Source: a virus. Taken from it: a stretch of 64,000 nt of DNA. The stretch is from IMG/VR virus record IMGVR_UViG_3300030107_008258, positions 32,001 to 96,000 of that record; one strand, 5' to 3'. This document shows, in pieces, positions 1 to 64,000 of this stretch; within the stretch, counting starts at the first letter, position 1, and every line of letters begins with the position of its first letter. The notes under the pieces are model-generated. The model worked only from the letters and a program-made list of their open reading frames with translations, searched no databases and was not told where the DNA came from. A program made the translations under genes and the position numbers.

Positions 1-354
1 GCCTATTTTAAGCGGCTTCTTGTGGTGAAAAGATAAACACATATAAGAACCCGGTATATACATGCCTGAAGTTAACCTTTTTGCTGCATCGTAAATTGGA
101 TGTGGTTTTAATTGGTAAATACCGCTCCATTCAATATCTTCGAATTCAACTCTAGCACCGGCCTGTAATATAGATTGAGGCGGTGATATATATGTACGAG
201 AAGGTATTGTTACAGTAGAGCCTTGAACTTCGTAATACTTGCAGCAAAGAAAAATAGCGTCAGTGCAGCTGTCGCAAGCGATAGCATAAGGGGCACCGGT
301 ATATTCAGCGATAGCTTCTTCAAACCATTGTACTATTTCGAAAGGATTTCTCAC
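1..354 (-). CDS. DegT/DnrJ/EryC1/StrS PLP-dependent sugar aminotransferase (runs off the left edge; not in the ORF track)
   Basis: Manual translation from GTG at 354, overlapping the upstream TGA: VRNPFEIVQWFEEAIAEYTGAPYAIACDSCTDAIFL...TIPSRTYIS...IYDAAK...CLSFHHKKPLKIG. This has the FE..A.Y.G...A motif, DAA, and SFH.xK with the PLP lysine. Confidence 0.85.
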   Translation of the reverse strand, partial: MRNPFEIVQWFEEAIAEYTGAPYAIACDSCTDAIFLCCKYYEVQGSTVTIPSRTYISPPQSILQAGARVEFEDIEWSGIYQLKPHPIYDAAKRLTSGMYIPGSYMCLSFHHKKPLKIG

Positions 355-734
355 TTCTCTAATATGTAATATTTCTTACGGAACCCACAGATTTCAAACA
401 GCCTCCTACTTGCTTCGTTATCAATTTTAACTTTAGCAAAAGCGTCTGGAAATTTCTTCATAAAGCCTTCTACCATAAACTTGCCGACGCCTTTTCTTTG
501 ATGTGTTTTCTTTGTGGCTAGTCTTATATCGTTTTCAACATGACCTATAAAGCCTATCACTTCGCAACCATCAACACACACCAAATAATTAGAAAAATTT
601 TTAAACATATAGGCGTGATGAGTTGCTGTTGGTATTATACTAGGGTCTCCAAAACCTTCACAGTTTTCGTTTCTAATTTCCAGTATAGCGTCCCAGTGAG
701 ATCCCGGCAGGTTGCTGCATTCAATTAATTCCAT
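351..734 (-). CDS. GNAT-family N-acetyltransferase
   Basis: Acetyl-CoA motif QRKGVG and C-terminal DNEASRRLFEICGF; next to a sugar aminotransferase. Confidence 0.8.
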   Translation of the reverse strand: MELIECSNLPGSHWDAILEIRNENCEGFGDPSIIPTATHHAYMFKNFSNYLVCVDGCEVIGFIGHVENDIRLATKKTHQRKGVGKFMVEGFMKKFPDAFAKVKIDNEASRRLFEICGFRKKYYILEK

Positions 735-1534
735 ACGTCTTCTTCGTGTAAAACTGGATGGTCAACATTACCCCAGTGAGCTAATAGATAAGTCCTACTA
801 GATTTCCATCCTTCAAGTTGAAGAAGAGGACCTAATGAAGAGCCTATATCCATATATTGATTGTTGTCATGCTTTTTAAATAAATCATAACAAAGAAAGT
901 TACTAAGGGTAGCAGCGGAAAAAAGAAATAAATGATTTTTAACATCGTTAGTCTCTATCCATGCGCTAATTTCTTTAGGGAGATCGAAATCGTTTACCAT
1001 GCAATTACTACCAACTGGAAAAAACTTTTTCACCTTAAAAGGTAACTTGTCTAATTTAGAATTTTCGTTAGCTACTAATACTATTTCTCTATTAGAAAAA
1101 ATAGGAAGTATTTCTTGGATAAATCGAGAATAATTGCCGTTTATCATCAGGTTACAAAAAGATAAATTTTCCCAATCATCAGGTCCGTATAACTCCGTGC
1201 AGAACTTCCACGACTCTCCTCCGTCTAAACTATTCTGACCCGGAATACCTTTTATATAGTTATGTTTTTTAAACTTGAAAGCTTCGATAAGTTTTTCGTA
1301 CTCCCTTTTATTGTTGGATGGAATAAAACTTTTCTGCTCTTCTGGCATGTAACTATTAACATAAACCTTTTGATCGCCATGTATATCTCCCTGTATAAAA
1401 TGGTCTTCTGCAAGGACAACTGTCTTATTACGCAGTATAGTAACTTCCCCGTCTGAAAAACGAGAAAATCCAAAAGGTACCTCATTAATAATTAAGTCTC
1501 GCAGCTTATTAAACTCGTCTCTATAACTCTTCAT
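725..1534 (-). CDS. GT-D fold (DUF1792-like) putative glycosyltransferase
   Basis: N-terminal FSRFSDGE and C-terminal MDIGS motifs typical of GT-D-fold proteins; glycosylation operon context. Confidence 0.6.
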   Translation of the reverse strand: MKSYRDEFNKLRDLIINEVPFGFSRFSDGEVTILRNKTVVLAEDHFIQGDIHGDQKVYVNSYMPEEQKSFIPSNNKREYEKLIEAFKFKKHNYIKGIPGQNSLDGGESWKFCTELYGPDDWENLSFCNLMINGNYSRFIQEILPIFSNREIVLVANENSKLDKLPFKVKKFFPVGSNCMVNDFDLPKEISAWIETNDVKNHLFLFSAATLSNFLCYDLFKKHDNNQYMDIGSSLGPLLQLEGWKSSRTYLLAHWGNVDHPVLHEEDVWN

Positions 1535-2432
1535 TTATAAAATCTAAATTGAGCCCATAAAAATATTTAGGCTTCCACCCTGTAGCTTTAGTTATTTTAC
1601 CAGTGTCTACCGAATATCTAACATCTTGACCCCATCTATCCTCCACAAACTCGATATATTCTTCAGGATCACTATTAAATTTTTTTATTACCGCTTTGAC
1701 TACGTCTATATTTTTTATGTGATTATTAGCAGCAATGTTAAAACATTCATTTCTTACGCCTTTATTTATTATACTTAATATCCCATCGACATTATCTTTG
1801 ACGTAAGTCCAGTCTCTTATATATGAGCCGTCTCCATGAACTGGAATTTTTTCTCCATCTTTTAAACAGGAAATGCATTTAGCTATTAATTTCTCTTCAT
1901 ATTGTCGAGCGCCATAATTATTACCGCTACGAGTCATTACGTAATCAATACCATATGTGCGGTGGTAGGAATTAATTAACATTTCGGAACAAGCTTTAGT
2001 AGCAGAATAGGGGTTACTAGGACTCAGCTTGTCGACCTCTTTAAAAGAACCTTCATTAATATCTCCATAAACTTCATCAGTACTAATATGAAAAAATAAA
2101 GGCCTCTTATATTTAGGTTTTATTCTTACTAATTCTAAAAGATTATGTACTCCGTTTACATTAGATTCTATAAAAGGATTACAATCGGTAATAGAATTAT
2201 CAACATGACTTTCAGCGGCAAAATTAATTAAAATGTCACAAGTAGGTATATGTTTTATGGTAGCAATATTGCCTTGAGTCAAAGAGTAATTCGGGTGGTT
2301 ATCCCACGGTAAGCGAGCATGAGAAGCATACCCCATCTTATCTATATCGTAGACCCTCCAACCATCGCTAAGAGCAGCCTCTACAAAGTGACTGCCAATA
2401 AAACCTCTTCCTCCTGTAACGGTTAATTTCAT
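1521..2432 (-). CDS. rmlB: dTDP-glucose 4,6-dehydratase
   Basis: TGGRGFIGS Rossmann motif, FAAESHVDNSI, HISTDEVYG, YSATK (YxxxK), NNYG, GDGSYIRDW. Confidence 0.93.
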   Translation of the reverse strand: MKLTVTGGRGFIGSHFVEAALSDGWRVYDIDKMGYASHARLPWDNHPNYSLTQGNIATIKHIPTCDILINFAAESHVDNSITDCNPFIESNVNGVHNLLELVRIKPKYKRPLFFHISTDEVYGDINEGSFKEVDKLSPSNPYSATKACSEMLINSYHRTYGIDYVMTRSGNNYGARQYEEKLIAKCISCLKDGEKIPVHGDGSYIRDWTYVKDNVDGILSIINKGVRNECFNIAANNHIKNIDVVKAVIKKFNSDPEEYIEFVEDRWGQDVRYSVDTGKITKATGWKPKYFYGLNLDFINEEL

Positions 2433-3433
2433 AAGAGCTGAAGAATTTTCTCTGCGGCTTTACCGTCACCAAAGGGGCAAGTGGATGAAGGTATATAGTC
2501 GTCTCTTACTTTCTTAAAAATCTCAGGTAGGTCTCCCACTTTTTTGCATAAATAATTAAAAGACTCGAGGGCTTCAGGCCTTTCTGTTGTTTCCCTGCAT
2601 ACTATAGCTTTCTTTTTAAGAAACGAAGCCTCTTCTTGTAGTCCTCCACTATCCGTAATTAAAAAACGGCACGCGCCTATCTTTTTAACAAATTCTTTAT
2701 GCGCAACAGGTGGTATGATGCGGACATTGCTAAACTCTTTATGTAAAGCACAATGGGAATTGGGGTTAGGATGAGATATAAAAACAAAATTTAAATCTTG
2801 ATTACTAAAAGCAATATCTTCTATTTGTTGGTACCAAAAAGCTATAGATTTATGATTTTCTCTCCGATGTAAGGTTATTAAAACATCATTATTATAACTA
2901 ACTGGAATATCTTTAAGGTGATCCAATACTGTATTACCTACTATATGAATTTCACCTTGAGCTATTTCTTTTAGTAGGTTCGTTTTATTTGATTTAGTGG
3001 CGCAAAGGTGTATGTCTGCAATTCTTGATATGCATTGTCTATAAACTTCCTCTGGGTAAGGGTGGCTTTTGTCGTAGGTTCTTAATCCTGCTTCTAAATG
3101 AATTACTTTTAATCCTTTGTTAAAAGCCGCTAAAGCGCAAGCAAAAGCTGAAGCTGTGTCGCCTTGAACTAGCACGTGAGTAAAACCGTCCTCTAAAACT
3201 TGATCTAAGGAATAAGACCCGGTTATGCTGGAAATGATAGAATTAAGACGACTAGGGGCGTTGTCATGCATTTCAAATGAGTAATCGGGTTTAACAGTCC
3301 CCTTGCCTATATCTTTGTGCTGGCCAGTAAATAGAGTTCGTATATTATGCCACTGTGATAACTCGTGAAGAATTATGGGCTCTATTTTAATATACTCTGG
3401 CCTAGTGCCATAACATATCAATATTTTTTTCAC
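2429..3433 (-). CDS. wecB: UDP-N-acetylglucosamine 2-epimerase (non-hydrolysing)
   Basis: GTRPEYIK, TGQH, VQGDT, HLEAGLRT, PEE, TLHRREN, TDSGGLQEEA, TERPE, PFGDGKAAEKI. Confidence 0.95.
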   Translation of the reverse strand: MKKILICYGTRPEYIKIEPIILHELSQWHNIRTLFTGQHKDIGKGTVKPDYSFEMHDNAPSRLNSIISSITGSYSLDQVLEDGFTHVLVQGDTASAFACALAAFNKGLKVIHLEAGLRTYDKSHPYPEEVYRQCISRIADIHLCATKSNKTNLLKEIAQGEIHIVGNTVLDHLKDIPVSYNNDVLITLHRRENHKSIAFWYQQIEDIAFSNQDLNFVFISHPNPNSHCALHKEFSNVRIIPPVAHKEFVKKIGACRFLITDSGGLQEEASFLKKKAIVCRETTERPEALESFNYLCKKVGDLPEIFKKVRDDYIPSSTCPFGDGKAAEKILQLL

Positions 3434-4161
3434 GACTTTATTAACTTAAATCCTTTCTTAATGGTTGATTTTAAAGCGTCTCCAAAATGCGATCCGTGGT
3501 AATTAACAGATATCGCGTTTTTATCTACGCCGTATTGGTAAGCTAAAGTAGGATTAGATCCCCACATGTCTCTATCCTTTTCGGGGTGAGGTGGCACATA
3601 GGTATTGAGTCCTAAATGCTTTTGAATAGCGTAGGAGAAATACATATCTTCCCCGCATATTCTACTTTCAGGTATTGGGGCCTCCCTCCAGAAAGCTCCC
3701 AGCCATTCCCTTTTAAAGAACCAGCTGTGGCCTACTATATCTACTCTAGTTGTGACTTCGTTAGGGTTAGACCATCCCCACCTGTCATAGCTAATATAAT
3801 TTTCATCATTAAATATAACTCCAATAGTACCCAATAAACCTTCATTAGTTTTAATAGTTTCTAAGCAATTCTCTAACCACTTAGATCCGGGAATTGTATC
3901 ATCATCAAAAACGCAAACATATTCAGTAGTAGCGTTAAGAGCATATGCAAACCGAGCCCAAACTCCAAAATTTGCATTACTGGTAGTTACTACGCAATTA
4001 GATAATAAAGAATAATCAAAGGCTTCCTCACTATCTTTATTTTGCCAAAACATCACCATCTCAGGCTTTACGGTTTGGTTTTTTAAAGCTTCTACTTGAG
4101 CTTTTAAGGCGTGAGGGCGTTTGTATCCGTTTAAAATTACTGTTATTTTACCGTCTGACAT
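3430..4161 (-). CDS. Glycosyltransferase family 2 (GT-A fold)
   Basis: ITVILNGYKRP start, VFDDD (DxD) motif, GEDM acceptor motif. Confidence 0.8.
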   Translation of the reverse strand: MSDGKITVILNGYKRPHALKAQVEALKNQTVKPEMVMFWQNKDSEEAFDYSLLSNCVVTTSNANFGVWARFAYALNATTEYVCVFDDDTIPGSKWLENCLETIKTNEGLLGTIGVIFNDENYISYDRWGWSNPNEVTTRVDIVGHSWFFKREWLGAFWREAPIPESRICGEDMYFSYAIQKHLGLNTYVPPHPEKDRDMWGSNPTLAYQYGVDKNAISVNYHGSHFGDALKSTIKKGFKLIKS

Positions 4162-4996
4162 TTCTTATTAATTCTAAAAGATCTTCCTTTTTGTTTCTCA
4201 TGGTATTTATCAATTCTAAACCGTTTTCTTTATACCAAGGTTCATAAGAAGCTCCAATTAATTCATTAGTATAAACTTCAAGTCCCATCATCTTAGCTTC
4301 CAACACAAGCCTGCAGCATGTTTCCGGCGTAGATGGATGAAAAGCTAAAGAAGAATACATTGATAGAAACTTTAAAAAAGATTCGTAGTCCGGATCTTTA
4401 ATGGTATCAAAAGCTATATTGTTTTGTTTACAATATTCTTGAGATTGCTTAGTTCCTTTTTGTGGGTAGGGAGAGTTTACTACGGCACATTTGTCTAAGC
4501 TTCTTGAATTGTTACCTAACTTTTCTAATAGATTTAAATGCTGCTCTGACCATAAGTTTCCCGAAAAGTTGATAGTCTTCTTTGATTCTCCTATATTCCT
4601 ATCGTAAATATCTTTTTGAAATCCTGTCTGGCATACTATAGCCGCGGCCTTTTTGTGGAAATCAACATTAATTAGTTCGTTTTGTGGAACTATGAAATTA
4701 GGATATAAAGCTGGGTTTGTATGTTGAACAAACTTATAGTCGTGACAATATAAAATATATTTGCACTTGTCTTCTATAGTTTGACGTATGGAGGGGTCAA
4801 TTCCAAAAAAGTTAGATATTATAAAAAAAGAATCGAGGTTCTCTTGAATGAACCCCGGATACAGATAACGGCTTTTAATTTTTTGAACTTCGTAATGTTT
4901 ATTTAATGTTTTATAGATTTCTTCATCATTTAAAGCTGCGCCTCCTACAAAATCATCTATAAAAAAATCGCTAATTAATATAATTTTATCATTCAA
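4148..4996 (-). CDS. GT-B fold glycosyltransferase (GT4-like)
   Basis: GGAALND N-terminal loop, HDY, ETCCRLVLEAKMMG (E-x7-E motif). Confidence 0.7.
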   Translation of the reverse strand: MNDKIILISDFFIDDFVGGAALNDEEIYKTLNKHYEVQKIKSRYLYPGFIQENLDSFFIISNFFGIDPSIRQTIEDKCKYILYCHDYKFVQHTNPALYPNFIVPQNELINVDFHKKAAAIVCQTGFQKDIYDRNIGESKKTINFSGNLWSEQHLNLLEKLGNNSRSLDKCAVVNSPYPQKGTKQSQEYCKQNNIAFDTIKDPDYESFLKFLSMYSSLAFHPSTPETCCRLVLEAKMMGLEVYTNELIGASYEPWYKENGLELINTMRNKKEDLLELIRNVRR

Positions 4997-5354
4997 TAGT
5001 AAAGTGTTTTGATGGCTTTATCCGACTGGGGTCTTGAGGATGTTTTGCTCCTTTTCTTTCTTTTGAGTAGTCTTCAAAAAACTTTTTCTTAACAGGGTCC
5101 TCTCCATATCGTGCTGCTCTTTTAGCAGAAGCTTCTGCGGATTGATCCCAGAGATCTCCGATAGTTCCTTTGGCTTTTTCGCGGAATTCTTGTTGAGAGT
5201 GGGGATCTATTTGAGTGTCTATAGAAGCGTTTGGAATCGTATATACGCGATTATAAGAGACTCCGTCTATTTCGTAAACGTGCTCTTCGTGAATACTTTG
5301 AAGAACAATAACTTGTTCTCCTGTCTCGGGGTGTTCGTAAATATATTCAGGCAT
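4989..5354 (-). CDS. FmdB-like small protein lacking the zinc-ribbon cysteines
   Basis: MPEYIYEHPETGE N-terminus resembles FmdB MPxYxYxC..CG; overlaps both neighbouring genes. Confidence 0.5.
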   Translation of the reverse strand: MPEYIYEHPETGEQVIVLQSIHEEHVYEIDGVSYNRVYTIPNASIDTQIDPHSQQEFREKAKGTIGDLWDQSAEASAKRAARYGEDPVKKKFFEDYSKERKGAKHPQDPSRIKPSKHFTIE

Positions 5355-6432
5355 TCATAACCTCCACAATTTTATCTACAGTATTGGAATAGGTAAAACT
5401 TTCTTGAAGTTTAATTCCTTCTTCGTTAATAGGGTTGGACTTATATTTTTCTACAGCTTTTTCGCAGCCTGCTATAAATTCCTCTTCGTCGAAGGTAAAT
5501 ATTTCACCTTGATTGAAAGGTCTTCCTTTGTTAAAGAAAATTCCATCTGCGGAATCTTCCTTACCATTCGGTTCAACTAGTACGCTATTTTTTTCCGTAG
5601 CCCAATCTTTATAAGCACTAGCGTTAAGAATAACCCCATGCTTTCCTAATGCGAGAGACTGAAACTCTGGTAAACCCCATCCTTCTGCGCCTGACATTCC
5701 GATACAAATGTTTCCTGAGTTAAGAAAATCGTTATAAAGGGAATTTTTTTGCATCATCCCTAAGAAATTTATGTTAAAATACTGTTTTCCTTCAAGTATT
5801 TGACTCAGTGATGCTTTAAAATCTTCCTCTTTCATGAAGGGGTTTGCAATAGCGCATTGCAAAACATAATCTTTATTATTGCCGTATTTTTTTACCCAAG
5901 CCTGAATAACCTCTTTATGATGTTTTCTTTTCTCTAGTTTGCCACATAAATTAAAAACTATTTTCCCTTCTAGGTATTTAGTATCTTTTATATGAAAATT
6001 ATGCTTATCAAAGCCAAGGGGGATGTAGTGGCAATTATTTATTCCGTGATTTTCTAGAACCTCTTTTGAGTAAGATGAACTTACTATTATATTTTTTTGG
6101 TTATTGGCTATGTTAACCTCATAAGAAGTGGGGTGATCTAATTCATAAAAAGTAAAAAGAGTTTGATCCTTCGCGTAAGATGTTAAGCTATCGTGGTTTA
6201 AGTGCCAGAGCTTAAAGATAGGAGTGTCTCGACTGTAAGATTCAAAAGATCGTTTAATCCCTTCTTGAATCCACTCGTTAAAGTCAGAAGAAATATCCTG
6301 ACTTGAAAGGTCAGATTGACCAATAGTAAATAAAGAAGGCTGCACGCCCCTCTCGTGAAATTCACGAAGAAGGGCAGTGCTAACCTGTCCAAAGCTTACC
6401 CCGTTAACGGGGAGATGTAACGCAAAGTCCAT
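5347..6432 (-). CDS. Glycosyltransferase family 4 (GT-B)
   Basis: GKLEKRK and EGWGLPEFQSLALGK (GT4 EGFGLP motif). Confidence 0.85.
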   Translation of the reverse strand: MDFALHLPVNGVSFGQVSTALLREFHERGVQPSLFTIGQSDLSSQDISSDFNEWIQEGIKRSFESYSRDTPIFKLWHLNHDSLTSYAKDQTLFTFYELDHPTSYEVNIANNQKNIIVSSSYSKEVLENHGINNCHYIPLGFDKHNFHIKDTKYLEGKIVFNLCGKLEKRKHHKEVIQAWVKKYGNNKDYVLQCAIANPFMKEEDFKASLSQILEGKQYFNINFLGMMQKNSLYNDFLNSGNICIGMSGAEGWGLPEFQSLALGKHGVILNASAYKDWATEKNSVLVEPNGKEDSADGIFFNKGRPFNQGEIFTFDEEEFIAGCEKAVEKYKSNPINEEGIKLQESFTYSNTVDKIVEVMNA

Positions 6433-6734
6433 TAAAACAATGCGCCGTCATCAGAGGAAGTGGAAGCTTCAGCAGTTGGTGCTTCTGTCTTCTTTTCTCT
6501 TTCCTCTCTGGATTCGCTAAGGTAAATACGGAGATCGGGAGCGTTTTCGCTCTTTACGGTTCCGTCTTCGTTATACTTGGATTTATTCTTGAAAACAACA
6601 AGCTGCACTTTACCGCTTGCGCCTTTTACTTCAATGTGTCCAGTCATATATTGAGAGCCATTATTGCTCTTCTTCGCCCAAAGAGCGCCAAGTTCGCGCT
6701 CTTGCCAGTCGTTTTTCTTTTGTTCGTTCGACAT
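6432..6734 (-). CDS. DUF736-like protein (possible ssDNA-binding protein with acidic tail)
   Basis: ELGALWAKKS..G..YMTG.I and APDLRIYLS motifs; acidic C-terminus ending DDGALF. Confidence 0.6.
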   Translation of the reverse strand: MSNEQKKNDWQERELGALWAKKSNNGSQYMTGHIEVKGASGKVQLVVFKNKSKYNEDGTVKSENAPDLRIYLSESREEREKKTEAPTAEASTSSDDGALF

Positions 6735-6744
6735 AAGAGTCCTT

Positions 6745-6772
6745 AGATTATATGTTCAGAATGCGATGTCAA
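6745..6772 (-). promoter_or_regulatory. Sigma70-like promoter for the DUF736/glycosylation operon
   Basis: Minus strand TTGACA (6772-6767), 16-nt spacer, TAATCT (6750-6745), followed by AAGGA and ATG at 6734. Confidence 0.5.
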
Positions 6773-6781
6773 CATTTTTTT

Positions 6782-7384
6782 TTAAACATTGTCTAAAAAT
6801 TTTTCACTTTTTATTTTTTTGCGTAAAATCTTTATCCCTTTGTTGTGGAGGTTTATAGCGGTTTGAGTACTGATTTCAAGTTTAGATGCTACCTTGCACC
6901 AAGAAGGTTTTTTGTGTCGCCGAGAGTATCTCATTGCAAAAATTTTTTTTATGCGGGGGTCTTTTAGTTGGCTTAAAATATTTTCGATAAATTCAAAAAG
7001 TATATTTGAATTGTCTTTTTCTTCAGCCTCTTGAAGGTAGTCTAATACATCGTCTTCAGTAGCTACGAGACGGTCCTTAGTTTTTTTATTTAAAGTGTTA
7101 AGACAATGATATTTAGTCTGATTAGCTAGCCATGTAGAAAATTTTACATTTTTATCAACGCTAAAACTCTTTACGGAATTCCAAATAATTAAATTTTTTT
7201 CAGCAGCGGCTTCGTTTATATCGACATGGTGAGCAAAGAAGCTTTTAGAGTACTTTTTTAAAATTTTAAAATAAAGGCCGCTATGCCTATTACCTAATTC
7301 AATTAAGCTTTTTTCACAATTTTTATTTTTTATTCTTTCTATAAGATGATTATCACTTAAGAAAGACCATTGGATTTTTTCCAT
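6782..7384 (-). CDS. Phage-encoded sigma70-family sigma factor (probable start ATG 7384)
   Basis: Region 2 motif IWNSVKSFSVDKNVKFSTWLANQTKY and region 4 HTH (IFAMRY...SWCKVASKLEISTQTAINLHNKGIKILRK). Confidence 0.8.
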   Translation of the reverse strand: MEKIQWSFLSDNHLIERIKNKNCEKSLIELGNRHSGLYFKILKKYSKSFFAHHVDINEAAAEKNLIIWNSVKSFSVDKNVKFSTWLANQTKYHCLNTLNKKTKDRLVATEDDVLDYLQEAEEKDNSNILFEFIENILSQLKDPRIKKIFAMRYSRRHKKPSWCKVASKLEISTQTAINLHNKGIKILRKKIKSEKFLDNV

Positions 7385-7800
7385 AAATTTACCTTTTTTG
7401 CAAAGTCTCCAAACGAGCACTCGCTATCTTGTTCCATATCAAAGATATAGCGATGATGGCTCTTAAACATACGAGGTAAAATTATAGAATATTCAACTAA
7501 ATCTTCAAAATTTTTTTCAAAAAAAATATTAGCGTCTCTAAATGGCTCTTCAGAAAGATTGTCAGATTTTAACCAAGTTTCTACCATGAAAGCAAAATTT
7601 ACGTCAAGATCAGAAGAAAAAAGGCGACTATCAAATCTGCAGATTTTTATTTCATAAGAAAAAATGGCTTCTAAATTATTAAAATTAAAATGAAGGAATG
7701 TTTTAACTGAAGTAGGATGGAGGTTAAGGGAAGCTCTATGACCGCAATAAGCTAAAAAAGGCTGGCAGCTTTTATCGATCAATGGCGAACCTTCAAACAT
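7357..7800 (-). CDS. Hypothetical protein
   Basis: 147-aa ORF overlapping both neighbours; no recognised motif. Confidence 0.55.
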   Translation of the reverse strand: MFEGSPLIDKSCQPFLAYCGHRASLNLHPTSVKTFLHFNFNNLEAIFSYEIKICRFDSRLFSSDLDVNFAFMVETWLKSDNLSEEPFRDANIFFEKNFEDLVEYSIILPRMFKSHHRYIFDMEQDSECSFGDFAKKVNLWKKSNGLS

Positions 7801-8386
7801 AAATATTTTTTACCCACTTTAATAAATTTCGACAATTAAGTATCTGTTTTTCTTCATCTGTTTCAGTGGGCCAGTTTAGTAGAAAATCTGAATCTAATTT
7901 CAATTTAGGATCGTTCCTTGACTCGGCTTCGTTAGCTGGCCTCATGAAAACTCTTTTATTATCGACTTCTTTGTACCGTGAAATATGAATTAATACCCCA
8001 TTAATCTCATTTTTTAACCAATAAACTTCATCTTTTTCATATTCATTAAATCTAATATCCGTAATAATATTTATTTTTTCGGGCGCCAATTCTTTATATA
8101 ATTCATTTACCCAATGCCTTCCGTTTGATAAGCTTCTTTTTATTTCTCCGTGCGCTACGAGCATTGGACGAATAATATCCTTTTCCTCCCGAGTACAATT
8201 AGACGAATCTATTCCATAAAGCTCACGGCTAGCTCCGCTTAATTCTTTTTTTAAATTATTTGCAATAGATAATTCCCTGTACGGTAATTCAAGTCTTTGC
8301 AATAATTTAATAATGATATTACATACCGTGTTTTTTCCACAACCAGCAACACCACTAATTCCAATATTCTTATATTTAAATTTCAT
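7793..8386 (-). CDS. Deoxynucleoside monophosphate kinase (T4 gp1-like)
   Basis: P-loop GVAGCGKNT, SIANNLK, RPMLVAHG, IITDIRFNE. Confidence 0.8.
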   Translation of the reverse strand: MKFKYKNIGISGVAGCGKNTVCNIIIKLLQRLELPYRELSIANNLKKELSGASRELYGIDSSNCTREEKDIIRPMLVAHGEIKRSLSNGRHWVNELYKELAPEKINIITDIRFNEYEKDEVYWLKNEINGVLIHISRYKEVDNKRVFMRPANEAESRNDPKLKLDSDFLLNWPTETDEEKQILNCRNLLKWVKNIYV

Positions 8387-8444
8387 TTAAATTCTATATA
8401 TTTAAATTAAATTAATTAAAATAAATATAATAAACTTTTCCCTA

Positions 8445-8715
8445 GAAAGTCGGAGTGAAACGAAGACTTTCCCCGTATCGGAGGCTATTCCGAACACCGG
8501 CAATCTTTCTTTTCCCTGAGATTACTCCCCGGTTAGCCTTTATGGGATACACGGTAGAACATATCCACTCTATATGACATCACCTTACCTACTGTCCCAA
8601 TGAAGCGCCTTTCTCACGCCAATTGGTTATCTCCGGTTGCAAGTCTTCACAGCATAGCCGGACGTTAGATTGCGGGGCCATCCACCTTTTAATGTCGTAG
8701 GATGACAATACGACC
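8445..8715 (-). ncRNA. Candidate structured non-coding RNA or long 5' leader with pseudoknots
   Basis: GC-rich island with no long ORF, starting 7 nt downstream of a sigma70-like -10 element. It has a 5' H-type pseudoknot and about 6 further helices whose G-U pairs favour the minus strand. Confidence 0.6.
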
Positions 8716-8721
8716 AGCAAT

Positions 8722-8750
8722 GTTTTACCCCGGTGGGGCCTGCTTGTCAA
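8722..8750 (-). promoter_or_regulatory. Sigma70-like promoter driving the candidate ncRNA and dNMP kinase operon
   Basis: TTGACA (8750-8745), 17-nt spacer, TAAAAC (8727-8722), A-tract upstream; predicted +1 at G8715. Confidence 0.6.
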
Positions 8751-8854
8751 CTTTTTTTAAAGAAGATTTTTGAAAAAAAATAAACAATGATCTTTTTCGG
8801 GGAAAATTTGCTTTTTTTATTGACTTTCCTCCCCTAAAACAAAATTATAAACGC

Positions 8855-9265
8855 ATGCGCCTTTCGTGGGAACAATACGCTTTAAACATTGCCTGCACTG
8901 TAGCTGAAAGAAGTGAAGATATTTATCAAAAAGTGGGCGCTTGCGCCTTAAATAAAAAAAATATGGTTATTGCAGTCGGCTATAACGGGTTAGCTTCCGG
9001 CAAGAAAGCTTCTCATAGATTCTTTCAAAATCGAAATCATCGTCGCCCTTTTATGATTCACGCCGAAGTCAACTGCTTAAGCCTTGTAAAGCGGGGGGAA
9101 GTTAAAATGCTTGCTTCTACCCTTCTGCCGTGTTCTTCTTGCGCTACAATGATAGCCGCCTATGGGGTTAAAAAGGTAATTTATAAAGAAATTTATAAAA
9201 GAGATAAAAGCGCATTAGAAATTTTTAAGTTTTACGGTATAGAATGTGTTCAATATGGAGATTAA
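8855..9265 (+). CDS. dCMP deaminase (ComEB/dCMP deaminase family)
   Basis: RSED...KVGA, GYNG, HAEVN and PCSSC zinc motifs. Confidence 0.9.
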   Translation: MRLSWEQYALNIACTVAERSEDIYQKVGACALNKKNMVIAVGYNGLASGKKASHRFFQNRNHRRPFMIHAEVNCLSLVKRGEVKMLASTLLPCSSCATMIAAYGVKKVIYKEIYKRDKSALEIFKFYGIECVQYGD

Positions 9266-9728
9266 ATACTCTAAGTTAAAAAATTCAGCTCAAACCCCCT
9301 TCCAAGCCAATAATTCAGATGCAGGTTACGATTTGTTTTCAACTGAATATTTAACTCTCGAGCCCTTCCAGAGAAAATTGGTTAGTACAGGAATAAATAT
9401 TGAAATTCCCCAAGGTTTTTATGGGAGAATTGCCCCAAGAAGCGGTTTAGCGTGTAAGAAAGGAATAGATGTAATGGCAGGAGTAATCGACTCCGGCTAT
9501 CGTGGCGAAATAAAAGTTTTGTTGATAAATTTAAATTTTGAAGGATATAATCTAACACCAAATGCTTTTGAAGCAGTGTTTGGATCGAGTAACAGAATAG
9601 AAATAAAACCGGGAGACAGAATAGCTCAATTAATAATTGAAAAATGCTATAACGTCGAATGGAAAGCAATGAAAACATTACAAACTTCCGAAAGAGGACA
9701 GGGCGGCTTTGGCAGCTCTGGAAAATAA
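9246..9728 (+). CDS. dut: dUTPase (trimeric)
   Basis: AGYDL, RIAPRSG, GVIDSGYRGE, GDRIAQL, RGQGGFGSSG. Confidence 0.96.
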   Translation: MFNMEIKYSKLKNSAQTPFQANNSDAGYDLFSTEYLTLEPFQRKLVSTGINIEIPQGFYGRIAPRSGLACKKGIDVMAGVIDSGYRGEIKVLLINLNFEGYNLTPNAFEAVFGSSNRIEIKPGDRIAQLIIEKCYNVEWKAMKTLQTSERGQGGFGSSGK

Positions 9729-9730
9729 TC

Positions 9731-9937
9731 ATGGGAAACTCAAATCAAGAAATTATTTCCTATAATTCTAAAATGATTGGGACCGAAGTTCGCGTAATAA
9801 AAAGCGGAGGATGGAACGGTAAAGTCGAAAGGGTTATTGATGAGGAATATTTTGAAGTATCTAAATTAGAAAACCCGCTCCAAATCGAAATTGTGTCTAT
9901 GTACGACATACGATCCCTATCACCCGAGACTTTGTGA
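9731..9937 (+). CDS. Small hypothetical protein (SH3/KOW-like beta protein); probable start ATG 9731
   Basis: In-frame ATG directly after the dut stop; IGTEVRVIKSGGWNGKVERV pattern. Confidence 0.5.
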   Translation: MGNSNQEIISYNSKMIGTEVRVIKSGGWNGKVERVIDEEYFEVSKLENPLQIEIVSMYDIRSLSPETL

Positions 9938-9954
9938 CACACCAGTCACCAAAA

Positions 9955-10064
9955 ACTAGACTCAATAAAAGAGGGTAAACCTTCCTTACTGAGAGTCTAG
10001 TACAACCAAAAGGCTCGCTTTAGCCAATAAAATAGGGGGTTTTCTCTTCCTCACTAAGCTAAAG
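9955..10064. repeat. Two tandem imperfect palindromes with a shared core
   Basis: ACTAGACTC...GAGTCTAGT (9955-10001) and CTTTAGC...GCTAAAG (10018-10064); both contain CAATAAAA...CTTCCTYACT. Confidence 0.6.
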
Positions 10065-10084
10065 TCCTTTCAAAAGAGACATCA

Positions 10085-10100
10085 TGGCACAGTCCCTGCT
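10085..10100 (+). promoter_or_regulatory. Sigma54 (RpoN) -24/-12 promoter upstream of Hsp20
   Basis: TGGCAC-AGTCC-CTGCT matches TGGCAC-N5-TTGCW with correct GG-N10-GC spacing; predicted +1 about 10111. Confidence 0.6.
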
Positions 10101-10111
10101 AAAAGGACGGT

Positions 10112-10468
10112 ATGTATTTACCAAATACTCTTAGCAGGGGCTTGCTTGATTTCGCAACGCCGTTATTCGATGAAATAGAGCGTACTTATAATCCGGCGTT
10201 TGCTGAGGAAGATGGAGATTACGTTTTTGAGGTAGAAATGCCCGGCTTTACAAAAGATGATGTAAAAGTCAATGTAGATGCGGCAGGGCACCTCAACCTA
10301 CAAGGAACCACAACAAGACGAGGAAAAGAGGTAAAGTTTGGACAAACTTACCATATTCCCGACAAAGCCGATCCGTCTACGGCGGATGCCTCTCTGAAAA
10401 ATGGGATTTTTAGGCTAATATTCAAAAAGAAAAATAAACACAAACCCAAAGAAATCAAAATTAAGTAA
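10112..10468 (+). CDS. Small heat-shock protein (Hsp20/alpha-crystallin)
   Basis: EVEMPGFTKDDVKVNV and ASLKNGIFRL alpha-crystallin motifs; C-terminal IxI (EIKIK). Confidence 0.92.
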   Translation: MYLPNTLSRGLLDFATPLFDEIERTYNPAFAEEDGDYVFEVEMPGFTKDDVKVNVDAAGHLNLQGTTTRRGKEVKFGQTYHIPDKADPSTADASLKNGIFRLIFKKKNKHKPKEIKIK

Positions 10469-10480
10469 AGGGTTTTAAAG

Positions 10481-10505
10481 AACCGGGCTTCGGCCCGGTT
10501 TTTTT
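10481..10505 (+). terminator. Rho-independent terminator after Hsp20
   Basis: AACCGGGC-TTCG-GCCCGGTT followed by a T run. Confidence 0.9.
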
Positions 10506-10511
10506 GTGTAA
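10506..10511 (+). promoter_or_regulatory. GTGTAA putative late promoter (near-leaderless)
   Basis: Recurrent motif, directly after a terminator and 8 nt before ATG 10520. Confidence 0.6.
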
Positions 10512-10519
10512 TTATTAAT

Positions 10520-10714
10520 ATGCCTCTCCCAGCGCCGAAAAAGGGTCAAGAAAAAAAAGATTTTATTAACTCTTGCATGGCAAGCCCCACCATGAACGAA
10601 GAATACTCGGACCCCAAACAACGTCTTGCAGTTTGTCATTCCCAGTACCGAAGATCCTCTAAGGCAACGACTTGGAATGAAATTGAATTTGACAACTACC
10701 TACTTTTAAAATAA
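10520..10714 (+). CDS. Conserved small phage protein (MPxPxP..E..DFIxxCM...EY.D.KQR.A.C)
   Basis: Motif recognised as recurrent in tailed phages; preceded by GTGTAA. Confidence 0.65.
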   Translation: MPLPAPKKGQEKKDFINSCMASPTMNEEYSDPKQRLAVCHSQYRRSSKATTWNEIEFDNYLLLK

Positions 10715-10725
10715 GATTTTTTTAA

Positions 10726-10914
10726 ATGACTAATGATGTCATCTTAACTCAAGCCGCTCATGACCAATTAGTTAGTCTGATCGAACAATTAATTGAAGTT
10801 TCTATATGGCAAGACGCCGAAGCTAAAGCTAAAGATCCGATTGCAAATACCGGAGAAAGCTTCATGACTAATAAACTAAAATTAATTAGGGACACTTTGA
10901 AAAATGGATCTTGA
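10726..10914 (+). CDS. Hypothetical protein
   Basis: 62-aa ORF in a tightly packed plus-strand run. Confidence 0.5.
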   Translation: MTNDVILTQAAHDQLVSLIEQLIEVSIWQDAEAKAKDPIANTGESFMTNKLKLIRDTLKNGS

Positions 10915-11233
10915 TAAACTTTTAAAAAACTTACTGGCTCAAAAAAAAGAGTTAACGCATTCATTAGAGGTGTGTTGTAATAGCATTGGCTTTTGGGAAG
11001 AAAGGGCCGAGAAAATTTTTAAAAAAATGGACGAATTTGAAGAAGAAGCTCTTTTTTCTTCTGGAGAATCTCACGATAAAAAATTCAAAAAATTACAACG
11101 AGAATCGGGGAAAATTATGAAAAGGGTCGAATTTGAGAATAATCAGCTAGATTTGCTTGAGGCTCAAGTGTTAGACCTAGAAGAAAAAATAATAACAACG
11201 CTAGCTCGATATGCCAAAAAACAAAAAAAATAA
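10904..11233 (+). CDS. Hypothetical coiled-coil protein
   Basis: 109-aa E/K/L-rich heptad pattern; overlaps neighbours. Confidence 0.55.
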   Translation: MDLDKLLKNLLAQKKELTHSLEVCCNSIGFWEERAEKIFKKMDEFEEEALFSSGESHDKKFKKLQRESGKIMKRVEFENNQLDLLEAQVLDLEEKIITTLARYAKKQKK

Positions 11234-11378
11234 AAAATATTATTTAATCGAGTCAGTAAAAAGAAGGTGGTCATACGGAGCTTTTCCCCATTCCGAGGAA
11301 GGATTAAAAGAAGCAAAAAAATATTTATCTAACCTTCAGAAGAAAACAGATGAAAAATTGGAGATAGTTGAAAAATAA
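11211..11378 (+). CDS. Small basic hypothetical protein, 55 aa (below the ORF-track cutoff)
   Basis: MPKNKKNKKYYLIESVKRRWSYGAFPHSEEGLKEAKKYLSNLQKKTDEKLEIVEK*; fills the gap up to the nrdA promoter. Confidence 0.55.
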   Translation: MPKNKKNKKYYLIESVKRRWSYGAFPHSEEGLKEAKKYLSNLQKKTDEKLEIVEK

Positions 11379-11379
11379 C

Positions 11380-11408
11380 TTGACGGGCCGCCCCGTTTAA
11401 ACTAAATT
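11380..11408 (+). promoter_or_regulatory. Sigma70-like promoter for nrdA
   Basis: TTGACG-17 nt-TAAATT; a GTGTAT late-like variant also lies at 11430-11435. Confidence 0.5.
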
Positions 11409-11447
11409 AACTCACACACCCGCTTAGGGGTGTATTTTTTTCTACAG

Positions 11448-13862
11448 ATGGAAATAAAAGTAAAAAAGAGAAACGGCAAATTAGAAGAATTTGATGTAGA
11501 GAAGATAAACAAGTGTGTTTATCGAGCTTGCGCAGACATTGACGGAAATAATGTATCTGCGAGCGAAGTAATACTCGATGCCCAATTACAACTTTACGAC
11601 AAGATTACTACTAAGGAGATAGACGAAGCTCTAATTTTATCCGCCCGAGCCAAAATAGAGAAAGAACCCAACTACAGCAATGTTGCCGCTGCTCTAGCAG
11701 TTAACGCTCTTTATAAAGAAGTATTTAGAGAAAGCGTAGATTCTGACACCTTTGACCTCCAATACAAAAAATCGTTTGTACAAGGAGTTAAAAAATTAGT
11801 AAAAAATGAAATCCTAAGCCCTAAGCTTTTAGACTATGACTTAAAAAAGCTTTCCGAAGCCATTGACCCCGAACGAGATAAAAAATTTAAATACTTAGGA
11901 TTACAAATTTTAATAGACAGATACTTTATCCGTATCAATAATAAAATTATTGAGTCTCCGCAGGCTTTCTGGATGAGGATCGCTATGGGGCTAGCTTTAA
12001 ATGAAGACGATAAAGAAGAAAGAGCCATTGAGTTCTATAACCTTTTTAGCAATCTGCTGTACACTCCTTCCACACCTACCTTATTTAATAGTGGCACTAC
12101 TCACTCTCAACTAAGTTCATGTTACTTAAATACATTTGATGACAGCATCGACGGAATCTTCGAAGGAGTCTGGCAAGAAGCCCGCAAAAGTAAGCATGCC
12201 GGAGGTCTTGGCTTTGATGTTACTAATTTTCGTGCTTCTGGGGCTTTTATCAAAGGCACAAACGGGATTTCTGGAGGTCTTGTGCCATGGCTCAAAATCC
12301 TCAATGACACACTCGTCGCAGTAAACCAAGGCGGCAAAAGACCCGGCGCGGGATGCGCTTACCTTGAGCCTTGGCATCTTGATTTTGAAGACTTTTTAAA
12401 TCTCCGGCGAAACACTGGTGACGAAAGGCTTCGTTGCCATGATATGAATACCGCTTCATGGATTCCTGACCTTTTCATGAAAAAAGTACAGGAAGATGCT
12501 GACTGGTATATGTTTTGCCCGTCTGACTGCCGTGAACTTCATGAAGCTTACGGAGAGGACTTTGAAGAGTCTTACGATTATTACCGCCAGAAAGCAGAAG
12601 AAGGCGAACTTAAAAATTTCCGTGTTGTTAAAGCTAAAGAACTCTGGAAGAAAATGCTTAAGGTCTTATTTGAAACTTCCCACCCTTGGGTGACATTTAA
12701 AGACCCCTCTAATATCCGATACAGCAACCAGCATCAAGGCACGGTTCATTCTAGTAACCTTTGCACTGAAATTCTTTTACATACGAAACCTTCCCAATAT
12801 AAAGATGGAGAAAAAATAGAAATAGGAGAAACAGCAGTATGTAATTTAGGAAGCGTAAATTTAAAAAACCATCTTGGCGACAATGGGTTAAATAAAGATC
12901 TTCTAGCTTCGACTATTAAAACTGCCATCCGGCTTTTGGATAATGTAATTGATTTGAATTTTTATCCAACTAAAGAAGCAGAGAACGCTAACATGCAGCA
13001 TCGTCCGATTGGGCTCGGTATGATGGCTACCCATGATATTCTACAGATTCTCGATATCCAATACGATTCAGATAAAGCTGTAAAATTTATAGACGAACTG
13101 ACAGAATTCTTTTCTTATAACGCAATCCTCTCCTCCAGCGAGCTAGCTAAAGAAAGGGGTAGTTATAAAACTTACTCTGGCTCTCTCTGGGAAAAGGGTC
13201 ATCTTCCTATTGACACTTATAACACTCTCTTAGATTTTAGAAAAAAATCACCCAAGACCCCCGTGCGGGGAAAACTCGATTGGAAAAAAGTAAGGGAGCA
13301 TATATCTAAATACGGAATGCGTAATAGCAACACTATGGCGATAGCTCCCACCGCTACTATTGGCTATATTAACGGGGTAGAACAAAGCATCGAACCAAAC
13401 TTTTCGGTAATGTTTGTTTACGAATGTAAGAGTGGAAACTTTTATGTCGTTAACGAACAGTTTGTGAATGACATGAAAAAAGAGGGAGTGTGGAGTCCTA
13501 ATTTTGCTGAAGCTGTAAAAGAGGTCGATGGAGATGTGATGCTTTTAGATATTCCAAAACATCTTCAAGAAAAATACAAGACTGCTTTTGACCGGGATAT
13601 GTTTAAGTTAATTGAATGCAACGCTGCTCGACAAAAATGGATCGATCAAGGCATATCTTTTAACTTATACAATAAAGGAACTAGTTTAAAATACTTAAAT
13701 GATATTTATATGGCTGCATGGGAGGCCGGGCTTAAGACTACTTATTATCTACGCAATCGGGGCGCATCTAAAGTAGAAAAATCCACTAAAAAAGAATTCA
13801 CTGAAGAAGAACAGATAGCTTGCTCTATCGCAAACCCAGAATCGTGTGAGGCTTGTCAGTAA
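11448..13862 (+). CDS. nrdA: Ribonucleotide reductase class I alpha subunit with ATP cone (probable start ATG 11448)
   Basis: VKKRNG ATP cone, TPTLFNSG, LSSCYL, SSNLCTEI, AVCNLGS, APTAT, LKTTYYLR, C-terminal CEACQ. Confidence 0.97.
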   Translation: MEIKVKKRNGKLEEFDVEKINKCVYRACADIDGNNVSASEVILDAQLQLYDKITTKEIDEALILSARAKIEKEPNYSNVAAALAVNALYKEVFRESVDSDTFDLQYKKSFVQGVKKLVKNEILSPKLLDYDLKKLSEAIDPERDKKFKYLGLQILIDRYFIRINNKIIESPQAFWMRIAMGLALNEDDKEERAIEFYNLFSNLLYTPSTPTLFNSGTTHSQLSSCYLNTFDDSIDGIFEGVWQEARKSKHAGGLGFDVTNFRASGAFIKGTNGISGGLVPWLKILNDTLVAVNQGGKRPGAGCAYLEPWHLDFEDFLNLRRNTGDERLRCHDMNTASWIPDLFMKKVQEDADWYMFCPSDCRELHEAYGEDFEESYDYYRQKAEEGELKNFRVVKAKELWKKMLKVLFETSHPWVTFKDPSNIRYSNQHQGTVHSSNLCTEILLHTKPSQYKDGEKIEIGETAVCNLGSVNLKNHLGDNGLNKDLLASTIKTAIRLLDNVIDLNFYPTKEAENANMQHRPIGLGMMATHDILQILDIQYDSDKAVKFIDELTEFFSYNAILSSSELAKERGSYKTYSGSLWEKGHLPIDTYNTLLDFRKKSPKTPVRGKLDWKKVREHISKYGMRNSNTMAIAPTATIGYINGVEQSIEPNFSVMFVYECKSGNFYVVNEQFVNDMKKEGVWSPNFAEAVKEVDGDVMLLDIPKHLQEKYKTAFDRDMFKLIECNAARQKWIDQGISFNLYNKGTSLKYLNDIYMAAWEAGLKTTYYLRNRGASKVEKSTKKEFTEEEQIACSIANPESCEACQ

Positions 13863-14620
13863 TGGACTATGATAAAATTAATATATTCTATCCTGTAATT
13901 GGATTTACAGGAATGGTTCACTCTGAATATATGATGAGTACCATTAACCTCATGTCCTTGTGTCGTCAAAAAAATATAAAAATTGGATTGAGATCTATAT
14001 GGTTTGAAAGTTTAATTAGTCGAGCAAGAAATGCCTCAGTTGCCTTCATGCTAAACAAAGACTATACTCACTTACTCTTTATTGATACTGATATGAATTT
14101 CGCCGCGCCTGATGTCTTAAAACTGATCGATGCGGATGAAGACGTTACAGTAGGGGTTTACCCTAAAAAATACTTTAACGGGCAAAAAGTTGAAGCTATG
14201 GGGTCCACAGGTAAGTTTCCTGAACACTGGAGGCATTTAGCTACTGATTTTTCAACTGAAATAAAACCAGAAATGGCATTAAAAGCAAAAGACGATCCAA
14301 TAATTGAAGCCGAATATGCCGCTACTGGCTTTATGCTTATAAAACGCGAATGTATAGAAAAAATAATTGCTGCTAAACCTGAAATAAAATACACTAACGA
14401 TATTGATGGCTATATGGAAGCGGGAGATAATTTTTACGACATCTTTCAATGCAAAGTAAACCCTAATACTAAAAAATACGAGAGCGAAGATTATGGTTTC
14501 TGTAAGTTATGGCGATCCCTAGGAGGCAAAATAAATGTTGTAACAGACATTAGTCTTGGCCATCGAGGTTTTAACACTTATATGGGCAATTTAAAATTTC
14601 AAATGAATTATTTTGGTTAG
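13862..14620 (+). CDS. Phage GT-A/GT2-like glycosyltransferase (probable start ATG 13862)
   Basis: ESLISRARN, THLLFIDTD, ATGFMLIKR, SEDYGFC.LW; ATG overlaps the nrdA TAA. Confidence 0.7.
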   Translation: MDYDKINIFYPVIGFTGMVHSEYMMSTINLMSLCRQKNIKIGLRSIWFESLISRARNASVAFMLNKDYTHLLFIDTDMNFAAPDVLKLIDADEDVTVGVYPKKYFNGQKVEAMGSTGKFPEHWRHLATDFSTEIKPEMALKAKDDPIIEAEYAATGFMLIKRECIEKIIAAKPEIKYTNDIDGYMEAGDNFYDIFQCKVNPNTKKYESEDYGFCKLWRSLGGKINVVTDISLGHRGFNTYMGNLKFQMNYFG

Positions 14621-14624
14621 TACG

Positions 14625-15641
14625 ATGAGCGATTCAAAAACAGGACAAATACTAGGAAAAGATATAGCGGGTGTAAATTGCATACTACCGCATAAACACA
14701 AGACTGCGTGGGATTTATTTTTAAAAGGCTGCGCTAATAACTGGATGCCCACTGAAATATCCATGGCTGAAGACATTAAGCAATGGAAAAATGGAGAAAT
14801 AACAGATGATGAAAAACTTTTGGTCAAACGTTCACTCGGCTTTTTTGCTGGGAGTGAATCTCTTGTTGGTAACAATCTTTTGCTTAGTGGGTTTCGGTAT
14901 ATTACTGACGCTGAGTGTCGTCAGTATATTTTACGACAAGCGTTCGAGGAAAGCCTTCATAATCTTACTATTGTTTATGTTTGTGATTCTTTGGGTCTTA
15001 AAATAGATGAAGTTTACCGCGCTTACGAAAACATCCCCTCTATTAAAGCTAAAGATGATTTCCTTATGGAAATTACTACAGACTTAAGTAGGCCAGACTT
15101 TAACGCTCACACTCAAGAGGGTAAAAAAGAAATTTTAAGAAATTTTATTACTTACTGGATTGTATGCGAAGGAATATTTTTCTTTAGCGGCTTTGCGATG
15201 CTTTTAGCTTTGGGGAGGCAAAATAAAATGCAAGGCATAGCTGACCAAATAAAATACACCCTCCGCGATGAAAGTTCCCATATTCAATTTGGGACTTATG
15301 CTATTAATCAGATTATAGAACAAAATCCTAAAATATGGAATAAAGCGTTTCAGCAGGAAGTAACAGAACATGTACAGAAAGCTGTACAACTAGAGATAGC
15401 TTACGCCAAGGATGTGTTACCGCGAGGTATTTTAGGCCTTAATGCAGATATGTTTGTCGATTATATGCATTATATTGGCAACCGGCGTTTAGAGGGCATT
15501 GGCTTAGAATATCGCTTTCCTAGCGATAAAAACCCCTTCCCTTGGCTGGGAGAAGTAGTTGACGTTCAAGCTATGGGCAACTTCTTTGAACGTAGAGTTA
15601 GGGAATATCAACAATCGGGTTCCCTTGAAGACGACTTTTAA
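14625..15641 (+). CDS. nrdB: Ribonucleotide reductase beta subunit, class Ic (R2c)-like (probable start ATG 14625)
   Basis: FFAGSESLVGNN, EESLH, EGIFFFSGF, RDESSH, NFFERRVREY; the radical Tyr position holds Ile. Confidence 0.93.
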   Translation: MSDSKTGQILGKDIAGVNCILPHKHKTAWDLFLKGCANNWMPTEISMAEDIKQWKNGEITDDEKLLVKRSLGFFAGSESLVGNNLLLSGFRYITDAECRQYILRQAFEESLHNLTIVYVCDSLGLKIDEVYRAYENIPSIKAKDDFLMEITTDLSRPDFNAHTQEGKKEILRNFITYWIVCEGIFFFSGFAMLLALGRQNKMQGIADQIKYTLRDESSHIQFGTYAINQIIEQNPKIWNKAFQQEVTEHVQKAVQLEIAYAKDVLPRGILGLNADMFVDYMHYIGNRRLEGIGLEYRFPSDKNPFPWLGEVVDVQAMGNFFERRVREYQQSGSLEDDF

Positions 15642-15662
15642 TGTAACAGTTTATGAACAACA

Positions 15663-15857
15663 ATGTCACGATTTAAATTCTCCACTGAGTCTTTCATGTT
15701 GGGCCAAATTTCTTGCGAAATGATCGCCTTGTCCCAGCACCTAAATCAAAATAACGGGGAAAAGCTTAATGGGGAATTAGTCGAACTTGACAAAATAATA
15801 AACCGAGTTAATAGAGTGAAAGAGATAATGCTTAGAAAGGATAAAGAAAATGCCTAA
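15663..15857 (+). CDS. Hypothetical protein
   Basis: 64-aa ORF overlapping the next gene. Confidence 0.5.
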   Translation: MSRFKFSTESFMLGQISCEMIALSQHLNQNNGEKLNGELVELDKIINRVNRVKEIMLRKDKENA

Positions 15858-16047
15858 TGTATCTGAATTTGAAAGAAATAAGCCGCGAGAAACTTACTCG
15901 GCTATTATAAAAGTTAAAGAAAAGTATGAGACTTTACTTAGGGAGACTGTGATTATGGAGGATACAGATGCGGTTAGGGTAGAGATGGCAAGAGTTTTCT
16001 TAAGGGACTTAAAAGAAATTTTTCAAAAATTCAAATCTGGCAACTAA
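15850..16047 (+). CDS. Hypothetical protein
   Basis: 65-aa helical ORF. Confidence 0.5.
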   Translation: MPNVSEFERNKPRETYSAIIKVKEKYETLLRETVIMEDTDAVRVEMARVFLRDLKEIFQKFKSGN

Positions 16048-16063
16048 TATTGTGTAACAATAT
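16047..16063 (+). promoter_or_regulatory. GTGTAA putative late promoter inside an ATATTGT-GTA-ACAATAT hairpin
   Basis: GTGTAA at 16052-16057, 8 nt before ATG 16066. Confidence 0.6.
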
Positions 16064-16065
16064 AC

Positions 16066-16686
16066 ATGGCTAGTATAGCAGATCAATTCAAAGGGCTCCC
16101 AATTGGGACACTCATCGCGGAACCGTTGCTTGGAGCAGCGAAAGCACAGGGCCAATTAGCCCACACAACGGAAAACTTTATCAAAGATATCGGGCTAGAA
16201 GACGATGGGAATGGAAACCTTAAGGCTCGAACAGTAGAGTTCGATTACGATGCACCTATCGAATCAAAAGACGCAAATGGAGCTATTACAACAAAAATTG
16301 AAAACAGAAAACTTAAAGTCCCATTGCTTTCAGTTATACAAACCCCAAATCTAGGGGTAAAAAAAGCTACCGTAGACTTCGATATGGAAGTCAAGTCTAG
16401 CACTCAAGACACTAGCTCTGTAAACACCCAGACCGACCTTAGCGTTAAATATGATAATTGGTGGTCACCTGTAAAAGTAGATCTAAAGGCTTCAGTATCT
16501 ACTAAAAGTGAAAATATTAGGAAAACTGATAATTCCGCAAAATATACCGTTCATGTAGAAGCTCGTGACGACGGGGCTCCAGAAGGCTTAATGAAAGTTC
16601 TTGACATTCTCGGGGCAGCTATTCAACCTGTTCCTGCTGGTGGAGGCGGCGGAGGCTCCTCATCTGGCGGCAGTGGTAGTAATTAA
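16066..16686 (+). CDS. DUF2589-family protein (long beta-hairpin form)
   Basis: QFKGLPIGTLIAEPLLGAAKAQGQLA..T..FI..IG, VPLLSVIQTPNLGV...VDFDMEV, DNSAKYTVHVEA....PEGLMKVLD. Confidence 0.8.
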   Translation: MASIADQFKGLPIGTLIAEPLLGAAKAQGQLAHTTENFIKDIGLEDDGNGNLKARTVEFDYDAPIESKDANGAITTKIENRKLKVPLLSVIQTPNLGVKKATVDFDMEVKSSTQDTSSVNTQTDLSVKYDNWWSPVKVDLKASVSTKSENIRKTDNSAKYTVHVEARDDGAPEGLMKVLDILGAAIQPVPAGGGGGGSSSGGSGSN

Positions 16687-17162
16687 TGGCTGACGACAAA
16701 TTACCTTATTCAAAATCTGGATCATTTAAAGGTGCTCCTGCGCTAAAAACGTTCGATCACCTGATCCAATGTCTCTATAATTCTGTAGTTTATGCTCAAC
16801 GGTATGTAGAAACCGAGCATTTAAAACGAGTTATAGGGACGTATTTTGATGAATATGGACGACCCATTACAAAAAAAGTCGTCCTTCCCACGACTGAAGG
16901 AGACCAAGAGGTAGAGATACCGTTAATGACCCTAGCTGGTCATAACCACCTTAAAATAGACACTTTAGAAATGGAATTTGATGTAGATTTAGGCCAGTTT
17001 GAGAATGAAGACAACCACAAAAAGCGCCGAATGATCGCCATGATTGGACGCAAGGACCCTAAAAATACTTTAGCGAAAGTCAAGCTTACTATAAAAAATG
17101 GCGACACCCCTGAAGGACTCGCAAGAATAAACGATAAAATTGTAAAAACTATCCCCACTTAA
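16686..17162 (+). CDS. DUF2589-family protein (short form)
   Basis: Paralogous IPLMTLAGHNHLKIDTLEMEFDV and PEGLARIND motifs; ATG overlaps the upstream TAA. Confidence 0.75.
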   Translation: MADDKLPYSKSGSFKGAPALKTFDHLIQCLYNSVVYAQRYVETEHLKRVIGTYFDEYGRPITKKVVLPTTEGDQEVEIPLMTLAGHNHLKIDTLEMEFDVDLGQFENEDNHKKRRMIAMIGRKDPKNTLAKVKLTIKNGDTPEGLARINDKIVKTIPT

Positions 17163-17174
17163 TATAATATAGTC

Positions 17175-17411
17175 ATGGCAAGTGGTTACTTAAGATTAAT
17201 GCTCGATTCGGCCCGTCGTTGTGCCGCAGCTACCCAAGACGCGGCAGAAGATGCGCGAAAAGCAGCGCAAGAAGCTCAAAATGAAGCTCAGGAAATTGAC
17301 CAAATGGCTCAAGACGCAGCCAGTAAAGCTGTAGAAGCTGGGGAAAGAGTTAAAGTCCTTGAAGCTAAAATGCTAAAACACGACAACATGGCCCAAGAAG
17401 CGAGCAATTAA
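17175..17411 (+). CDS. Ala/Gln/Glu-rich helical protein
   Basis: AAATQDAAEDARKAAQEAQNEAQ coiled-coil pattern. Confidence 0.6.
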   Translation: MASGYLRLMLDSARRCAAATQDAAEDARKAAQEAQNEAQEIDQMAQDAASKAVEAGERVKVLEAKMLKHDNMAQEASN

Positions 17412-17827
17412 TGCAGGAATCACTAAATAAAACTTGGTTCATCGACATCGATGGAACTATCGTAAAGCATTGGGGTAACGAACAGTTGGATGAAGCTATA
17501 GAGGAAAAAGGCCAATTTAGTCATCTATCTGAGGAGCCAATAAAAGAAAGCGTAGAATTTCTTAATTCAATACCTCCGTCTGACACTATAGTTTTAACGA
17601 CGGCTAGAGATAGTAAGCACGAAGACCACACTCTCAGAATGCTCCAACATTACAATATTCGTTATGATAGAATAATGTTTGATTTAAGATCCGGGCCACG
17701 TTATTTAGTGAACGATATCAAACCTATTGGATTAGTAAATAATTCAAAACCCTTAGATACTGCCTTCGCTTTAAATGTTGAAAGAAACCAAGGAATAAAA
17801 AAGCCATGGGAATGTTTGATGACATAA
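17411..17827 (+). CDS. HAD-superfamily phosphatase (capless, PNKP-phosphatase-like)
   Basis: FIDIDGT (DxDGT), LTTAR, LVND. Confidence 0.8.
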   Translation: MQESLNKTWFIDIDGTIVKHWGNEQLDEAIEEKGQFSHLSEEPIKESVEFLNSIPPSDTIVLTTARDSKHEDHTLRMLQHYNIRYDRIMFDLRSGPRYLVNDIKPIGLVNNSKPLDTAFALNVERNQGIKKPWECLMT

Positions 17828-18390
17828 TTGTACCTAAGGCTTATTTAAAAGGCTTACTTACAAGAGAACAAGAGAAGCTTTTAAAAGTTTCTAGTCGCTA
17901 CGGTAGATCAATCAGGGGCGTCGAATTTCAAACTAAGTGTTTAGAAAAGGCACTTGCTCAATACAAAATCTATAAACAAACACTTTTCATCAATGATAAG
18001 TCTCTGTGGAATTGTGAAGCGCCAGATACAGAACAAAGAACCGAAGATACCGCTAAAAAATACCCTTACGAGAAAGGTCGCTGGGGTAAAGTGGATCATA
18101 ATGGTAGCGTAAACTTTTATACCTCTATAAAAGACAAGGATGAAAATATATGGTGGGTTGAGTTTTCCTTTATCTTCAGAAACGGGGTTATAGACAAAAA
18201 AGAATTAATTAAATTTGAAGTAGAAGAGACCGCCGAAGAAGCAGAAGAACGAGAGAAAGCTTGGGAGGAAAAAGCTAAAGAAAGAAAACTTTTTGAAAAA
18301 ACTTTTAAATATAGATTTTACAGTAGGTTATTAAGGTTTTTATCCCGTTTGCATCATTGGGCCGCAAATAAAACAGTATCTCCAAAATAA
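17806..18390 (+). CDS. Conserved phage hypothetical protein
   Basis: MGMFD...FQTK.L N-terminal pattern, recurrent in phage hypothetical proteins. Confidence 0.55.
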   Translation: MGMFDDIIVPKAYLKGLLTREQEKLLKVSSRYGRSIRGVEFQTKCLEKALAQYKIYKQTLFINDKSLWNCEAPDTEQRTEDTAKKYPYEKGRWGKVDHNGSVNFYTSIKDKDENIWWVEFSFIFRNGVIDKKELIKFEVEETAEEAEEREKAWEEKAKERKLFEKTFKYRFYSRLLRFLSRLHHWAANKTVSPK

Positions 18391-18394
18391 ATGA

Positions 18395-18670
18395 ATGAAG
18401 CACGGTTTTACTTTATTGGAACTTTTACTAGCCATTACTGTAATCATGCTGCTTATTTCTCTATCCTTGCAAGCTTACGCAAATTCACAGCGTCAAGCTA
18501 GAATCGCTGCGTGTAAAGTATATAGGAAGCAAATAGAAACCTTTCACGAAATGCCAGAATATGACTTGCCAACCATATCGGACTCCGATATTAAGCTTTT
18601 AGTAGAGACATATAATCAATGTTACAAGTGCCATACTACCGCAAGAATCCCTTACTATTACGCCGAATAA
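18395..18670 (+). CDS. Prepilin-type N-methylation protein with C-terminal CXXCH motif
   Basis: MKHG|FTLLELL class III signal with Glu at +5, hydrophobic helix, ARxxxCxxxxKQI, and CYKCH (18620-18634). Confidence 0.8.
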   Translation: MKHGFTLLELLLAITVIMLLISLSLQAYANSQRQARIAACKVYRKQIETFHEMPEYDLPTISDSDIKLLVETYNQCYKCHTTARIPYYYAE

Positions 18671-18671
18671 A

Positions 18672-19352
18672 ATGAAAAAATTAATCTTAATATTTATCGC
18701 AAGTTCTGTACTAGGCCAAAACAACTCTTACCAAGTCATTACCGAACGTAACGCTTTTGGGTTAGCGGAGGAAAACACAGTCAAAATTGAGCTTCCTCCA
18801 GTAGTGCTTAAGTCTCCCGTTAAACTTCATCTTACAGGTATTATGAAGTACCAAGGGCTAACCAACATCTTTCTTTATTCTAAAGATCTCCCTAAAAGAT
18901 TTCTTACCCTAAACCATAAAAAACCAGTTGATAGCGGGATAGAGCTCTTAAGCGTGAAAGGATCTCGAGTTAAAATAATGAATAATGGAGTAACTGAAAA
19001 TTTATCATTTGAAACCCATAAATTACCGACGGTAATGGGTCCTGCGCCCGTTTTTAATCGCCCAACTGTGATAAAAAAGGATTCAAAAGATGATAAAAAT
19101 AAAAATAAAGAAAAAAAATCTGCCCCAGCCCCTCGCCCTTCCGTAGTTAAGGTTCCTTCTCGTCAGCCCAAGATAGACCCTCGTATTCTTCAAAAAAGTT
19201 TAGAGTACATAGATAGGATAGACGATAAAGAAAAGAGAGAATATATTCTCAAAAGACTAGAGGGACTTCAAGAGGGACGAAGCAGCTTAAATAGAAAAAT
19301 TGACACTAATGAAAGACGTCGTCAATACGATGAGCGACGCAGGGATAAATGA
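18672..19352 (+). CDS. GspC/PilP-like (HR-domain) exported protein
   Basis: Signal peptide; YQVITERNAFGL, LHLTGI, IELLSV..SRVKIMNNG...LSF; Pro/Lys-rich linker; follows the prepilin gene. Confidence 0.55.
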   Translation: MKKLILIFIASSVLGQNNSYQVITERNAFGLAEENTVKIELPPVVLKSPVKLHLTGIMKYQGLTNIFLYSKDLPKRFLTLNHKKPVDSGIELLSVKGSRVKIMNNGVTENLSFETHKLPTVMGPAPVFNRPTVIKKDSKDDKNKNKEKKSAPAPRPSVVKVPSRQPKIDPRILQKSLEYIDRIDDKEKREYILKRLEGLQEGRSSLNRKIDTNERRRQYDERRRDK

Positions 19353-19996
19353 AGCATGATTTATTTGTTACTGATCTGTGGGAATTTGATTTTCCTTACC
19401 ATTCCCAATTTAAGCGTCAGGTTCTAGACTTTGTGTCCTCCCCCAAAGCTCAACAACATATAACCGCTCATTCAGCGGAATCGCAAAACTTAAGTAACCC
19501 TTCTCTTAACTCTTACGGTGGAGACGAACTTTGTTTTGATGAAGATAAAAATCTCCATTCTTTTTTTAATATTCAAATCAAAAAACTCCTTGTTCAAATC
19601 GAAAAAGAACATGACTGGGACACTGGAGAGTGGAGTCAAATCGATCCTTGGTTAAATGTAAACCAAAAAGGTAATTTTAACCCTCCTCATGTACACCCGG
19701 GCAATAACTATTCCGGGTGTTATTACATTGACTTTCCCGAAAATTCCGGTTTTATCCACTTTCTTGACCCTCGCGCCCAACATCGATTAGCGTCGCCTAA
19801 CCCCAAGAGTAAAGAAGGGGAAAATTGGTATTTTTCATCCAATAAATACGATTCTAGTCTTTTTACTTATCCGGTCAAAGAAGGTAAAGTAATCATATTT
19901 CCTTCGTGGCTAATGCATTACGTTGACCCTAATCCGACTGATTCTTTACGTATCTCTATTGCATTTAACGTTAAGTATATTCAATATGAAAATTAA
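19349..19996 (+). CDS. 2OG-Fe(II) oxygenase (TIGR02466-like)
   Basis: WLNVN..G.FN.PHVH, SGCYY, FLDPR, IFPSWLMHYV, RISIAFN. Confidence 0.9.
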   Translation: MKHDLFVTDLWEFDFPYHSQFKRQVLDFVSSPKAQQHITAHSAESQNLSNPSLNSYGGDELCFDEDKNLHSFFNIQIKKLLVQIEKEHDWDTGEWSQIDPWLNVNQKGNFNPPHVHPGNNYSGCYYIDFPENSGFIHFLDPRAQHRLASPNPKSKEGENWYFSSNKYDSSLFTYPVKEGKVIIFPSWLMHYVDPNPTDSLRISIAFNVKYIQYEN

Positions 19997-20198
19997 AAAT
20001 GAAAAATTAATAGAATTTGTTAACTTAGTTAATGAATGTTGCGACGTTATGGATGACAATTATGTTTCAAAATGGCTTCATCTCCCCAACCCTGATTTAA
20101 ACATGGAAATGCCTATTGACATTTTTAATAATGAAGGCACTGAAAGACTATATAGGCTTTTATATTTTATAGAAATTGGCGAAGCAGACCTGAACTGA
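19986..20198 (+). CDS. Xre/MbcA/ParS antitoxin C-terminal domain (DUF2384-like), stand-alone; probable start ATG 19986
   Basis: WLHLPNPDLNMEMPIDIF...G.ERLYRLL..IEIG matches WLxxPNxxLxxxxPxD. Confidence 0.7.
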   Translation: MKIKNEKLIEFVNLVNECCDVMDDNYVSKWLHLPNPDLNMEMPIDIFNNEGTERLYRLLYFIEIGEADLN

Positions 20199-20265
20199 CA
20201 AAGTAAAAGGAGGTTGTTTTTCGGTTTCTCCTCTCTGATTGTTAGTACCACCAAAGAAGCCGATT

Positions 20266-23200
20266 TTATAATTCTGGAGCGCTACTTACAACAGCCGTTG
20301 TCCCATCCGGAAACCTAGTTCTAGTTACTAAATAAACTACCCCACCAACAGTTTCTCTCTGCGTAAAGTTTCCTACCCTCGTAGAACTTTGCAAGTAGTC
20401 TCCTTCATCTGTGATATTAAATTCAACCACAGAAGCATCTAATATTACTTCAAATTTACCCGGCGAGTCATTACTTCCTCCCGACAATATCAAATTAGCG
20501 CTTCCTCGCGCTTCTATTCCTTCTGTGGGAACAGTAGCGGTTATTTTGTTATCTGAATTAATAGTAAAACTAGATTCTAAATAAGGGCCATTAGGGATCT
20601 GAAAAAATACTCCACTGACAGCAGTGAATCCTTCGCCTGTAACCTCTACAGAAGAACCCGTCACTCCACGGGTCGGACCAAACCCAGTAGCATTAACACG
20701 AGTCCCTTGAATTATGTAATTATCTGGAAAAAAGTTCGCTTGAGTCGCTAAAAATTCTTCTGAAGTTGAGCCTAAAAAATCATTAGTAAAGGTTCTAATA
20801 TTTTCCGTGTTAAAATTTTTAGAGTCCCACGGATTAAGCACAAAAAGTCTCCCTGTCCCTATAAAGCCGCTATCCAGCTGAAAGCTAAATTTATTATAAA
20901 ATAAATTATGAGAATCCACTGCTCCGTACCCTGTTGTATTTCCGCTTATTGGATAAAAATAAACTTCAGCTGTGTTATTTTTGTTTCCAGTTCCTGTTAT
21001 GCCTACCGCAAATTGACCTGAAGTAAAATTATAATTTGTGGAATAAGAATTTAACCCACTAACAGCAACACTCGTTCCTGACGCAACCGTATTTGAAGAA
21101 TTAAAACCCGTTACACCTGTAACCATAGCAAGAGGATTGTATCCGCTTTTGTAAAAAATTGAAGCGTTCGTATTTCCTCTTCCTGAAACTTGAATATTTC
21201 CCTCCGTAATACCCGTAGGTAAGTCAACTGTGATAGAATGCTCCCCTAAAGAAGTAACTGAATTGGTTAGATTCTGTGCAGTAATATATCCCCCTGTTGG
21301 ATAAGGAAAATTTACATTCAACCCTGTAAGATTTTGACCACTTACTGTAACTGTTTGCCCCATCCCCGCATAATTACTAAAGCCTGTAATATCAGTCACG
21401 TTAATACTAAAAGGAGTAACGCTTTTCCTATTTTTAAAATCTCTTGTTTCAAATATACCGCTTCCGCTATTAATCCCTCTAGGAACAGTAAAAGAAGCTT
21501 CATAAGGGTTCTTAAGATTAAACTGATTTACCGAAATCGTACCTCCGTCTCCCGAAAATAAAACCCCTGTTACTAAATTAATCCTTTCTCCAGTTATAGA
21601 TATAATATCTCCTCCTTTAAAAACTTGGTCCTCGTTAAAGGGAGGGTTTATATTTCCATTGCCCAAATAAAAACCACTAATAGAAGGTTTAGGCGCGCTT
21701 ACTCCCAATACTCCAGTACTGTCAATCGCCCCTCCACTTGTTTCCACATTAATATAGTCACTAACAATATTATTCGGAATAACCATTTCGATCCCAGTTG
21801 TCGAACTTTGGTTAAAATCATCAACTATATAGCTTCCCACTTTCAATCCACTAGGTTTTACGGTTTCGAAATATCCCGACAAAGTAATCGTATCGCCAAA
21901 CTCTCCACTTGCAGGAGAAAACCCGCTAAATATAGGCGCAGCTTTTACCCCTAAAACTCCGGTAAACAAGTCCACACCTCGTCGATTACGAGCTCTAATC
22001 TTGTATTTGTCTTCATTATTGAAGCTATTGGGATAATAGAAAACTACTTGCGTATTGTTCCCCCTATAACCACTTACCTCTATATCTCCTCTAAAATTGA
22101 CTGGAGCCACATTATTATTATGTAGAGTCAGGGAAGTCCCTGAGTGTAAACGGCTCCCATAAATGCAGCCAGTTGAACCCGGTAGAAATCCCGAACATGG
22201 ATGAATTACATCAATTTCAGGCATACCAATGTATCTAAATTGTGCGGTATCAGATCCAAACTTTCCAGATATAGAAACTGTATAGTCGTACCCTGTGGCT
22301 GGTGTTTCGCTACCGGCTATCTCTGGCACTTCAAACTGTACAATCTCTCCAGCTACTACTTGTGTTGGGGTAACGGAACTATCTGTCCCTACGTTCCCAA
22401 AATCAGTACCAGTAATTGCATAAAGATTAGTTCCCATTAACGTCACTATATCCCCTTTTATTCCGGATATGGGAGAAACACCTGTGATGCTAGGGGCGCC
22501 AATACCCGGTGTAAATTTTATTTCTGAAGGGTAAGTATTAGGGTAGCTTTTGGTAAAAACGCTAACCTCCTGCTCACTTATAAAATAATCGTTCCCCAGA
22601 GTATTTCCTTCACCCAAATTACCGGAAACATGAATATTCATACCCGTAGGTACTTTTACCTTTAAAACTCTATCATTTACTAGTTTTGCGTTTCCTGTCT
22701 GACCGCCTATTGAAACTAAATATTTATAATCTGCTGTTGGATCAGGTAAGTAAGTGTCAGAGCCCGAATAAAGAATATCATCGGTAAAATTTTCTCCCGA
22801 TATATCCATAATCTGCCCTACTTCTACATTATTTTTAACTCCCGTGACTAAAGCTAGAGGCTGAAAAGAAATTGAGGCCGGAGCGCTATACTTAATTCCG
22901 CTTTTTAGGGTTAAAACAGGAGAACCGGTTAGATTACCAGTTGGAACTTCTACCTGTATACCGGTAGAACTAGGACCGTCTAAAGCTGAGTTACCCCAAT
23001 AACCAGTTAACGCTATATTATTAATGCTTACCCCCACCACTCCCGATAAAGATAAGCCTTCAATAGTTAGTGTTTCTCCCGAAACTAATTGTCCCGAACT
23101 TAATCCAGTAACTTCAGGGATAGGTACAAATTCATTAACAGTAATCCCACTAGATTCACTAGTGCTTCCATTTAATCCGGTTCTTAATGAAGAAACTACT

Positions 23201-23625
23201 GATACACCATGGTATTCCGCATTTTCGGGCACCTTTACATGTATTTCAGAATCCGATACGGTATTAAAAAATCCGGTTGCTGACCCAAATTTTATATCTG
23301 TAATTTGATGAAAATTTTCTCCCGTTAAAGTTAGAAATTCTCCAGCCTCTCCACTTACGTCCTCCGGAAGGAGTCCACTCACCACTACTTGACTCGAAGA
23401 ATCTAATACTACTTGTCCTGTAGTTATGTTTAATACTTCCGCTCCCCCTTCAAAGGATATAAGATTAGTATAAGCTGCCGCAGGTACCACCCCGCTTATG
23501 CCCGTCGTACCTAAAAAAGATATTTCCTCTACTACTTCTTCTCCAAAAAAGACTCGGTCTACAAAATTGAGGTTGGAGCCGCTTAAGCTAAAAAGTTTCT
23601 TAGGATAAAATGTAGGTCTTGGCAT
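20266..23625 (-). CDS. Large virion protein with tandem IPT/TIG (Ig-like) domains
   Basis: Repeated P.I..(F/V)SP.SG..GD..T(L/I).G.NF...T.V.F units ending in (V/I)P; highly S/T-G rich. Confidence 0.75.
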   Translation of the reverse strand: MPRPTFYPKKLFSLSGSNLNFVDRVFFGEEVVEEISFLGTTGISGVVPAAAYTNLISFEGGAEVLNITTGQVVLDSSSQVVVSGLLPEDVSGEAGEFLTLTGENFHQITDIKFGSATGFFNTVSDSEIHVKVPENAEYHGVSVVSSLRTGLNGSTSESSGITVNEFVPIPEVTGLSSGQLVSGETLTIEGLSLSGVVGVSINNIALTGYWGNSALDGPSSTGIQVEVPTGNLTGSPVLTLKSGIKYSAPASISFQPLALVTGVKNNVEVGQIMDISGENFTDDILYSGSDTYLPDPTADYKYLVSIGGQTGNAKLVNDRVLKVKVPTGMNIHVSGNLGEGNTLGNDYFISEQEVSVFTKSYPNTYPSEIKFTPGIGAPSITGVSPISGIKGDIVTLMGTNLYAITGTDFGNVGTDSSVTPTQVVAGEIVQFEVPEIAGSETPATGYDYTVSISGKFGSDTAQFRYIGMPEIDVIHPCSGFLPGSTGCIYGSRLHSGTSLTLHNNNVAPVNFRGDIEVSGYRGNNTQVVFYYPNSFNNEDKYKIRARNRRGVDLFTGVLGVKAAPIFSGFSPASGEFGDTITLSGYFETVKPSGLKVGSYIVDDFNQSSTTGIEMVIPNNIVSDYINVETSGGAIDSTGVLGVSAPKPSISGFYLGNGNINPPFNEDQVFKGGDIISITGERINLVTGVLFSGDGGTISVNQFNLKNPYEASFTVPRGINSGSGIFETRDFKNRKSVTPFSINVTDITGFSNYAGMGQTVTVSGQNLTGLNVNFPYPTGGYITAQNLTNSVTSLGEHSITVDLPTGITEGNIQVSGRGNTNASIFYKSGYNPLAMVTGVTGFNSSNTVASGTSVAVSGLNSYSTNYNFTSGQFAVGITGTGNKNNTAEVYFYPISGNTTGYGAVDSHNLFYNKFSFQLDSGFIGTGRLFVLNPWDSKNFNTENIRTFTNDFLGSTSEEFLATQANFFPDNYIIQGTRVNATGFGPTRGVTGSSVEVTGEGFTAVSGVFFQIPNGPYLESSFTINSDNKITATVPTEGIEARGSANLILSGGSNDSPGKFEVILDASVVEFNITDEGDYLQSSTRVGNFTQRETVGGVVYLVTRTRFPDGTTAVVSSAPEL

Positions 23626-23641
23626 ATGTTTAATTTTACTC

Positions 23642-24514
23642 CTATCCAGATGGCGGTATATCTGATCCCGTTGATCCTATTCCTACTGCTTCCGATACTG
23701 TGCCAGCAGATATAGTATCAATAAAGATGGAAGAACCTTCTGTTGAATTTTGCACGATTGTAATGCTTTGTTTAATGTAGTCTCCTACAGCCGAAGCTAA
23801 AGACCGCTGTTGGATCAACCCCGAACAGGTAAAATTTTCTATATTAGTGTTTGAATAATTTTTTAAATTTAATGAAATTTTAGCTTCTGTCCCAGAAACA
23901 GGAAGATAACCGGTAGGATTATCTATTTCAAAATTAACATTTACTGTTTTAGCGCCAAAACTCACATTACTAGGCTTAGTTTCATTCATGAGATAAACCG
24001 GGGTCACATCGCAAGAATAATTATACGTCCCTCCTATAAAATTTTCTACTTCTCCCGAGGCAAGATCTCCTACTACGGAAGCGTTTTTAAGATTTAAAAT
24101 TTGAGTATCTTCAGGGGCTTTTTCCTGTCCCGACACGAATTCCCCTTCTAATTGATCAAAAAATTGTACGTTAGCAGAAGCTACGGCCGGAGCATTAGGG
24201 CCAAAATTAACAGAATAAGATGTTAAATATCCACTATCAAAATTTAATCCTCCAAAATTACCTGATATTACTGTTGTCTCAACATCTTTTTCTCCCTGAC
24301 CAGTAATAAAACTTTTAAAATAATCTCTTCCAGTTAAATAGTAATTAAAACTTAGTTGCCCTCCTATTCCGTTTGAAGGAGCGTACGTGTTAGTGTTACG
24401 CTGAGTGATTAAATAAGAAGGTTGTAAATTGGCGTTTAATGCCAATGAGGCATTGGAGGCTAATATCTCATTTCCATTGATTTGTAATTTAGCGTTATCA
24501 GCAGTATAAAGCAC
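23642..24514 (-). CDS. Tail tube-like minor tail protein (paralog 3)
   Basis: Shares the two-repeat architecture and motifs of the neighbours and of the 431-aa tube protein. Confidence 0.5.
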   Translation of the reverse strand: MLYTADNAKLQINGNEILASNASLALNANLQPSYLITQRNTNTYAPSNGIGGQLSFNYYLTGRDYFKSFITGQGEKDVETTVISGNFGGLNFDSGYLTSYSVNFGPNAPAVASANVQFFDQLEGEFVSGQEKAPEDTQILNLKNASVVGDLASGEVENFIGGTYNYSCDVTPVYLMNETKPSNVSFGAKTVNVNFEIDNPTGYLPVSGTEAKISLNLKNYSNTNIENFTCSGLIQQRSLASAVGDYIKQSITIVQNSTEGSSIFIDTISAGTVSEAVGIGSTGSDIPPSG

Positions 24515-24515
24515 A

Positions 24516-25424
24516 TTAATAAGCAGCGGTTAAAGTTTTTTGAGTCCTTACTATATCATCTAGGCCTACCGACATCGAACTGTTAATAGACTTAGCTCCT
24601 GACATCCCCACTTGCATGGTCTTCGTGGCGTTTAATCCCTTCAGTGTTATAATAGCATCTTGAGCATTTTCACCACTAAAAGGAAGGTCAGGATTAAATA
24701 AATCTTCCGTAACGTTGACCGACTCTGAAGCGGTTGTATAGTAGGTACAGGTAGGAAATTCCTGCCCTATTTTATAAACTGGATTATGATTAAACGAAAT
24801 GGAATAATCAGCTCCGTATACGGTACCAGTTTGGGGATTATCTGCGCCTCCAATAGGATTTCCTCTCCCAATAATCGTCTGAAAAGGAGTACCTATATCA
24901 GTAAACCTACCATGAGCTATTCCCGTGGCCAGCTTTCCCGTAGCCGCATATGGCGCATAATTAGAACTTTTTAAAAATCCCTCGACTGGAGCATTTGACC
25001 CACTACCAAAAAAAGTAAATGAAGCACTTGAGCTCGAAACCGAATTGCTGGCCACGTTAAAGCTATAAGAATTTAAAAACCCAGTACCAGTAACTCCGGC
25101 AAACTCTATCCTAACTCCGCTAGCCAGAGAATTGATGGAATTCTTAATGCCGCTTGCAAGGTAATTCACAATATTTCCTTTCTGACTCGCATGAACTCCC
25201 GTTATAGTAGTTAAAAAATTAAACGATACATCCCCAGCTCTTGCCGCTGTTGGAAATTGCCCAAGGGAACCTTTCGTGCCAATACTATAAAGAGGAGCTT
25301 GTGAAGAGTTGAATGATATACTGCAATCTGAAGCCAGTAGCACTTCGCTCAAAGCGTTCACTCCTTGCGTAGGATTAACCGTGAGCCTTACCGCCGTCTT
25401 ATCGTAAAATACATTCTGTGCCAT
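24516..25424 (-). CDS. Tail tube-like minor tail protein (paralog 2)
   Basis: Internal repeats SISFNSSQAPLYSIG and SISFNHNPVYKIG. Confidence 0.5.
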   Translation of the reverse strand: MAQNVFYDKTAVRLTVNPTQGVNALSEVLLASDCSISFNSSQAPLYSIGTKGSLGQFPTAARAGDVSFNFLTTITGVHASQKGNIVNYLASGIKNSINSLASGVRIEFAGVTGTGFLNSYSFNVASNSVSSSSASFTFFGSGSNAPVEGFLKSSNYAPYAATGKLATGIAHGRFTDIGTPFQTIIGRGNPIGGADNPQTGTVYGADYSISFNHNPVYKIGQEFPTCTYYTTASESVNVTEDLFNPDLPFSGENAQDAIITLKGLNATKTMQVGMSGAKSINSSMSVGLDDIVRTQKTLTAAY

Positions 25425-25438
25425 ATCCTTGAAGTTTA

Positions 25439-25444
25439 TTACAC
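25439..25444 (-). promoter_or_regulatory. GTGTAA putative late promoter
   Basis: Minus strand GTGTAA-taaacttc-AAGGAT-ATG. Confidence 0.55.
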
Positions 25445-25449
25445 TCTTT

Positions 25450-26298
25450 TTATCTTAAAATGAAAGATCTCAGACTAAAATCAATACCCGCGTCAGAATC
25501 TACCCCCCCACGAAAAGATTCTGACGTTAAAAGCATATCCTTAAAAGAGTATGTTAATAATGTAGTATTTGAATTGTTTTTTTTCAAAGTTATTACAGTA
25601 TCTTGAAAAACAGTCTGATCTGGAACAAATCTCATGTTTTTAATTTCGTAATCATCTGGTTGAAGGGAAAAATTCACGCTAACTTCTATAGGGGTTCCGG
25701 CAATTACTCCAGTTGGGGTATCTATCCCTAAAGCATATAAAGGAACCCTTGGAGTAGCGATATTAACGTCAAAATTTAATACTCTATTTGTCTTAAAAGT
25801 ATCTAAATTAATTTCCATTGAACTAAAACTAGTTACTTGTGGAGTTTGACTTAAAACAGGGCTAGTTGGCTCCCAAGCGTCGAATAAGCCTGTTCCAAAA
25901 TTGCCATATATCAAAGAACTCATGGAAGTTTGAGGAATTTGGCCTATTCCACAAGAAATAGAATATGTTTGCATATATCCCTCCGTAAATTGAAAACTTT
26001 TGTCTCCGTGATTTACTGTTCCACTAAATGGCATATCACCTGTGAAACCCTGCAAAGGATCCCGAGAGGGAAAGTGATAGTCAGAAGTAGCACTTTCAGG
26101 TAAAAGCTCAACTAAAAGAGTGTTTACGTCCAGAGTAGCTTGTTGTGGTCCTTGAGTGGTGTAACGTATTTCATTTAAACCTAAATTTTTAACTAATTGG
26201 GCAGTTGATTGATAATTGGCCGAAATAGACTGGATTCCCTGTATTCCAGTGCCATTGATCGTTAGCTTTTCAGCTTCCCTTGTTATTCTTCCTAACAT
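25450..26298 (-). CDS. Tail tube-like minor tail protein (paralog 1)
   Basis: GIQSISANY..., TYSISCGIGQIP and RVPLYALG match the major tube protein (RVQSCNYSF, SYSVEAAVGGFP, RSSIEQLG). Confidence 0.55.
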   Translation of the reverse strand: MLGRITREAEKLTINGTGIQGIQSISANYQSTAQLVKNLGLNEIRYTTQGPQQATLDVNTLLVELLPESATSDYHFPSRDPLQGFTGDMPFSGTVNHGDKSFQFTEGYMQTYSISCGIGQIPQTSMSSLIYGNFGTGLFDAWEPTSPVLSQTPQVTSFSSMEINLDTFKTNRVLNFDVNIATPRVPLYALGIDTPTGVIAGTPIEVSVNFSLQPDDYEIKNMRFVPDQTVFQDTVITLKKNNSNTTLLTYSFKDMLLTSESFRGGVDSDAGIDFSLRSFILR

Positions 26299-26313
26299 TA
26301 CCTTATCTTTATT

Positions 26314-26335
26314 TTACACTCTTTTTTAAGTGTAA
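26314..26335. promoter_or_regulatory. Back-to-back divergent GTGTAA promoters
   Basis: TTACAC (26314-26319), 10 nt, GTGTAA (26330-26335); each is followed by TAAGGTA and an ATG. Confidence 0.65.
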
Positions 26336-26363
26336 TATAATAAATATAAAGGTTTAAGGTAAA

Positions 26364-26930
26364 ATGGCTAGCAGTATATATGATATTCCGCGTTATAACG
26401 CGGCGAAGGCTTACTCAAAAAACGATATTGTCTTCATAAGTAGCAATGTGGGAGGGTCAGGAGTCCCCCGATCCCTTAAATATTATTACGCTTTAAAAGC
26501 TCTAGCTGGAGGAGAAACTTCTGATCCAGCGACAGACACGACGGAATGGGGAGGCTATACTACCGTCAAAAAGAAGAAAGTTCCTTACTTACTCTGGACC
26601 CCTTCGTATAATTTAAACACAAGCCATAACCCTCGCTCCAATACTTTAGTTTTTGGAAATGGTTATGAACAAAGAATGCCTGACGGAATACATACAAGTC
26701 TTATTAAATTAGATGTTTCTTTTGATATGAGAAGCGAATCTGAGACACGAGCTATTTTACATTTTTTAAAAACCAGACGCAGTACTGAAAGTTTTATCAT
26801 TAAAAACTTACCTCCCATTTACGCAGACGCAGGCTATAAAAAACTTTTTATATGTCCGACATTTAGCTCATCTTTTACTTTTCATAATAATTATACAGTA
26901 AAAGCTACTTTTGTTGAAACTAATCATTAA
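26364..26930 (+). CDS. Minor tail protein, lambda gpM-like (distal tail)
   Basis: FGNGYEQRMPDGI motif, C-terminal ATFVE; precedes gpL. Confidence 0.8.
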   Translation: MASSIYDIPRYNAAKAYSKNDIVFISSNVGGSGVPRSLKYYYALKALAGGETSDPATDTTEWGGYTTVKKKKVPYLLWTPSYNLNTSHNPRSNTLVFGNGYEQRMPDGIHTSLIKLDVSFDMRSESETRAILHFLKTRRSTESFIIKNLPPIYADAGYKKLFICPTFSSSFTFHNNYTVKATFVETNH

Positions 26931-26932
26931 AA

Positions 26933-28195
26933 ATGCCCGAACCAAATCCCAAAATACCCTTTAACGACGAGACGAGAGCTCAGTCTTCTATTAAATCGCT
27001 AAACTATGAGCTTACTAACCTGACTCCTAGCGCGCTGATTACTTTTTTTGAGATAGATATAAATAAGCTACTAGAAACTAAAGGTTTAAATTTACAAGAG
27101 CAAGCTAAACAAGTTAATTTTGGCGGCAATGTTAATGATGGAATCCTGCGTTTTCACAATAATATCAAAGTTTTTAATTCTTATCTTATCTGGCGCGGGC
27201 AAACCTATTATCCCGCCCCTATTGCTGCAGAAGGATTCGAGTCGAGTTCAAAAGGAGTTCTTCCCCAACCTACCCTCACTATAGCTAGTCAAACAGAAGA
27301 CGGAATGGATCAACTCGCGCTTCTTAAGCATGAAATAAGAAAATTTGGAGATATTATAGGGTCTAAAGTTACACGAAGAAGAACGTTTGCTAAATATTTA
27401 GATAAAAGGAACTTTTTGGGAGGGTCTGCCGCCTCTACCAAAGCGTCTTCAATCCTTCCTCAAGGTTTTGAACCTGATCCGTACGCAGAGCTTCCCACTG
27501 ATGTTTATTTTATAGAAAGAAAACAGACGGAAAATAAAACAGTCTTAACTTATCAACTAGCTTCTGTTTTAGATATGGAAGGAACTAAAATTCCCAAGAG
27601 AGTAATAGTAGCAGATAAATGCGTTTGGCAATACAGGGGTATAGGTTGCTGGTATCAAAACGGAGAATTTGGAGTAAATGGCAATGGCGTTGAAACTAAA
27701 ACATATGATGACGTAAACTCAAAAACCGGGAAATCCACTTTCCCTCCCCTTTTAAAAAAAGCTGAAATTCCTTACTTGGGAGAAGAGTCTAATAGTGAAA
27801 AGACCCTTGGCCTTCCAAATAAGGCTGTTCCTGTAGCTACAGATAAAGATGAAAAAATAAGCGATATATTAGATATTTCTAACTTAAATGATCGATCAGA
27901 ATGGAAGGAAAGTCTTGAATACTCTCGTGGGGATTTTGTTTATATTTTAAAAGATCAAATAAAATATTACTTTGTATGTAAAATTGATGAAGGTACCAAA
28001 ATCACGGGAACAGATGCGATCCCTCCCAACTCTGATTACTGGATAGCAGATCAGTGTTCAAAATCATTAACGGGATGCCGGATGAGATGGGGAACCTCGA
28101 AAGGATCTGTGATTGATACCAACTGTGCTATAAAGAAAGGCCAGCTTCCCTTTGGAGGTTTTCCAGCCGCTAAAAAGATGTCACGATTAGGATAA
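26933..28195 (+). CDS. Minor tail protein, lambda gpL-like
   Basis: PQPTLTIA, GSKVTRRRTFAKYLD..NF, PDP, C.WQYRG.GC, DQCSKSLTGCRMR, LPFGGFP; four Fe-S cysteines. Confidence 0.92.
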   Translation: MPEPNPKIPFNDETRAQSSIKSLNYELTNLTPSALITFFEIDINKLLETKGLNLQEQAKQVNFGGNVNDGILRFHNNIKVFNSYLIWRGQTYYPAPIAAEGFESSSKGVLPQPTLTIASQTEDGMDQLALLKHEIRKFGDIIGSKVTRRRTFAKYLDKRNFLGGSAASTKASSILPQGFEPDPYAELPTDVYFIERKQTENKTVLTYQLASVLDMEGTKIPKRVIVADKCVWQYRGIGCWYQNGEFGVNGNGVETKTYDDVNSKTGKSTFPPLLKKAEIPYLGEESNSEKTLGLPNKAVPVATDKDEKISDILDISNLNDRSEWKESLEYSRGDFVYILKDQIKYYFVCKIDEGTKITGTDAIPPNSDYWIADQCSKSLTGCRMRWGTSKGSVIDTNCAIKKGQLPFGGFPAAKKMSRLG

Positions 28196-28932
28196 TGCTT
28201 ACTACTAATATAAAAAAAGCGATAAAGACTCATGCGTTATCCTCAACGCCCAAAGAGTGTTGTGGAATTTTATACGAGAAGTCCGGAGCTACCCTTGCTC
28301 ATGAATGTATGAATGTTTCTGAAGAGCCAGAAAAACATTTTTCAATTCGTCCTCGTGATTACTTAACGGCTTCAAAAAAAGGATCAGTTAAAGCAGTATA
28401 TCATTCTCATGTTTCAGATAATAATAAGTTTTCTCCCAATGACATGATCAATAGCAGGGCTCATCAAGTCCCTTTTGTATTATACAGTATTGGAAAAGAT
28501 TGCTTTTCTACTTTTGACCCTCGTAAAAACAAAACCTTTCTTTATGATCGGACGTTTAAAATAGGAGAAACAGATTGTTATACCGTAGTAAAAGAATATT
28601 ATAAAGATTTAGGTATAGAAATTAACGGGAGAAATGACCTAGGAAACGATTGGCATAAAAAAGATCCTTCTCTTATACAGAAACTTTTTGAGCTTAATAA
28701 AAACAATCCAGATTTACCCATTATTGAATTGGGCGCTACAACCCAACTCCAAAAACATGACGTAATAGTATTTGAATTTATTAAGGGTCGAGGACCAAAC
28801 CATGTAGCTGTTTATCTAGATGATGGAAATATTCTTCATCATCCTCGTAATAAATATCTTTCTATTGAACCTTTAAGTAATACCTACAAAAAAACTATTT
28901 GTAAAATATATAGACATGAGCAACTTAGCTAA
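28195..28932 (+). CDS. Tail assembly protein, lambda gpK-like (JAB + NlpC/P60)
   Basis: PKECCG, YHSH...S.ND, DCYTVVKEYY, NHVAVY, ILHH. Confidence 0.9.
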   Translation: MLTTNIKKAIKTHALSSTPKECCGILYEKSGATLAHECMNVSEEPEKHFSIRPRDYLTASKKGSVKAVYHSHVSDNNKFSPNDMINSRAHQVPFVLYSIGKDCFSTFDPRKNKTFLYDRTFKIGETDCYTVVKEYYKDLGIEINGRNDLGNDWHKKDPSLIQKLFELNKNNPDLPIIELGATTQLQKHDVIVFEFIKGRGPNHVAVYLDDGNILHHPRNKYLSIEPLSNTYKKTICKIYRHEQLS

Positions 28933-29722
28933 CATTAAGATACATGGCATCTTAGCCGAACAGCTCGGAAGATCCGAATGGAAACTTTCAGTTAAAAGCA
29001 TTGGAGACGCCGTTCGGGGGATACAATGCAATAGTAAAAAATTGTACCAACAACTGTTAGAAAATGATAAAAAAAATATAAGGTATAGGATTCTAATAAA
29101 TGAAAAAGACTTCGCAATGGAAGAAGGAAAAGATCCTGATTCTTTTGAAGATTTGGCTAATTCAGAGTTGGCCCTTCAACACCAAAATATAAAAAGTATA
29201 GATATCGTCCCCGTCATAGAAGGGTCTGACGTTATGGACATTTTTACAGTTATTCTTGGAGCGGCTTTAATATTTGCGGGAGGCGTGGGCCTTGGTTTAT
29301 TTGGCGCACCTGCATGGACTTCGGGAGCCTTTGCAGCAATGGGAGCAGGAGGATGGAGCGCGGCCTTTTCTGGCGCTTTAATGCTTGGGGGTATAGGGTT
29401 AATGGCCGCTGGCATTACCAACCTCATGACCTCCATGCCTAAATTTGGAGATTTTAGAGAAATAGAAGGCGGCGGAAGCCGTTCCTATCTTTTTAATGGT
29501 CCGGAAAATACAGTTAGAGAAGGCGGTCCGGTTTTCGTAGGATATGGAAGACTTCTTATTGGTAGTCATGTTATTCAAGCGGCCACGGATACTGTGGATG
29601 CAGATGCACAGGTGACACCTAAAGATACATGGGGTGAAACAAAATATGGATTGCTTTATAATATACCAAACGCAGGAGGACTTCTTGCTGCTCGTGTAAA
29701 AGATTGGAGTAAAGGCGACTAA
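28916..29722 (+). CDS. Tail assembly protein, lambda gpI-like
   Basis: IVPVIEGS, hydrophobic Gly-rich segment, SYLFNGPENT..EG.PVFVGYG.LLIGSHVI. Confidence 0.9.
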   Translation: MSNLANIKIHGILAEQLGRSEWKLSVKSIGDAVRGIQCNSKKLYQQLLENDKKNIRYRILINEKDFAMEEGKDPDSFEDLANSELALQHQNIKSIDIVPVIEGSDVMDIFTVILGAALIFAGGVGLGLFGAPAWTSGAFAAMGAGGWSAAFSGALMLGGIGLMAAGITNLMTSMPKFGDFREIEGGGSRSYLFNGPENTVREGGPVFVGYGRLLIGSHVIQAATDTVDADAQVTPKDTWGETKYGLLYNIPNAGGLLAARVKDWSKGD

Positions 29723-32700
29723 TGGGTAAGAAAAAACAAAAACAAGCTCGACCAATTGTTACAGATGTTTCTGCGGTTAAAAATGCAGCCGGAGAATATG
29801 TAGTTTCTCGTTCCTATGCGGAAGTAGTGGATTTACTTAGTGAAGGTGTTATAGATGGATTAACTTCAGGAAATTATAAATATGAAGGAAAAGAAAACGC
29901 GACAGGATACAACACTCAAACATTTACTCAATACCAAGCTACTGGATCTAATCTTCAAAATAAAGATAGTTTAGGATTTCTTCAATCTATTTATTGGAAC
30001 GAAATTCCTGTAGTTGACAAGGATGGATTTTATAATTTTCCATCTATAAATCTTCAAAAAGTAGATGGAGATCCCCAAGGGGCTATCCCTAAATTAAATA
30101 CGGAAATGAATATGTATGCAGGCGTTACCTCCAGCGACTTGCTAGACCTAACACTTAATCGGTCAATAGGTGAACGACTTTATGGCCCAGAGATACAAGG
30201 AGGAGATGCTGCGCCCACTTCGGAGAAAGTTGCTCAATTGAAACCCGGGGTTAAAATAGATAAATACGCAAAAACCTACATGATATTAAATCGTGAGATA
30301 CAAAAAATTCTTGTTCATGTTAAGGTTTCGGCTTTATTTGAAAATCTCCAAGCTGGCCCCAAGACCTATAAGAAATCTAAGTATCTTAATGCTTGTAATT
30401 CAGCTTCCTCAGGTTACGGAGATACGAAAGCTCGAACTGTTACATACAATATATATTATCGTCCTATTTTTGATCCCCGATTCAAGCCCTCAGACAGTAC
30501 GGGTACTGTAAAGGCTGCTGGAGATGTGCAATGGTCATCTCCTATAGTTGAATCAGTAGAAGGTAAAGTTGACCAACCTTACGTAAGGGCAACTACAGTA
30601 GATCTTGACCAGTTTGATTACTCTGACTTGGACGGTTTCGAAGGGTGGGAAATAAGAATAGTGAGATTAACCCCAGAGCCCCTTACTTCATTTTACAAAG
30701 CAGTAACTTTTGTAGACTCTATAGTAGAAGTATATGGTACCAAACTTAGGTACCCTTACTCGGCTATGGTATATTCACAATTTGATGCACGATCATTTAG
30801 TAGAATTCCCAGTCGAGCTTACGACACCCGTTTAATTAAAGTTAAAATTCCCAACAATTATAATCCCTATCTAAAATGTTATGGGAAAAGTACTGAATCG
30901 GAGAGCGCTGTTGTACAGGGAGTAAGCACAGGAGCAAGAACTAATTCAAGCTTTTTAAATGACGTCTGGTCAAAAACAGTCGTGACCGCTAATCACGAGT
31001 CAGAATGGGATGGAGGCTTTGCAGAAAACACAGACGGGAGCCCAAGAAAAGTATGGACTGATAATCCCGCATGGTGTTTTTACGATTTGATGACCAATCC
31101 TCGGTACGGCCTTGGAGAGTATATAGACGAAACACAAATTGACAAATGGGCTCTTTATGAAATTGGCCAGTATTGTGACGAACTCGTTCCAGATACTTAT
31201 GGAGGACTTGAACCACGTTTTACTATTAATTATTTGATCACTTCTCGCGAAGAGGCTTTTAAAGTTTTAAACGATCTTACTTCAATTTTTCGAGGAATAG
31301 CTTATTATGCGCAGGGAAGTATTTTTGCAGTTCAAGATAAGTTAAGAGATGCAATTTATCAGTTTAATAACTCAAATGTACTTCAAGGCAATTTTACCTA
31401 TTCAAGCTCCTCGAAAAAAGCTCGCCACAGCGTAGCTATTGTTAGGTATAATGATAAAAGAAATTTCTTCCAGCCCGCTATAGAGTATTTGGAAGACGAC
31501 GAATCTGTAAGAAGGTACGGTATTAGAGAAATAGAAACTACAGCTCTAGGCGCTACCAGTCGCGGGCAAGCTCGAAGATTTGCTAAATGGGTTTTACAAT
31601 CAGAGGCTCTCGAGACAGAGACTGTATCTTTCGGGGTAGGAAACGATGGAGCTTACCTAAGGCCCGGAGATGTTATACAAGTTTACGATAACTTTAGAAG
31701 CCCATTAAAATATAGCGGACGCACTAACGCGATCATAAGTGGAGTCGCGGCTAACGTAAGCAGTACTGACGGAGTCGCAGCGCAAAACGGAAATGCCTAT
31801 TCTGCTTCCTCAAATTTTAATACTGTTACTATTGATCAAGCTTTAAATTTTTCCGCTGATAAAAAATATAAGTTTTCTCTCTTAACCCCTACCTACAATA
31901 CTAACACGGGAGAAGCTGAGGAGATAAGAAGATCTCAACTTCAATCCTTAACCTTCAGCGGAGCTCACACCAACGTTATAACTGGAGCTTATCGTTCAGA
32001 CTTTTACGAAGGAGGAAGCGGTGTCTGCACTCAAATATCTTTTAATAGCGGAGCACAATTTGGAGGAGTAGATAATTATTTAAATTTTGAAGATTATGTC
32101 ATTACAGGTTACACCAATACAGGAGTAATGGTAGGAGGCACGATAGAAAATATGAGAGTCGCAACGGAAAGCTATTCTGGCGGATGTTTTTCTGGCGAAA
32201 ATTTAATATGGAGCGTGGAACCGGACGATAAAGATGACCCAGAATTTGTTAGCGGAAATTACTCTAATTATAAAATAATAAATATTAAAGAAGAAGAAGA
32301 CTCTTATTCAGTTTCAGCTCTAGCTTACTCTACAGGAAAATATTCAGAAATAGAAGAGGCGGGTAACGTGCAGGGCAACGGTCTAACTAGAATCCCCTAC
32401 TTCCCTACAGGAGATCCGGCCGGATCCTCCACCTCAACGCTATCAACAGTAGGAACTTCTCTAACTAAAGGGCACGCTGTTATGGATGGCTCCACAGAGA
32501 CTGTTTATGGCACCCTTGAGGTAAAGTTTCCTGCCGCGGGTTATAAATTAGAAAAATCGGAGGACGATGATGGCACCGCCACTGTATGGTCTTTAGTAGA
32601 TGAAAATCTAGACCAATTAGACATTACGTACTATATTGCAGTTATAAATAATTCAAGCGATCTTCCTACTGCTGATTCCAGCTTCACCAATGAAAACCAA

Positions 32701-34950
32701 GTAAAAATATTACCTCCTTCCCGTTTTAGCGACTACGCATCTTTAATAACTGAAACAATTCCTAATCCAGCAATTTTAGGAACTGATAGTGAAGAAAATA
32801 GTATTCTTAATAAAAGAAGAAAAAATAACAATATATATGCAGAATATCTGCTTCAGCCCGGAGTTGGAACATACTGGGTCGCGGTTTTCGCCCTTTCACA
32901 AACCAGCACCTGTTCTTACGGTATGCTTTCTTATATTACTCCTGAAGTGGAGGACACTCAACTTTCTAGTGATGTAGGAACTCTTACTTTAAATAATTTA
33001 ACTACCGAAGGAATTGAACATTATGGCGTCGACTCTTTTACTCCATCAGGTATAGAAAGTGTAGAACCGGGTTTCACTTGGAATGTATCTAGCAAAGGAA
33101 TTTTTTCCGCTCCTGAAGACCACGATGATCCCCGTTTTTCCCTACCCATTGATAATAAAGATCGCCAATACAGAATAACAATAAGAAAACCCAGCTCGGA
33201 AGAATCACAGACTAGCCTAAATACCCCAACCCAAGATATATACGTTGAGATTACTGGATACAATTCTCAAACCTCCTCTCCTAATTTCGTATTCCAAAAA
33301 GAATATAATAATCCACATTTTATAACTGGATACAGAGCCGACGCTCACGTTACAGGATGGGACGCTCAAGAAAGTCAGGTAGGAACCTATCAATCTGACA
33401 AAGAAAAAGCTGATTGGCTTTCTGTAAGCGGTAGTGGATTTAATATAAAAAATAATACAAACCTTTTTCCCTTAAGAGAATTTGATGTAGTAGTTGAAGC
33501 CCATGATCGAGATGGTAATACTAGCGCCGGAAACAAAGTATTTCAAAACACTATTCAAAAAATCAAACCTTACTCAACAGAAGAATGGAACCTAAGTAAT
33601 TCCCAATTTGATATATTTGGAGCTAAAATTGAATCTCCTAGTGGAATTTTCTTTGCGCAAACTACAGGTCCAGAAAGCGACCATAATTTAGGTTTAGATT
33701 ATAGCTTTATAACGCGGGCTGCAGCTTTTGATAAAAAATATCCTTATGTTGCCTCTGCATATATTTATCCCAATGGGTACTTTGAGGTAATTTTAAATCA
33801 CGCAACTAGTACAGTTGGAGTGAATGTTTCTAGCGATGAAGAAATAGATCGCTTTTTTAACAATACAGCAGGAATTGTTTACTACTACACAACAGGAGAT
33901 AATACTGTAGACTACGTAGACGGAAAACCTATTGCAATGAATAAGGCCGCTTCCTTTACGCTTGAAACTACCAAGGGCGTTAATGGTACTACACAAAGTC
34001 TTTTAGATAATGATGAGAATATAGGTCTTCAAGATTCAATAACTCCAGCGACTATGACTGCAGCAGGCGAAGTTAGTAGTCCCGCAACTGCATTTGGTGG
34101 ATTGGTTAATTTAGGAGCTCGAACAGTAGAGGTTAATGTTCATAGAGGTTATTATTTATTTAATGATTCCGACACTGCAGAAGCTTTACGAATACCTTTT
34201 CCTGATATTAGTCGAGATAGTATAGAAAATATACAAATAGTTTTTGGATACTTTGATGACCTGCATGTATTATCCGCCTTTGAAGGAGATGGACAAACCG
34301 CAAAAACGCGTAAAGCCATAAAAGATGATATGGAATATTTAACCCCGGAAATATTCTTTGAAAATGGGATTAATTATTCCAGTAGCGCCGAAGGTGCATC
34401 TAAAACAGATCTTAACGCTAATACTTATGGCCAGCATATGGTTGGGGGAGTTGCTCAAAGTTTATTTCTAAACGAAGGGAGTGTTCTTGGTGCCGGAGAC
34501 CGAGCCTTAGCCTTTAGAGCGTGGGGCTCTATAAGAGTCCCGGGCGCAGGAGATCAACCCGTTAATTACATGTCTGGTCCCGTCGCCGAATCAGATTTAA
34601 TTCATAAAATATTAAAAAATATACCGGGAGAAATAGAAATAGAACAAATTATTAGCAGTGAGGGACTTACGGACTCAGAAAAACTGGACCACCATAATAG
34701 TTACTTTAGAAAGATTATATTAAAAATTCCATCCATCCCCGGGCTTAACCCCAACAAGTCTGCTGTTTTTGTCTCAAATGACTATAGCCAAAATTATGGT
34801 TCGAAATATACTATAAATGAAGACGGAGGAGTTGAAATCACCGTCGAGTCTCTGAACCCATACCCTCGTACTCTGTATGATAGGTCTGATTATTTCGCGA
34901 ATCACGTACCGCTGACTATTAATTTTGGAATAGTAATGACTAATCAATAA
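29722..34950 (+). CDS. Central tail fibre/tip attachment protein, lambda gpJ-like
   Basis: DLLSEG.I.G, LRYPYSA, WTDNPAWCFYD...NPRYGLG, IDKWALY..GQYCDELV, EPRFT.N, TSRGQARR..KW.L, RPGDVI. Confidence 0.93.
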   Translation: MGKKKQKQARPIVTDVSAVKNAAGEYVVSRSYAEVVDLLSEGVIDGLTSGNYKYEGKENATGYNTQTFTQYQATGSNLQNKDSLGFLQSIYWNEIPVVDKDGFYNFPSINLQKVDGDPQGAIPKLNTEMNMYAGVTSSDLLDLTLNRSIGERLYGPEIQGGDAAPTSEKVAQLKPGVKIDKYAKTYMILNREIQKILVHVKVSALFENLQAGPKTYKKSKYLNACNSASSGYGDTKARTVTYNIYYRPIFDPRFKPSDSTGTVKAAGDVQWSSPIVESVEGKVDQPYVRATTVDLDQFDYSDLDGFEGWEIRIVRLTPEPLTSFYKAVTFVDSIVEVYGTKLRYPYSAMVYSQFDARSFSRIPSRAYDTRLIKVKIPNNYNPYLKCYGKSTESESAVVQGVSTGARTNSSFLNDVWSKTVVTANHESEWDGGFAENTDGSPRKVWTDNPAWCFYDLMTNPRYGLGEYIDETQIDKWALYEIGQYCDELVPDTYGGLEPRFTINYLITSREEAFKVLNDLTSIFRGIAYYAQGSIFAVQDKLRDAIYQFNNSNVLQGNFTYSSSSKKARHSVAIVRYNDKRNFFQPAIEYLEDDESVRRYGIREIETTALGATSRGQARRFAKWVLQSEALETETVSFGVGNDGAYLRPGDVIQVYDNFRSPLKYSGRTNAIISGVAANVSSTDGVAAQNGNAYSASSNFNTVTIDQALNFSADKKYKFSLLTPTYNTNTGEAEEIRRSQLQSLTFSGAHTNVITGAYRSDFYEGGSGVCTQISFNSGAQFGGVDNYLNFEDYVITGYTNTGVMVGGTIENMRVATESYSGGCFSGENLIWSVEPDDKDDPEFVSGNYSNYKIINIKEEEDSYSVSALAYSTGKYSEIEEAGNVQGNGLTRIPYFPTGDPAGSSTSTLSTVGTSLTKGHAVMDGSTETVYGTLEVKFPAAGYKLEKSEDDDGTATVWSLVDENLDQLDITYYIAVINNSSDLPTADSSFTNENQVKILPPSRFSDYASLITETIPNPAILGTDSEENSILNKRRKNNNIYAEYLLQPGVGTYWVAVFALSQTSTCSYGMLSYITPEVEDTQLSSDVGTLTLNNLTTEGIEHYGVDSFTPSGIESVEPGFTWNVSSKGIFSAPEDHDDPRFSLPIDNKDRQYRITIRKPSSEESQTSLNTPTQDIYVEITGYNSQTSSPNFVFQKEYNNPHFITGYRADAHVTGWDAQESQVGTYQSDKEKADWLSVSGSGFNIKNNTNLFPLREFDVVVEAHDRDGNTSAGNKVFQNTIQKIKPYSTEEWNLSNSQFDIFGAKIESPSGIFFAQTTGPESDHNLGLDYSFITRAAAFDKKYPYVASAYIYPNGYFEVILNHATSTVGVNVSSDEEIDRFFNNTAGIVYYYTTGDNTVDYVDGKPIAMNKAASFTLETTKGVNGTTQSLLDNDENIGLQDSITPATMTAAGEVSSPATAFGGLVNLGARTVEVNVHRGYYLFNDSDTAEALRIPFPDISRDSIENIQIVFGYFDDLHVLSAFEGDGQTAKTRKAIKDDMEYLTPEIFFENGINYSSSAEGASKTDLNANTYGQHMVGGVAQSLFLNEGSVLGAGDRALAFRAWGSIRVPGAGDQPVNYMSGPVAESDLIHKILKNIPGEIEIEQIISSEGLTDSEKLDHHNSYFRKIILKIPSIPGLNPNKSAVFVSNDYSQNYGSKYTINEDGGVEITVESLNPYPRTLYDRSDYFANHVPLTINFGIVMTNQ

Positions 34951-34959
34951 AATAAGAAC

Positions 34960-35832
34960 ATGAAACCTGAGACTTTTCAAGCCTCTATTGAAAAAGGCTC
35001 TAATAAATTATATCTTCAATCCAACCGTGAAGCAGCTACTAGAAATGGAGCATTCATAAAGCTTGATTCAAACGATATTTTTTATCGTATTGAATCCTCA
35101 GAAAGCATTAACATAAGAAGAAAGTTTACCTTTGATGGCGACCACTCTATTAAAATAAAAGGTAACTACGACTTTAAGTTAAGTACGGGAGATTCCGCAA
35201 AAATAACTTTTGACGAACTCGAAGCTGTTCATGTAGGTAAGCTTATCGATCAGCAAGGTAAATATAAAGTAGGGCAAAAAATCTATCTTCAAGGAGGCAT
35301 TACATCAAGTTTTAGCGGCAACATTACTGGAGAATATGGAGAAGTAGAAGTATTAAAAGTAGATGAAGCGGGAAAAATCTTATCTGTTGAATTAACTAAA
35401 CCGGGGCTCTATATTAAACCTCCTGAAAACCCAGTAGATATCATGGATGAAACAGGACAAACTTTAAAAGCAGAAGTTGAGTTTGACTCTTCATCACATT
35501 CTTCAATAATAGAAAGAGATTTTACTTCTGTAGAAAATTCTGGATCAGAAACTTTAATAAGACTTTCTTATGATCTACCTAAAGGTGTTTTATTCGGGGA
35601 GATGACAGTGTCTAAGCAGGTTATATTACTAGATAAACCTTATTCAAGTGAATCTTTCGAAAACGGAATATGTCAAATAACTTTCGACTACTCACCCGTT
35701 AATGGAATACCTCTTTTACCACCTAACAGTATAGACCCCCAAACAACTTATAACGAAGCTGTCTTAATAATAGAAAATAAACTTCAAAATATGGAAAAAA
35801 GAATAGTGCGTATGGAAAATATGAATTATTAA
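34960..35832 (+). CDS. Putative tail-associated protein
   Basis: Follows gpJ; C-terminal P..GIPL......YNEA...IE motif; its stop overlaps the tape measure stop. Confidence 0.55.
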   Translation: MKPETFQASIEKGSNKLYLQSNREAATRNGAFIKLDSNDIFYRIESSESINIRRKFTFDGDHSIKIKGNYDFKLSTGDSAKITFDELEAVHVGKLIDQQGKYKVGQKIYLQGGITSSFSGNITGEYGEVEVLKVDEAGKILSVELTKPGLYIKPPENPVDIMDETGQTLKAEVEFDSSSHSSIIERDFTSVENSGSETLIRLSYDLPKGVLFGEMTVSKQVILLDKPYSSESFENGICQITFDYSPVNGIPLLPPNSIDPQTTYNEAVLIIENKLQNMEKRIVRMENMNY

Positions 35833-38800
35833 CCTACTCCCGTGGTCCCTTTATTTAAAAGCCCACCGGGACGCTGTTGTTTGATAATTTCCTGAACAAC
35901 CACATTCTGAAGAACTTTACCAAACTCTTTATTGTTTTCAACCTCTTGCGATTCCTCTCTTTCTGAAGGTCCTCCGCTTTGACTTGTTGCGCTTGTATCA
36001 GCGGAAGCCTTTCCACTTTTATCTATATTGACGCTTACCTTAACATTATTAGTAGTGTTACCTCCCGTGTTTAGACTTGAGCCTCCATTATTAATTACAG
36101 GCCCCGGTTGATTACCAAACAAACCTCCCGCAGCAAAACTAGGAACATTTCCTCGATTAAGCTCCGTCATGAAGTTTACCCCATGGGTACGTACAGCTGA
36201 CGGACTCATGATATATTCGCCGCCCATCACCCTAGCGATACCACCATTAGCGCCGCCTCGAGGATCTCCACCTACTGTAGCTGATAAACCACCTAGTGTT
36301 TCAGGCCCCGGAGTTGCAAATCTTTCACTTAGCGGAAATTTCTCAAGATTGTAATGGGTAGGGATTTTTGCCTGTTCAAAAGCTGCATTGTAAGCTTGAC
36401 CTTGCTCTGCTGCCACTGCCGCAGAGTCCATCCATTTTGCTCCACCTATTAACATGGCCGCATTCATATAAGCCCCTATTAACCTTCCTCTTTTTTGCCT
36501 CTTTACAGCATTAATTTCATCTCTTCTTCTTTGAGTTTCGGTTGTAAGGTAATCTTGATACTTTGCCATCTTTTGCTCTTTATCAAACATTCTTGCAGTT
36601 TGCGGATCATCAGCGCCAAGCCTTCCAAGTAAAGAGAGCTTACTACTTACATCAAATTTCCCTTCTGTGGGCCTTGCTCGTTCGCTTATTAACTGACCTG
36701 TTTTTGGATCACGTCTATAATAAACAAAAGCTTTCCTAAGTGATACTCCGGCTGCTCCGCCTCTCCCTGAAACAACGTCCGCCCCTCCCGCGTCTGGATC
36801 AGGGCCTCCAAAGTACCCATAGGATCCCCTTCCGTAACCATAATTTTGAGAAGGAGCCGGACTTGGAGTTCCGGGCTGCATAGCCGCGCCAATTAAACCT
36901 GAAGCAGCGCTAGCTCCTGCAGCGACCAAACCCATTTGACCCATTGTTGGACCTCCGTTAGCAAAACTTGGAGCTCCATTAATAGCATTTAAAGTAGGCA
37001 ACCCGATTTTGTTTACCGCGGATTTTTTAATAACAAATTCTCCTCCACGCATTCTTGTTATTACGTCATCTTTTTGACCAGAGCCTCCTGTTACCAACCC
37101 TCCATAGTTATAACCGGGTACATAACCACCGTTAGCATACTGGTTTCCTCCCATGCCCATCTTCGCAAACATCATATTTGTAAACATCTGTGATGACATA
37201 CTGGAAATAGAATTAAGTATGCTTTGAGCCATATTAGCCAAAGCCCCTTGAACCGTACTAGCTCCACTAGCTATAGATTGAAATGCATCTGCAAAAGACG
37301 ACTTCATTGTTTGAGCAACCTGTCGTGTGCCGCTTTCAAAATCCTGAAGAGCGTCTACCCCTTCGTAACCAAATTCGTTTGTAAACCCAGCTCTAAAAGC
37401 CGTACCAAAATCTCCACGTTGTAGGCCCCTACCGGCAACTTGCTTGGCTAAGTTGGCTGAAAAAGCAGCATTTCTTCCTCGGGCTCCCATCTGACCCGTG
37501 TTTACCAGCCCTCTAGCTTCAGCTAATTCCTGCTGGGCTAACGCCGCTTCTATTTCCCGCGACTCTTGCCTCCTTGCTGTATTAAGTTTATATGCTAGCT
37601 TTAAAGTCTCAATATCTAATCTATATTTTTCTTTGGCTAACGCAATAGCATTTTCTTCAGTTTCTCTGGCTGCGTCTTTCGCTAAAATATGTTTTTCTTC
37701 TGCTTTTGTAAGAACGTCAATTACTTTTGAAAGATTTTGAAACGCCATTTGCTGCTCTATGCCTTTTAGGTCCCCCTTAAATACTCCAGTCCGTAACTTA
37801 AGACCCTTTACATCCGCTAATTGATTTAGGTAAGTGTCCACACTCTTCCTGTCTCCTCCCGATGCAGAGGCTCTTAGTCCCTCAAAAGCTTGCAACGCCA
37901 TCTTGGCTTGACCTGCTCCTAGCTTTTGCCCTTCTATAAATTTTACAACATCTAAATCTTTTAAACCTGCTTTTACGTCAGTCTCAAGGGCTTGGTCAGC
38001 TATTCTATCTTTTCCTCTTCGGGTTATTCCAGCTCTACCAAATGCAATTCTTTGAGCTACCCCTGCAGCGTCTCGTCTAGTTAATGTAGCCCCAGCTTTA
38101 GCGGTACGATAACTTGCCCCTAGCCCAAACATTGCTCCTTCTTGAGCTACGTTACGTGTCAAAGTAGCCAAAGCTCTTTTAGACCCTAGAACCTCTTGGC
38201 GGTAGCCCTCTTGCGCCAACATGGCTTTTCTTATGGTCTCTGAGAAATCTGCAGTCTCTTTATTTTCTTTTCTTTTTCCTTCATTCCCCTCTGCTATTAA
38301 TTTGTTGTATTCTGCTTGATTGCTAAAAATCTCAATAAGTCGATTTTGAACATCTGCGAAGGCTTGTTCCTGTTCTTCCGGAGTTAAATCTTCTCTAGCG
38401 TATATTGCTTTTTGAGCTGGCCCTAGTAATTTTTTGTTGACGTCTTCAGGAGTAGATCCAGTAAGAGCTGCAATTAAATCATTTTTTTGGGATCTTGACG
38501 CATCCTTGCGAAAAGATGAAAAAGGATTGGCCAGACCACTTTCAAATATATCAGCGCCGCCCAGTATACTCTTTTCCATCATCCAAGGCGATACGCCTCC
38601 CGCAGCTAACCTTTGAGTCACCGCTGCGGAACTAAAAGCAGGACTATTAGTCTGTAGGTTTTTATAAAGCTTATCAGCATATGTTGCCCCAACTCCTCCT
38701 GCAATTCCCATCTTTTTCTGGCTTGCAATTCCAGCTCTATCCCTCATGAACTGCGCATAAATAGCGTCGTCCGCATTATAGTTGGCGAGGCGCTCACCAG

Positions 38801-41800
38801 TTCCTTGCATTATCTCGTAGCGGCTCTGTAAGAGCGTCCGATCCTTTGGACGCCCTTTTCCTGTTATCGAGTCTCTCCCGCTCAACCATCGATTCAGTGA
38901 GTCACCACTCCTTACGCCTTGCCTATTTAAAGAGGCTCCTCTCTCTATTCCTGCAGGATCCTTTTGGAACAGTGCGTTAAATTCGGCCTGTGGTAATAAA
39001 GACTTTGTAAACGTCGTTCTTTGAAACAGTCGTTTATTGAAAGCGCCCAGTGCCGCTCCAAAATTAGTTTTGTCTGAGGCTTCTAGAGCTGCAAGCTCCG
39101 GAGTACCATGCATACTATGAGCCGCTGACGTCTTGCCTCCTGCCTCCGTGCCTATACCTAAGGTTCCTAACACCGCTATTTTCTTACTCATGAACTCTGC
39201 GGTAGAAAGTGACTCTGCCAATTTTCCAAAACCATCAGCCGCTCCCAAGGATGCAGAAAGAAGAGCCTCATTAGCTTCAATTTCTCGTTTTAGAGCCTCG
39301 GCAGCCTCGTCACTCGTATCCATCAAAAGACTTATAATCTCAGTCAAGCCTTGTAACCCAGCTCCTGCAAGAGCCCCCATCGGACCACCCATAGCTCCAG
39401 CCAAACCTGCAGCTCCCACACGTTTCCACCAATCACCGCTGTCATCTGATGTTTGCCCCATAAGGTTCATACCTACCATTCCTATACCCATTCCGGCTCC
39501 TTGCTTCAAGCCTGTCCCTGCATAACCAAGAGCCTTCTTCCCAACTGCTCCCCAGAAATAATTAGGAATAAAGCCAGAGGAAGCTCCATGCGCTCGTGGG
39601 TTTATGCCCATTGCGGCAGACCTTGCCACTCCTTGCCTTAACCCTCCGGGTTCATGAATAGTATTATAAACGCCAACCCCTGCCGGGTTGCCGGGTCCTT
39701 TTAAAGAGGCATTAGAACCTATTCTTATTGCAGATGCAGGAACTCCTGCCGCTACTTCTCTCCCTATGGCGTCACCTAATGGAGAAAAATTTGGTATAAA
39801 ACCTAATGCCTTACCCGGCTTTTTGTTTGGAGTGTGAAACATAAATTGAGCTCCCGGCCCATTTTCAACAAGCTCCTTCGCCATCTTGTTTACCATACTT
39901 GATCTATTACCCTTTGATCTGGAAGCCTTGTAATCTGCTATTCCATATCCTCCTCCAAATATAGGGTGAGTTTTCGCTGCTTGGTTTCCCCTTAGATCGA
40001 AATCTCCTATTTTATTTTCTTCCGCTGCTGCTTCTGCATCTAAAGCTAAATTCATCCCTACTTCAAACCCTGCTCCAGCTGCGGCGGTTAAAGCTCCCTT
40101 GGCTCCCTTAGTACTATCCAAAGCTCCTATAACCTCTGGAAGAGTCACTTCTCGAGCTGGAGGATTTATCTTCATTGCATACTTCATGGTTTCGTTAGCT
40201 ACAGCTTTCGAAATTGATCCAACGATGTCAGTAGGGGCAAGTCTGTCTAAAGTCTCTTGATTGTAACTTCTTATGGGAGACTGCGCTTTAAAATTTTTAT
40301 ATTTCCCTGTTCCCGACACTAATCCTCCTAGAGCATTAGGTTGCCCATCAGGAACCAACATGGCTATACCTCCCTCTAAACCTCCTCCAATTGTTATAAG
40401 CCCCCCAGCTTCCTCCATTGCTTTTCTAGATTTTGCGGTATGTCCTTTTTTAGGTCTATAACCTTTGGCTCCGGCCACCATAGGCCTCGCAAAATTAGGA
40501 ACAAACCCACCAGCAGCATAAGGATTGAAACCATGCGCAGCGCCAAAAGCTGCCTTATAACCCGCTCCAGCCGCACTGTTCGCTGGCGGCATAATTGCAG
40601 ACTGGCTCATTCCCGGGAACCGTTTGACAGTTTCTGCCGAGTTATACATCATTGTTCCGGCGCCGGGTTGACTCATAGTTCTTATAGCCCCAGCTCTATA
40701 TCCACCTGCCGCGGCCGCCGCTCTTTCCGCGCCCGCATTAGCGAAGTTTGGAACAAAACCAGCAGCTTTCCCCGGGGTTCTGCCAAAAGCGCCCCTCCCC
40801 CTAGACATTACTCCTCCCGCAATAGTCGAAGCGGCAATTTGCGCTTGGGCTCTAGCTGTATTTTGTGCTCGTATAGTGGCAAGTATTAGTTTTTCTACTT
40901 CTAAGATTCCGCTTGCTCCAGATTTAACTTTTGTCATCAGAGAGGGCTCTTTCATTAAAATATTAACAATACCTTGTTCTAGCGCCGCCCTCTCTTTGGT
41001 AGCCTGATTAATTCCCACTATGTCCTGAAAAGCCTGCTTAGCAAAACTTCCAAGTTTCATGGCTAGTTTACCAAACACAACACCAGCCATTATTAAACCC
41101 GGGCCACTTATGAACTTGCCCATTCCCGCGAGAAGGTTTTTCCCTATCCCTTCCCCAAAGCTCTCCATCTTACCGCCCTCTCCGAAGGATTCAATTAATT
41201 TATTTATTCCCCCTAGGACATTCTGTATAGCTGGACCAAACATCCCTTCGCCCAATGTCGCACCGGCCGAGGTTAAGTTCGCTAAAGTTTTATTAACTAG
41301 AGCGTCCATGGTTTGATTTAATTTTTCATTCTTCCGTTGAGCTTCATCAGTAGCTGTGTTAGCGGCCTTTAAGGATCCAGCGTAAACGGAATTTGCCGAA
41401 GCTAGGTCAGCCATTGCAGCTTTTAAGATATTAACCTGAAACACTCCAGCCACTTGTTCAGAAACAGAAGACTGTTGCGCTTTTGACAAACCATTAAAAC
41501 TTTTAGCGAGATTCTCTACTATCTTTATACCTGAGAGCATTTGCCCCTGCATATCTCTGGTAGCTACCCCTATGTTTTCCAATCTTTGCTGTACGTCGCT
41601 ACGTTGAATACGAGTAAAAATAGTTTTAAAGGCGTTACCAATTACAGCGCCACCACGAGCAGTTCTTTGTTGGACCGCTGTTGTTATCGCCATCAATTCG
41701 TTCATGCTTACTCCGGCTGAAACGGCTGAAGCACCTACACGGGAAATTGACTTTGCTAAATCTTCTGAACTAACCGCAAACTTAGCATCCACCTTTGCCA

Positions 41801-42413
41801 TACGGTTAATAATTTGAGTTGAATTAACCCCCTCTTTATTAAATGAGTTTACAGCGGCAGTTAAAGACTTAACAGAATCAGCCGCCTTCATTCCTGTCAG
41901 TCGGGTGAGAATTAAAGCGTCTTTAGTACGGACAAGAGTATTTTCCATACTTAAGCCCTGACGAGCAAATTCCGTGGTTGCTTCTGCGACTGTATCGAAA
42001 CTTTGAGCAGTTTCTTTTGCAACCTTAAACATTCCTTTACTGAATTGTTGAAGTTGCTTGTTGTTGAGATTCATGACGATGTTAACATCAGCCATAGCTT
42101 TCTCAACTTTGATGGCGCTTTTGACCATCGCTTTCAACGCATTATCAACTTGATAAATTAATCCAGCAGACGCACCAAAAGCGATAACACGAGCATTGGA
42201 AGCTTCAAGAGATTTACTAAACTCATCAGCCCGAACAGTAGCCTTCGAAAGACCCGTCCCAAGGGCTCGTACCTTATCAGTACCCCCTCCCCCTCCAAAA
42301 CCTGTGCTGAGGCTTTTACCGATCTTAGCAGCAGCTTTTTCAAGCTTGGCAATTTCCCTTGCCGCTTTTGTTGCTTCTAATTCCAGTTCTACTCGAAGTT
42401 TGTCCGTCGCCAT
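35829..42413 (-). CDS. Tape measure protein (TP901-family N-terminal domain), 2194 aa
   Basis: EFARQG, GAVIGNAFKTIFTRI, Ala/Gly-rich helical body, C-terminal GEFVI/GEYIM and RPGGLL; follows the chaperones and tube. Confidence 0.92.
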   Translation of the reverse strand: MATDKLRVELELEATKAAREIAKLEKAAAKIGKSLSTGFGGGGGTDKVRALGTGLSKATVRADEFSKSLEASNARVIAFGASAGLIYQVDNALKAMVKSAIKVEKAMADVNIVMNLNNKQLQQFSKGMFKVAKETAQSFDTVAEATTEFARQGLSMENTLVRTKDALILTRLTGMKAADSVKSLTAAVNSFNKEGVNSTQIINRMAKVDAKFAVSSEDLAKSISRVGASAVSAGVSMNELMAITTAVQQRTARGGAVIGNAFKTIFTRIQRSDVQQRLENIGVATRDMQGQMLSGIKIVENLAKSFNGLSKAQQSSVSEQVAGVFQVNILKAAMADLASANSVYAGSLKAANTATDEAQRKNEKLNQTMDALVNKTLANLTSAGATLGEGMFGPAIQNVLGGINKLIESFGEGGKMESFGEGIGKNLLAGMGKFISGPGLIMAGVVFGKLAMKLGSFAKQAFQDIVGINQATKERAALEQGIVNILMKEPSLMTKVKSGASGILEVEKLILATIRAQNTARAQAQIAASTIAGGVMSRGRGAFGRTPGKAAGFVPNFANAGAERAAAAAGGYRAGAIRTMSQPGAGTMMYNSAETVKRFPGMSQSAIMPPANSAAGAGYKAAFGAAHGFNPYAAGGFVPNFARPMVAGAKGYRPKKGHTAKSRKAMEEAGGLITIGGGLEGGIAMLVPDGQPNALGGLVSGTGKYKNFKAQSPIRSYNQETLDRLAPTDIVGSISKAVANETMKYAMKINPPAREVTLPEVIGALDSTKGAKGALTAAAGAGFEVGMNLALDAEAAAEENKIGDFDLRGNQAAKTHPIFGGGYGIADYKASRSKGNRSSMVNKMAKELVENGPGAQFMFHTPNKKPGKALGFIPNFSPLGDAIGREVAAGVPASAIRIGSNASLKGPGNPAGVGVYNTIHEPGGLRQGVARSAAMGINPRAHGASSGFIPNYFWGAVGKKALGYAGTGLKQGAGMGIGMVGMNLMGQTSDDSGDWWKRVGAAGLAGAMGGPMGALAGAGLQGLTEIISLLMDTSDEAAEALKREIEANEALLSASLGAADGFGKLAESLSTAEFMSKKIAVLGTLGIGTEAGGKTSAAHSMHGTPELAALEASDKTNFGAALGAFNKRLFQRTTFTKSLLPQAEFNALFQKDPAGIERGASLNRQGVRSGDSLNRWLSGRDSITGKGRPKDRTLLQSRYEIMQGTGERLANYNADDAIYAQFMRDRAGIASQKKMGIAGGVGATYADKLYKNLQTNSPAFSSAAVTQRLAAGGVSPWMMEKSILGGADIFESGLANPFSSFRKDASRSQKNDLIAALTGSTPEDVNKKLLGPAQKAIYAREDLTPEEQEQAFADVQNRLIEIFSNQAEYNKLIAEGNEGKRKENKETADFSETIRKAMLAQEGYRQEVLGSKRALATLTRNVAQEGAMFGLGASYRTAKAGATLTRRDAAGVAQRIAFGRAGITRRGKDRIADQALETDVKAGLKDLDVVKFIEGQKLGAGQAKMALQAFEGLRASASGGDRKSVDTYLNQLADVKGLKLRTGVFKGDLKGIEQQMAFQNLSKVIDVLTKAEEKHILAKDAARETEENAIALAKEKYRLDIETLKLAYKLNTARRQESREIEAALAQQELAEARGLVNTGQMGARGRNAAFSANLAKQVAGRGLQRGDFGTAFRAGFTNEFGYEGVDALQDFESGTRQVAQTMKSSFADAFQSIASGASTVQGALANMAQSILNSISSMSSQMFTNMMFAKMGMGGNQYANGGYVPGYNYGGLVTGGSGQKDDVITRMRGGEFVIKKSAVNKIGLPTLNAINGAPSFANGGPTMGQMGLVAAGASAASGLIGAAMQPGTPSPAPSQNYGYGRGSYGYFGGPDPDAGGADVVSGRGGAAGVSLRKAFVYYRRDPKTGQLISERARPTEGKFDVSSKLSLLGRLGADDPQTARMFDKEQKMAKYQDYLTTETQRRRDEINAVKRQKRGRLIGAYMNAAMLIGGAKWMDSAAVAAEQGQAYNAAFEQAKIPTHYNLEKFPLSERFATPGPETLGGLSATVGGDPRGGANGGIARVMGGEYIMSPSAVRTHGVNFMTELNRGNVPSFAAGGLFGNQPGPVINNGGSSLNTGGNTTNNVKVSVNIDKSGKASADTSATSQSGGPSEREESQEVENNKEFGKVLQNVVVQEIIKQQRPGGLLNKGTTGVG

Positions 42414-42418
42414 ATTCC

Positions 42419-42436
42419 TAGTGTATTATTACACTA
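42419..42436 (-). promoter_or_regulatory. GTGTAA promoter inside a TAGTGTA-N4-TACACTA palindrome upstream of the tape measure gene
   Basis: GTGTAA at 42434-42429; the palindrome abuts AGGA and ATG 42413. Confidence 0.6.
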
Positions 42437-42443
42437 TTTTTGG

Positions 42444-43439
42444 CTACACTCCGTGAATTTTCATCATATCCTCCATGCTTAAAGATCCACCTTTTTCTGC
42501 GGCTTTTTTAGCGAGGTTTATAGTTTCGTTTGGATTATCTAAGCCTAAACGTTTTAAGTCTTCCTTGGTAGCACCCACTAAAGATACCGCCGAACCTTCT
42601 TTTTCTGCAGCTTTTGACTTATCTAACACTTCTCTAGCGTTTTTAGAGGATTCAAACCATTCTACCAATTTGTCAGGATCATGCCTTATATCGTCAGGAA
42701 CTTGATTTTCAGCGTTTTCTAGAAGGGATTTGTAATATCTTCCATATCCAAAAAGTTCTATTTGATAAAAAGTCAATTCAACTAAAGGTTTTCCAAAGAA
42801 GACGTGAGCATTATTCTCACATAAATAAAATAGATTAACAAAAAAAGTAGAAAGAGAAACCTTTTTTAAAGCTTGTGAATTATATTTTTTAGTGCTTTTA
42901 TTATATAAATCGATCAATCCCATTAGTTTCCGTTCTTCCAACTCCTCAAATTCCTCTGGAGCAAAGAGGCAAGAACCATCCTCTTTTAGTAACGCAAACT
43001 GCATGTAATGCTCGTTGATTCTTCTTTGAGCATAGTTTTCGGCGCAAAAACCTATCAACTCTTCCTTTTCTAATTCTAATTTAGACAATTTGAATTGATT
43101 TTCTTTCAGTTGAGCATTTAAACTTTCTATATGAGATGCTAAAAAGAGTTTTGATTTGGATTTTTTTAACCCTGCTACCATACTCTTAAGGTTTAGAATT
43201 TCCTTATTCTTTCCCTCGTCCCAAATGTTTTCCTTTACTAAATAATCTATACGTTCCCTTTTTGTAGGGAGACCTTGTTTTACTGCTTTCTCGTAAAAAT
43301 AACGATTTTTTATGTCTAATTCGGCAGAATCGAAATTATTGAAGTGTTTAACCTTTATTTTTCCGAATTCCTGAGACTCCGCTAGGGTGAACCCTCTAAG
43401 AACTTCGGAAAATATTACTTTTAAACTGCCATCTTCCAC
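42444..43439 (-). CDS. Putative tail assembly chaperone
   Basis: Helical protein directly upstream of the tape measure gene. Confidence 0.5.
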   Translation of the reverse strand: MEDGSLKVIFSEVLRGFTLAESQEFGKIKVKHFNNFDSAELDIKNRYFYEKAVKQGLPTKRERIDYLVKENIWDEGKNKEILNLKSMVAGLKKSKSKLFLASHIESLNAQLKENQFKLSKLELEKEELIGFCAENYAQRRINEHYMQFALLKEDGSCLFAPEEFEELEERKLMGLIDLYNKSTKKYNSQALKKVSLSTFFVNLFYLCENNAHVFFGKPLVELTFYQIELFGYGRYYKSLLENAENQVPDDIRHDPDKLVEWFESSKNAREVLDKSKAAEKEGSAVSLVGATKEDLKRLGLDNPNETINLAKKAAEKGGSLSMEDMMKIHGV

Positions 43440-44215
43440 TATTTTTCTTGCTCTTCGACTTCTTTATCTTCTTCGTCTAATTTCATTGCAAGGTCTATCA
43501 TGCTTTGGAACTCCTCCTGACTATTGGGCCTTCCTACGAACCAAAAACTAACATAATAAGCAAATTTTCGAGCAGCTAAAATTGAAAAAACTTCCTCAGA
43601 TTCGTCTATCTCATCATACCGTTCGAGTTTTTCCTCAAAATTACCCTCTCCAAAGAAAGGAACATCTTTTCCGTCTTGCTCCCAATAACCTAAGTGAAGA
43701 AGCCACCATAAAATCACCTTATTTCGCGCTCGATTTTCTGCCGTTTCTTCGTAAAGACCATCTTCCACTAATTGTAAATCTCGGAGGTCTTTTCTCGCTG
43801 GTTTAATTTCTGTCTCTAGTTCTTTTAACCTCTTTTTCTGAGCGGAAGTTCTTTTCTTTTCGGTTACTTCAAGAATTTTTGACTGTTCTTTATGGAAATT
43901 TTGAAGTTTCTCTATTATTTTTTGATACTGTTCGTTTTCATCATCGCTTCGTGTTCCTCCATCATTTTCGAAACGTTTCTCTAATAAAGCGCGGGTTAAT
44001 AGACCGGCTTTGATTCCTTCAGCTAGCTTTACTCCGTAATAAAGCTCTGCTTCGTCAGTCATAGCTCGTGTAGGGCGCCTTAGAAAGAACTTGTGAGGTA
44101 CATCCTTTTTTACATCTTTGGAAATTGTAACTTCTGTCCCGTCTTTTTTCTTTTCTACGGTTTCTTCCTTAACGGTTTCTTCTCGACTTACGGTGAATTC
44201 GTATATACGCTTCAT
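43439..44215 (-). CDS. Putative tail assembly chaperone
   Basis: Charged helical protein between the tube and tape measure genes. Confidence 0.5.
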   Translation of the reverse strand: MKRIYEFTVSREETVKEETVEKKKDGTEVTISKDVKKDVPHKFFLRRPTRAMTDEAELYYGVKLAEGIKAGLLTRALLEKRFENDGGTRSDDENEQYQKIIEKLQNFHKEQSKILEVTEKKRTSAQKKRLKELETEIKPARKDLRDLQLVEDGLYEETAENRARNKVILWWLLHLGYWEQDGKDVPFFGEGNFEEKLERYDEIDESEEVFSILAARKFAYYVSFWFVGRPNSQEEFQSMIDLAMKLDEEDKEVEEQEK

Positions 44216-44466
44216 TTTGGTTTATTATTGTTATATTCGACAAATTTCTCAAAATATTCCTCTAGTTCACGAATACAATCGTTTCCTAGATCTAATATTC
44301 TTTTTCGGATTCTTTGGTGGGTTTCTTCTGGAATTTTTATTCCATCTACTTGGAGGTCTTCTAAAATAAAGAAAAATTGTTTATAAAGATTTGTTATCTT
44401 TCTTCGCGTTTGGAACGCAAAAAAATTATTGATAATATCCCTATCCTTACCTTCTTCCTTAGACAT
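44212..44466 (-). CDS. Hypothetical protein
   Basis: 84 aa; preceded by GTGTAA (44499-44494) and AAGG. Confidence 0.6.
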   Translation of the reverse strand: MSKEEGKDRDIINNFFAFQTRRKITNLYKQFFFILEDLQVDGIKIPEETHQRIRKRILDLGNDCIRELEEYFEKFVEYNNNKPK

Positions 44467-44509
44467 ACCTTGTACCTTATATCTTATGTATAATTACACA
44501 AAAAATACA

Positions 44510-44537
44510 AAAAAAAGCCCCTCCGAAGAGGGGGCTT
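44510..44537 (-). terminator. Rho-independent terminator after the major tail protein
   Basis: Minus strand AAGCCCCCTC-TTCG-GAGGGGGCTT followed by a T run. Confidence 0.9.
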
Positions 44538-44564
44538 AATTAAATATTAACTAAATATTAGCTA

Positions 44565-45860
44565 TTAGGCAGGACTGTTAGCTAGATAATAACCGCTCAT
44601 AAAGAGGCCCATTCCTGACTGCTCTGGACCACCAATCTGCGAGGTAAAGCTAAGAGACACTGTCTTATTGTCTCCCATCCCTACACTGTAGGATTGGCTA
44701 TCTAATTTAATTCCTTTAAGTATATAGTTAGCTGCAGCGTATCTTTGTTGATGCGCATCTGACATTCCCGCGCATTCTGGGGCTCCAAGTTGTATACGCG
44801 CATCAAATAGATCATCACAATCAATCATTTCAGCCAATGAGCCTGTGGTCAAATCTGAAACCACAGCATCAACTCCTAAACTTACAGTAACCGGAAAGTC
44901 TATTACTCGAGCATAAGCGAACTTCGTTCCGAGCTGTTCAATAGAACTACGACTTAAATCAAAACCAATATTAAAACTTTGAATATGAGCATTTTCTATA
45001 CTTGCTCCAGCGTAGTCCGGTTTACCCATACTTGTACTTGTTGCAGCAGTGCCCACGCTCTTGTCTGCCTGTTTTGAAAGGAATAGCTTGAGGTCGCCGG
45101 GACGCAATACACTAACTGATCCAGCGGCAGTGTCTGAAACACTTCCAGTCGGACAAGGCAGCGCTACAGGGGTTTCGTATCTTTTTCCATCTATTGGATT
45201 GATAGCTGGGTTCCTTCCTGTGATGTACCATGGTCTTTTTAAGTTTTTACCCGGACCGGGGGCGGTGTCAGGCTTTGAATAAGCACCAACTCCTCCATCT
45301 CCAAAATTTTGGAAATTCATATTAAGTCCTTCGGCAGAGAAGGACACTGAAGGAAATCCTCCTACGGCAGCTTCTACAGAATAAGAGGTAAGTCCTGCAT
45401 TTCCGATTCCAATTAAACTTTCAAAATTTCCGCTTGTAGCCGTAGTCGGGTTTAGAGATGTTTCATCAGCGTCTTTACCTTCTTTAGCATTAAGGATGTA
45501 AAAGTTCTTTTGATAAGCATTAGTAGTTGAATCTATAATGTCACTGATACATGACTTAAAAGGTCCGACGACACCGCTTTGAGTTACATGAAAACCAAGT
45601 TTATATTCATTACCAAAATTGGCTAAAAGATAACTGCTATCAAAAGAAACGGAAGGTGATTCGGTAATAATTCTATCAATAGCGCCAAGCTGCCCAAATT
45701 GATTAACGTCTGTGCGACTAATATTAAAAGAATAGTTGCAGCTTTGCACCCTATCTAAATCTATATTGTCCCTGTAGCCAGTTTGCGTACCGCTAAATAC
45801 TACATCTTGAGATGCATAAACTGCTTCACTTTGGTAAATTACTCGATTTCTGGTAGCCAT
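44565..45860 (-). CDS. Major tail tube protein
   Basis: Lies between the neck genes and the chaperones/TMP; has its own promoter variant (CTGTAA 45892-45887) and terminator; beta-rich with a duplicated tube motif. Confidence 0.7.
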   Translation of the reverse strand: MATRNRVIYQSEAVYASQDVVFSGTQTGYRDNIDLDRVQSCNYSFNISRTDVNQFGQLGAIDRIITESPSVSFDSSYLLANFGNEYKLGFHVTQSGVVGPFKSCISDIIDSTTNAYQKNFYILNAKEGKDADETSLNPTTATSGNFESLIGIGNAGLTSYSVEAAVGGFPSVSFSAEGLNMNFQNFGDGGVGAYSKPDTAPGPGKNLKRPWYITGRNPAINPIDGKRYETPVALPCPTGSVSDTAAGSVSVLRPGDLKLFLSKQADKSVGTAATSTSMGKPDYAGASIENAHIQSFNIGFDLSRSSIEQLGTKFAYARVIDFPVTVSLGVDAVVSDLTTGSLAEMIDCDDLFDARIQLGAPECAGMSDAHQQRYAAANYILKGIKLDSQSYSVGMGDNKTVSLSFTSQIGGPEQSGMGLFMSGYYLANSPA

Positions 45861-45921
45861 TTTAAATCCTTAATTGTTATCTTAATTTACAGTTAATATG
45901 GCCAAAAGTGAAATTATTTTA

Positions 45922-46785
45922 CTATTGTCGCGGGAATCTGAATTTACTAAGCTCAAAATCTATTAACGTAGAGTAAACATTAGGATTAAATTTTCTCACT
46001 TCATTTTCTAAAACTCGATCAAAACGAGAAATATTAATATCATTTAGGAAAACTTGATCCGCATTGGTTTTTCCATCCATTATTCCAGTATAATTGTACT
46101 GGCTATTACGATAATAACCAAATTGGTTAAAGGGCATCTCTGAAGCTTCTAATAAATAAAAATTTGTTTGTCTTTGGTCTCTAAAAAGGGAACCAATTGC
46201 ATCGATATCAAACTGACTGTCGGCAATTACTATAGCCCTCACATTAATAATTGTATCATCCATCCCCCCAAAAGCAAGCGGCTCGTTAGAGCTGCCATCC
46301 GGCTTAAGGTAAACAACAGGATAAGTTTTTGTATCCGGCTCTAATCCCGTCGGAACAACTGAACCTATTTTATTTCTATTAGTATATTGAGTTTGGAATA
46401 AAATCTCATCTTCGGTTCTACTCGTTAAGTAAACATTAAAGTCTTTTATAGCGAAACTTCCTGTAATGTTTTGGGATTGAGTCCCTGACCAATAAGAACG
46501 GCCATTTCCGTAATCGATAGCGTATAACCCGGTATTACCCCCTTCCCCCACATTGACCAAAGTATTTCCCGCATAAAGCCCGGTAGGAATAGTAGCTCCT
46601 GTTATAGAAGCATCCGACACAATTTGCGAATAGGAGCTGGCATAAGTGTTATAACCATAGTAATCATCAGATACGCTATAAAACTGTCCTGTTGTGTTCT
46701 GGTAAGCTTCGCCTTTTGTTAAAAGCTTATTGTCAAACCACAATAAAAAACTAGACATTACTTGGTTGTCAAATTGAGCCTTCAT
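45922..46785 (-). CDS. Putative tail terminator/neck protein
   Basis: Synteny upstream of the tube gene; YPVVYL...P.AFGG...NVRAIVIADS. Confidence 0.45.
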   Translation of the reverse strand: MKAQFDNQVMSSFLLWFDNKLLTKGEAYQNTTGQFYSVSDDYYGYNTYASSYSQIVSDASITGATIPTGLYAGNTLVNVGEGGNTGLYAIDYGNGRSYWSGTQSQNITGSFAIKDFNVYLTSRTEDEILFQTQYTNRNKIGSVVPTGLEPDTKTYPVVYLKPDGSSNEPLAFGGMDDTIINVRAIVIADSQFDIDAIGSLFRDQRQTNFYLLEASEMPFNQFGYYRNSQYNYTGIMDGKTNADQVFLNDINISRFDRVLENEVRKFNPNVYSTLIDFELSKFRFPRQ

Positions 46786-47384
46786 TTAAATTTTTTCTTT
46801 GCGTTTTTAAGAATTTCGTGAATATAAGGAGTCGGACTAAATCTAATAAAATTTATTTGCTGCTTACTTTGTAACGCTACTCCAGACCGACTATTCTCCG
46901 AATCTTTAAACACGGTGTTAGTATAATTAGTTATACCTCTTTCTATTCCTTTTACCCAACTTTTTGTAGACCAAGTTAATGGAGTCTGCGCGTAAACATC
47001 TGTTATAGAAGGAACAAGACCTATATCGTATTCTAGTAAAAATTTATTTTTTGAAACTTTTCTCAAATGGCCCTGATTTCTACTAACTTTAAACATTTTG
47101 TCAAAAATTCCCCTTACTATCTCTATAGGCTGACTCCCTTGATTAAACCCTAAAAAACCAAAAAGACTTCCTCTTCCACCTAATAAAGGACTCCCCATTG
47201 CGTTAGGGCCAGCTTCTATTTCTTTGGTGACGGGATGAGCATTTAGTTCATCAAGGGCTTCTTTTTTAATTTTATCAACTTTTCTTTTTGCCGCATTATA
47301 GGCAATTTTCTGTAATTCTTTCGACCCTTTAAAATTATAATTTTTAAGCAAGTCGTTTATATTAAGTTTTTTTGATCTTGGCAT
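46782..47384 (-). CDS. Putative neck/tail-completion protein
   Basis: Basic protein in the neck cluster. Confidence 0.4.
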   Translation of the reverse strand: MPRSKKLNINDLLKNYNFKGSKELQKIAYNAAKRKVDKIKKEALDELNAHPVTKEIEAGPNAMGSPLLGGRGSLFGFLGFNQGSQPIEIVRGIFDKMFKVSRNQGHLRKVSKNKFLLEYDIGLVPSITDVYAQTPLTWSTKSWVKGIERGITNYTNTVFKDSENSRSGVALQSKQQINFIRFSPTPYIHEILKNAKKKFK

Positions 47385-47821
47385 TAGGTAGTTGCCTCCA
47401 AATAATAAACATAATAAGTTTTTCCTATAAAAAATCTAGCTCCATCAGAGCTAACTACGTTAAATAAACTTCCATTAATTTCAATTGACTCAGTTTTCCC
47501 TTTATCGATATAGTTTTTACAGTCAACTTCTACTTTAATTCTAACGTCCCCTTTTTCTATCATAACTTTCAATTCGTCTTGATATTCTAAAGGTTGGTTT
47601 TCTTTATAGTTAACGATAGCGCTAAAGGATTCGCTTACTGGAGTATAGGTTACTTGAGTCTTAGGCGCGCTATAACCTGCGTAAATATTTTGATCAGCCG
47701 TTAAAGAAACGCTTCTTTGCGGCTCCTTATTAACTGTTATAGTAGCTTTAAAAGTATCAAAGTGATCTCCTAGAGCCGTCTGAAAAGCAGTTTTTGCTGC
47801 TGCTGGTATTAAAGAAGCCAT
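47384..47821 (-). CDS. Putative head closure protein
   Basis: Beta-rich 145-aa protein in the neck cluster. Confidence 0.4.
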   Translation of the reverse strand: MASLIPAAAKTAFQTALGDHFDTFKATITVNKEPQRSVSLTADQNIYAGYSAPKTQVTYTPVSESFSAIVNYKENQPLEYQDELKVMIEKGDVRIKVEVDCKNYIDKGKTESIEINGSLFNVVSSDGARFFIGKTYYVYYLEATT

Positions 47822-48444
47822 TAGAATAATCCATTAGTATTTATCCTATTGTAAGGATAGACTTCATTGTTCATTGCATATTCTCCTCGAACTGTATCAT
47901 CTCCTGCTACTTGAATAGGGGAGGCTTTTCGAGATTTATAGGCGTTAATTAAATCTGCAAGCTCTTGATACTCTTCCTTTTTTAAGGCTAAATAAGTTTT
48001 ACTAAGTTCATTTTTATTAATTTTACGAACTCTTGAGCCATCAGACGCAACCTCTACTATGGGATCTGTAGAGGCAGCACCTACAGTGCTTCTAATTTGT
48101 TGATCGTAGTAATGAACGATATACATCTTTTTCAAAATGGAAGCTTCTTCAGGCTGTATAGAAACTATAGCTGGAGTATTAGCTAATCCATCATTGCCAC
48201 TTACAGATAACCCTAATGCCCCGCTCCCTTCATTAAATGCTTGTGGTTCATACTCTGGCGAAACAAAACTTCCAGAAAATTCATAAGCGTCTTCTCCGTA
48301 TTCGCTGATCTTAAAAGTAGTATTGATCCTATTATTTAATTCGCCTACATTGCTTCTAATCCAAAAAGAAATGGCGGGAATAGAAATACTTGAGGGTTCT
48401 CCGAGTTCCCTATAAAGTTCGTCTGCAATATCGACAATTTTCAT
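47821..48444 (-). CDS. Putative head-tail adaptor
   Basis: Helical N-terminus; first gene of the neck operon. Confidence 0.45.
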   Translation of the reverse strand: MKIVDIADELYRELGEPSSISIPAISFWIRSNVGELNNRINTTFKISEYGEDAYEFSGSFVSPEYEPQAFNEGSGALGLSVSGNDGLANTPAIVSIQPEEASILKKMYIVHYYDQQIRSTVGAASTDPIVEVASDGSRVRKINKNELSKTYLALKKEEYQELADLINAYKSRKASPIQVAGDDTVRGEYAMNNEVYPYNRINTNGLF

Positions 48445-48466
48445 ATAGTATAAATTACACTATATG
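48442..48466 (-). promoter_or_regulatory. GTGTAA promoter inside CATATAGT-N9-ACTATATG inverted repeat covering the start codon
   Basis: Perfect 8-bp inverted repeat; its 3' arm ends in the ATG at 48444. Confidence 0.65.
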
Positions 48467-48482
48467 GAGTTTTTTTGGAAAA

Positions 48483-48755
48483 TTAAGTATGTTCGGCCGG
48501 TCTTTCCCCTAAAACCGAAGTATCCCACACGGCACGAACCTCAACCTCCGAAGTAGCGTCGTTAAGGGCCGTGCTATTTGTCACGTCTCTCAAAGCTTGT
48601 TTTTTGGTGGCAACCTCTGTCTTCTTGGATGCATCTCCTGCTTCATCAGCACGTTGATAATCAATATCTAGAGCCTCTAAAAGAGGTTTACGAACTTGAC
48701 GAAAACGTTCCTTTTGAAGCTCTTTGGCTTTTGGTATATTTACTCCTATTGGCAT
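48483..48755 (-). CDS. Tail fibre assembly chaperone-like protein
   Basis: R.PLL..LD....RA.E......KQALRDVT motif. Confidence 0.65.
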   Translation of the reverse strand: MPIGVNIPKAKELQKERFRQVRKPLLEALDIDYQRADEAGDASKKTEVATKKQALRDVTNSTALNDATSEVEVRAVWDTSVLGERPAEHT

Positions 48756-48758
48756 AAC

Positions 48759-48998
48759 TTATGACTCCGAATACTCCCAAGCGTTTCTGAAATACCTATC
48801 GGCGGGGAGGTCGCCAGTAGAAATAATTTGAAAAGGAACTCCTGCCGGTACGTCTTTAGCGGCGATTCTGGCCATAAACTCTTCATGGGTTTCGCCTTGT
48901 TCAACGGCTTCAGGAGCAGGGACAACTACTGCGACACCGCTGTAACTCTCCCCTTCTGCGGGAGCCGTTGGATAAATAATTCTTCCTGTGATGTCCAT
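48759..48998 (-). CDS. Conserved tail-fibre-associated small protein
   Basis: IAAKDVPAG.PF.II...DLP.DR.FRNAW motif; GTGTAA at 49013-49008. Confidence 0.6.
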   Translation of the reverse strand: MDITGRIIYPTAPAEGESYSGVAVVVPAPEAVEQGETHEEFMARIAAKDVPAGVPFQIISTGDLPADRYFRNAWEYSES

Positions 48999-49047
48999 TT
49001 CTTTTTATTACACTTATTTTAATTATTTTTGGTTAAAAGTCCATTTT

Positions 49048-50169
49048 TTAACTCCCGAAAAATAGTAGATGAACAGGACCGCAGTCTCCATCATTTGTGT
49101 CATTGTAGTTTAACACGTCTATCCTAAAAGCTGAAGCTGTGGGTAAGCTTGATCCTTGGCTATTAGCTCCGTAAACATGCATACCGCTTCCGTTTGAGCT
49201 ATTATACTCTCCCATCGCAACGCAGCAATAATCTGTAGCTCCACTCATAGCTGTAGAAAAATTCACCGTAAAGCTACCGGTTGTATTGTCTGTGATAGAC
49301 GAAACATTATAACTTGAATTTATCGACCCGTTTGTTCCTACAAAATTCACCCACGCTTTTGCAATCCTATTATTTTCCTCCTTTAACTGCCCTTCTTCTG
49401 TTCCGGTTCCATCTGAGTCAACTACGATATGTTTCGTGGAGCTTCCTGCTACAGCAGCGGTATAATGAGATGATGTCGGAGGAGTGAAGTTTGAAGTATA
49501 CCGAGCGACACCCTTCGTAAGTCTAAAATCATCTAAGTATCCCGTCATGTATTCCGTGCTATGAGATTTACCGATATGTATACCTCCATTAGCGTCCAAG
49601 CTTGTAGTATGAGTCCAAGCAGATCCTTTTTCGACACCGTCTCTGTAAACTTTTATATCGCCACTTGACCGGACAACAGCTACGTGATACCAAGTATCAG
49701 CAGAAAGAGTATCACCCCAATTATTTCCTCCCGCAGTATAGCCATAAGACCAATTGCCAGACCCGCCTCCGCCGCCGTCCCATCTAAAAAGAAAAAATCC
49801 TGCACTATCTGCATTAGCCGCAAGAATATAGTACCCACTACTGGTAACAGTGGAAAATCTTACCCAAAATTCCCAAGTGAAGTCGCCTGTGCCAAAAGTC
49901 CAGTCAGCATGATCAGCAAGAGTTAAATGATCGCTTCCATCTAGATATAAACTACTTGACCCATATTTTTTCTGAGCGGTAACAATTTTGGCATCACCGT
50001 TAAAAGTTATGGAATGCTCTGTAGAACTTCCATCTGTAGTGGAGGTGTCGTTATTAGAACCCTCAAAAGGAAGCATGAGAACCGTTTCTGAAGAACCGGG
50101 CGAAGCTATAGACGCTGCTGAAGCGGGTGTTCCATCTACTTTAATTTTATCTAGTTTAAATTCTTTCAT
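49048..50169 (-). CDS. Tail fibre/adhesin with LamG (ConA-like) domain and AKAWVNF C-terminal domain
   Basis: FGTGDFTWEFW, WYHVAVVR, GYLDDFRLTKGVARY, AKAWVNF. Confidence 0.8.
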   Translation of the reverse strand: MKEFKLDKIKVDGTPASAASIASPGSSETVLMLPFEGSNNDTSTTDGSSTEHSITFNGDAKIVTAQKKYGSSSLYLDGSDHLTLADHADWTFGTGDFTWEFWVRFSTVTSSGYYILAANADSAGFFLFRWDGGGGGSGNWSYGYTAGGNNWGDTLSADTWYHVAVVRSSGDIKVYRDGVEKGSAWTHTTSLDANGGIHIGKSHSTEYMTGYLDDFRLTKGVARYTSNFTPPTSSHYTAAVAGSSTKHIVVDSDGTGTEEGQLKEENNRIAKAWVNFVGTNGSINSSYNVSSITDNTTGSFTVNFSTAMSGATDYCCVAMGEYNSSNGSGMHVYGANSQGSSLPTASAFRIDVLNYNDTNDGDCGPVHLLFFGS

Positions 50170-50172
50170 TTT

Positions 50173-51282
50173 TTAATTCCCGAAAACCATCACGCCGATA
50201 TAAGCGTCATCTTGAGTTGAAGAGTCATTATAAGTCACTCTTATTGCTACCCCTGAAGTTGTTCTTGTGCCGTCTAATGATACGTCCCTACCGTTTGTAG
50301 TTACGCCGTTATTTCCTGCACTGCCTGCAAAACAATAATTTGCATCTGTCAAAGCGGTTGAAAAATTAACAGTAAACCTAGCTGTGTCCGTGTCTGTTAT
50401 GCTACTTACGTTATAACTAGCATTGATAGAAGGAGTTCCTGACCCGGTAAAGTTCACCCACGCTTTTGCAAGCCGCACTGGATTTATACCACCTGTTCCA
50501 ACTATGACCCCATCAGCATCTTCGTTAACAATGATTTGCTTGAGAGAATCACCTCCAGTAGTTAGATGCGCAGTAGTCGGTGCAGTAAAGTTAGACGTAT
50601 ACCTAGCTAAACCTTTAGTTATTCTTAAATCGTCCAAATAGTACTTAGCTCGTCCGGACGCGCCCCCACTAAGCTGATCCCCAAAAGCCATACCAGCAGT
50701 CCTTCCGAACTGACCCGTATGACTTTGTGTGTTAGAATCAGCAGTGCCATTTATGTATATTTTTAAAGTACCACTATGCCTAACTAGGGCTATATGTGTC
50801 CACGCCCCAGTAGACACCGCAGGATTAGCTGAATGAAAAACACTAGTGCCAGCGTAATACCAACTAAGCCTCCCTGCAGTTCCAGCGGAAGTTTTACCCA
50901 TCCATATTTGGTGTCTAGTACTACCGCTAGAATCCCATTGGTCAAACAACGCATAACTCTCAGAAAAATCAGTGAAATAGAACCAAGCTTCCATGGTAAA
51001 TTCTCCAGTGCCCATGTTAAATCCGTCACTAGAAGAAAGCTCTATGCCGTCAGCAATATATATACTAGTAGCGCCAAACTTTTTTTGGGTGCTGCTTAAT
51101 TGATCTCCTGTAGCGTAAGAAAGAGTAAGGTTTTTATTGCTTGCATCTAATCCTGTCGTAGTAGTCGCCGTATCACTACCATCAAAATTGAACATCGCAG
51201 TCACTTTTGAAAAATGTGTATCTCCAGCTTCTGCCGTGTCCGCTGGTTTCAATTGTCCTATTCTTAATTTTTGTAAATTCAT
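50173..51282 (-). CDS. Tail fibre/adhesin with LamG domain and AKAWVNF C-terminal domain (paralog)
   Basis: GTGEFTMEAW, WTHIALVR, DDLRITKGLARY, AKAWVNF. Confidence 0.8.
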   Translation of the reverse strand: MNLQKLRIGQLKPADTAEAGDTHFSKVTAMFNFDGSDTATTTTGLDASNKNLTLSYATGDQLSSTQKKFGATSIYIADGIELSSSDGFNMGTGEFTMEAWFYFTDFSESYALFDQWDSSGSTRHQIWMGKTSAGTAGRLSWYYAGTSVFHSANPAVSTGAWTHIALVRHSGTLKIYINGTADSNTQSHTGQFGRTAGMAFGDQLSGGASGRAKYYLDDLRITKGLARYTSNFTAPTTAHLTTGGDSLKQIIVNEDADGVIVGTGGINPVRLAKAWVNFTGSGTPSINASYNVSSITDTDTARFTVNFSTALTDANYCFAGSAGNNGVTTNGRDVSLDGTRTTSGVAIRVTYNDSSTQDDAYIGVMVFGN

Positions 51283-54200
51283 TAGTATATGTGCCTCACC
51301 ATTATTTTATCTCCGCTTGCTATTTCCCCATCTGTAAAGTAAAGGCCTGTTCCAGCGGTAACTGAAAAGTTTGCGCCGCTGTCCTGAACCAAGCCATTAA
51401 CGAAAACAAAAATTTCATCCGCGGTTGAAATTGATCGACTCATTTCAAACCCGCTAACCACACCATTTCCGGTAAATCTTTCGGTTAGATAACTAATATC
51501 CGCCGAAGCTCCCGCCGTTCCCGAAGGCCCTAAAGCTAAATGTCGGAAACTAATTTCATGCCCGCTTACAACTCCTGTCGTAAAAGAAACACCGGTTGCC
51601 CCTGCTAATGTATAATCTATAATTGGGGTTTGAATCAAACCCTCAACTGATACCAGCACATCCCTTGCGTTAGAGACGTTCTCTGAAAGTGCGTAATTAG
51701 TCGTGGTTCCATCCCCAGTATATACTTGATCGAAAGCTATACCGTGCCCTAGTGCGCCTAATTTATTAACATTTACGTAAAGTCTGTCGGGAGTAAAAGT
51801 ATTATCCGACAACTTCTTAATCATTAGTTGGGAGTTAGACAGTTTTTCTATGCCATAATCTACATCACTATCGTCTATGCCGCCAATTTGACCAATATAC
51901 TTATTTTCTGTAATGCCTGCTGATGTCGGGTGAGCGGCGGACGTAGGGGTAAAATTACTAGTATAACGAGCAAGTCCTTTTGTAACCCTGAAATCGTCTA
52001 TATAACCTTGGAATCCGTAACCCCCGTCAAGACTTGCGTTATGAATGTTGCCTATCCTAAATGGTCTGGATCTATCAAAATCAGTAGAGTTAGAGCCGGA
52101 ACCTCGAGCTGTTCCATCTATATAAAGAGTCATCGTAGAACCTTCTCTAACTACAGCAAAATGTTGCCATTGGTCATTAGTTTGATGATCTTGATTTATG
52201 TCAATGACATTAGAACGATTTACAGCGACTCTTAATTCATCGTTCCCGCCGCTCCCCAAGTATAAACCTATTCCATCAGTACTAGTAGTATCCTCTCCTC
52301 CTCTTGTTTCAAATATATATCCATAGGCAGTATGAGTCCTATAAACCCACATCTCTATGGTAAAATCACCTGTGCCAAAATTAAAATCAGAACTTCCAGC
52401 TATAGTAACGTGGTCGTTACTCCCTCCCGGTAAATAAAGACTACTCCCTCCGAACTTACTTTGCGCTGTAGAGATATCGGCGCTACCGTTAAAGCTTACG
52501 GTATGATTACTATCACTTTCGTCCGTGGTTGAAGTGGCGTCATTCGCACCATCAAACGGAAGAAGTAACTCTACTTTATCAAAATTTGAGTCTCCAACAG
52601 CCGAGTCTCTCTCCTCTATGACACTGACATCAAACTTATTATCTGCAAGATCAAGGTTAGAAATTGTACCACTTGCGTTTTGTAATATCCCAGTTCCTGT
52701 CCCTCCTAAAGTTAGACCGGTAAAATATCCTTGTTCAACAGATTGATGACCAGATAAAGTAGAAGTGTCGAAAGTTGTTTCTACTGCATTTCCTGCTGAG
52801 TTAACTGTTAAAACTCTATTCGCAGTAAATGATCCCGGCGTATCGCTTAAGCCAACGAATGTAGACGAGCCTCCTCCTCCGCCGCCGCCGCCCTCAAATA
52901 CAGAACCGCTTTGGTATATAGTGCCCGAGATTTCAATATCACCAACAACGTGGAATTTTTTCGAAGGGGTTATTGTACCTACGCCAACGTTCCCATCACC
53001 ATTTACAATTAAGTTGTTCGCATGAGCCGTGTCGTTCGGTCCAAAAGCTCTCGCGCCACCTTCGGCGACAATATATGCTGTAGTGTCGTTATCTGAAACG
53101 GCAATCTTAGCCCTGTTAGTTCTACTCTTAACTTTTAAACCTATTTCAGTTCCACCTTCAGAATTGAAAGTGACTACCTTTGTTTGTCCGCTAACAGAAT
53201 TACCAACTTGAAAATCTACTGATGGATCAGTAGTTCCTATACCAATTTTCCCTCCCGGTAGAATTGTAAGGCGATCAACTAAAGTATCATCTGACGCTCC
53301 CGGAGTTGCAAAAGCTATTTTGGCAGGAGCAGAAACAGTATTTGCCGCTCCATAGCGAGTAACGACTATCGCCGCAGAATTTCTATAAGTAGAACCACTA
53401 GGAGCGTAAGCCACATAAGAAGTTGTCCCAACAATATCTCCATCACTTGTTCCTGTTGGGCTAGCTTCTGTTCCGGTTGACCTTTGGAAAAATTGCCTTA
53501 CTGCACCCGAACTGTGTCCAGACCCGCTGTAATGCAACATAAGGTGACTCCCGTCTCCGGCCGAAATTTGTAATGATTTAGCCGGTGCATCAGTTCCTAT
53601 GCCGACTTTAGCCCCGTAGGGGTTTATAACTAAATCATCGTTGCTCTTGGTTTGAATCCATGCATAGTTTCCTCCGTCATGCGCCCCAATATTTAACCCA
53701 TTAGTAGCTGTTCCAAAATGTACGCCATGTGTGCTGGCCGATCCATCTGAAGAGTCAACTACCACTTGGAGCTTTGTGCTTGGGCTATCTGTTCCTATAC
53801 CAATTTTGCCGTCAGCAGTTATACGCATCGCCTCACTAACAGAAGTTCCGTTATTAGTTGTTAAAAACGACAGGTACCCATTAACCGCACTATCGGTATT
53901 GGACTGAACTCCTCCTCGAACTTCAGAATGGACTATATTAGCCGTACCATCATTATCTTTCCCTAGGAACTGAATGTATCCCAATGCTGCATCATCAGCA
54001 GGAGATGCGGCGTTATTGTATAATTGTAAGGTTACTGCGTTATCAGTTCTTTCGAATTTGATAGCGTCTCCAAGGACATGAAGCTTTTGGGCCGGTGCAT
54101 TAGTCCCTATGCCAACTAAGCCATCCGCTTGAACGCGCATTCTTTCTGCTGTGGAATAATAAATAAAATCATTAGAAGCAGAATAAAACATCAAATCGTT

Positions 54201-57200
54201 AGAAGTACCGCCTACAAGAGAGGCTTTAGTTCCAAAAGATCCCACATCAGTAGCACCCCTTAAGAAATTTATATGAGCACCTTTAGCCGAATCGCTTCCT
54301 CCTTGTAATTTTACTATAACATTAGCGTCGGTAGCGGAATATAAATGAAGCTTCGACGCTGGGGCGTTTGTCCCTATACCGACGCTACCACTTGAATCTA
54401 TCTTAACTGCTTCAGTAATCCCGCTGGTAGTCCCAACAAAAAGTGCTAAATCAGTAGCGGCAGATGCCCCTCCATCCAACGCGTACATTCCAGCGAATTC
54501 CTCTCCAGAATTACCTAAAGAAATACCACCAATTATATTATTGTTCGAGTTAGCTCCCCCACTAAATCCTAATTTAAGCCCGAGGTTTAAGGCGGTTGTG
54601 GTGGTTAAGGCAGTAACAGCTGAACCGTCTTGTCCTACTGCTGGGTAAGAAATATGAAGCTTGGTAGTGGGAGCTGCTATTCCTATACCAACATTACCTC
54701 CGGTCATGAAAGAAGCATTGTCTGAATCTAAACGAACAGTCTCAGTCCCTCCATCTTTCTTTATAGACAATCTTCCATCGCCCGCCGATTGACGGAACAC
54801 GAATAAACTATCTCCATCATGCGCAGCTATTTGTAAAGGGTTGGTATTATTATCTATACTTTTTATAGAAAAAGCATTGTCAGGATCTGCAGCTTGATTA
54901 ACTCCAACTACTGCACCATTATCTTGCATGGCCCCGGAAGTTAAAGTATTGCTATCAGACCATCTTGCCACGTAGCCTGCGACTCCCGCACCGTCCGTAA
55001 AGTTACCAGTCATCGAGGTATCAATTAAACTACCAGTTTCACTATCTAAAGTAGCAAGACCGCTGAGAGTTGATATCTCCGAAGTAAGAGTTTGACCCGT
55101 GGTTATCAAGTTACTGGTCAGCGTAGTAATATCACTATCATTACTTGTGATCTGCGTTTGCAAAGTTTGACCAGTAGTAATCAGATTCCCGCTAACGTCA
55201 TCTACAAAACTTCCAGTAGAGACTAAGTTACTAGTTAACGTAGATATGTCAGAATCGTTACTCGTGATTTGAGTCTGGAGTGTCTGGCCAGTGGTAACTA
55301 AGTTTGGAGCAGTCGCTACAAGACTTCCATCCGCAGCTAGGGGAAAATTCAGCTCGAATCTATCTGTAGAATCGTTAAATAAAATATTTGCATTTGCCGC
55401 GCTTCCCCGATTTATCGTAATACCCCCAGAAACCAAGGTAATCCCAGCGCCAGATTCACCACTGTTAATTTCAATTAAGTTATCCTTAATAGCAAGATTT
55501 GTAGCGGTGATAGTTGTTTGAGTACCTGTTACATTTAAGTCTCCTATAGTTACTGTATCGCTAAAAGTTTTATTGCCCGCAATAGTCTGGTTAGATGTAA
55601 GCTTAACAGTTGTGGTATCTAGAGTATTACCTGTTGAAGCCAAATTTGAAGTTAAAGTAGTTATATCACTATCATTTGAAGTGATTTGAGTTTGTAAGGT
55701 TTGCCCCGTGGTTATTAGGTTCCCGCTAATATCATCAACAACTGCCCCGGTTGAAACTAGGTTAGAGGAAACCGTATTAATATTAGTTGTTAAAGTTTGC
55801 CCAGTAGTAACCAAGTTACTAGTCAAAGTAGAAATATCAGAGTCGTTACTAGTTATCTGCGTCTGTAACGTTTGACCAGTGGTAATCAGATTACCACTAA
55901 TATCGTCAACAACTGCTCCGGTTGAAACTAGGTTGCTAGTTAAGGTCGTTATGTCAGAATCATTGCTAGTTATTTGCGTTTGCAGAGTCTGACCACTAGT
56001 AATAAGGTTTCCACTAACATCGTCGACTACTGAACCCGTTGAAACCAAATTAGTTGAGACTGTGTTTATATTAGTGGTCAATGTTTGACCAGTCGTGACT
56101 AAATTACTTGTTAGCGTCGATATGTCTGAATCATTACTAGTTATCTGAGTCTGTAATGTCTGCCCTGTTGTTATAAGATTTCCGCTAACATCATCAACCA
56201 CACTACCTGTTGAAACCAAATTACTCGATACAGTGTTTGTGTTTGTTGTTAAAGTCTGCCCGGTAGTAACCAAATTAGCGGATGTAGCAAAAACTCCTGT
56301 TTCAGCATCTGTGACCAAAGTTCCCGACTCTAAAAATTCGACAGAATCCCCTGCTGAATTAACAGCGAGCAACCTGCTAGCGGTCAAAGCGCCGGGAGTA
56401 TCACTCAATCCAACAAATGTCGAGCTTCCCCCTCCTCCTCCAGCACTTACTCCTGAAAATATCAATCCATCTCTATCGGCATTTACCACGACAGATTGGC
56501 CTACTGCACCCAAACTACCCGGAGTATCATCCAAATCTAGGAAGTTTACTGCAAAATCCCCCGTCATGGACGTATCAACTAAATTACCAGTTTCAGAATC
56601 GAGCGTTGCGACTCCACTTAATGTATCAATTTTGGAGTCTAACGTACTTCCAGTTGAAGAGAGATTAGATGTTAATGTTGATATATCTGAATCATTGCTG
56701 GTAATTTGTGTTTGCAGCGTTTGGCCGGTGGTAACCAAATTAGAAGTTAGAGTAGTTATATCACTATCGTTAGAAGTTATTTGGGTCTGCAGAGTTTGGC
56801 CCGTTGTTACTAAATTGCTTGTAATTGTAGATATATCGGAATCGTTAGAAGTAATTTGTGACTGAAGTGTTTGTCCAGTTGTAATTAAATTACTTGTTAT
56901 AGTTGATATATCTGAATCATTGCTTGTTGTTAAACCTGACACTATAGCTATTTCGTCAGTTAATGTTTGTCCGGTAGTTATTAAATTAGAAGTAACGGTA
57001 GCTAAATCGGTATCGTTCCCCTGAGTGAGTCCTGAAACTGTTACTATATCAGCGGCTAAAGTTGAACCTGTAGAAGCTAAATTAGTAGTTAAAGTAGTTA
57101 CTTCAGAATCCAAGGTTGAACCTGTAGAAGCGAGGTTGCTAGTTAGGCTTGAAATGTCTGTATCGTTAGAAGTTATTTGTGTTTGTAAAGTCTGCCCTGT

Positions 57201-59444
57201 CGTAATAAGGTTTGCAGCTTCGGCAAAAACTCCTGTTTGACTCTGTTTGACTGCTAGACTTCCCTCAACAGATAAGGGAAAATTAACTTCAAACTGATCG
57301 GTAGAATCATTAAATAAGATATTGGCGTCGGTAGCGCTTCCCCTGTCTATAACAAGACCTCCTGAAGAAAGCGTTATTCCAGCTCCGTCTTCACCACTAT
57401 TCAAAACAATAATATTGTCTTTAATGGCCGTATCGGTTGTTTCAACAATTGTACGAGTACCAGTAACTGTTAAGTTTTTGATTGAGACATCACCAAAAGT
57501 AATAGTTCCTGTCGTATCGAATTTTATTCCTCCTTCTGAAGGAGATGATAAAGTTGCTTCGCTTCCTATTTTAATTGAGTCTGAGGATACAATTAAATCG
57601 TCAAAATGTCCGCTCCTAAACGGTAACGAAGGAGACCCTAAATTAATAGTCCCACTTGCATTAGGTAAGATTTCTCCCGAAATTGTTCCCCCCGCTTTGT
57701 TAAGTTTTATATCTTGTATCTCTCCTGTAGCAGTTTGTAAGGTAGAAATATCGGAATCGTTACTGGTAATTTGGGATTGTAAATTATTTCCCGTCGATAT
57801 TAAGTTGCCGCTTACAGTATCAATATCATCTTGAAGATTTTGGCCTGTCGTAATTAGGTTTCCGCTTAGGGTATCTCTTTTGCTATCTAGGGTGTTACCA
57901 GAAGAAATCAAATTACCGCTTAGGGTATCTCTCTTTTGATCTAAGGTATTACCTGTTGAAATAATGTTTCCGCTTAAAGTATCCCTTTTCTCGTCTAGAG
58001 TATTTCCTGAAGAAATTAAATTTCCGCTCAATATATCTCTTAACGAATCAAGATGATTACCTGTAGATATAATTGTGTTAGTGAGTGTTGTGCCTGTTGT
58101 TATTAAGTTACCACTTAATGTAGTTATGTCGGCATCATTACCAATAATCTGATTCTCTAAATTATTTCCTGTAGAAATTATGTTTGTATTAATTGATGCA
58201 ATGTCTGAATCATTGCTATTAATTTGGGCCTGAAGATTATTACCTGTTGAAATAAGATTCCCACTTAAAGTATCACGCGAAGCATCTAGGGCATTTCCCG
58301 TCGATATTAAATTCCCACTTAAAGTATCCCTTTGTGAATCTAAAGTATTCCCCGTTGCGATTAAATCGGGGTCAGTGGCAAAAGTTCCAGAGTTTAAATA
58401 TAGAAGAGATTCGCTTGATGAATCAACAGCTACTAGCCCTCCATTGGCCGGAAATTGAGTTTGCAAGGAAGAATAATCATTGGGCGCATCAACTAAACCT
58501 GTGAACTTGACCGCCCCACCACCTTCTCCACCTACTCCCGTAACAGGGGGTATATCGTAGGCAATTCCATCTCCCGCGCTATTTACTTTTAAATATTTTC
58601 CTTGGTTTCCTGCTAATGTTACATCATCCAAATCTTTTATATGAGTGGCAAAATTGCCCGTCATGGAATGAAAAACAGACAAGCCGCTTAAGGTGTTTAC
58701 TTCTGTAGTAAGGTATGATCCTGTTGAAGCAAGATTAGTTGTTAAGGTTTGACCAGTAGTTATTAAATTAGCGGCTACTGTAGACCCTGTCGATTGTAAA
58801 TTAGTTGTAAGATTAGCGATATCTGTGTCATTGGTAGTAATTTGGCCTTGTAATGTTTGTCCTGTTACTACAAGGTTGGGAGCTAGCGCTAACTCGCTCC
58901 CGTCTACCGCAACAGGAAAGTTTAATTCAAACCTATCAGTATTATCGTTAAAAAGTATTGTAGCATTTTCTAGAGTTCCCCTATCTACAACTAATCCTCC
59001 CGAAGTAAGAGTAATTCCCGCTCCAGCTTCACCGCTATTTATTACAATTATATTATCTTTGACCGCGAGATCAGTAGAACTTATTATAGATTGAGTTCCT
59101 GTTACAGTTAGATTCTTAACCTTAATATCGCCAAAGATAGTTTCTCCCTCGGTATCGAAACTAAACCCCCCTCCCGGTCCTGCCGAAATCGTAGCCTCAT
59201 CTCCTAATTTTAAAGAGTCAGCCGCAAGATGAGCTGTCTTTGCATAAAGATTCAAAAACCGCTTGGAAGGTGAACCTAAATCTACCGTATCAGTTTGGTG
59301 GGGAAGAAGAGCCCCAGAAATAATACCTCCCTTTGTCCCCAGTTTATCTTCCTGTAGATTTGTGGTGACGATAGCTGTCGATGTTTTTCCCTCTACCGAC
59401 GTTTCGGTTTTGCCGCTGATTACAACATCTACAGAAATAGCCAT
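51282..59444 (-). CDS. Giant long tail fibre (2720 aa) with coiled-coil repeats, GIGT repeats and a LamG domain
   Basis: NL(I/V)TTGQTLQTQITSNDSDI repeats, three DN.I..NSGE.GAGITL.SGG domains, G.VGIGT..P repeats, LamG, two C-terminal (Y/F)TG.G domains. Confidence 0.85.
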   Translation of the reverse strand: MAISVDVVISGKTETSVEGKTSTAIVTTNLQEDKLGTKGGIISGALLPHQTDTVDLGSPSKRFLNLYAKTAHLAADSLKLGDEATISAGPGGGFSFDTEGETIFGDIKVKNLTVTGTQSIISSTDLAVKDNIIVINSGEAGAGITLTSGGLVVDRGTLENATILFNDNTDRFELNFPVAVDGSELALAPNLVVTGQTLQGQITTNDTDIANLTTNLQSTGSTVAANLITTGQTLTTNLASTGSYLTTEVNTLSGLSVFHSMTGNFATHIKDLDDVTLAGNQGKYLKVNSAGDGIAYDIPPVTGVGGEGGGAVKFTGLVDAPNDYSSLQTQFPANGGLVAVDSSSESLLYLNSGTFATDPDLIATGNTLDSQRDTLSGNLISTGNALDASRDTLSGNLISTGNNLQAQINSNDSDIASINTNIISTGNNLENQIIGNDADITTLSGNLITTGTTLTNTIISTGNHLDSLRDILSGNLISSGNTLDEKRDTLSGNIISTGNTLDQKRDTLSGNLISSGNTLDSKRDTLSGNLITTGQNLQDDIDTVSGNLISTGNNLQSQITSNDSDISTLQTATGEIQDIKLNKAGGTISGEILPNASGTINLGSPSLPFRSGHFDDLIVSSDSIKIGSEATLSSPSEGGIKFDTTGTITFGDVSIKNLTVTGTRTIVETTDTAIKDNIIVLNSGEDGAGITLSSGGLVIDRGSATDANILFNDSTDQFEVNFPLSVEGSLAVKQSQTGVFAEAANLITTGQTLQTQITSNDTDISSLTSNLASTGSTLDSEVTTLTTNLASTGSTLAADIVTVSGLTQGNDTDLATVTSNLITTGQTLTDEIAIVSGLTTSNDSDISTITSNLITTGQTLQSQITSNDSDISTITSNLVTTGQTLQTQITSNDSDITTLTSNLVTTGQTLQTQITSNDSDISTLTSNLSSTGSTLDSKIDTLSGVATLDSETGNLVDTSMTGDFAVNFLDLDDTPGSLGAVGQSVVVNADRDGLIFSGVSAGGGGGSSTFVGLSDTPGALTASRLLAVNSAGDSVEFLESGTLVTDAETGVFATSANLVTTGQTLTTNTNTVSSNLVSTGSVVDDVSGNLITTGQTLQTQITSNDSDISTLTSNLVTTGQTLTTNINTVSTNLVSTGSVVDDVSGNLITSGQTLQTQITSNDSDITTLTSNLVSTGAVVDDISGNLITTGQTLQTQITSNDSDISTLTSNLVTTGQTLTTNINTVSSNLVSTGAVVDDISGNLITTGQTLQTQITSNDSDITTLTSNLASTGNTLDTTTVKLTSNQTIAGNKTFSDTVTIGDLNVTGTQTTITATNLAIKDNLIEINSGESGAGITLVSGGITINRGSAANANILFNDSTDRFELNFPLAADGSLVATAPNLVTTGQTLQTQITSNDSDISTLTSNLVSTGSFVDDVSGNLITTGQTLQTQITSNDSDITTLTSNLITTGQTLTSEISTLSGLATLDSETGSLIDTSMTGNFTDGAGVAGYVARWSDSNTLTSGAMQDNGAVVGVNQAADPDNAFSIKSIDNNTNPLQIAAHDGDSLFVFRQSAGDGRLSIKKDGGTETVRLDSDNASFMTGGNVGIGIAAPTTKLHISYPAVGQDGSAVTALTTTTALNLGLKLGFSGGANSNNNIIGGISLGNSGEEFAGMYALDGGASAATDLALFVGTTSGITEAVKIDSSGSVGIGTNAPASKLHLYSATDANVIVKLQGGSDSAKGAHINFLRGATDVGSFGTKASLVGGTSNDLMFYSASNDFIYYSTAERMRVQADGLVGIGTNAPAQKLHVLGDAIKFERTDNAVTLQLYNNAASPADDAALGYIQFLGKDNDGTANIVHSEVRGGVQSNTDSAVNGYLSFLTTNNGTSVSEAMRITADGKIGIGTDSPSTKLQVVVDSSDGSASTHGVHFGTATNGLNIGAHDGGNYAWIQTKSNDDLVINPYGAKVGIGTDAPAKSLQISAGDGSHLMLHYSGSGHSSGAVRQFFQRSTGTEASPTGTSDGDIVGTTSYVAYAPSGSTYRNSAAIVVTRYGAANTVSAPAKIAFATPGASDDTLVDRLTILPGGKIGIGTTDPSVDFQVGNSVSGQTKVVTFNSEGGTEIGLKVKSRTNRAKIAVSDNDTTAYIVAEGGARAFGPNDTAHANNLIVNGDGNVGVGTITPSKKFHVVGDIEISGTIYQSGSVFEGGGGGGGGSSTFVGLSDTPGSFTANRVLTVNSAGNAVETTFDTSTLSGHQSVEQGYFTGLTLGGTGTGILQNASGTISNLDLADNKFDVSVIEERDSAVGDSNFDKVELLLPFDGANDATSTTDESDSNHTVSFNGSADISTAQSKFGGSSLYLPGGSNDHVTIAGSSDFNFGTGDFTIEMWVYRTHTAYGYIFETRGGEDTTSTDGIGLYLGSGGNDELRVAVNRSNVIDINQDHQTNDQWQHFAVVREGSTMTLYIDGTARGSGSNSTDFDRSRPFRIGNIHNASLDGGYGFQGYIDDFRVTKGLARYTSNFTPTSAAHPTSAGITENKYIGQIGGIDDSDVDYGIEKLSNSQLMIKKLSDNTFTPDRLYVNVNKLGALGHGIAFDQVYTGDGTTTNYALSENVSNARDVLVSVEGLIQTPIIDYTLAGATGVSFTTGVVSGHEISFRHLALGPSGTAGASADISYLTERFTGNGVVSGFEMSRSISTADEIFVFVNGLVQDSGANFSVTAGTGLYFTDGEIASGDKIMVRHIY
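55070..58370 (-). repeat. Intragenic tandem repeats (14-, 18- and 25-aa units)
   Basis: DTLSGNLISTGNTLDxxR (18 aa) and NLVTTGQTLQTQITSNDSDISTLTS (25 aa) arrays with synonymously diverged codons. Confidence 0.85.
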
Positions 59445-59445
59445 T

Positions 59446-59829
59446 TTAAGAATTAGATGGTTGAGTCACTTCAGGAAAGACATTGAAATCGCCTTTCATT
59501 AATTTTACTACAGCGCCATTAGCGTCTTCTCCGGCTCCTGTTGGGTATCTTTCTATATCATAAACAAATTGACCCACGGGCAAGTCTACAGTTTGAGTTC
59601 CACTTAAATAAATGTCAATTAAACCACTTATCCATGCGTCTCCATTATTTCCCGAAACAATAGTAGGCGAAAGATCTATAAGAGAAGAAGCGCTACTGTA
59701 ACGATATTTAACTACTCCTCGAGCTCCATAACCGCTCAAATCTATAGCGTTTCCGTTCGTGTCCTTTACATTTAACCGAACACTTAATTCCGAACCTTGA
59801 GAAGCGTCAAAATTATAAACCGTTGCCAT
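59446..59829 (-). CDS. BppU-like fibre-anchoring beta protein
   Basis: QGS......D..G..IDLSGY.AR, YDIE, L.KG.F.V.PEVT. Confidence 0.6.
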   Translation of the reverse strand: MATVYNFDASQGSELSVRLNVKDTNGNAIDLSGYGARGVVKYRYSSASSLIDLSPTIVSGNNGDAWISGLIDIYLSGTQTVDLPVGQFVYDIERYPTGAGEDANGAVVKLMKGDFNVFPEVTQPSNS

Positions 59830-59850
59830 ATAGTTTTATTACACTATATG
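59827..59850 (-). promoter_or_regulatory. GTGTAA promoter inside CATATAGT-N8-ACTATATG inverted repeat covering the start codon
   Basis: Same 8-bp arms as 48442-48466; the 3' arm ends in the ATG at 59829. Confidence 0.65.
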
Positions 59851-59868
59851 CAGGTTTTTTTTGAAATA

Positions 59869-60234
59869 TTATCTTCCTTCTGAAAGTATTTTCATGCCTT
59901 CGGCATTTATCTTCGCATTAGCATCCGGTTCTGTGATGGGTTTTTTATAAGCGGATACATGTTTTCTAAATTCTCGCATTAACCTTTCCCTTAACATTCC
60001 TCTATTATCAATAGGAATAATACCTACCCTAGAAGCATGACTTTGCAGGTCTGACATGTTCATGTCGTCTAAACGCTTTTGATATTGCATGTCATCCATC
60101 GTACCATACATACTGCTTCCATCGTCTCCCCATATTTGGTCTAGAGTAGTTGCCTCAAATTTTTCTACTTTTGCATGAGTTTGAGACATTTTTTTAACAG
60201 AAGTCTTTTTTGAAGTTTTCCTTTTTGCTGCCAT
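59869..60234 (-). CDS. Conserved hypothetical head-associated protein
   Basis: Follows the capsid terminator; GTGTAT variant at 60266-60261 plus AAGGA. Confidence 0.6.
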   Translation of the reverse strand: MAAKRKTSKKTSVKKMSQTHAKVEKFEATTLDQIWGDDGSSMYGTMDDMQYQKRLDDMNMSDLQSHASRVGIIPIDNRGMLRERLMREFRKHVSAYKKPITEPDANAKINAEGMKILSEGR

Positions 60235-60284
60235 AATCTTATTCCTTATAGTAGTAGAAAATACACTTTTTTTCCAAAAAATAG

Positions 60285-60312
60285 AAAACCCCGACCCTTA
60301 CGGGCCGGGGTT
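60285..60312 (-). terminator. Rho-independent terminator after the major capsid gene
   Basis: Minus strand AACCCCGGCCC-GTAA-GGGTCGGGGTT followed by TTCTATTTTT. Confidence 0.85.
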
Positions 60313-60334
60313 GCTAAATGTTATTTATTAGCGA

Positions 60335-61426
60335 TTATGGACGCTCAAACACTAAACCAACCAAAACACGAGCATCAAGAAGGACACGTCCTTCTTCGAT
60401 ACCGCCGTAAAAGCCGGTCTTGTCTTGACGTTGAGCGAATTGGTCATCCGGAAGAGCGGTGAAAGTACCACCTGTCTCAGAATTCCGAGCAACTGGACGA
60501 ACCAATGCTTCACGAGAACGATCCACACCTACAACAACCTGATCATCACCAGTAAAGGTACCTCCATAAAAGGTGCCAAACAAAGTGTTGTACTTCTGGC
60601 CATTACCGAATTCGATAAGATCAATAACATTGATACCGAAAAGGTTCTGGAATCCAGCGGTGCGATACATTTCGTCCTTCACGCCGTCTCCAACCTGCTC
60701 AGCACTAGAGCTAAACGGATTGAAGGCAAGGTGACGGATGTCTCCTACGATCTCTGGAGAAACGAACAAGTCCGTAATTCCACGAGAATAAGGAGCAGCT
60801 GGAGTACCACCAGCATAAGAAGTATTAAGCCTCTTCATCTTTACCATCATATCGTTAAGATAAGCTAAGCTAAACTTAGCGTCACTCTCAGATGTCTTAT
60901 CAACAACGTTATCGCCAGCAGAACCACTACCAGTGGCGCCTTTAGCTTCTGCAAGGCCCTTCAAAAGAACTGCCCAAGCGTTACGATCCTGCTTGACCAA
61001 TACTTCGTTAGCCATACGCTCAACTGATTTGCTTACGACGTCCAAGCGACTCTTACGAGCATACTTTTTAAGGAAGCTTACCGCACTATCAAGTTTGTAA
61101 GTTGAGATTTTCAACTCAGCGTTACCTGCAATTTGAGAAGATGGAAGACCACCTGCCATTTGCTGGGACCAAATAGTAACGTAGTTATCAGTTCCACGTT
61201 GATCATAGAACAAATCTAGCGGATAACTAGGATTGTCGTCTTCATCATACTCTACGTTAGTATAAACATACGCAGCCGTATTTGCTTGATCTAGAACCTG
61301 CTGAACAACTGGTCCGATAAAAGCGGCAAAAGCCTCTGTTGCCGGACGAGAAATATCTGGGTTCTTGGAGCCCATAGCCTTGATTAGTTCGACCTGCTCC
61401 GGAGTATTTTTAAGTTTTAATTTCAT
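60335..61426 (-). CDS. Major capsid protein (probable HK97 fold)
   Basis: 363 aa; follows protease-scaffold and decoration genes; strong SD (AAAGGAG) and a terminator. Confidence 0.8.
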   Translation of the reverse strand: MKLKLKNTPEQVELIKAMGSKNPDISRPATEAFAAFIGPVVQQVLDQANTAAYVYTNVEYDEDDNPSYPLDLFYDQRGTDNYVTIWSQQMAGGLPSSQIAGNAELKISTYKLDSAVSFLKKYARKSRLDVVSKSVERMANEVLVKQDRNAWAVLLKGLAEAKGATGSGSAGDNVVDKTSESDAKFSLAYLNDMMVKMKRLNTSYAGGTPAAPYSRGITDLFVSPEIVGDIRHLAFNPFSSSAEQVGDGVKDEMYRTAGFQNLFGINVIDLIEFGNGQKYNTLFGTFYGGTFTGDDQVVVGVDRSREALVRPVARNSETGGTFTALPDDQFAQRQDKTGFYGGIEEGRVLLDARVLVGLVFERP

Positions 61427-61444
61427 ATCAATTTTCTCCTTTTA

Positions 61445-62032
61445 TTAACCTTGGGTGAAGTCGAATTTAACCAAAACTGAACCGTCCGCATCTGGACCGC
61501 CCAAAGTTCTGCCGATTCTGTTATTAGTAGCCTTGGCTCCCAAATTGGTTACCTGACCACTACCTGTAGCGAAAACGTCTTGATCCTGAAGGATGCCTGC
61601 AGAACTAGCCCATGCACCAGTTGCCATAAGGAAAATTCCTCGTGTAGCAATTGGAACTGCCTGACCTGTTAAACTGCACTGCAATTCAGCCTGCTTACGC
61701 GGGTTGAACTTCAAAGCTTCTCCGTTTTCGTCATATTCCCGAACGTCATAAAGCATAATGCCTAGAGCAGCTTCATCAGCTCCTCCATCAGTATACTGAA
61801 CGTCCGCCGCCACTCCCCACCGTGTAGAAACGGTGTTTGCGTATCCAGCACCAACATTGCCAATTTGGCTTAGCTCATTGGTATTGCTCCAACCTGTCAA
61901 AACCTTAACACATGATCCAGCATAAACTACATCACTTGTGCCAAGTGCTTGATTGGGGTCACCAAAAGCGAACAAATTGATAACATCGTGCTCACTGTAA
62001 TCCCTAAAGGGCTTTAGTCTTTCGTTTGCCAT
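61445..62032 (-). CDS. Capsid decoration/cement protein
   Basis: LGIMLYDV...DENGE, GQAVPIATRG; lies between the scaffold and capsid genes; AGGAG SD. Confidence 0.65.
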   Translation of the reverse strand: MANERLKPFRDYSEHDVINLFAFGDPNQALGTSDVVYAGSCVKVLTGWSNTNELSQIGNVGAGYANTVSTRWGVAADVQYTDGGADEAALGIMLYDVREYDENGEALKFNPRKQAELQCSLTGQAVPIATRGIFLMATGAWASSAGILQDQDVFATGSGQVTNLGAKATNNRIGRTLGGPDADGSVLVKFDFTQG

Positions 62033-62052
62033 AATGTATATCTCCTAATTAT

Positions 62053-63570
62053 TTATTTACTAAAATCGAATTGATCCATAGCAAAAGCTTTGCTATACTT
62101 TTCGAAAACCGTAGGTTCTTCAGCAGGAGAAGATGTCGGAATATTTTCCGTTTCACTTTTAGCGTTATCTACTGCATGCTCAACAACCTCCTTAACTGCA
62201 GAAGCGGAAGCTTCTGCGGGTGCTTCTTCAGCTGGTGTCTCAGCTGGTGCTTCAGCAGGAGCCTCAGCCGGAGCTGCTTCTTCTGCTGGCGCTTCCTCAT
62301 CCTCATCAGAGTTAGCTTTTGAGGATAAAAGAACTGAAAGCGTTTTATCCAATTCAGTGAAAGCCTCTTCGTCAAGGTCTCGAATCTGAGAGGCGATAAC
62401 CTTGCGGTCTTCGTCTGTCAATTTAAAACGCTCATCGTAAGATGCCATTCTCTGATTGAATGCTTCCAATTTTTCAGCTTCGGCTTTTTCAGCCTCAAGC
62501 TTTTCTAATTGAGCCTTAATATCTTCCAACTGCGTCTTCAAGGAATCGTGTTCCTTGGAGAGCGTCTCGTGCTGTTCACGAGCGTCTTTCAAGGACTCCT
62601 CTTTTTCAGCTTGCTCGGAGGAATACTCCTCCGAAGCTTTCTTGAGGCTCTCCTGAATAAACTCATGAATAGCAGAAGCAGTTAGCGTTTGTAAAGACTC
62701 GTCCGTTATGTCTTTCAAGTTTTCTATTTTCATAGCTTCTACTTTCTTTGTTTTTACAGTATTATTTGTATTTTGGGAAATCGTTTCTTCCTCAAGAGAC
62801 TCTTCCGCCAAAGCTTTTTGTTCAGCAACGCCATTTTCAGTAAGGACACCTTTAACATCCGCAGCTGGATTTTCGGTCAACCCTATACCTAATGGCACTA
62901 CATTATTGATAACCTTTCTATAAACATTCGAGTTATCATCAAATTTTCCTTCTCCCCCAAAACCTTTAAGTTTATCCATATGTTTTTCTACTTCTTCGGG
63001 GTCAGTTATTTCAAGGGCGTTTTCTATATTCTTTTCCTCTCCCTCTAAAACGACTAAATTATATTCGCTAAAACCAAGTTCCCAACTTGCGCTAATACCC
63101 ATATACTCTTCACTAGTAGGGTCACTAGAGCTTTCAATTTTATCAGCTAAAGTTTCGTTTACTACTTTCCATATAACTCCACCTAGAGTTACATTGAAAG
63201 GTTCTTTTAAATTCTTAACTTCTTCTTTCTTTAATGGCTCATCACTTCCGAAACGAGAAAACCCTGCGGTTAAAATAGTGCCCACTACTGATTTTCGATT
63301 GTGTTCAATATTAATAGGTTTATTGACAAAGTTATCATACATTGCCACCGCTGTATCAGTATCCACCACGTCCCCATTTTTATTTACTCTGTTAGCTACA
63401 AAAGCATTAAAGGCTACGGGGAGAAGGTCTACGTTTTTTTCTACATCAACGTCAGGAAGAAACTTTTCCAGCTCTACCATTGAAGCCAGAGCTAAATATT
63501 TATCCTTTTCTTCGGAAACTACCGGTTTGATAACCGAACTAAAAGTAGTAGTATATTTAGGTTTTTTCAT
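62053..63570 (-). CDS. Prohead protease fused to scaffold
   Basis: NKNGD, KPINIEH, SASWEL, GIGLTENPAA protease domain followed by an acidic coiled coil and PAEEA linker. Confidence 0.8.
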   Translation of the reverse strand: MKKPKYTTTFSSVIKPVVSEEKDKYLALASMVELEKFLPDVDVEKNVDLLPVAFNAFVANRVNKNGDVVDTDTAVAMYDNFVNKPINIEHNRKSVVGTILTAGFSRFGSDEPLKKEEVKNLKEPFNVTLGGVIWKVVNETLADKIESSSDPTSEEYMGISASWELGFSEYNLVVLEGEEKNIENALEITDPEEVEKHMDKLKGFGGEGKFDDNSNVYRKVINNVVPLGIGLTENPAADVKGVLTENGVAEQKALAEESLEEETISQNTNNTVKTKKVEAMKIENLKDITDESLQTLTASAIHEFIQESLKKASEEYSSEQAEKEESLKDAREQHETLSKEHDSLKTQLEDIKAQLEKLEAEKAEAEKLEAFNQRMASYDERFKLTDEDRKVIASQIRDLDEEAFTELDKTLSVLLSSKANSDEDEEAPAEEAAPAEAPAEAPAETPAEEAPAEASASAVKEVVEHAVDNAKSETENIPTSSPAEEPTVFEKYSKAFAMDQFDFSK

Positions 63571-63571
63571 A

Positions 63572-63991
63572 TTAAAATTCTCTTTCTAACCTATAGTTTA
63601 TAATGTTTTGAATTGACTCTTTACGTGTTTCTATATAAAGATCATTAACACTTTCAAAGTTAAATTCTAAATTAAGCTCTTTAAGCTCTTCTTTTGCTTG
63701 TGTAACATATGAATCCATAGTGGACACATTAAAATCTTTTCCTTCCGCTACGCTTAAAAAACGATTAACGTTAGCCATACACCATGTAGGAAGATTATAG
63801 GTAGAGTTGGGCACGTAGGATTCTTCTGCGCTTTTATAAGTCTCTATTAGTGAATCGACTCGTAACTTTGCAGGACTCTTTTTTACCTTTGATTTAAAAC
63901 ACTTTATTAAATCAGAAGAAAAAACAATATATTCATCAATCTCAACTTCTTTACTTATAGAAGGCGAAGACTTACCATAGACATCAATCAT
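63572..63991 (-). CDS. Hypothetical head-module protein
   Basis: W(C/A)MA.VN.FL motif recurrent in phage head regions. Confidence 0.5.
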   Translation of the reverse strand: MIDVYGKSSPSISKEVEIDEYIVFSSDLIKCFKSKVKKSPAKLRVDSLIETYKSAEESYVPNSTYNLPTWCMANVNRFLSVAEGKDFNVSTMDSYVTQAKEELKELNLEFNFESVNDLYIETRKESIQNIINYRLEREF

Positions 63992-64000
63992 TTTAACATT

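What the first reader, a model, noticed from the sequence alone, without database searches (positions are those of the whole stretch)
8445..8750. Promoter-driven ~270-nt pseudoknotted RNA at the strand switch
Seen on the minus strand: TTGACA-17-TAAAAC puts +1 at G8715, right at the start of an H-type pseudoknot. Its stem is GUCGUA (8714-8709)/UACGAC (8699-8694), and loop GUCAUCC pairs with GGAUGGC (8683-8677). Further helices are UCCGG/CCGGA, CCAAU..GCGU/GCGC..AUUGG, GGAUAU/GUAUCC, CCGG..GUAAUCU/AGAUUGC..CGG and UCGGA/UCCGA. The segment UAGCCU in that last hairpin can pair with upstream AGGCUA (second pseudoknot or switch). A long-range CCCG/CGGG pair and a final GAAAGUC/GACUUUC helix follow. 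The stretch is GC-rich in an AT-rich genome and matches no tRNA, tmRNA, RNase P or intron I recognise. Inference: a novel phage ncRNA, a regulatory leader for the dNMP kinase-sigma operon, or a replication primer RNA.
Basis: partly seen in the sequence, partly recalled or inferred. Interest (0 to 1): 0.8.

Follow-up and report, generated by a model that had tools for sequence, protein, structure and literature searches.

The report
New pseudoknotted RNA of marine phages
The GC-richer gap between two diverging early operons of this uncultured marine phage is a real, promoter-driven gene for a roughly 285-nt RNA with two pseudoknots; it belongs to an uncatalogued family kept in dozens of marine phage sequences, and its job is still unknown.

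Summary
The finding is real. On the minus strand, 8715 to about 8430 encodes a ~285-nt structured RNA. I collected 35 distinct full-length homologues from viral and marine metagenome contigs. On their alignment, a 71-pair model is 98.9% paired, and 32 pairs show compensatory changes against 3-6 in slid controls.

What the comparison shows:
- Three proposed pairings are wrong or unsupported. A 10-bp long-range helix, a second pseudoknot and a further helix were missed.
- A TTGAC(A/T)-N17-TA promoter sits 36-38 nt before the first stem in all 35 sequences.
- No Rfam family, tRNA or tmRNA matches.

In most contigs the RNA heads the kinase-sigma operon. In others it precedes a convergent gene, or lies in a 50%-GC contig with a resolvase. 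Its similarity between contigs does not track that of the kinase gene. I therefore read it as a self-contained RNA module rather than a kinase-specific riboswitch.

Its function is unknown and no expression data could be obtained. The scan found the same family before in another genome (e1-5733763). Moderately high interest: it is a new RNA family of a known general kind, the large structured phage RNAs.

The parts
8745..8750 (-). -35 hexamer of the RNA's promoter (TTGACA)
   Evidence: TTGAC(A/T), or TTGTCT in two contigs, lies 36-38 nt before the first stem in 35 of 35 distinct homologues. No transcript start has been measured.
8722..8727 (-). -10-like hexamer (TAAAAC), 17 nt after the -35
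   Evidence: Every homologue has TA at this spacing, but the last base is not T, so the consensus scan did not call it. It would put +1 near 8715.
8677..8714 (-). 5' H-type pseudoknot: stem 8714-8709/8699-8694, and loop 8706-8700 paired with 8683-8677. A 2-nt first loop and an A-rich 10-nt linker (8693-8684) join them.
   Evidence: Helices 1 and 2: 10 of 13 pairs have changes on both sides, and 100% of cells are paired.
8497..8676 (-). Long-range closing helix: 8676-8675 and 8673-8667 with 8506-8500 and 8498-8497. A conserved C/C mismatch sits at 8674/8499. The helix starts directly after the pseudoknot and encloses the core.
   Evidence: Helix 3: 4 of 9 pairs compensatory, 100% paired. C-to-U at 8676 goes with G-to-A at 8497 in 10 of 10 cases.
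8632..8662 (-). Hairpin 8662-8658/8636-8632 with inner helix 8654-8652/8640-8638 and a conserved apical loop
   Evidence: Helices 4 and 5: 5 of 8 pairs compensatory.
8597..8626 (-). Variable-length hairpin 8626-8622/8601-8597
   Evidence: Helix 6: 4 of 5 pairs compensatory. The length varies between homologues.
8554..8592 (-). Second pseudoknot: 8592-8588 pairs with 8558-8554, in the loop of hairpin 8566-8562/8549-8545
   Evidence: Helix 7: four pairs are invariant, and the fifth switches between G-U (16 sequences) and U-A (17). Helix 10 (the hairpin): 3 of 5 pairs compensatory.
8531..8584 (-). Helix 8584-8582 and 8578-8576 with 8538-8536 and 8533-8531, enclosing the second-pseudoknot hairpin
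   Evidence: Helices 8 and 9 show one-sided changes only, all still pairing. The divergent copy L059 replaces both strands compatibly.
8509..8529 (-). Small hairpin 8529-8526/8521-8518 with a 4-nt loop, then the first copy of the invariant purine tract AGGGAAAAG (8517-8509)
   Evidence: Invariant in all sequences, partly because the search pattern enforced it. The pairing is untestable.
8475..8495 (-). Hairpin 8495-8490/8481-8475. In some relatives it carries a 20-25-nt insertion. A conserved A/G-C-C lies before its 3' strand.
   Evidence: Helix 12: 4 of 7 pairs compensatory. The 88.8% paired figure reflects alignment shifts around the insertion.
8430..8474 (-). Near-invariant 3' domain. It holds hairpin 8471-8465/8451-8445, mutually exclusive alternatives to that hairpin, and the second copy of AGGGAAAAG (8443-8435). 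Conservation ends at about 8430.
   Evidence: Only four variable columns among 35 sequences. One inner pair, 8461-8460 with 8456-8455, switches U-A to C-G in 4 sequences. RNAalifold prefers the alternative hairpins.
8387..8429 (-). Unconserved, almost pure A+T spacer between the RNA and the ATG of the kinase-like gene (7793..8386)
   Evidence: In relatives, 16-58 nt separate the RNA's invariant 3' motif from the kinase-like ATG, and the sequence between is not conserved. No terminator-like site was found in 7800-9400.

Best explanation
SHOWN:
- 8715 to about 8430 (minus strand) is a gene for a ~285-nt non-coding RNA of an uncatalogued family.
- Its fold has a 5' H-type pseudoknot directly followed by a 10-bp long-range helix. 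That helix encloses three hairpins, a second pseudoknot and conserved A/G-rich joining strands. A further hairpin and an almost invariant 45-nt 3' domain follow.
- A conserved sigma-70-like promoter sits at a fixed distance, which would place the start at the foot of the pseudoknot.
- The RNA is a self-contained module. It keeps its own promoter in different gene neighbourhoods, and no protein gene near the RNA in the other contexts has a relative in this genome apart from the dCMP deaminase and dUTPase of L060. Its similarity between contigs does not track that of the adjacent kinase gene.

INFERRED:
- The RNA itself is the product.
- Host RNA polymerase makes it among the first transcripts after infection.
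- It folds into a compact core locked by the pseudoknots.
- It acts through its invariant single strands, namely two copies of a 9-nt purine tract, a related G-rich tract and the 3' domain. These would bind a conserved partner that the phage does not encode next to it, most likely a host macromolecule.
- This phage has no terminator before the kinase gene. The same transcript therefore probably runs on into the kinase-sigma operon, and the RNA then also forms that mRNA's structured 5' end.
For: - Structure: 98.9% of cells are paired, 32 of 71 pairs are compensatory, the covariation score is 0.363 against 0.05-0.10 in slid controls, and 0 of 500 shuffles reach it. RNAalifold independently finds the same main helices.
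- Family: 10 viral contigs including the window's, 41 metagenome stretches and 3 MAG contigs, giving 35 distinct full-length sequences.
- Not a known family: no Rfam match in the window at gathering or at E up to 10, none in twelve homologue loci, and no tRNA or tmRNA.
- Promoter geometry is constant in 35 of 35 sequences.
- Independence:
  - In L038 and L059 the RNA is followed by about 300 nt of non-coding DNA and then a convergent gene.
  - L056 and L058 are 50%-GC contigs with a resolvase, a tRNA gene (L056) and Ig/LRR proteins, and no kinase.
  - L060 keeps the deaminase side but not the kinase.
  - tblastn finds no shared protein between those contexts and this genome, except the L060 deaminase and dUTPase.
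- Similarity to the window does not track the kinase gene. L004 is 92% identical in the RNA and 68% in the kinase; L003 is 72% and 78%.
- The RNA averages 78% nucleotide identity, against 69% for the neighbouring coding sequence.
- Related contigs L006 and L007 have the same promoter and kinase gene, but a different ~410-nt structured RNA with a terminator-like hairpin in the same slot.
Against: - No transcript has been seen. Both ends are inferred from the promoter geometry and from where conservation stops.
- In 27 of the 35 distinct sequences a full kinase gene follows the RNA closely on the same strand, without a recognisable terminator. That is what a cis-acting leader looks like.
- Most homologues come from one syntenic phage lineage, so the count of independent contexts is small (about four).
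- The 3' domain can form mutually exclusive hairpins, as regulatory switches do.
- No partner is known.
- The trans-acting mode is inference from context only.
Confidence: 0.55

Rival explanations
1. Cis-regulatory leader, either a riboswitch or a protein-binding operator. On this reading the folded core senses a ligand or a phage or host protein. It then sets which of the mutually exclusive 3' hairpins forms. That choice tunes transcription read-through, processing or translation of the dNMP-kinase / sigma-factor early operon.
For: - The RNA sits on the same strand directly upstream of the kinase-like gene in 27 of the 35 distinct sequences with a full kinase gene, and in all contigs of this lineage that reach far enough.
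- No terminator lies in between.
- The invariant 3' domain can fold either as hairpin 8471-8465/8451-8445 or as two other hairpins. Invariance of both strands is what overlapping alternative structures would produce.
- The downstream genes are nucleotide metabolism and a sigma factor, which are plausible regulatory targets.
Against: - The gap to the start codon is unconserved and varies from 16 to 58 nt. No Shine-Dalgarno is used in this genome. No intrinsic terminator is present. So no expression platform can be pointed to.
- The RNA occurs before a convergent gene (L038, L059), and in contigs without the kinase or sigma (L056, L058, L060).
- The slot-sharing type-2 RNA shows no such hairpin overlap.
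- The alternative hairpins are weak (about -10 kcal/mol for the whole 3' domain) and no better than shuffled sequence.
Confidence: 0.25
2. Processive antitermination or transcript-protecting element. On this reading the nascent RNA stays with, or modifies, the polymerase that made it, as HK022 put or Bacillus EAR do. Alternatively its 5' pseudoknot simply shields the long early mRNA from 5'-end-dependent decay. Either way the very long co-oriented operon downstream would be fully expressed.
For: - It is the first thing transcribed from an early promoter, at the head of a run of at least five co-oriented genes. These are the kinase, a 147-aa ORF, the sigma factor, a 100-aa ORF and a glycosyltransferase.
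- According to earlier unchecked notes, the run continues into a ~20-kb sugar-pathway cluster.
- Polysaccharide operons are classic targets of processive antitermination (established for EAR and RfaH).
- The structure begins right at the predicted 5' end.
Against: - In L038 and L059 a convergent gene follows within about 300 nt, so there is no long operon to protect.
- At ~285 nt with two pseudoknots it is far more elaborate than put (about 70 nt) or EAR (about 120 nt).
- Rfam's EAR model does not match.
- No terminators were identified downstream that would need overriding (for 7800-9400).
Confidence: 0.1
3. Replication primer or R-loop origin. On this reading the structured transcript hybridises to the AT-rich DNA just downstream and primes leading-strand synthesis, as in ColE1 RNA II or the T4 oriF/oriG origins.
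For: - The promoter and G-rich 3' tracts are followed by a nearly pure A+T stretch (8429-8387) at a site where transcription diverges.
- In L056 the RNA is likewise followed directly by about 45 nt of nearly pure A+T, and in L038, L059 and L060 by a conserved non-coding block with an AT-rich part.
- There is a small local minimum of cumulative GC skew here.
Against: - Whole-genome cumulative GC skew declines steadily, with no global turning point at the locus. The local minimum simply follows gene orientation.
- No iterons or direct repeats beyond AT-rich chance matches were found.
- AT-rich untranslated spacers are the norm upstream of genes in this genome.
- No antisense regulator or initiator gene is evident.
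Confidence: 0.06
4. Highly divergent member of a known RNA class that covariance models fail to recognise, such as RNase P RNA, tmRNA, a group I intron or SRP RNA.
For: Short sequence resemblances only. GGAAAGUC-like and AGGUAAGG-like strings recall conserved regions of RNase P RNA. This comes from my own recollection of the E. coli sequence and is not a test.
Against: - No Rfam match even at E up to 10 on the element, and none at E up to 5 in six homologue loci.
- ARAGORN finds nothing.
- The architecture is incompatible. The 5' and 3' ends do not pair. The GGAAAGUC-like string is in a local hairpin at the 3' end. There are no flanking exons, and the promoter abuts the first stem.
Confidence: 0.03

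Closest known systems
Large 'ornate' RNAs of phages and prophages with unknown function (GOLLD RF02032, ROOL; cryo-EM work in bioRxiv 10.1101/2024.12.08.627333)
   Same: Like them, it is carried by phages and mobile DNA without a dedicated protein partner. It has many helices with strong covariation, pseudoknots and highly conserved unpaired nucleotides. Its function is also unknown.
   Different: At ~285 nt it is far shorter than those RNAs, which from memory are around 600 nt or more. No covariance-model match exists. It is not next to tRNA genes: there are none in the window, and the genome's one tRNA is about 98 kb away. It sits at the head of an early operon. Multimer formation is untested.
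Phage T4 gene 32 mRNA leader (autoregulatory 5' pseudoknot)
   Same: It shares an H-type pseudoknot at the very 5' end of an early phage transcript, followed further downstream by an unstructured, very AU-rich run up to the start codon.
   Different: Here the pseudoknot is only the first 38 nt of a ~285-nt multi-helix fold. The downstream gene is a P-loop kinase, not a single-strand-binding protein. The RNA also occurs without that gene.
Cis-acting antitermination RNAs (HK022 put; Bacillus EAR)
   Same: It is promoter-proximal and the first RNA made, at the head of a long operon that includes glycosyltransferases.
   Different: It is much larger and differently folded. The EAR model does not match. 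The RNA also occurs where no operon follows.
ColE1 RNA II (structured replication pre-primer)
   Same: It is a promoter-driven, multi-hairpin RNA whose G-rich 3' part is followed by AT-rich DNA.
   Different: There is no antisense RNA I-like unit, no origin signature in GC skew and no iterons. Pseudoknots and invariant loops are not features of RNA II.

Membership tests
Any Rfam 15 family (4227 covariance models) | Match to the family's covariance model at or near its gathering score | tested here: not met
   No gathering-level match in the 64-kb window. Nothing relevant at E up to 10 on 8300-8900. In six homologue loci the only gathering-level match is a tRNA at L056:5355-5428, outside the RNA copy. 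No match at E up to 5 in six more loci.
tRNA / tmRNA | Cloverleaf or tRNA-like domain with a tag reading frame, as detected by ARAGORN | tested here: not met
   ARAGORN finds 0 genes in the window. In the whole genome it finds only one tRNA-Cys, about 98 kb away.
RNase P RNA | 5' and 3' ends paired (P1), and a long-range P4 helix formed by conserved regions I and V | tested here: not met
   The covariation-supported model has no 5'/3' terminal helix. The CR-I-like string lies in a local 3' hairpin. No RNase P model matches.
Group I intron | Inserted between exons; P3-P7 pseudoknot core with a guanosine-binding site | tested here: not met
   A conserved promoter abuts the first stem, and an unconserved AT-rich spacer follows the last. 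No interrupted gene is present and no intron model matches.
Riboswitch (generic) | Aptamer coupled to an expression platform (terminator or start-site sequestering helix) | tested here: not met
   No terminator-like site. The gap to the ATG is unconserved and 16-58 nt long. No Shine-Dalgarno is used in this genome.
Riboswitch (generic) | Consistent association with genes of one pathway across unrelated genomes | tested here: not met
   The kinase-sigma operon follows only in one syntenic lineage. Other contexts have a convergent gene, Ig/LRR proteins or a long non-coding stretch.
Riboswitch (generic) | Specific binding of a small ligand | not testable with these tools
   Needs in-line probing or calorimetry.
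GOLLD / ROOL-type ornate RNAs | Homology to those families | tested here: not met
   No match to their models. The resemblance is one of kind only.
GOLLD / ROOL-type ornate RNAs | Self-assembly into RNA-only multimers | not testable with these tools
   Needs native gels or cryo-EM.
ColE1 RNA II-like primer | Persistent RNA-DNA hybrid processed at an origin | not testable with these tools
   Needs RNase H-sensitivity or replication-intermediate mapping at 8430-8387.
ColE1 RNA II-like primer | Origin signature in the DNA (GC-skew turning point, iterons) | tested here: not met
   Whole-genome GC skew has no turning point here, and no iterons were found.

The most novel reading that the evidence does not exclude
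The RNA is a new functional class. It would be an immediate-early phage RNA that needs no dedicated protein gene and acts directly on a host machine or signal. It might be a ribozyme, an RNA that binds polymerase, ribosome or nuclease, or an aptamer that soaks up a defence signal. Unrelated phages and mobile islands would exchange it as a cassette, and at least one alternative RNA (the ~410-nt type in L006/L007) would fit the same slot.
Probability: 0.25. Interest if true: 0.85.

Novelty: new variant of a known kind. Interest (0 to 1): 0.62.

Why it matters
- Complex, strongly conserved RNA folds with several pseudoknots and invariant unpaired nucleotides have usually turned out to be ribozymes, riboswitches or cores of ribonucleoproteins.
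- This one is the first thing an abundant group of uncultured marine phages would transcribe.
- It moves between genomes independently of protein genes.
- In sister phages its slot is filled by a different large RNA.
- Finding its partner would reveal an RNA-based step of early phage infection in the ocean. That step could be host takeover, counter-defence or control of the phage sigma factor.
- It would also add a well-defined ~285-nt family, with a testable structure, to the short list of large structured RNAs carried by phages.

Tried and rejected
- **Expression data:** no RNA holder was listed for 7800-9300. Laying the two metatranscriptome contig sets from the same sample gave no cover at all. 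Nothing can be said about transcription.
- **Single-sequence thermodynamics:** the MFE is no better than shuffles (z = +0.39), so it is useless here.
- **Cultured relatives:** no DNA match of the element and no protein match of the sigma-like gene in the phage collection. The RNR large subunit is below 50% identical to cultured phages.
- **Covariance model:** One earlier attempt failed on a mistyped structure. As a substitute, an nhmmer profile found a single copy in the 144-kb genome and no sequence-level match in L006/L007.
- **Protein partner by co-occurrence:** none is shared between the alternative contexts and this genome.
- **Host assignment:** the GC-richer end of the record (126-144 kb) has no DNA match in the three MAGs that carry the RNA.
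- **Shine-Dalgarno mimicry by the purine tract:** the genome shows no Shine-Dalgarno signal. The 9-mer occurs four times in the genome, two of them inside the RNA.
- **TTTTC-N3-4-GAAAA as a repeated operator:** the upstream inverted repeat has the same arm type as the last hairpin, but it is not enriched in the window.
- **Coding reading:** the 53-aa ORF 8589..8750 starts inside the -35 hexamer. Indels of 5, 8 and 20-25 nt, together with the pair covariation, rule out a conserved frame.
- **Literature:** two full-text searches and a term search within the 2023 phage structured-RNA catalogue (PMC10690425) turned up no description of this element. Its supplementary tables were not searched.

Full report
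**Setting**

The window is bases 32001-96000 of a 144-kb IMG/VR virus record. The flagged stretch lies between two diverging gene sets.
- On the plus strand are a dCMP deaminase (8855..9265) and a dUTPase.
- On the minus strand are a P-loop kinase-like gene (7793..8386; PHROG deoxynucleoside monophosphate kinase, E = 7e-14), a 147-aa ORF, a sigma-70-like protein, a 100-aa ORF and a glycosyltransferase.
- GC reaches 47% at 8500-8699, against 28-39% on either side.

**Is it known?**

- Rfam 15 gives nothing at gathering thresholds over the whole window. Only chance-level hits to unrelated families appear at E up to 10 on 8300-8900.
- Six homologue-bearing loci give only one tRNA elsewhere. Six more give nothing at E up to 5.
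- ARAGORN finds no tRNA or tmRNA.
- The phage collection has no similar DNA.
- The single sequence folds no better than its shuffles (z = +0.39). All the evidence has to be comparative.

**Homologues**

- The kinase protein led to six viral contigs. Four of them carry a clearly alignable non-coding block upstream.
- Exact-pattern scans with two invariant blocks found nine other viral contigs in all, 41 metagenome stretches (many from Tara and other marine samples) and three contigs binned into MAGs.
- After removing duplicates and truncated copies, 35 distinct full-length sequences remain, 275-304 nt from the first stem to the last conserved base. The divergent copy L059, which lies outside this set, is 319 nt.
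- One caveat applies. The metagenome pattern forces invariance of 8531-8509, and all sequences come from exact-match scans. The family's true diversity is therefore under-sampled.

**Structure**

I placed a 71-pair model on the 35-sequence MAFFT alignment. It came partly from RNAalifold and partly from inspection and a pair-scan script.
- 98.9% of cells form standard pairs, and 32 pairs have changes on both sides.
- Sliding the 3' partners by 1-3 columns drops this to 31-45% paired and 3-6 such pairs.
- None of 500 column shuffles reaches the observed covariation score.

The elements, in window coordinates on the minus strand:
- Stem 8714-8709/8699-8694.
- Its loop 8706-8700 pairs with 8683-8677, a classical H-type pseudoknot with a 2-nt first loop and an A-rich 10-nt linker.
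- A long-range helix starts directly after the pseudoknot: 8676-8675 and 8673-8667 with 8506-8500 and 8498-8497, with a conserved C/C mismatch.
- Inside that helix:
  - Hairpin 8662-8658/8636-8632, with inner helix 8654-8652/8640-8638.
  - A variable hairpin, 8626-8622/8601-8597.
  - Helix 8584-8582 and 8578-8576 with 8538-8536 and 8533-8531.
  - Within that, hairpin 8566-8562/8549-8545. Its loop (8558-8554) pairs back to 8592-8588, forming a second pseudoknot.
  - A 4-bp hairpin, 8529-8526/8521-8518.
  - An invariant purine-rich joining strand.
- After the long-range helix comes hairpin 8495-8490/8481-8475, which carries a 20-25-nt insertion in some relatives.
- Last is a 45-nt 3' domain (8474-8430) with only four variable columns.

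The divergent copy in L059 replaces both strands of the 8584/8531 helix compatibly and inserts an extra hairpin.

- The pseudoknot and four hairpins are right.
- The segment 8506-8500 was given the wrong partner. With 8525-8519, about half the sequences would have a U/U mismatch and no change is compensated. With 8673-8667, three pairs covary.
- The loop-to-8539-8534 pairing is contradicted by an uncompensated G-to-A change at 8537, which fits the helix with 8577 instead.
- The last hairpin is invariant and so untestable. RNAalifold prefers two alternative hairpins that exclude it. All of these are weak.

**Promoter**

- TTGAC(A/T), or TTGTCT in two contigs, lies 36-38 nt before the first stem in all 35 sequences. 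A TA-starting hexamer follows after a 17-nt spacer.
- The -10 lacks the usual final T, so the consensus scan missed it.
- A start at about 8715, at the foot of the pseudoknot, is therefore a well-grounded inference and not an observation.

**Leader or gene?**

For a leader:
- In every contig of this lineage that reaches far enough, the kinase gene starts 16-58 nt after the conserved 3' end. A full kinase gene is present in 27 of the 35 distinct sequences.
- No terminator-like site lies in between.

For an independent module:
- *Unconserved gap.* The gap to the kinase ATG is unconserved, almost pure A+T and of variable length. The genome uses no Shine-Dalgarno. So there is no recognisable expression platform.
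- *Convergent gene.* In L038 and L059 the RNA is followed by about 300 nt of another conserved non-coding block and then a convergent gene.
- *Contigs without the kinase.* L056 and L058 are 50%-GC contigs with a serine recombinase, a tRNA gene (L056) and Ig/LRR proteins. L060 keeps the deaminase side but has 1 kb without ORFs downstream.
- *No shared neighbouring proteins.* No protein from those neighbourhoods has a relative in this genome, except the L060 deaminase and dUTPase.
- *Similarity does not track the kinase.* L004 is 92% identical in the RNA and 68% in the kinase; L003 is 72% and 78%. That points to exchange of the RNA as a cassette.
- *A different RNA in the same slot.* L006 and L007 have a homologous promoter and kinase gene. 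Between them lies a different ~410-nt structured RNA, with compensatory changes even between the two copies and a terminator-like hairpin near its end.

I therefore rank 'self-contained RNA module whose product is the RNA' first, at 0.55. In this phage it probably also forms the 5' end of the operon mRNA.

**Rivals**

- A cis-regulatory switch remains a serious alternative (0.25).
- A put/EAR-like antitermination or 5'-protection role is possible (0.10), but it does not fit the convergent-gene contexts.
- The primer/origin idea has only the AT-rich DNA downstream in its favour. The whole-genome GC skew shows no turning point and there are no iterons.
- A disguised known RNA is very unlikely.

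**Expression**

No RNA run was listed as holding the stretch, and the two metatranscriptome contig sets from the source sample gave no cover. This says nothing either way.

**Earlier scan notes**

- A follow-up on another genome (e1-5733763) describes what is evidently the same family: a ~290-nt RNA with pseudoknots, in marine phages and a mobile island, of unknown function.
- My analysis was done before I saw that note, and it agrees. I could support two pseudoknots by covariation, not three.
- Other notes describe further large RNAs at the head of early genes in marine phages. Those may correspond to the L006/L007 type, but this was not checked.

**Verdict**

Its function is open. It is one more large structured phage RNA, but a compact and experimentally tractable one, in an interesting position.

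Noticed in passing
L006:2565-2975 and L007 (same region): Sister phage contigs have the same promoter and the same kinase gene, but a different ~410-nt GC-rich structured RNA in the slot. It has 102 predicted pairs, 7 of them compensatory between just two copies. It also has a terminator-like hairpin near its 3' end and a closing TTTTTC-CTT-GAAAAA hairpin like the one at the end of the window's RNA. nhmmer sees no sequence homology to the window's RNA.
   Followed up: partly
L060:1240-1500; L038, L059 and L056 downstream of their RNA copy (alignment A6): In contexts without the kinase, the RNA is followed by a second conserved non-coding block of about 200-230 nt. The block starts with a GCCCC...GGGGC hairpin with a long loop. 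A short conserved ORF beginning MSRKSL follows. This may be another RNA or a regulatory region.
   Followed up: partly
window 8794-8806: An inverted repeat, TTTTC-GGG-GAAAA, lies between the two diverging promoters. Four homologues carry a near-identical version. Its arms resemble the last hairpin of the RNA (8449-8435). It might be an operator. The motif is not enriched elsewhere in the window.
   Followed up: partly
window 8820-8857 (+): The dCMP deaminase gene starts only about 6 nt after a TTGACT-17-AATTAT promoter-like site. Its mRNA may therefore be leaderless.
   Followed up: no
genome 128-144 kb (outside the window; locus L063): The last ~15 kb of the record rises to 45-51% GC and holds the genome's only tRNA (tRNA-Cys, 139135-139208). 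IMG/VR calls the record a provirus, so this could be host flank. It has no DNA match in the three MAGs that carry the RNA.
   Followed up: partly
whole genome: The 30 nt upstream of 90 long ORFs show no Shine-Dalgarno signal. They are A/T-rich, with almost no G at -1 and -2. This suggests a host that initiates translation without Shine-Dalgarno pairing.
   Followed up: partly
L056:4011-4652, L056:5355-5428, L058:3727-4368: The 50%-GC contigs that carry the RNA, one of them binned as Verrucomicrobia, have a serine recombinase within about 1.5 kb of it. L056 also holds a tRNA gene about 2.8 kb away. Together this looks like a mobile island or a different temperate phage.
   Followed up: partly

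Follow-up and report, generated by a model that had tools for sequence, protein, structure and literature searches.

All holins known to us are alpha-helical membrane proteins and, like the proteins of the Cid/Lrg-LytSR systems, they carry at least one transmembrane segment. [quoted passage not shown] 2025, bioRxiv 10.1101/2025.11.14.688446). For the DUF2589 family (PF11655), which occurs in bacteria and archaea, no function has been assigned, as an earlier, sequence-only reading of the DNA described here had supposed: in the literature, DUF2589 is found in incidental mentions only and PF11655 not at all.

Two adjacent genes of this family are present in the window, by which we mean the whole stretch of 64,000 nucleotides that was analyzed, corresponding to bases 32001-96000 of a 144,418-bp IMG/VR virus record. 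Positions given below are those of the window unless stated otherwise. The source is an uncultured marine tailed phage, encoding a tape measure protein of 2,194 aa, baseplate and fibre-like proteins and a minor tail protein, together with a nucleotide-metabolism block comprising ribonucleotide reductase and dCMP deaminase. The role that we favour for the gene pair is a late, lysis-related and membrane-permeabilising one, either as a pore or in a holin-like manner, to which we assign a probability of about 0.35.

The DUF2589 pair and described pore and lysis systems

ORF A (positions 16066-16686, plus strand), encoding the long DUF2589 paralog of 206 aa, and ORF B (positions 16686-17162, plus strand), encoding the short paralog of 158 aa, match Pfam PF11655 with E values of 1.5e-32 (113.5 bits, model positions 1-152) and 7.2e-17 (62.6 bits, model positions 2-153), respectively. 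Membership of the family was assigned where the HMM score exceeded the gathering threshold (23 bits) across most of the model, and both ORFs were recovered independently by a six-frame search of the record. The genes overlap by 1 nt (TAATG), the A of the ORF A TAA stop being the A of the ORF B ATG, and ORF B is translationally coupled to ORF A. The product of ORF A consists of an N-terminal helix, a beta core, a 48-residue Ser/Thr-rich hairpin (residues 110-157), a PEGL helix and a Gly/Ser tail; ORF B has a short charged loop at the place of the long hairpin. The sequence-only reading, which had described a coupled TAATG pair on a common scaffold, is thus accurate as regards anatomy: the overlap, the (V/I)PL and PEGL motifs in both ORFs, the hairpin string (residues 111-154), the Gly/Ser tail and the charged loop are all present, and the absence of signal peptides was upheld by a hydropathy scan, which revealed no transmembrane segment or signal peptide in either protein. 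Likewise, no N-terminal hydrophobic leader and no lipid anchor were found in ORF A or B.

Downstream of the pair, ORF C (positions 17175-17411, plus strand) encodes a 78-aa Ala/Glu/Gln-rich helical protein with only weak coiled-coil-type Pfam matches. Its membership of the A/B module is doubtful; only the close clade, with 19 loci, has kept it, and in other phage clades a different gene follows the pair. PHROGs, PADLOC and NCBIfam gave no match for ORFs A, B and C or for the bacterial partner proteins described below.

ORFs A and B are not significantly similar according to BLASTP (E 0.05). Their family profiles were aligned by hhalign over 137 columns with a probability of 97.6% (E 2.8e-12), the long hairpin of ORF A being placed opposite the short charged loop of ORF B. 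This bears out the paralogy read earlier, and by their profiles the two ORFs are ancient paralogs, not recent duplicates. Comparison with sister phages yielded dN/dS values of 0.03-0.05 for ORF A and 0.02-0.04 for ORF B, with dS saturated, indicating that both genes are under strong purifying selection. A word-based protein search returned 780 homologs of ORF A at E ≤ 0.001, with identities of 54-99% among the 120 matches listed, and, where a source is named, it is in many cases an ocean (Tara) sample. ORF B diverges much faster than ORF A (26-50% versus 48-63% identity in the viral loci). The conservation of ORF A is on par with that of putative head proteins, and few proteins of these uncultured phages are better conserved.

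A GTGTAA motif, read from the sequence as a putative late promoter element, is located at positions 16052-16057 (plus strand), 8 nt 5′ of the ORF A start codon. In the entire record GTGTA is rare, with 109 copies on both strands versus approximately 310 expected from composition, and 29 of the 109 lie on the coding strand within 60 nt 5′ of ORF starts, where about 4 would be expected (an approximately 7-fold excess). These upstream sites belong mostly to tail and head genes, the tape measure gene included, and GTGTA is not found upstream of the reductase or deaminase genes. Late co-expression of the pair with the structural genes may reasonably be inferred from this pattern. Of the promoter claimed earlier, the motif and its enrichment at structural genes stand, and its function as a promoter is presumptive. 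A search of the surroundings of the pair revealed no terminator on the plus strand.

Like Pepco, the DUF2589 proteins are small and made in the cytoplasm, and they have an N-terminal amphipathic helix, strands in which charged and hydrophobic residues alternate, a hairpin with aromatic residues and a C-terminal tail that is disordered; moreover, the profile alignment of both families is collinear. They differ from Pepco in bearing an additional hairpin behind helix 1 as well as a helix at the C-terminus, in constituting an A/B pair, in having no adjacent protease and in lying outside defence islands. ORFs A and B gave no match to the Trypco2 Pfam model (PF19631) at E values up to 1, and 1 of 121 family members did so at E 0.016. 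When the DUF2589 profiles were aligned with Trypco2 sequences taken from genomes, hhalign gave 3-5% with 9 sequences; with 21 sequences, aligned more greedily, the probability was 34% across 101 columns in collinear order, which is not significant. In this alignment the AQ-motif helix is matched to a helix, the E-x-E-L-x-V strand to the pre-hairpin strand and the final K-I-K-L-K-L strand to the one preceding PEG. Searches for additional Trypco2 sequences yielded only 6 close matches in a word-based protein search and none in Desulfobacterota genomes. Taken as a comparison of sequences, these data are suggestive of either a shared design or a very distant kinship between DUF2589 and Pepco.

With aerolysin-type pore formers, ORF A has in common a Ser/Thr-rich amphipathic hairpin of the insertion type with a hydrophobic or aromatic tip, a likeness in a sequence feature only. 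ORFs A and B differ from them in being without signal peptide, made intracellularly and much smaller. No Aerolysin or ETX_MTX2 Pfam match was obtained at E values up to 1, and membership of the aerolysin family is unsupported; the aerolysin-type parallel drawn earlier also finds no fold match for the ORF B model.

Holin/antiholin pairs and Cid/Lrg-LytSR systems resemble the DUF2589 pair in their late expression, which is presumed for the pair, and in combining an effector with a related modulator. In bacteria, the likeness of DUF2589 loci to Cid/Lrg-LytSR extends to a linkage with signal-less murein hydrolases and a LytTR-type regulator. Unlike holins and Cid/Lrg proteins, however, ORFs A and B have no transmembrane segment, and the phage pair is not adjacent to a hydrolase.

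Occurrence and gene context in phages and bacteria

Relatives of ORF A are encoded by 153 IMG/VR stretches. Among 81 viral loci (80 fetched loci and the window), A-type ORFs are present in 78 and B-type ORFs in 76, and both are paired in about 76, nearly always adjacent and on the same strand. ORF A precedes ORF B in the close clade and follows it in the distant clade. The surroundings of the viral pair are not conserved. In the window, the neighbours are reductase, glycosyltransferase-like, phosphatase-like and pilin-like genes and a 2OG oxygenase; in another clade they are a helicase, a YqaJ exonuclease and RecT, and in further clades the pair is found next to Laminin_G_3 fibre-like proteins and PhoH, a P22-type portal block or a jumbo-phage auxiliary region. 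No lysin adjoins the pair in the four phage clades that were examined with Pfam-annotated neighbours, and in one clade a Hydrolase_2 gene is located 5 kb away. Within 10 kb of the pair in the window, neither a lysin nor a protease family was found. The survey of viral neighbourhoods that the sequence-only reading had called for thus confirms a recurrent pairing, set in variable surroundings and with no lysin alongside.

GenBank phages gave no DNA match, and a relative of ORF A was found there only in one 4-kb faecal contig and in no cultured phage. The pair has no match to defence families or in PADLOC and is not located in defence islands. Fused forms of DUF2589 carry no informative extra domains.

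That the window itself contains no holin or spanin, as stated earlier, is true; candidates begin 159 nt past its end. At window-equivalent positions 64159-65044, all on the minus strand, lie a holin-like ORF of 64 aa (two hydrophobic segments, a charged tail and GTGTA upstream), an amphipathic ORF of 71 aa and an overlapping ORF for a spanin-like lipoprotein of 85 aa, with an LVSGC lipobox and a match to the Rz-like spanin phrog_456 (E 2.4e-5). The sole wall hydrolase found is of the Hydrolase_2 (SleB-type) family (record positions 135255-135572, E 5e-16), approximately 87 kb from the pair. Its N-terminus is hydrophobic and rich in Ala, Thr and Ser, and represents either a signal peptide or a SAR-type anchor. 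Phage_lysozyme, Amidase_2, Peptidase_M15_4, SLT, GH25 and PG_binding_1 were searched for and not found in the record; a search for GH108 is uninformative, as it gave no match in the record and none in control genomes. A hydrolase with a hydrophobic leader needs depolarisation only, not a large hole. Since the candidate lysis genes are dispersed and the hydrolase is apparently exported on its own, the non-adjacency of the pair constitutes weak evidence against a role in lysis. By the same gene content, the phage would not obviously need the pair as its holin.

Proteins with 36-49% identity to ORF A (about 40%) over nearly its full length are found in Xanthomonas, Stenotrophomonas, Novosphingobium, Desulfovibrio-type bacteria, Flavobacterium, Cyclobacterium and others, and each of five bacterial genomes out of five contains exactly two DUF2589 matches. 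The bacterial cassettes show the same pairing of a long-hairpin protein with a short paralog on one strand, in the order A, c1 (a very conserved, family-less protein of approximately 85 aa), B and further small proteins. They often have an adjacent hydrolase and a regulator, whereas the phage pair is without c1 or an adjacent hydrolase; an HMM of c1 built from 33 sequences gave no match at E < 0.01 in the phage genome or the 80 viral loci.

In Xanthomonas, the first gene of the array encodes a GH108+PG_binding_3 lysozyme and the last a GerE-type response regulator, and the array is flanked by kynurenine-pathway, carbonic anhydrase and tRNA synthetase genes; as it lies between metabolic genes, it is not part of a prophage. 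The Cyclobacterium cassette is followed by a GH25 muramidase and the Desulfovibrio-type cassette by a protein with an N-terminal PG_binding_1 domain, and a histidine kinase and a LytTR regulator are divergently oriented from the Flavobacterium cassette. In 28 of 64 bacterial loci, tblastn detected a wall hydrolase within 3 kb on the strand of the cassette (GH108+PG_binding_3 in 10, GH25 in 8 and PG_binding_1 in 10); as the search relied on three query proteins only, this is a minimum count. These hydrolase types are unrelated and occur in three lineages. The GH108 and PG_binding_1 proteins of the cassettes are without signal peptide, and some cassettes stand alone, with no hydrolase nearby. 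A conserved core beside which unrelated hydrolases are exchanged is classically the mark of a module for lysis or hydrolase release. The position of bacterial cassettes beside wall hydrolases would fit a membrane-breaching role, by way of guilt by association and not as proof.

The ORF A hairpin and the predicted fold

Both arms of the ORF A hairpin display a strict alternation of hydrophobic and polar residues that is kept across 44 homologs, with hydrophobic residues at the odd positions from 119 to 131 and at the even positions from 136 to 144. The tip, W132-W133-S134-P135, is invariant or nearly so in these homologs. Ser and Thr account for 33% of residues 110-157, versus 14% genome-wide. 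Within the phage's own proteome, the best 11-residue windows (100-110 and 135-145) belong to the top 0.1% in beta-type amphipathicity, and ORF A ranks 4th of 175 phage proteins for paired amphipathic strands; similar paired-strand scores are obtained for other, presumably structural, phage proteins. The N- and C-terminal helices are no more amphipathic than is usual for helices that pack against sheets. In the hairpin, conservation is not confined to pattern but extends to residue identity (Y129, K147, R152, D155, N156 and S157). Many invariant residues are unusual for a purely lipid-spanning hairpin and more typical of protein-protein contacts, and this invariance therefore suggests specific protein contacts rather than lipid exposure.

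The AF2 model of ORF B (pLDDT 83, pTM 0.62) comprises a 30-residue N-terminal helix, a hairpin, three more strands and a C-terminal helix. Foldseek matched it to no solved fold in the PDB (best E 0.5), and the best Z score obtained with VIA-align over 48,161 chains was 3.5. In this comparison with known folds, which the sequence-only reading had suggested, chains of the aerolysin or ETX-MTX2 beta-pore-forming type were retrieved for the ORF B model by neither program. Its only matches in BFVD are two unnamed viral proteins, one of which (E 9.4e-10) is evidently a family member, and matches in the ESM Atlas are DUF2589 clusters only. Searches by sequence found no solved structure for the DUF2589 profile, nor for a Trypco2 protein. 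The AF2 model of ORF A, for which close and distant homologs were mixed in the input alignment, is poor: mean pLDDT is 56, residues 109-156 are below 50 in the model that was kept, and all five models are low in mean confidence. That the hairpin is left unpacked in the predicted monomer agrees with an element that depends on oligomerisation or is mobile in conformation, and proves nothing.

The conservation of hairpin residues in identity is also what would be expected if ORFs A and B formed a soluble cytoplasmic hetero-oligomer or polymer (a ring, tube or lattice) whose role lies away from the membrane, for instance as scaffold, chaperone or compartment, in which the hairpin would provide an inter-subunit contact. 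Such an assembly would agree with the lack of transmembrane helices and lipid anchors, with the position of the pair among nucleotide-metabolism and auxiliary genes rather than lysis genes, and with the ORF B fold, which is without known relative and so gives no positive sign of a pore. It leaves unexplained, however, the repeated adjacency to three unrelated bacterial wall hydrolases, as well as the beta-amphipathic pattern, the aromatic tip and the hairpin that AF2 cannot pack. We consider this explanation rather unlikely.

A possible role in membrane permeabilisation

Under the late, membrane-permeabilising role that we favour, ORFs A and B would represent the phage version of the DUF2589 A/B cassette, made together, late and in the cytoplasm, in roughly equal amounts owing to translational coupling. 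Both proteins may co-assemble into an oligomer to which ORF A supplies the amphipathic beta-hairpin with its aromatic tip, and this hairpin would enter the cytoplasmic membrane from inside. The hairpin-less ORF B would set or restrain assembly, in an antiholin-like fashion. As a result, the membrane would be permeabilised or depolarised at the end of the cycle, upon which a Sec- or SAR-type wall hydrolase could be released or activated. In doing so, the pair may work alongside the small holin-like protein with two predicted transmembrane segments.

A hetero-oligomer of a long and a short protein with a membrane-type hairpin, as proposed in the sequence-only reading, is a fair interpretation of the paired architecture and of the hairpin itself; oligomerisation and membrane activity are its conjectural parts. 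Membrane action is partly supported, being strengthened by the bacterial hydrolase linkage and the parallel with Pepco, and weakened by the invariant hairpin residues and the conventional lysis candidates. As for the uses that had been suggested, the same linkage speaks for lysis, and the phage's own holin-like and spanin-like genes and its apparently exported hydrolase, all located elsewhere, speak against it. Since both proteins lack an export signal, they are unlikely to kill neighbouring cells.

The pair might also be membrane-active for a purpose other than lysis, acting on membrane potential or envelope permeability in superinfection exclusion, host takeover or counter-defence. This would account for its location apart from the holin-like, spanin-like and hydrolase genes, in an auxiliary region of variable content beside a pilin-like gene and oxygenases, and for neighbourhoods that shift between phage clades. 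Exclusion genes, however, are usually early, and the late-type motif of the pair is one common to structural genes; moreover, PADLOC and defence families gave no match, and the bacterial context points to wall hydrolases. We regard such a role as improbable. A virion-associated function, be it as a structural or decoration component or as an ejection protein forming an entry channel, is very improbable: it would suit the late-type motif shared with structural genes, the position of the pair directly upstream of the head-gene block in one relative (L022), the head-protein-like conservation of ORF A and its abundance in marine viral-fraction data, but cassettes with 40% identity are chromosomal, outside prophages and under two-component regulators in Xanthomonas and Flavobacterium, and the position of the pair relative to structural modules varies among phage genomes.

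Extending the permeabilising role to the family as a whole, we tentatively propose that DUF2589 A/B cassettes may constitute a new and very widespread class of membrane-breaching device that acts from inside, with A as a beta-type pore and B as its gate and with a fold perhaps distantly related to that of Pepco. Such a device would serve hydrolase exit in bacteria and, in marine phages, would act as a non-helical 'beta-holin' or depolariser when infection ends. If true, a beta-hairpin permeabiliser composed of two paralogs, present both in phages and in hydrolase cassettes, would represent a new route across the cytoplasmic membrane, and a function would be provided for a family that is found in hundreds of marine phage contigs and in many bacterial phyla. 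The function of ORF A is of relevance to the way in which a large group of ocean viruses ends infection.

Candidate lysis genes and the GTGTA(A) motif across the record

A candidate conventional lysis cassette is located on the minus strand at L159:1159-2044, a stretch of the same phage record (record positions 96159-97044) that begins 159 nt and ends 1044 nt past the window end. This gene group comprises a holin-like 64-aa ORF with two hydrophobic segments and GTGTA upstream, an amphipathic 71-aa ORF, an overlapping ORF for an 85-aa lipoprotein, and a secreted protein of 101 aa. The lipoprotein carries an LVSGC lipobox and matches phrog_456, an Rz-like spanin family (E 2.4e-5). The sole wall hydrolase found across the record is encoded by a Hydrolase_2 (PF07486) gene at L185:1303-1827, in another part of it (~135.06-135.58 kb; E 5e-16). 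The hydrophobic, Ala/Thr/Ser-rich N-terminus of this protein would be a signal peptide or, alternatively, an anchor of the SAR type. The gene is surrounded by small genes which have a repeated '..SLITE..' peptide in common, in one frame.

Over the whole record, GTGTA(A) in an AT-rich context is found upstream of ~29 ORFs, mostly structural genes, with spacings to the ORF falling into two classes (~9-16 nt and 23-31 nt), and it is depleted in the rest of the phage genome. Examples in the window are the minus-strand ORFs at 24516-25424, 35829-42413, and 59446-59829.

Genes in the vicinity of the DUF2589 pair

A plus-strand gene at 13853-14620 in the window encodes a glycosyltransferase-like protein of 255 aa with a weak match to Anp1. 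It lies between the genes for the large and small subunits of ribonucleotide reductase, overlapping them at both ends, and is kept in 19 related loci. In another phage clade (L163), glycosyltransferases are likewise found immediately upstream of the DUF2589 pair.

The plus strand at 18395-18670 encodes a 91-aa protein that matches N_methyl (E 2.8e-5), the prepilin-type N-terminal methylation motif. In related phages (L168, L173), genes for longer, pilin-like proteins of 326-330 aa are found near the pair.

Small neighbouring proteins and fused doublets in other genomes

The ~85-aa third protein of bacterial DUF2589 cassettes, c1, is encoded at L098:8650-8916, at L128:4257-4538, and in 31 further bacterial loci. 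It shows strong conservation between phyla, with the motifs LNRCL, LGEHQVV, and YHxGF; no family match was found in Pfam, NCBIfam or PADLOC. In one distant phage clade (L049:6702-6995 and 11 further viral loci), the gene after the DUF2589 pair encodes a protein of ~100 aa with a zinc-ribbon-like N-terminus (CxxC...C) and a hydrophobic anchor at its C-terminus. This protein is not present in the window of this phage.

Trypco2 (Pepco) domains occur in Bacteroidota genomes (L180, L181) as tandem doublets within single ORFs of ~200 aa, a fusion of two domains that is reminiscent of the paired DUF2589 arrangement.
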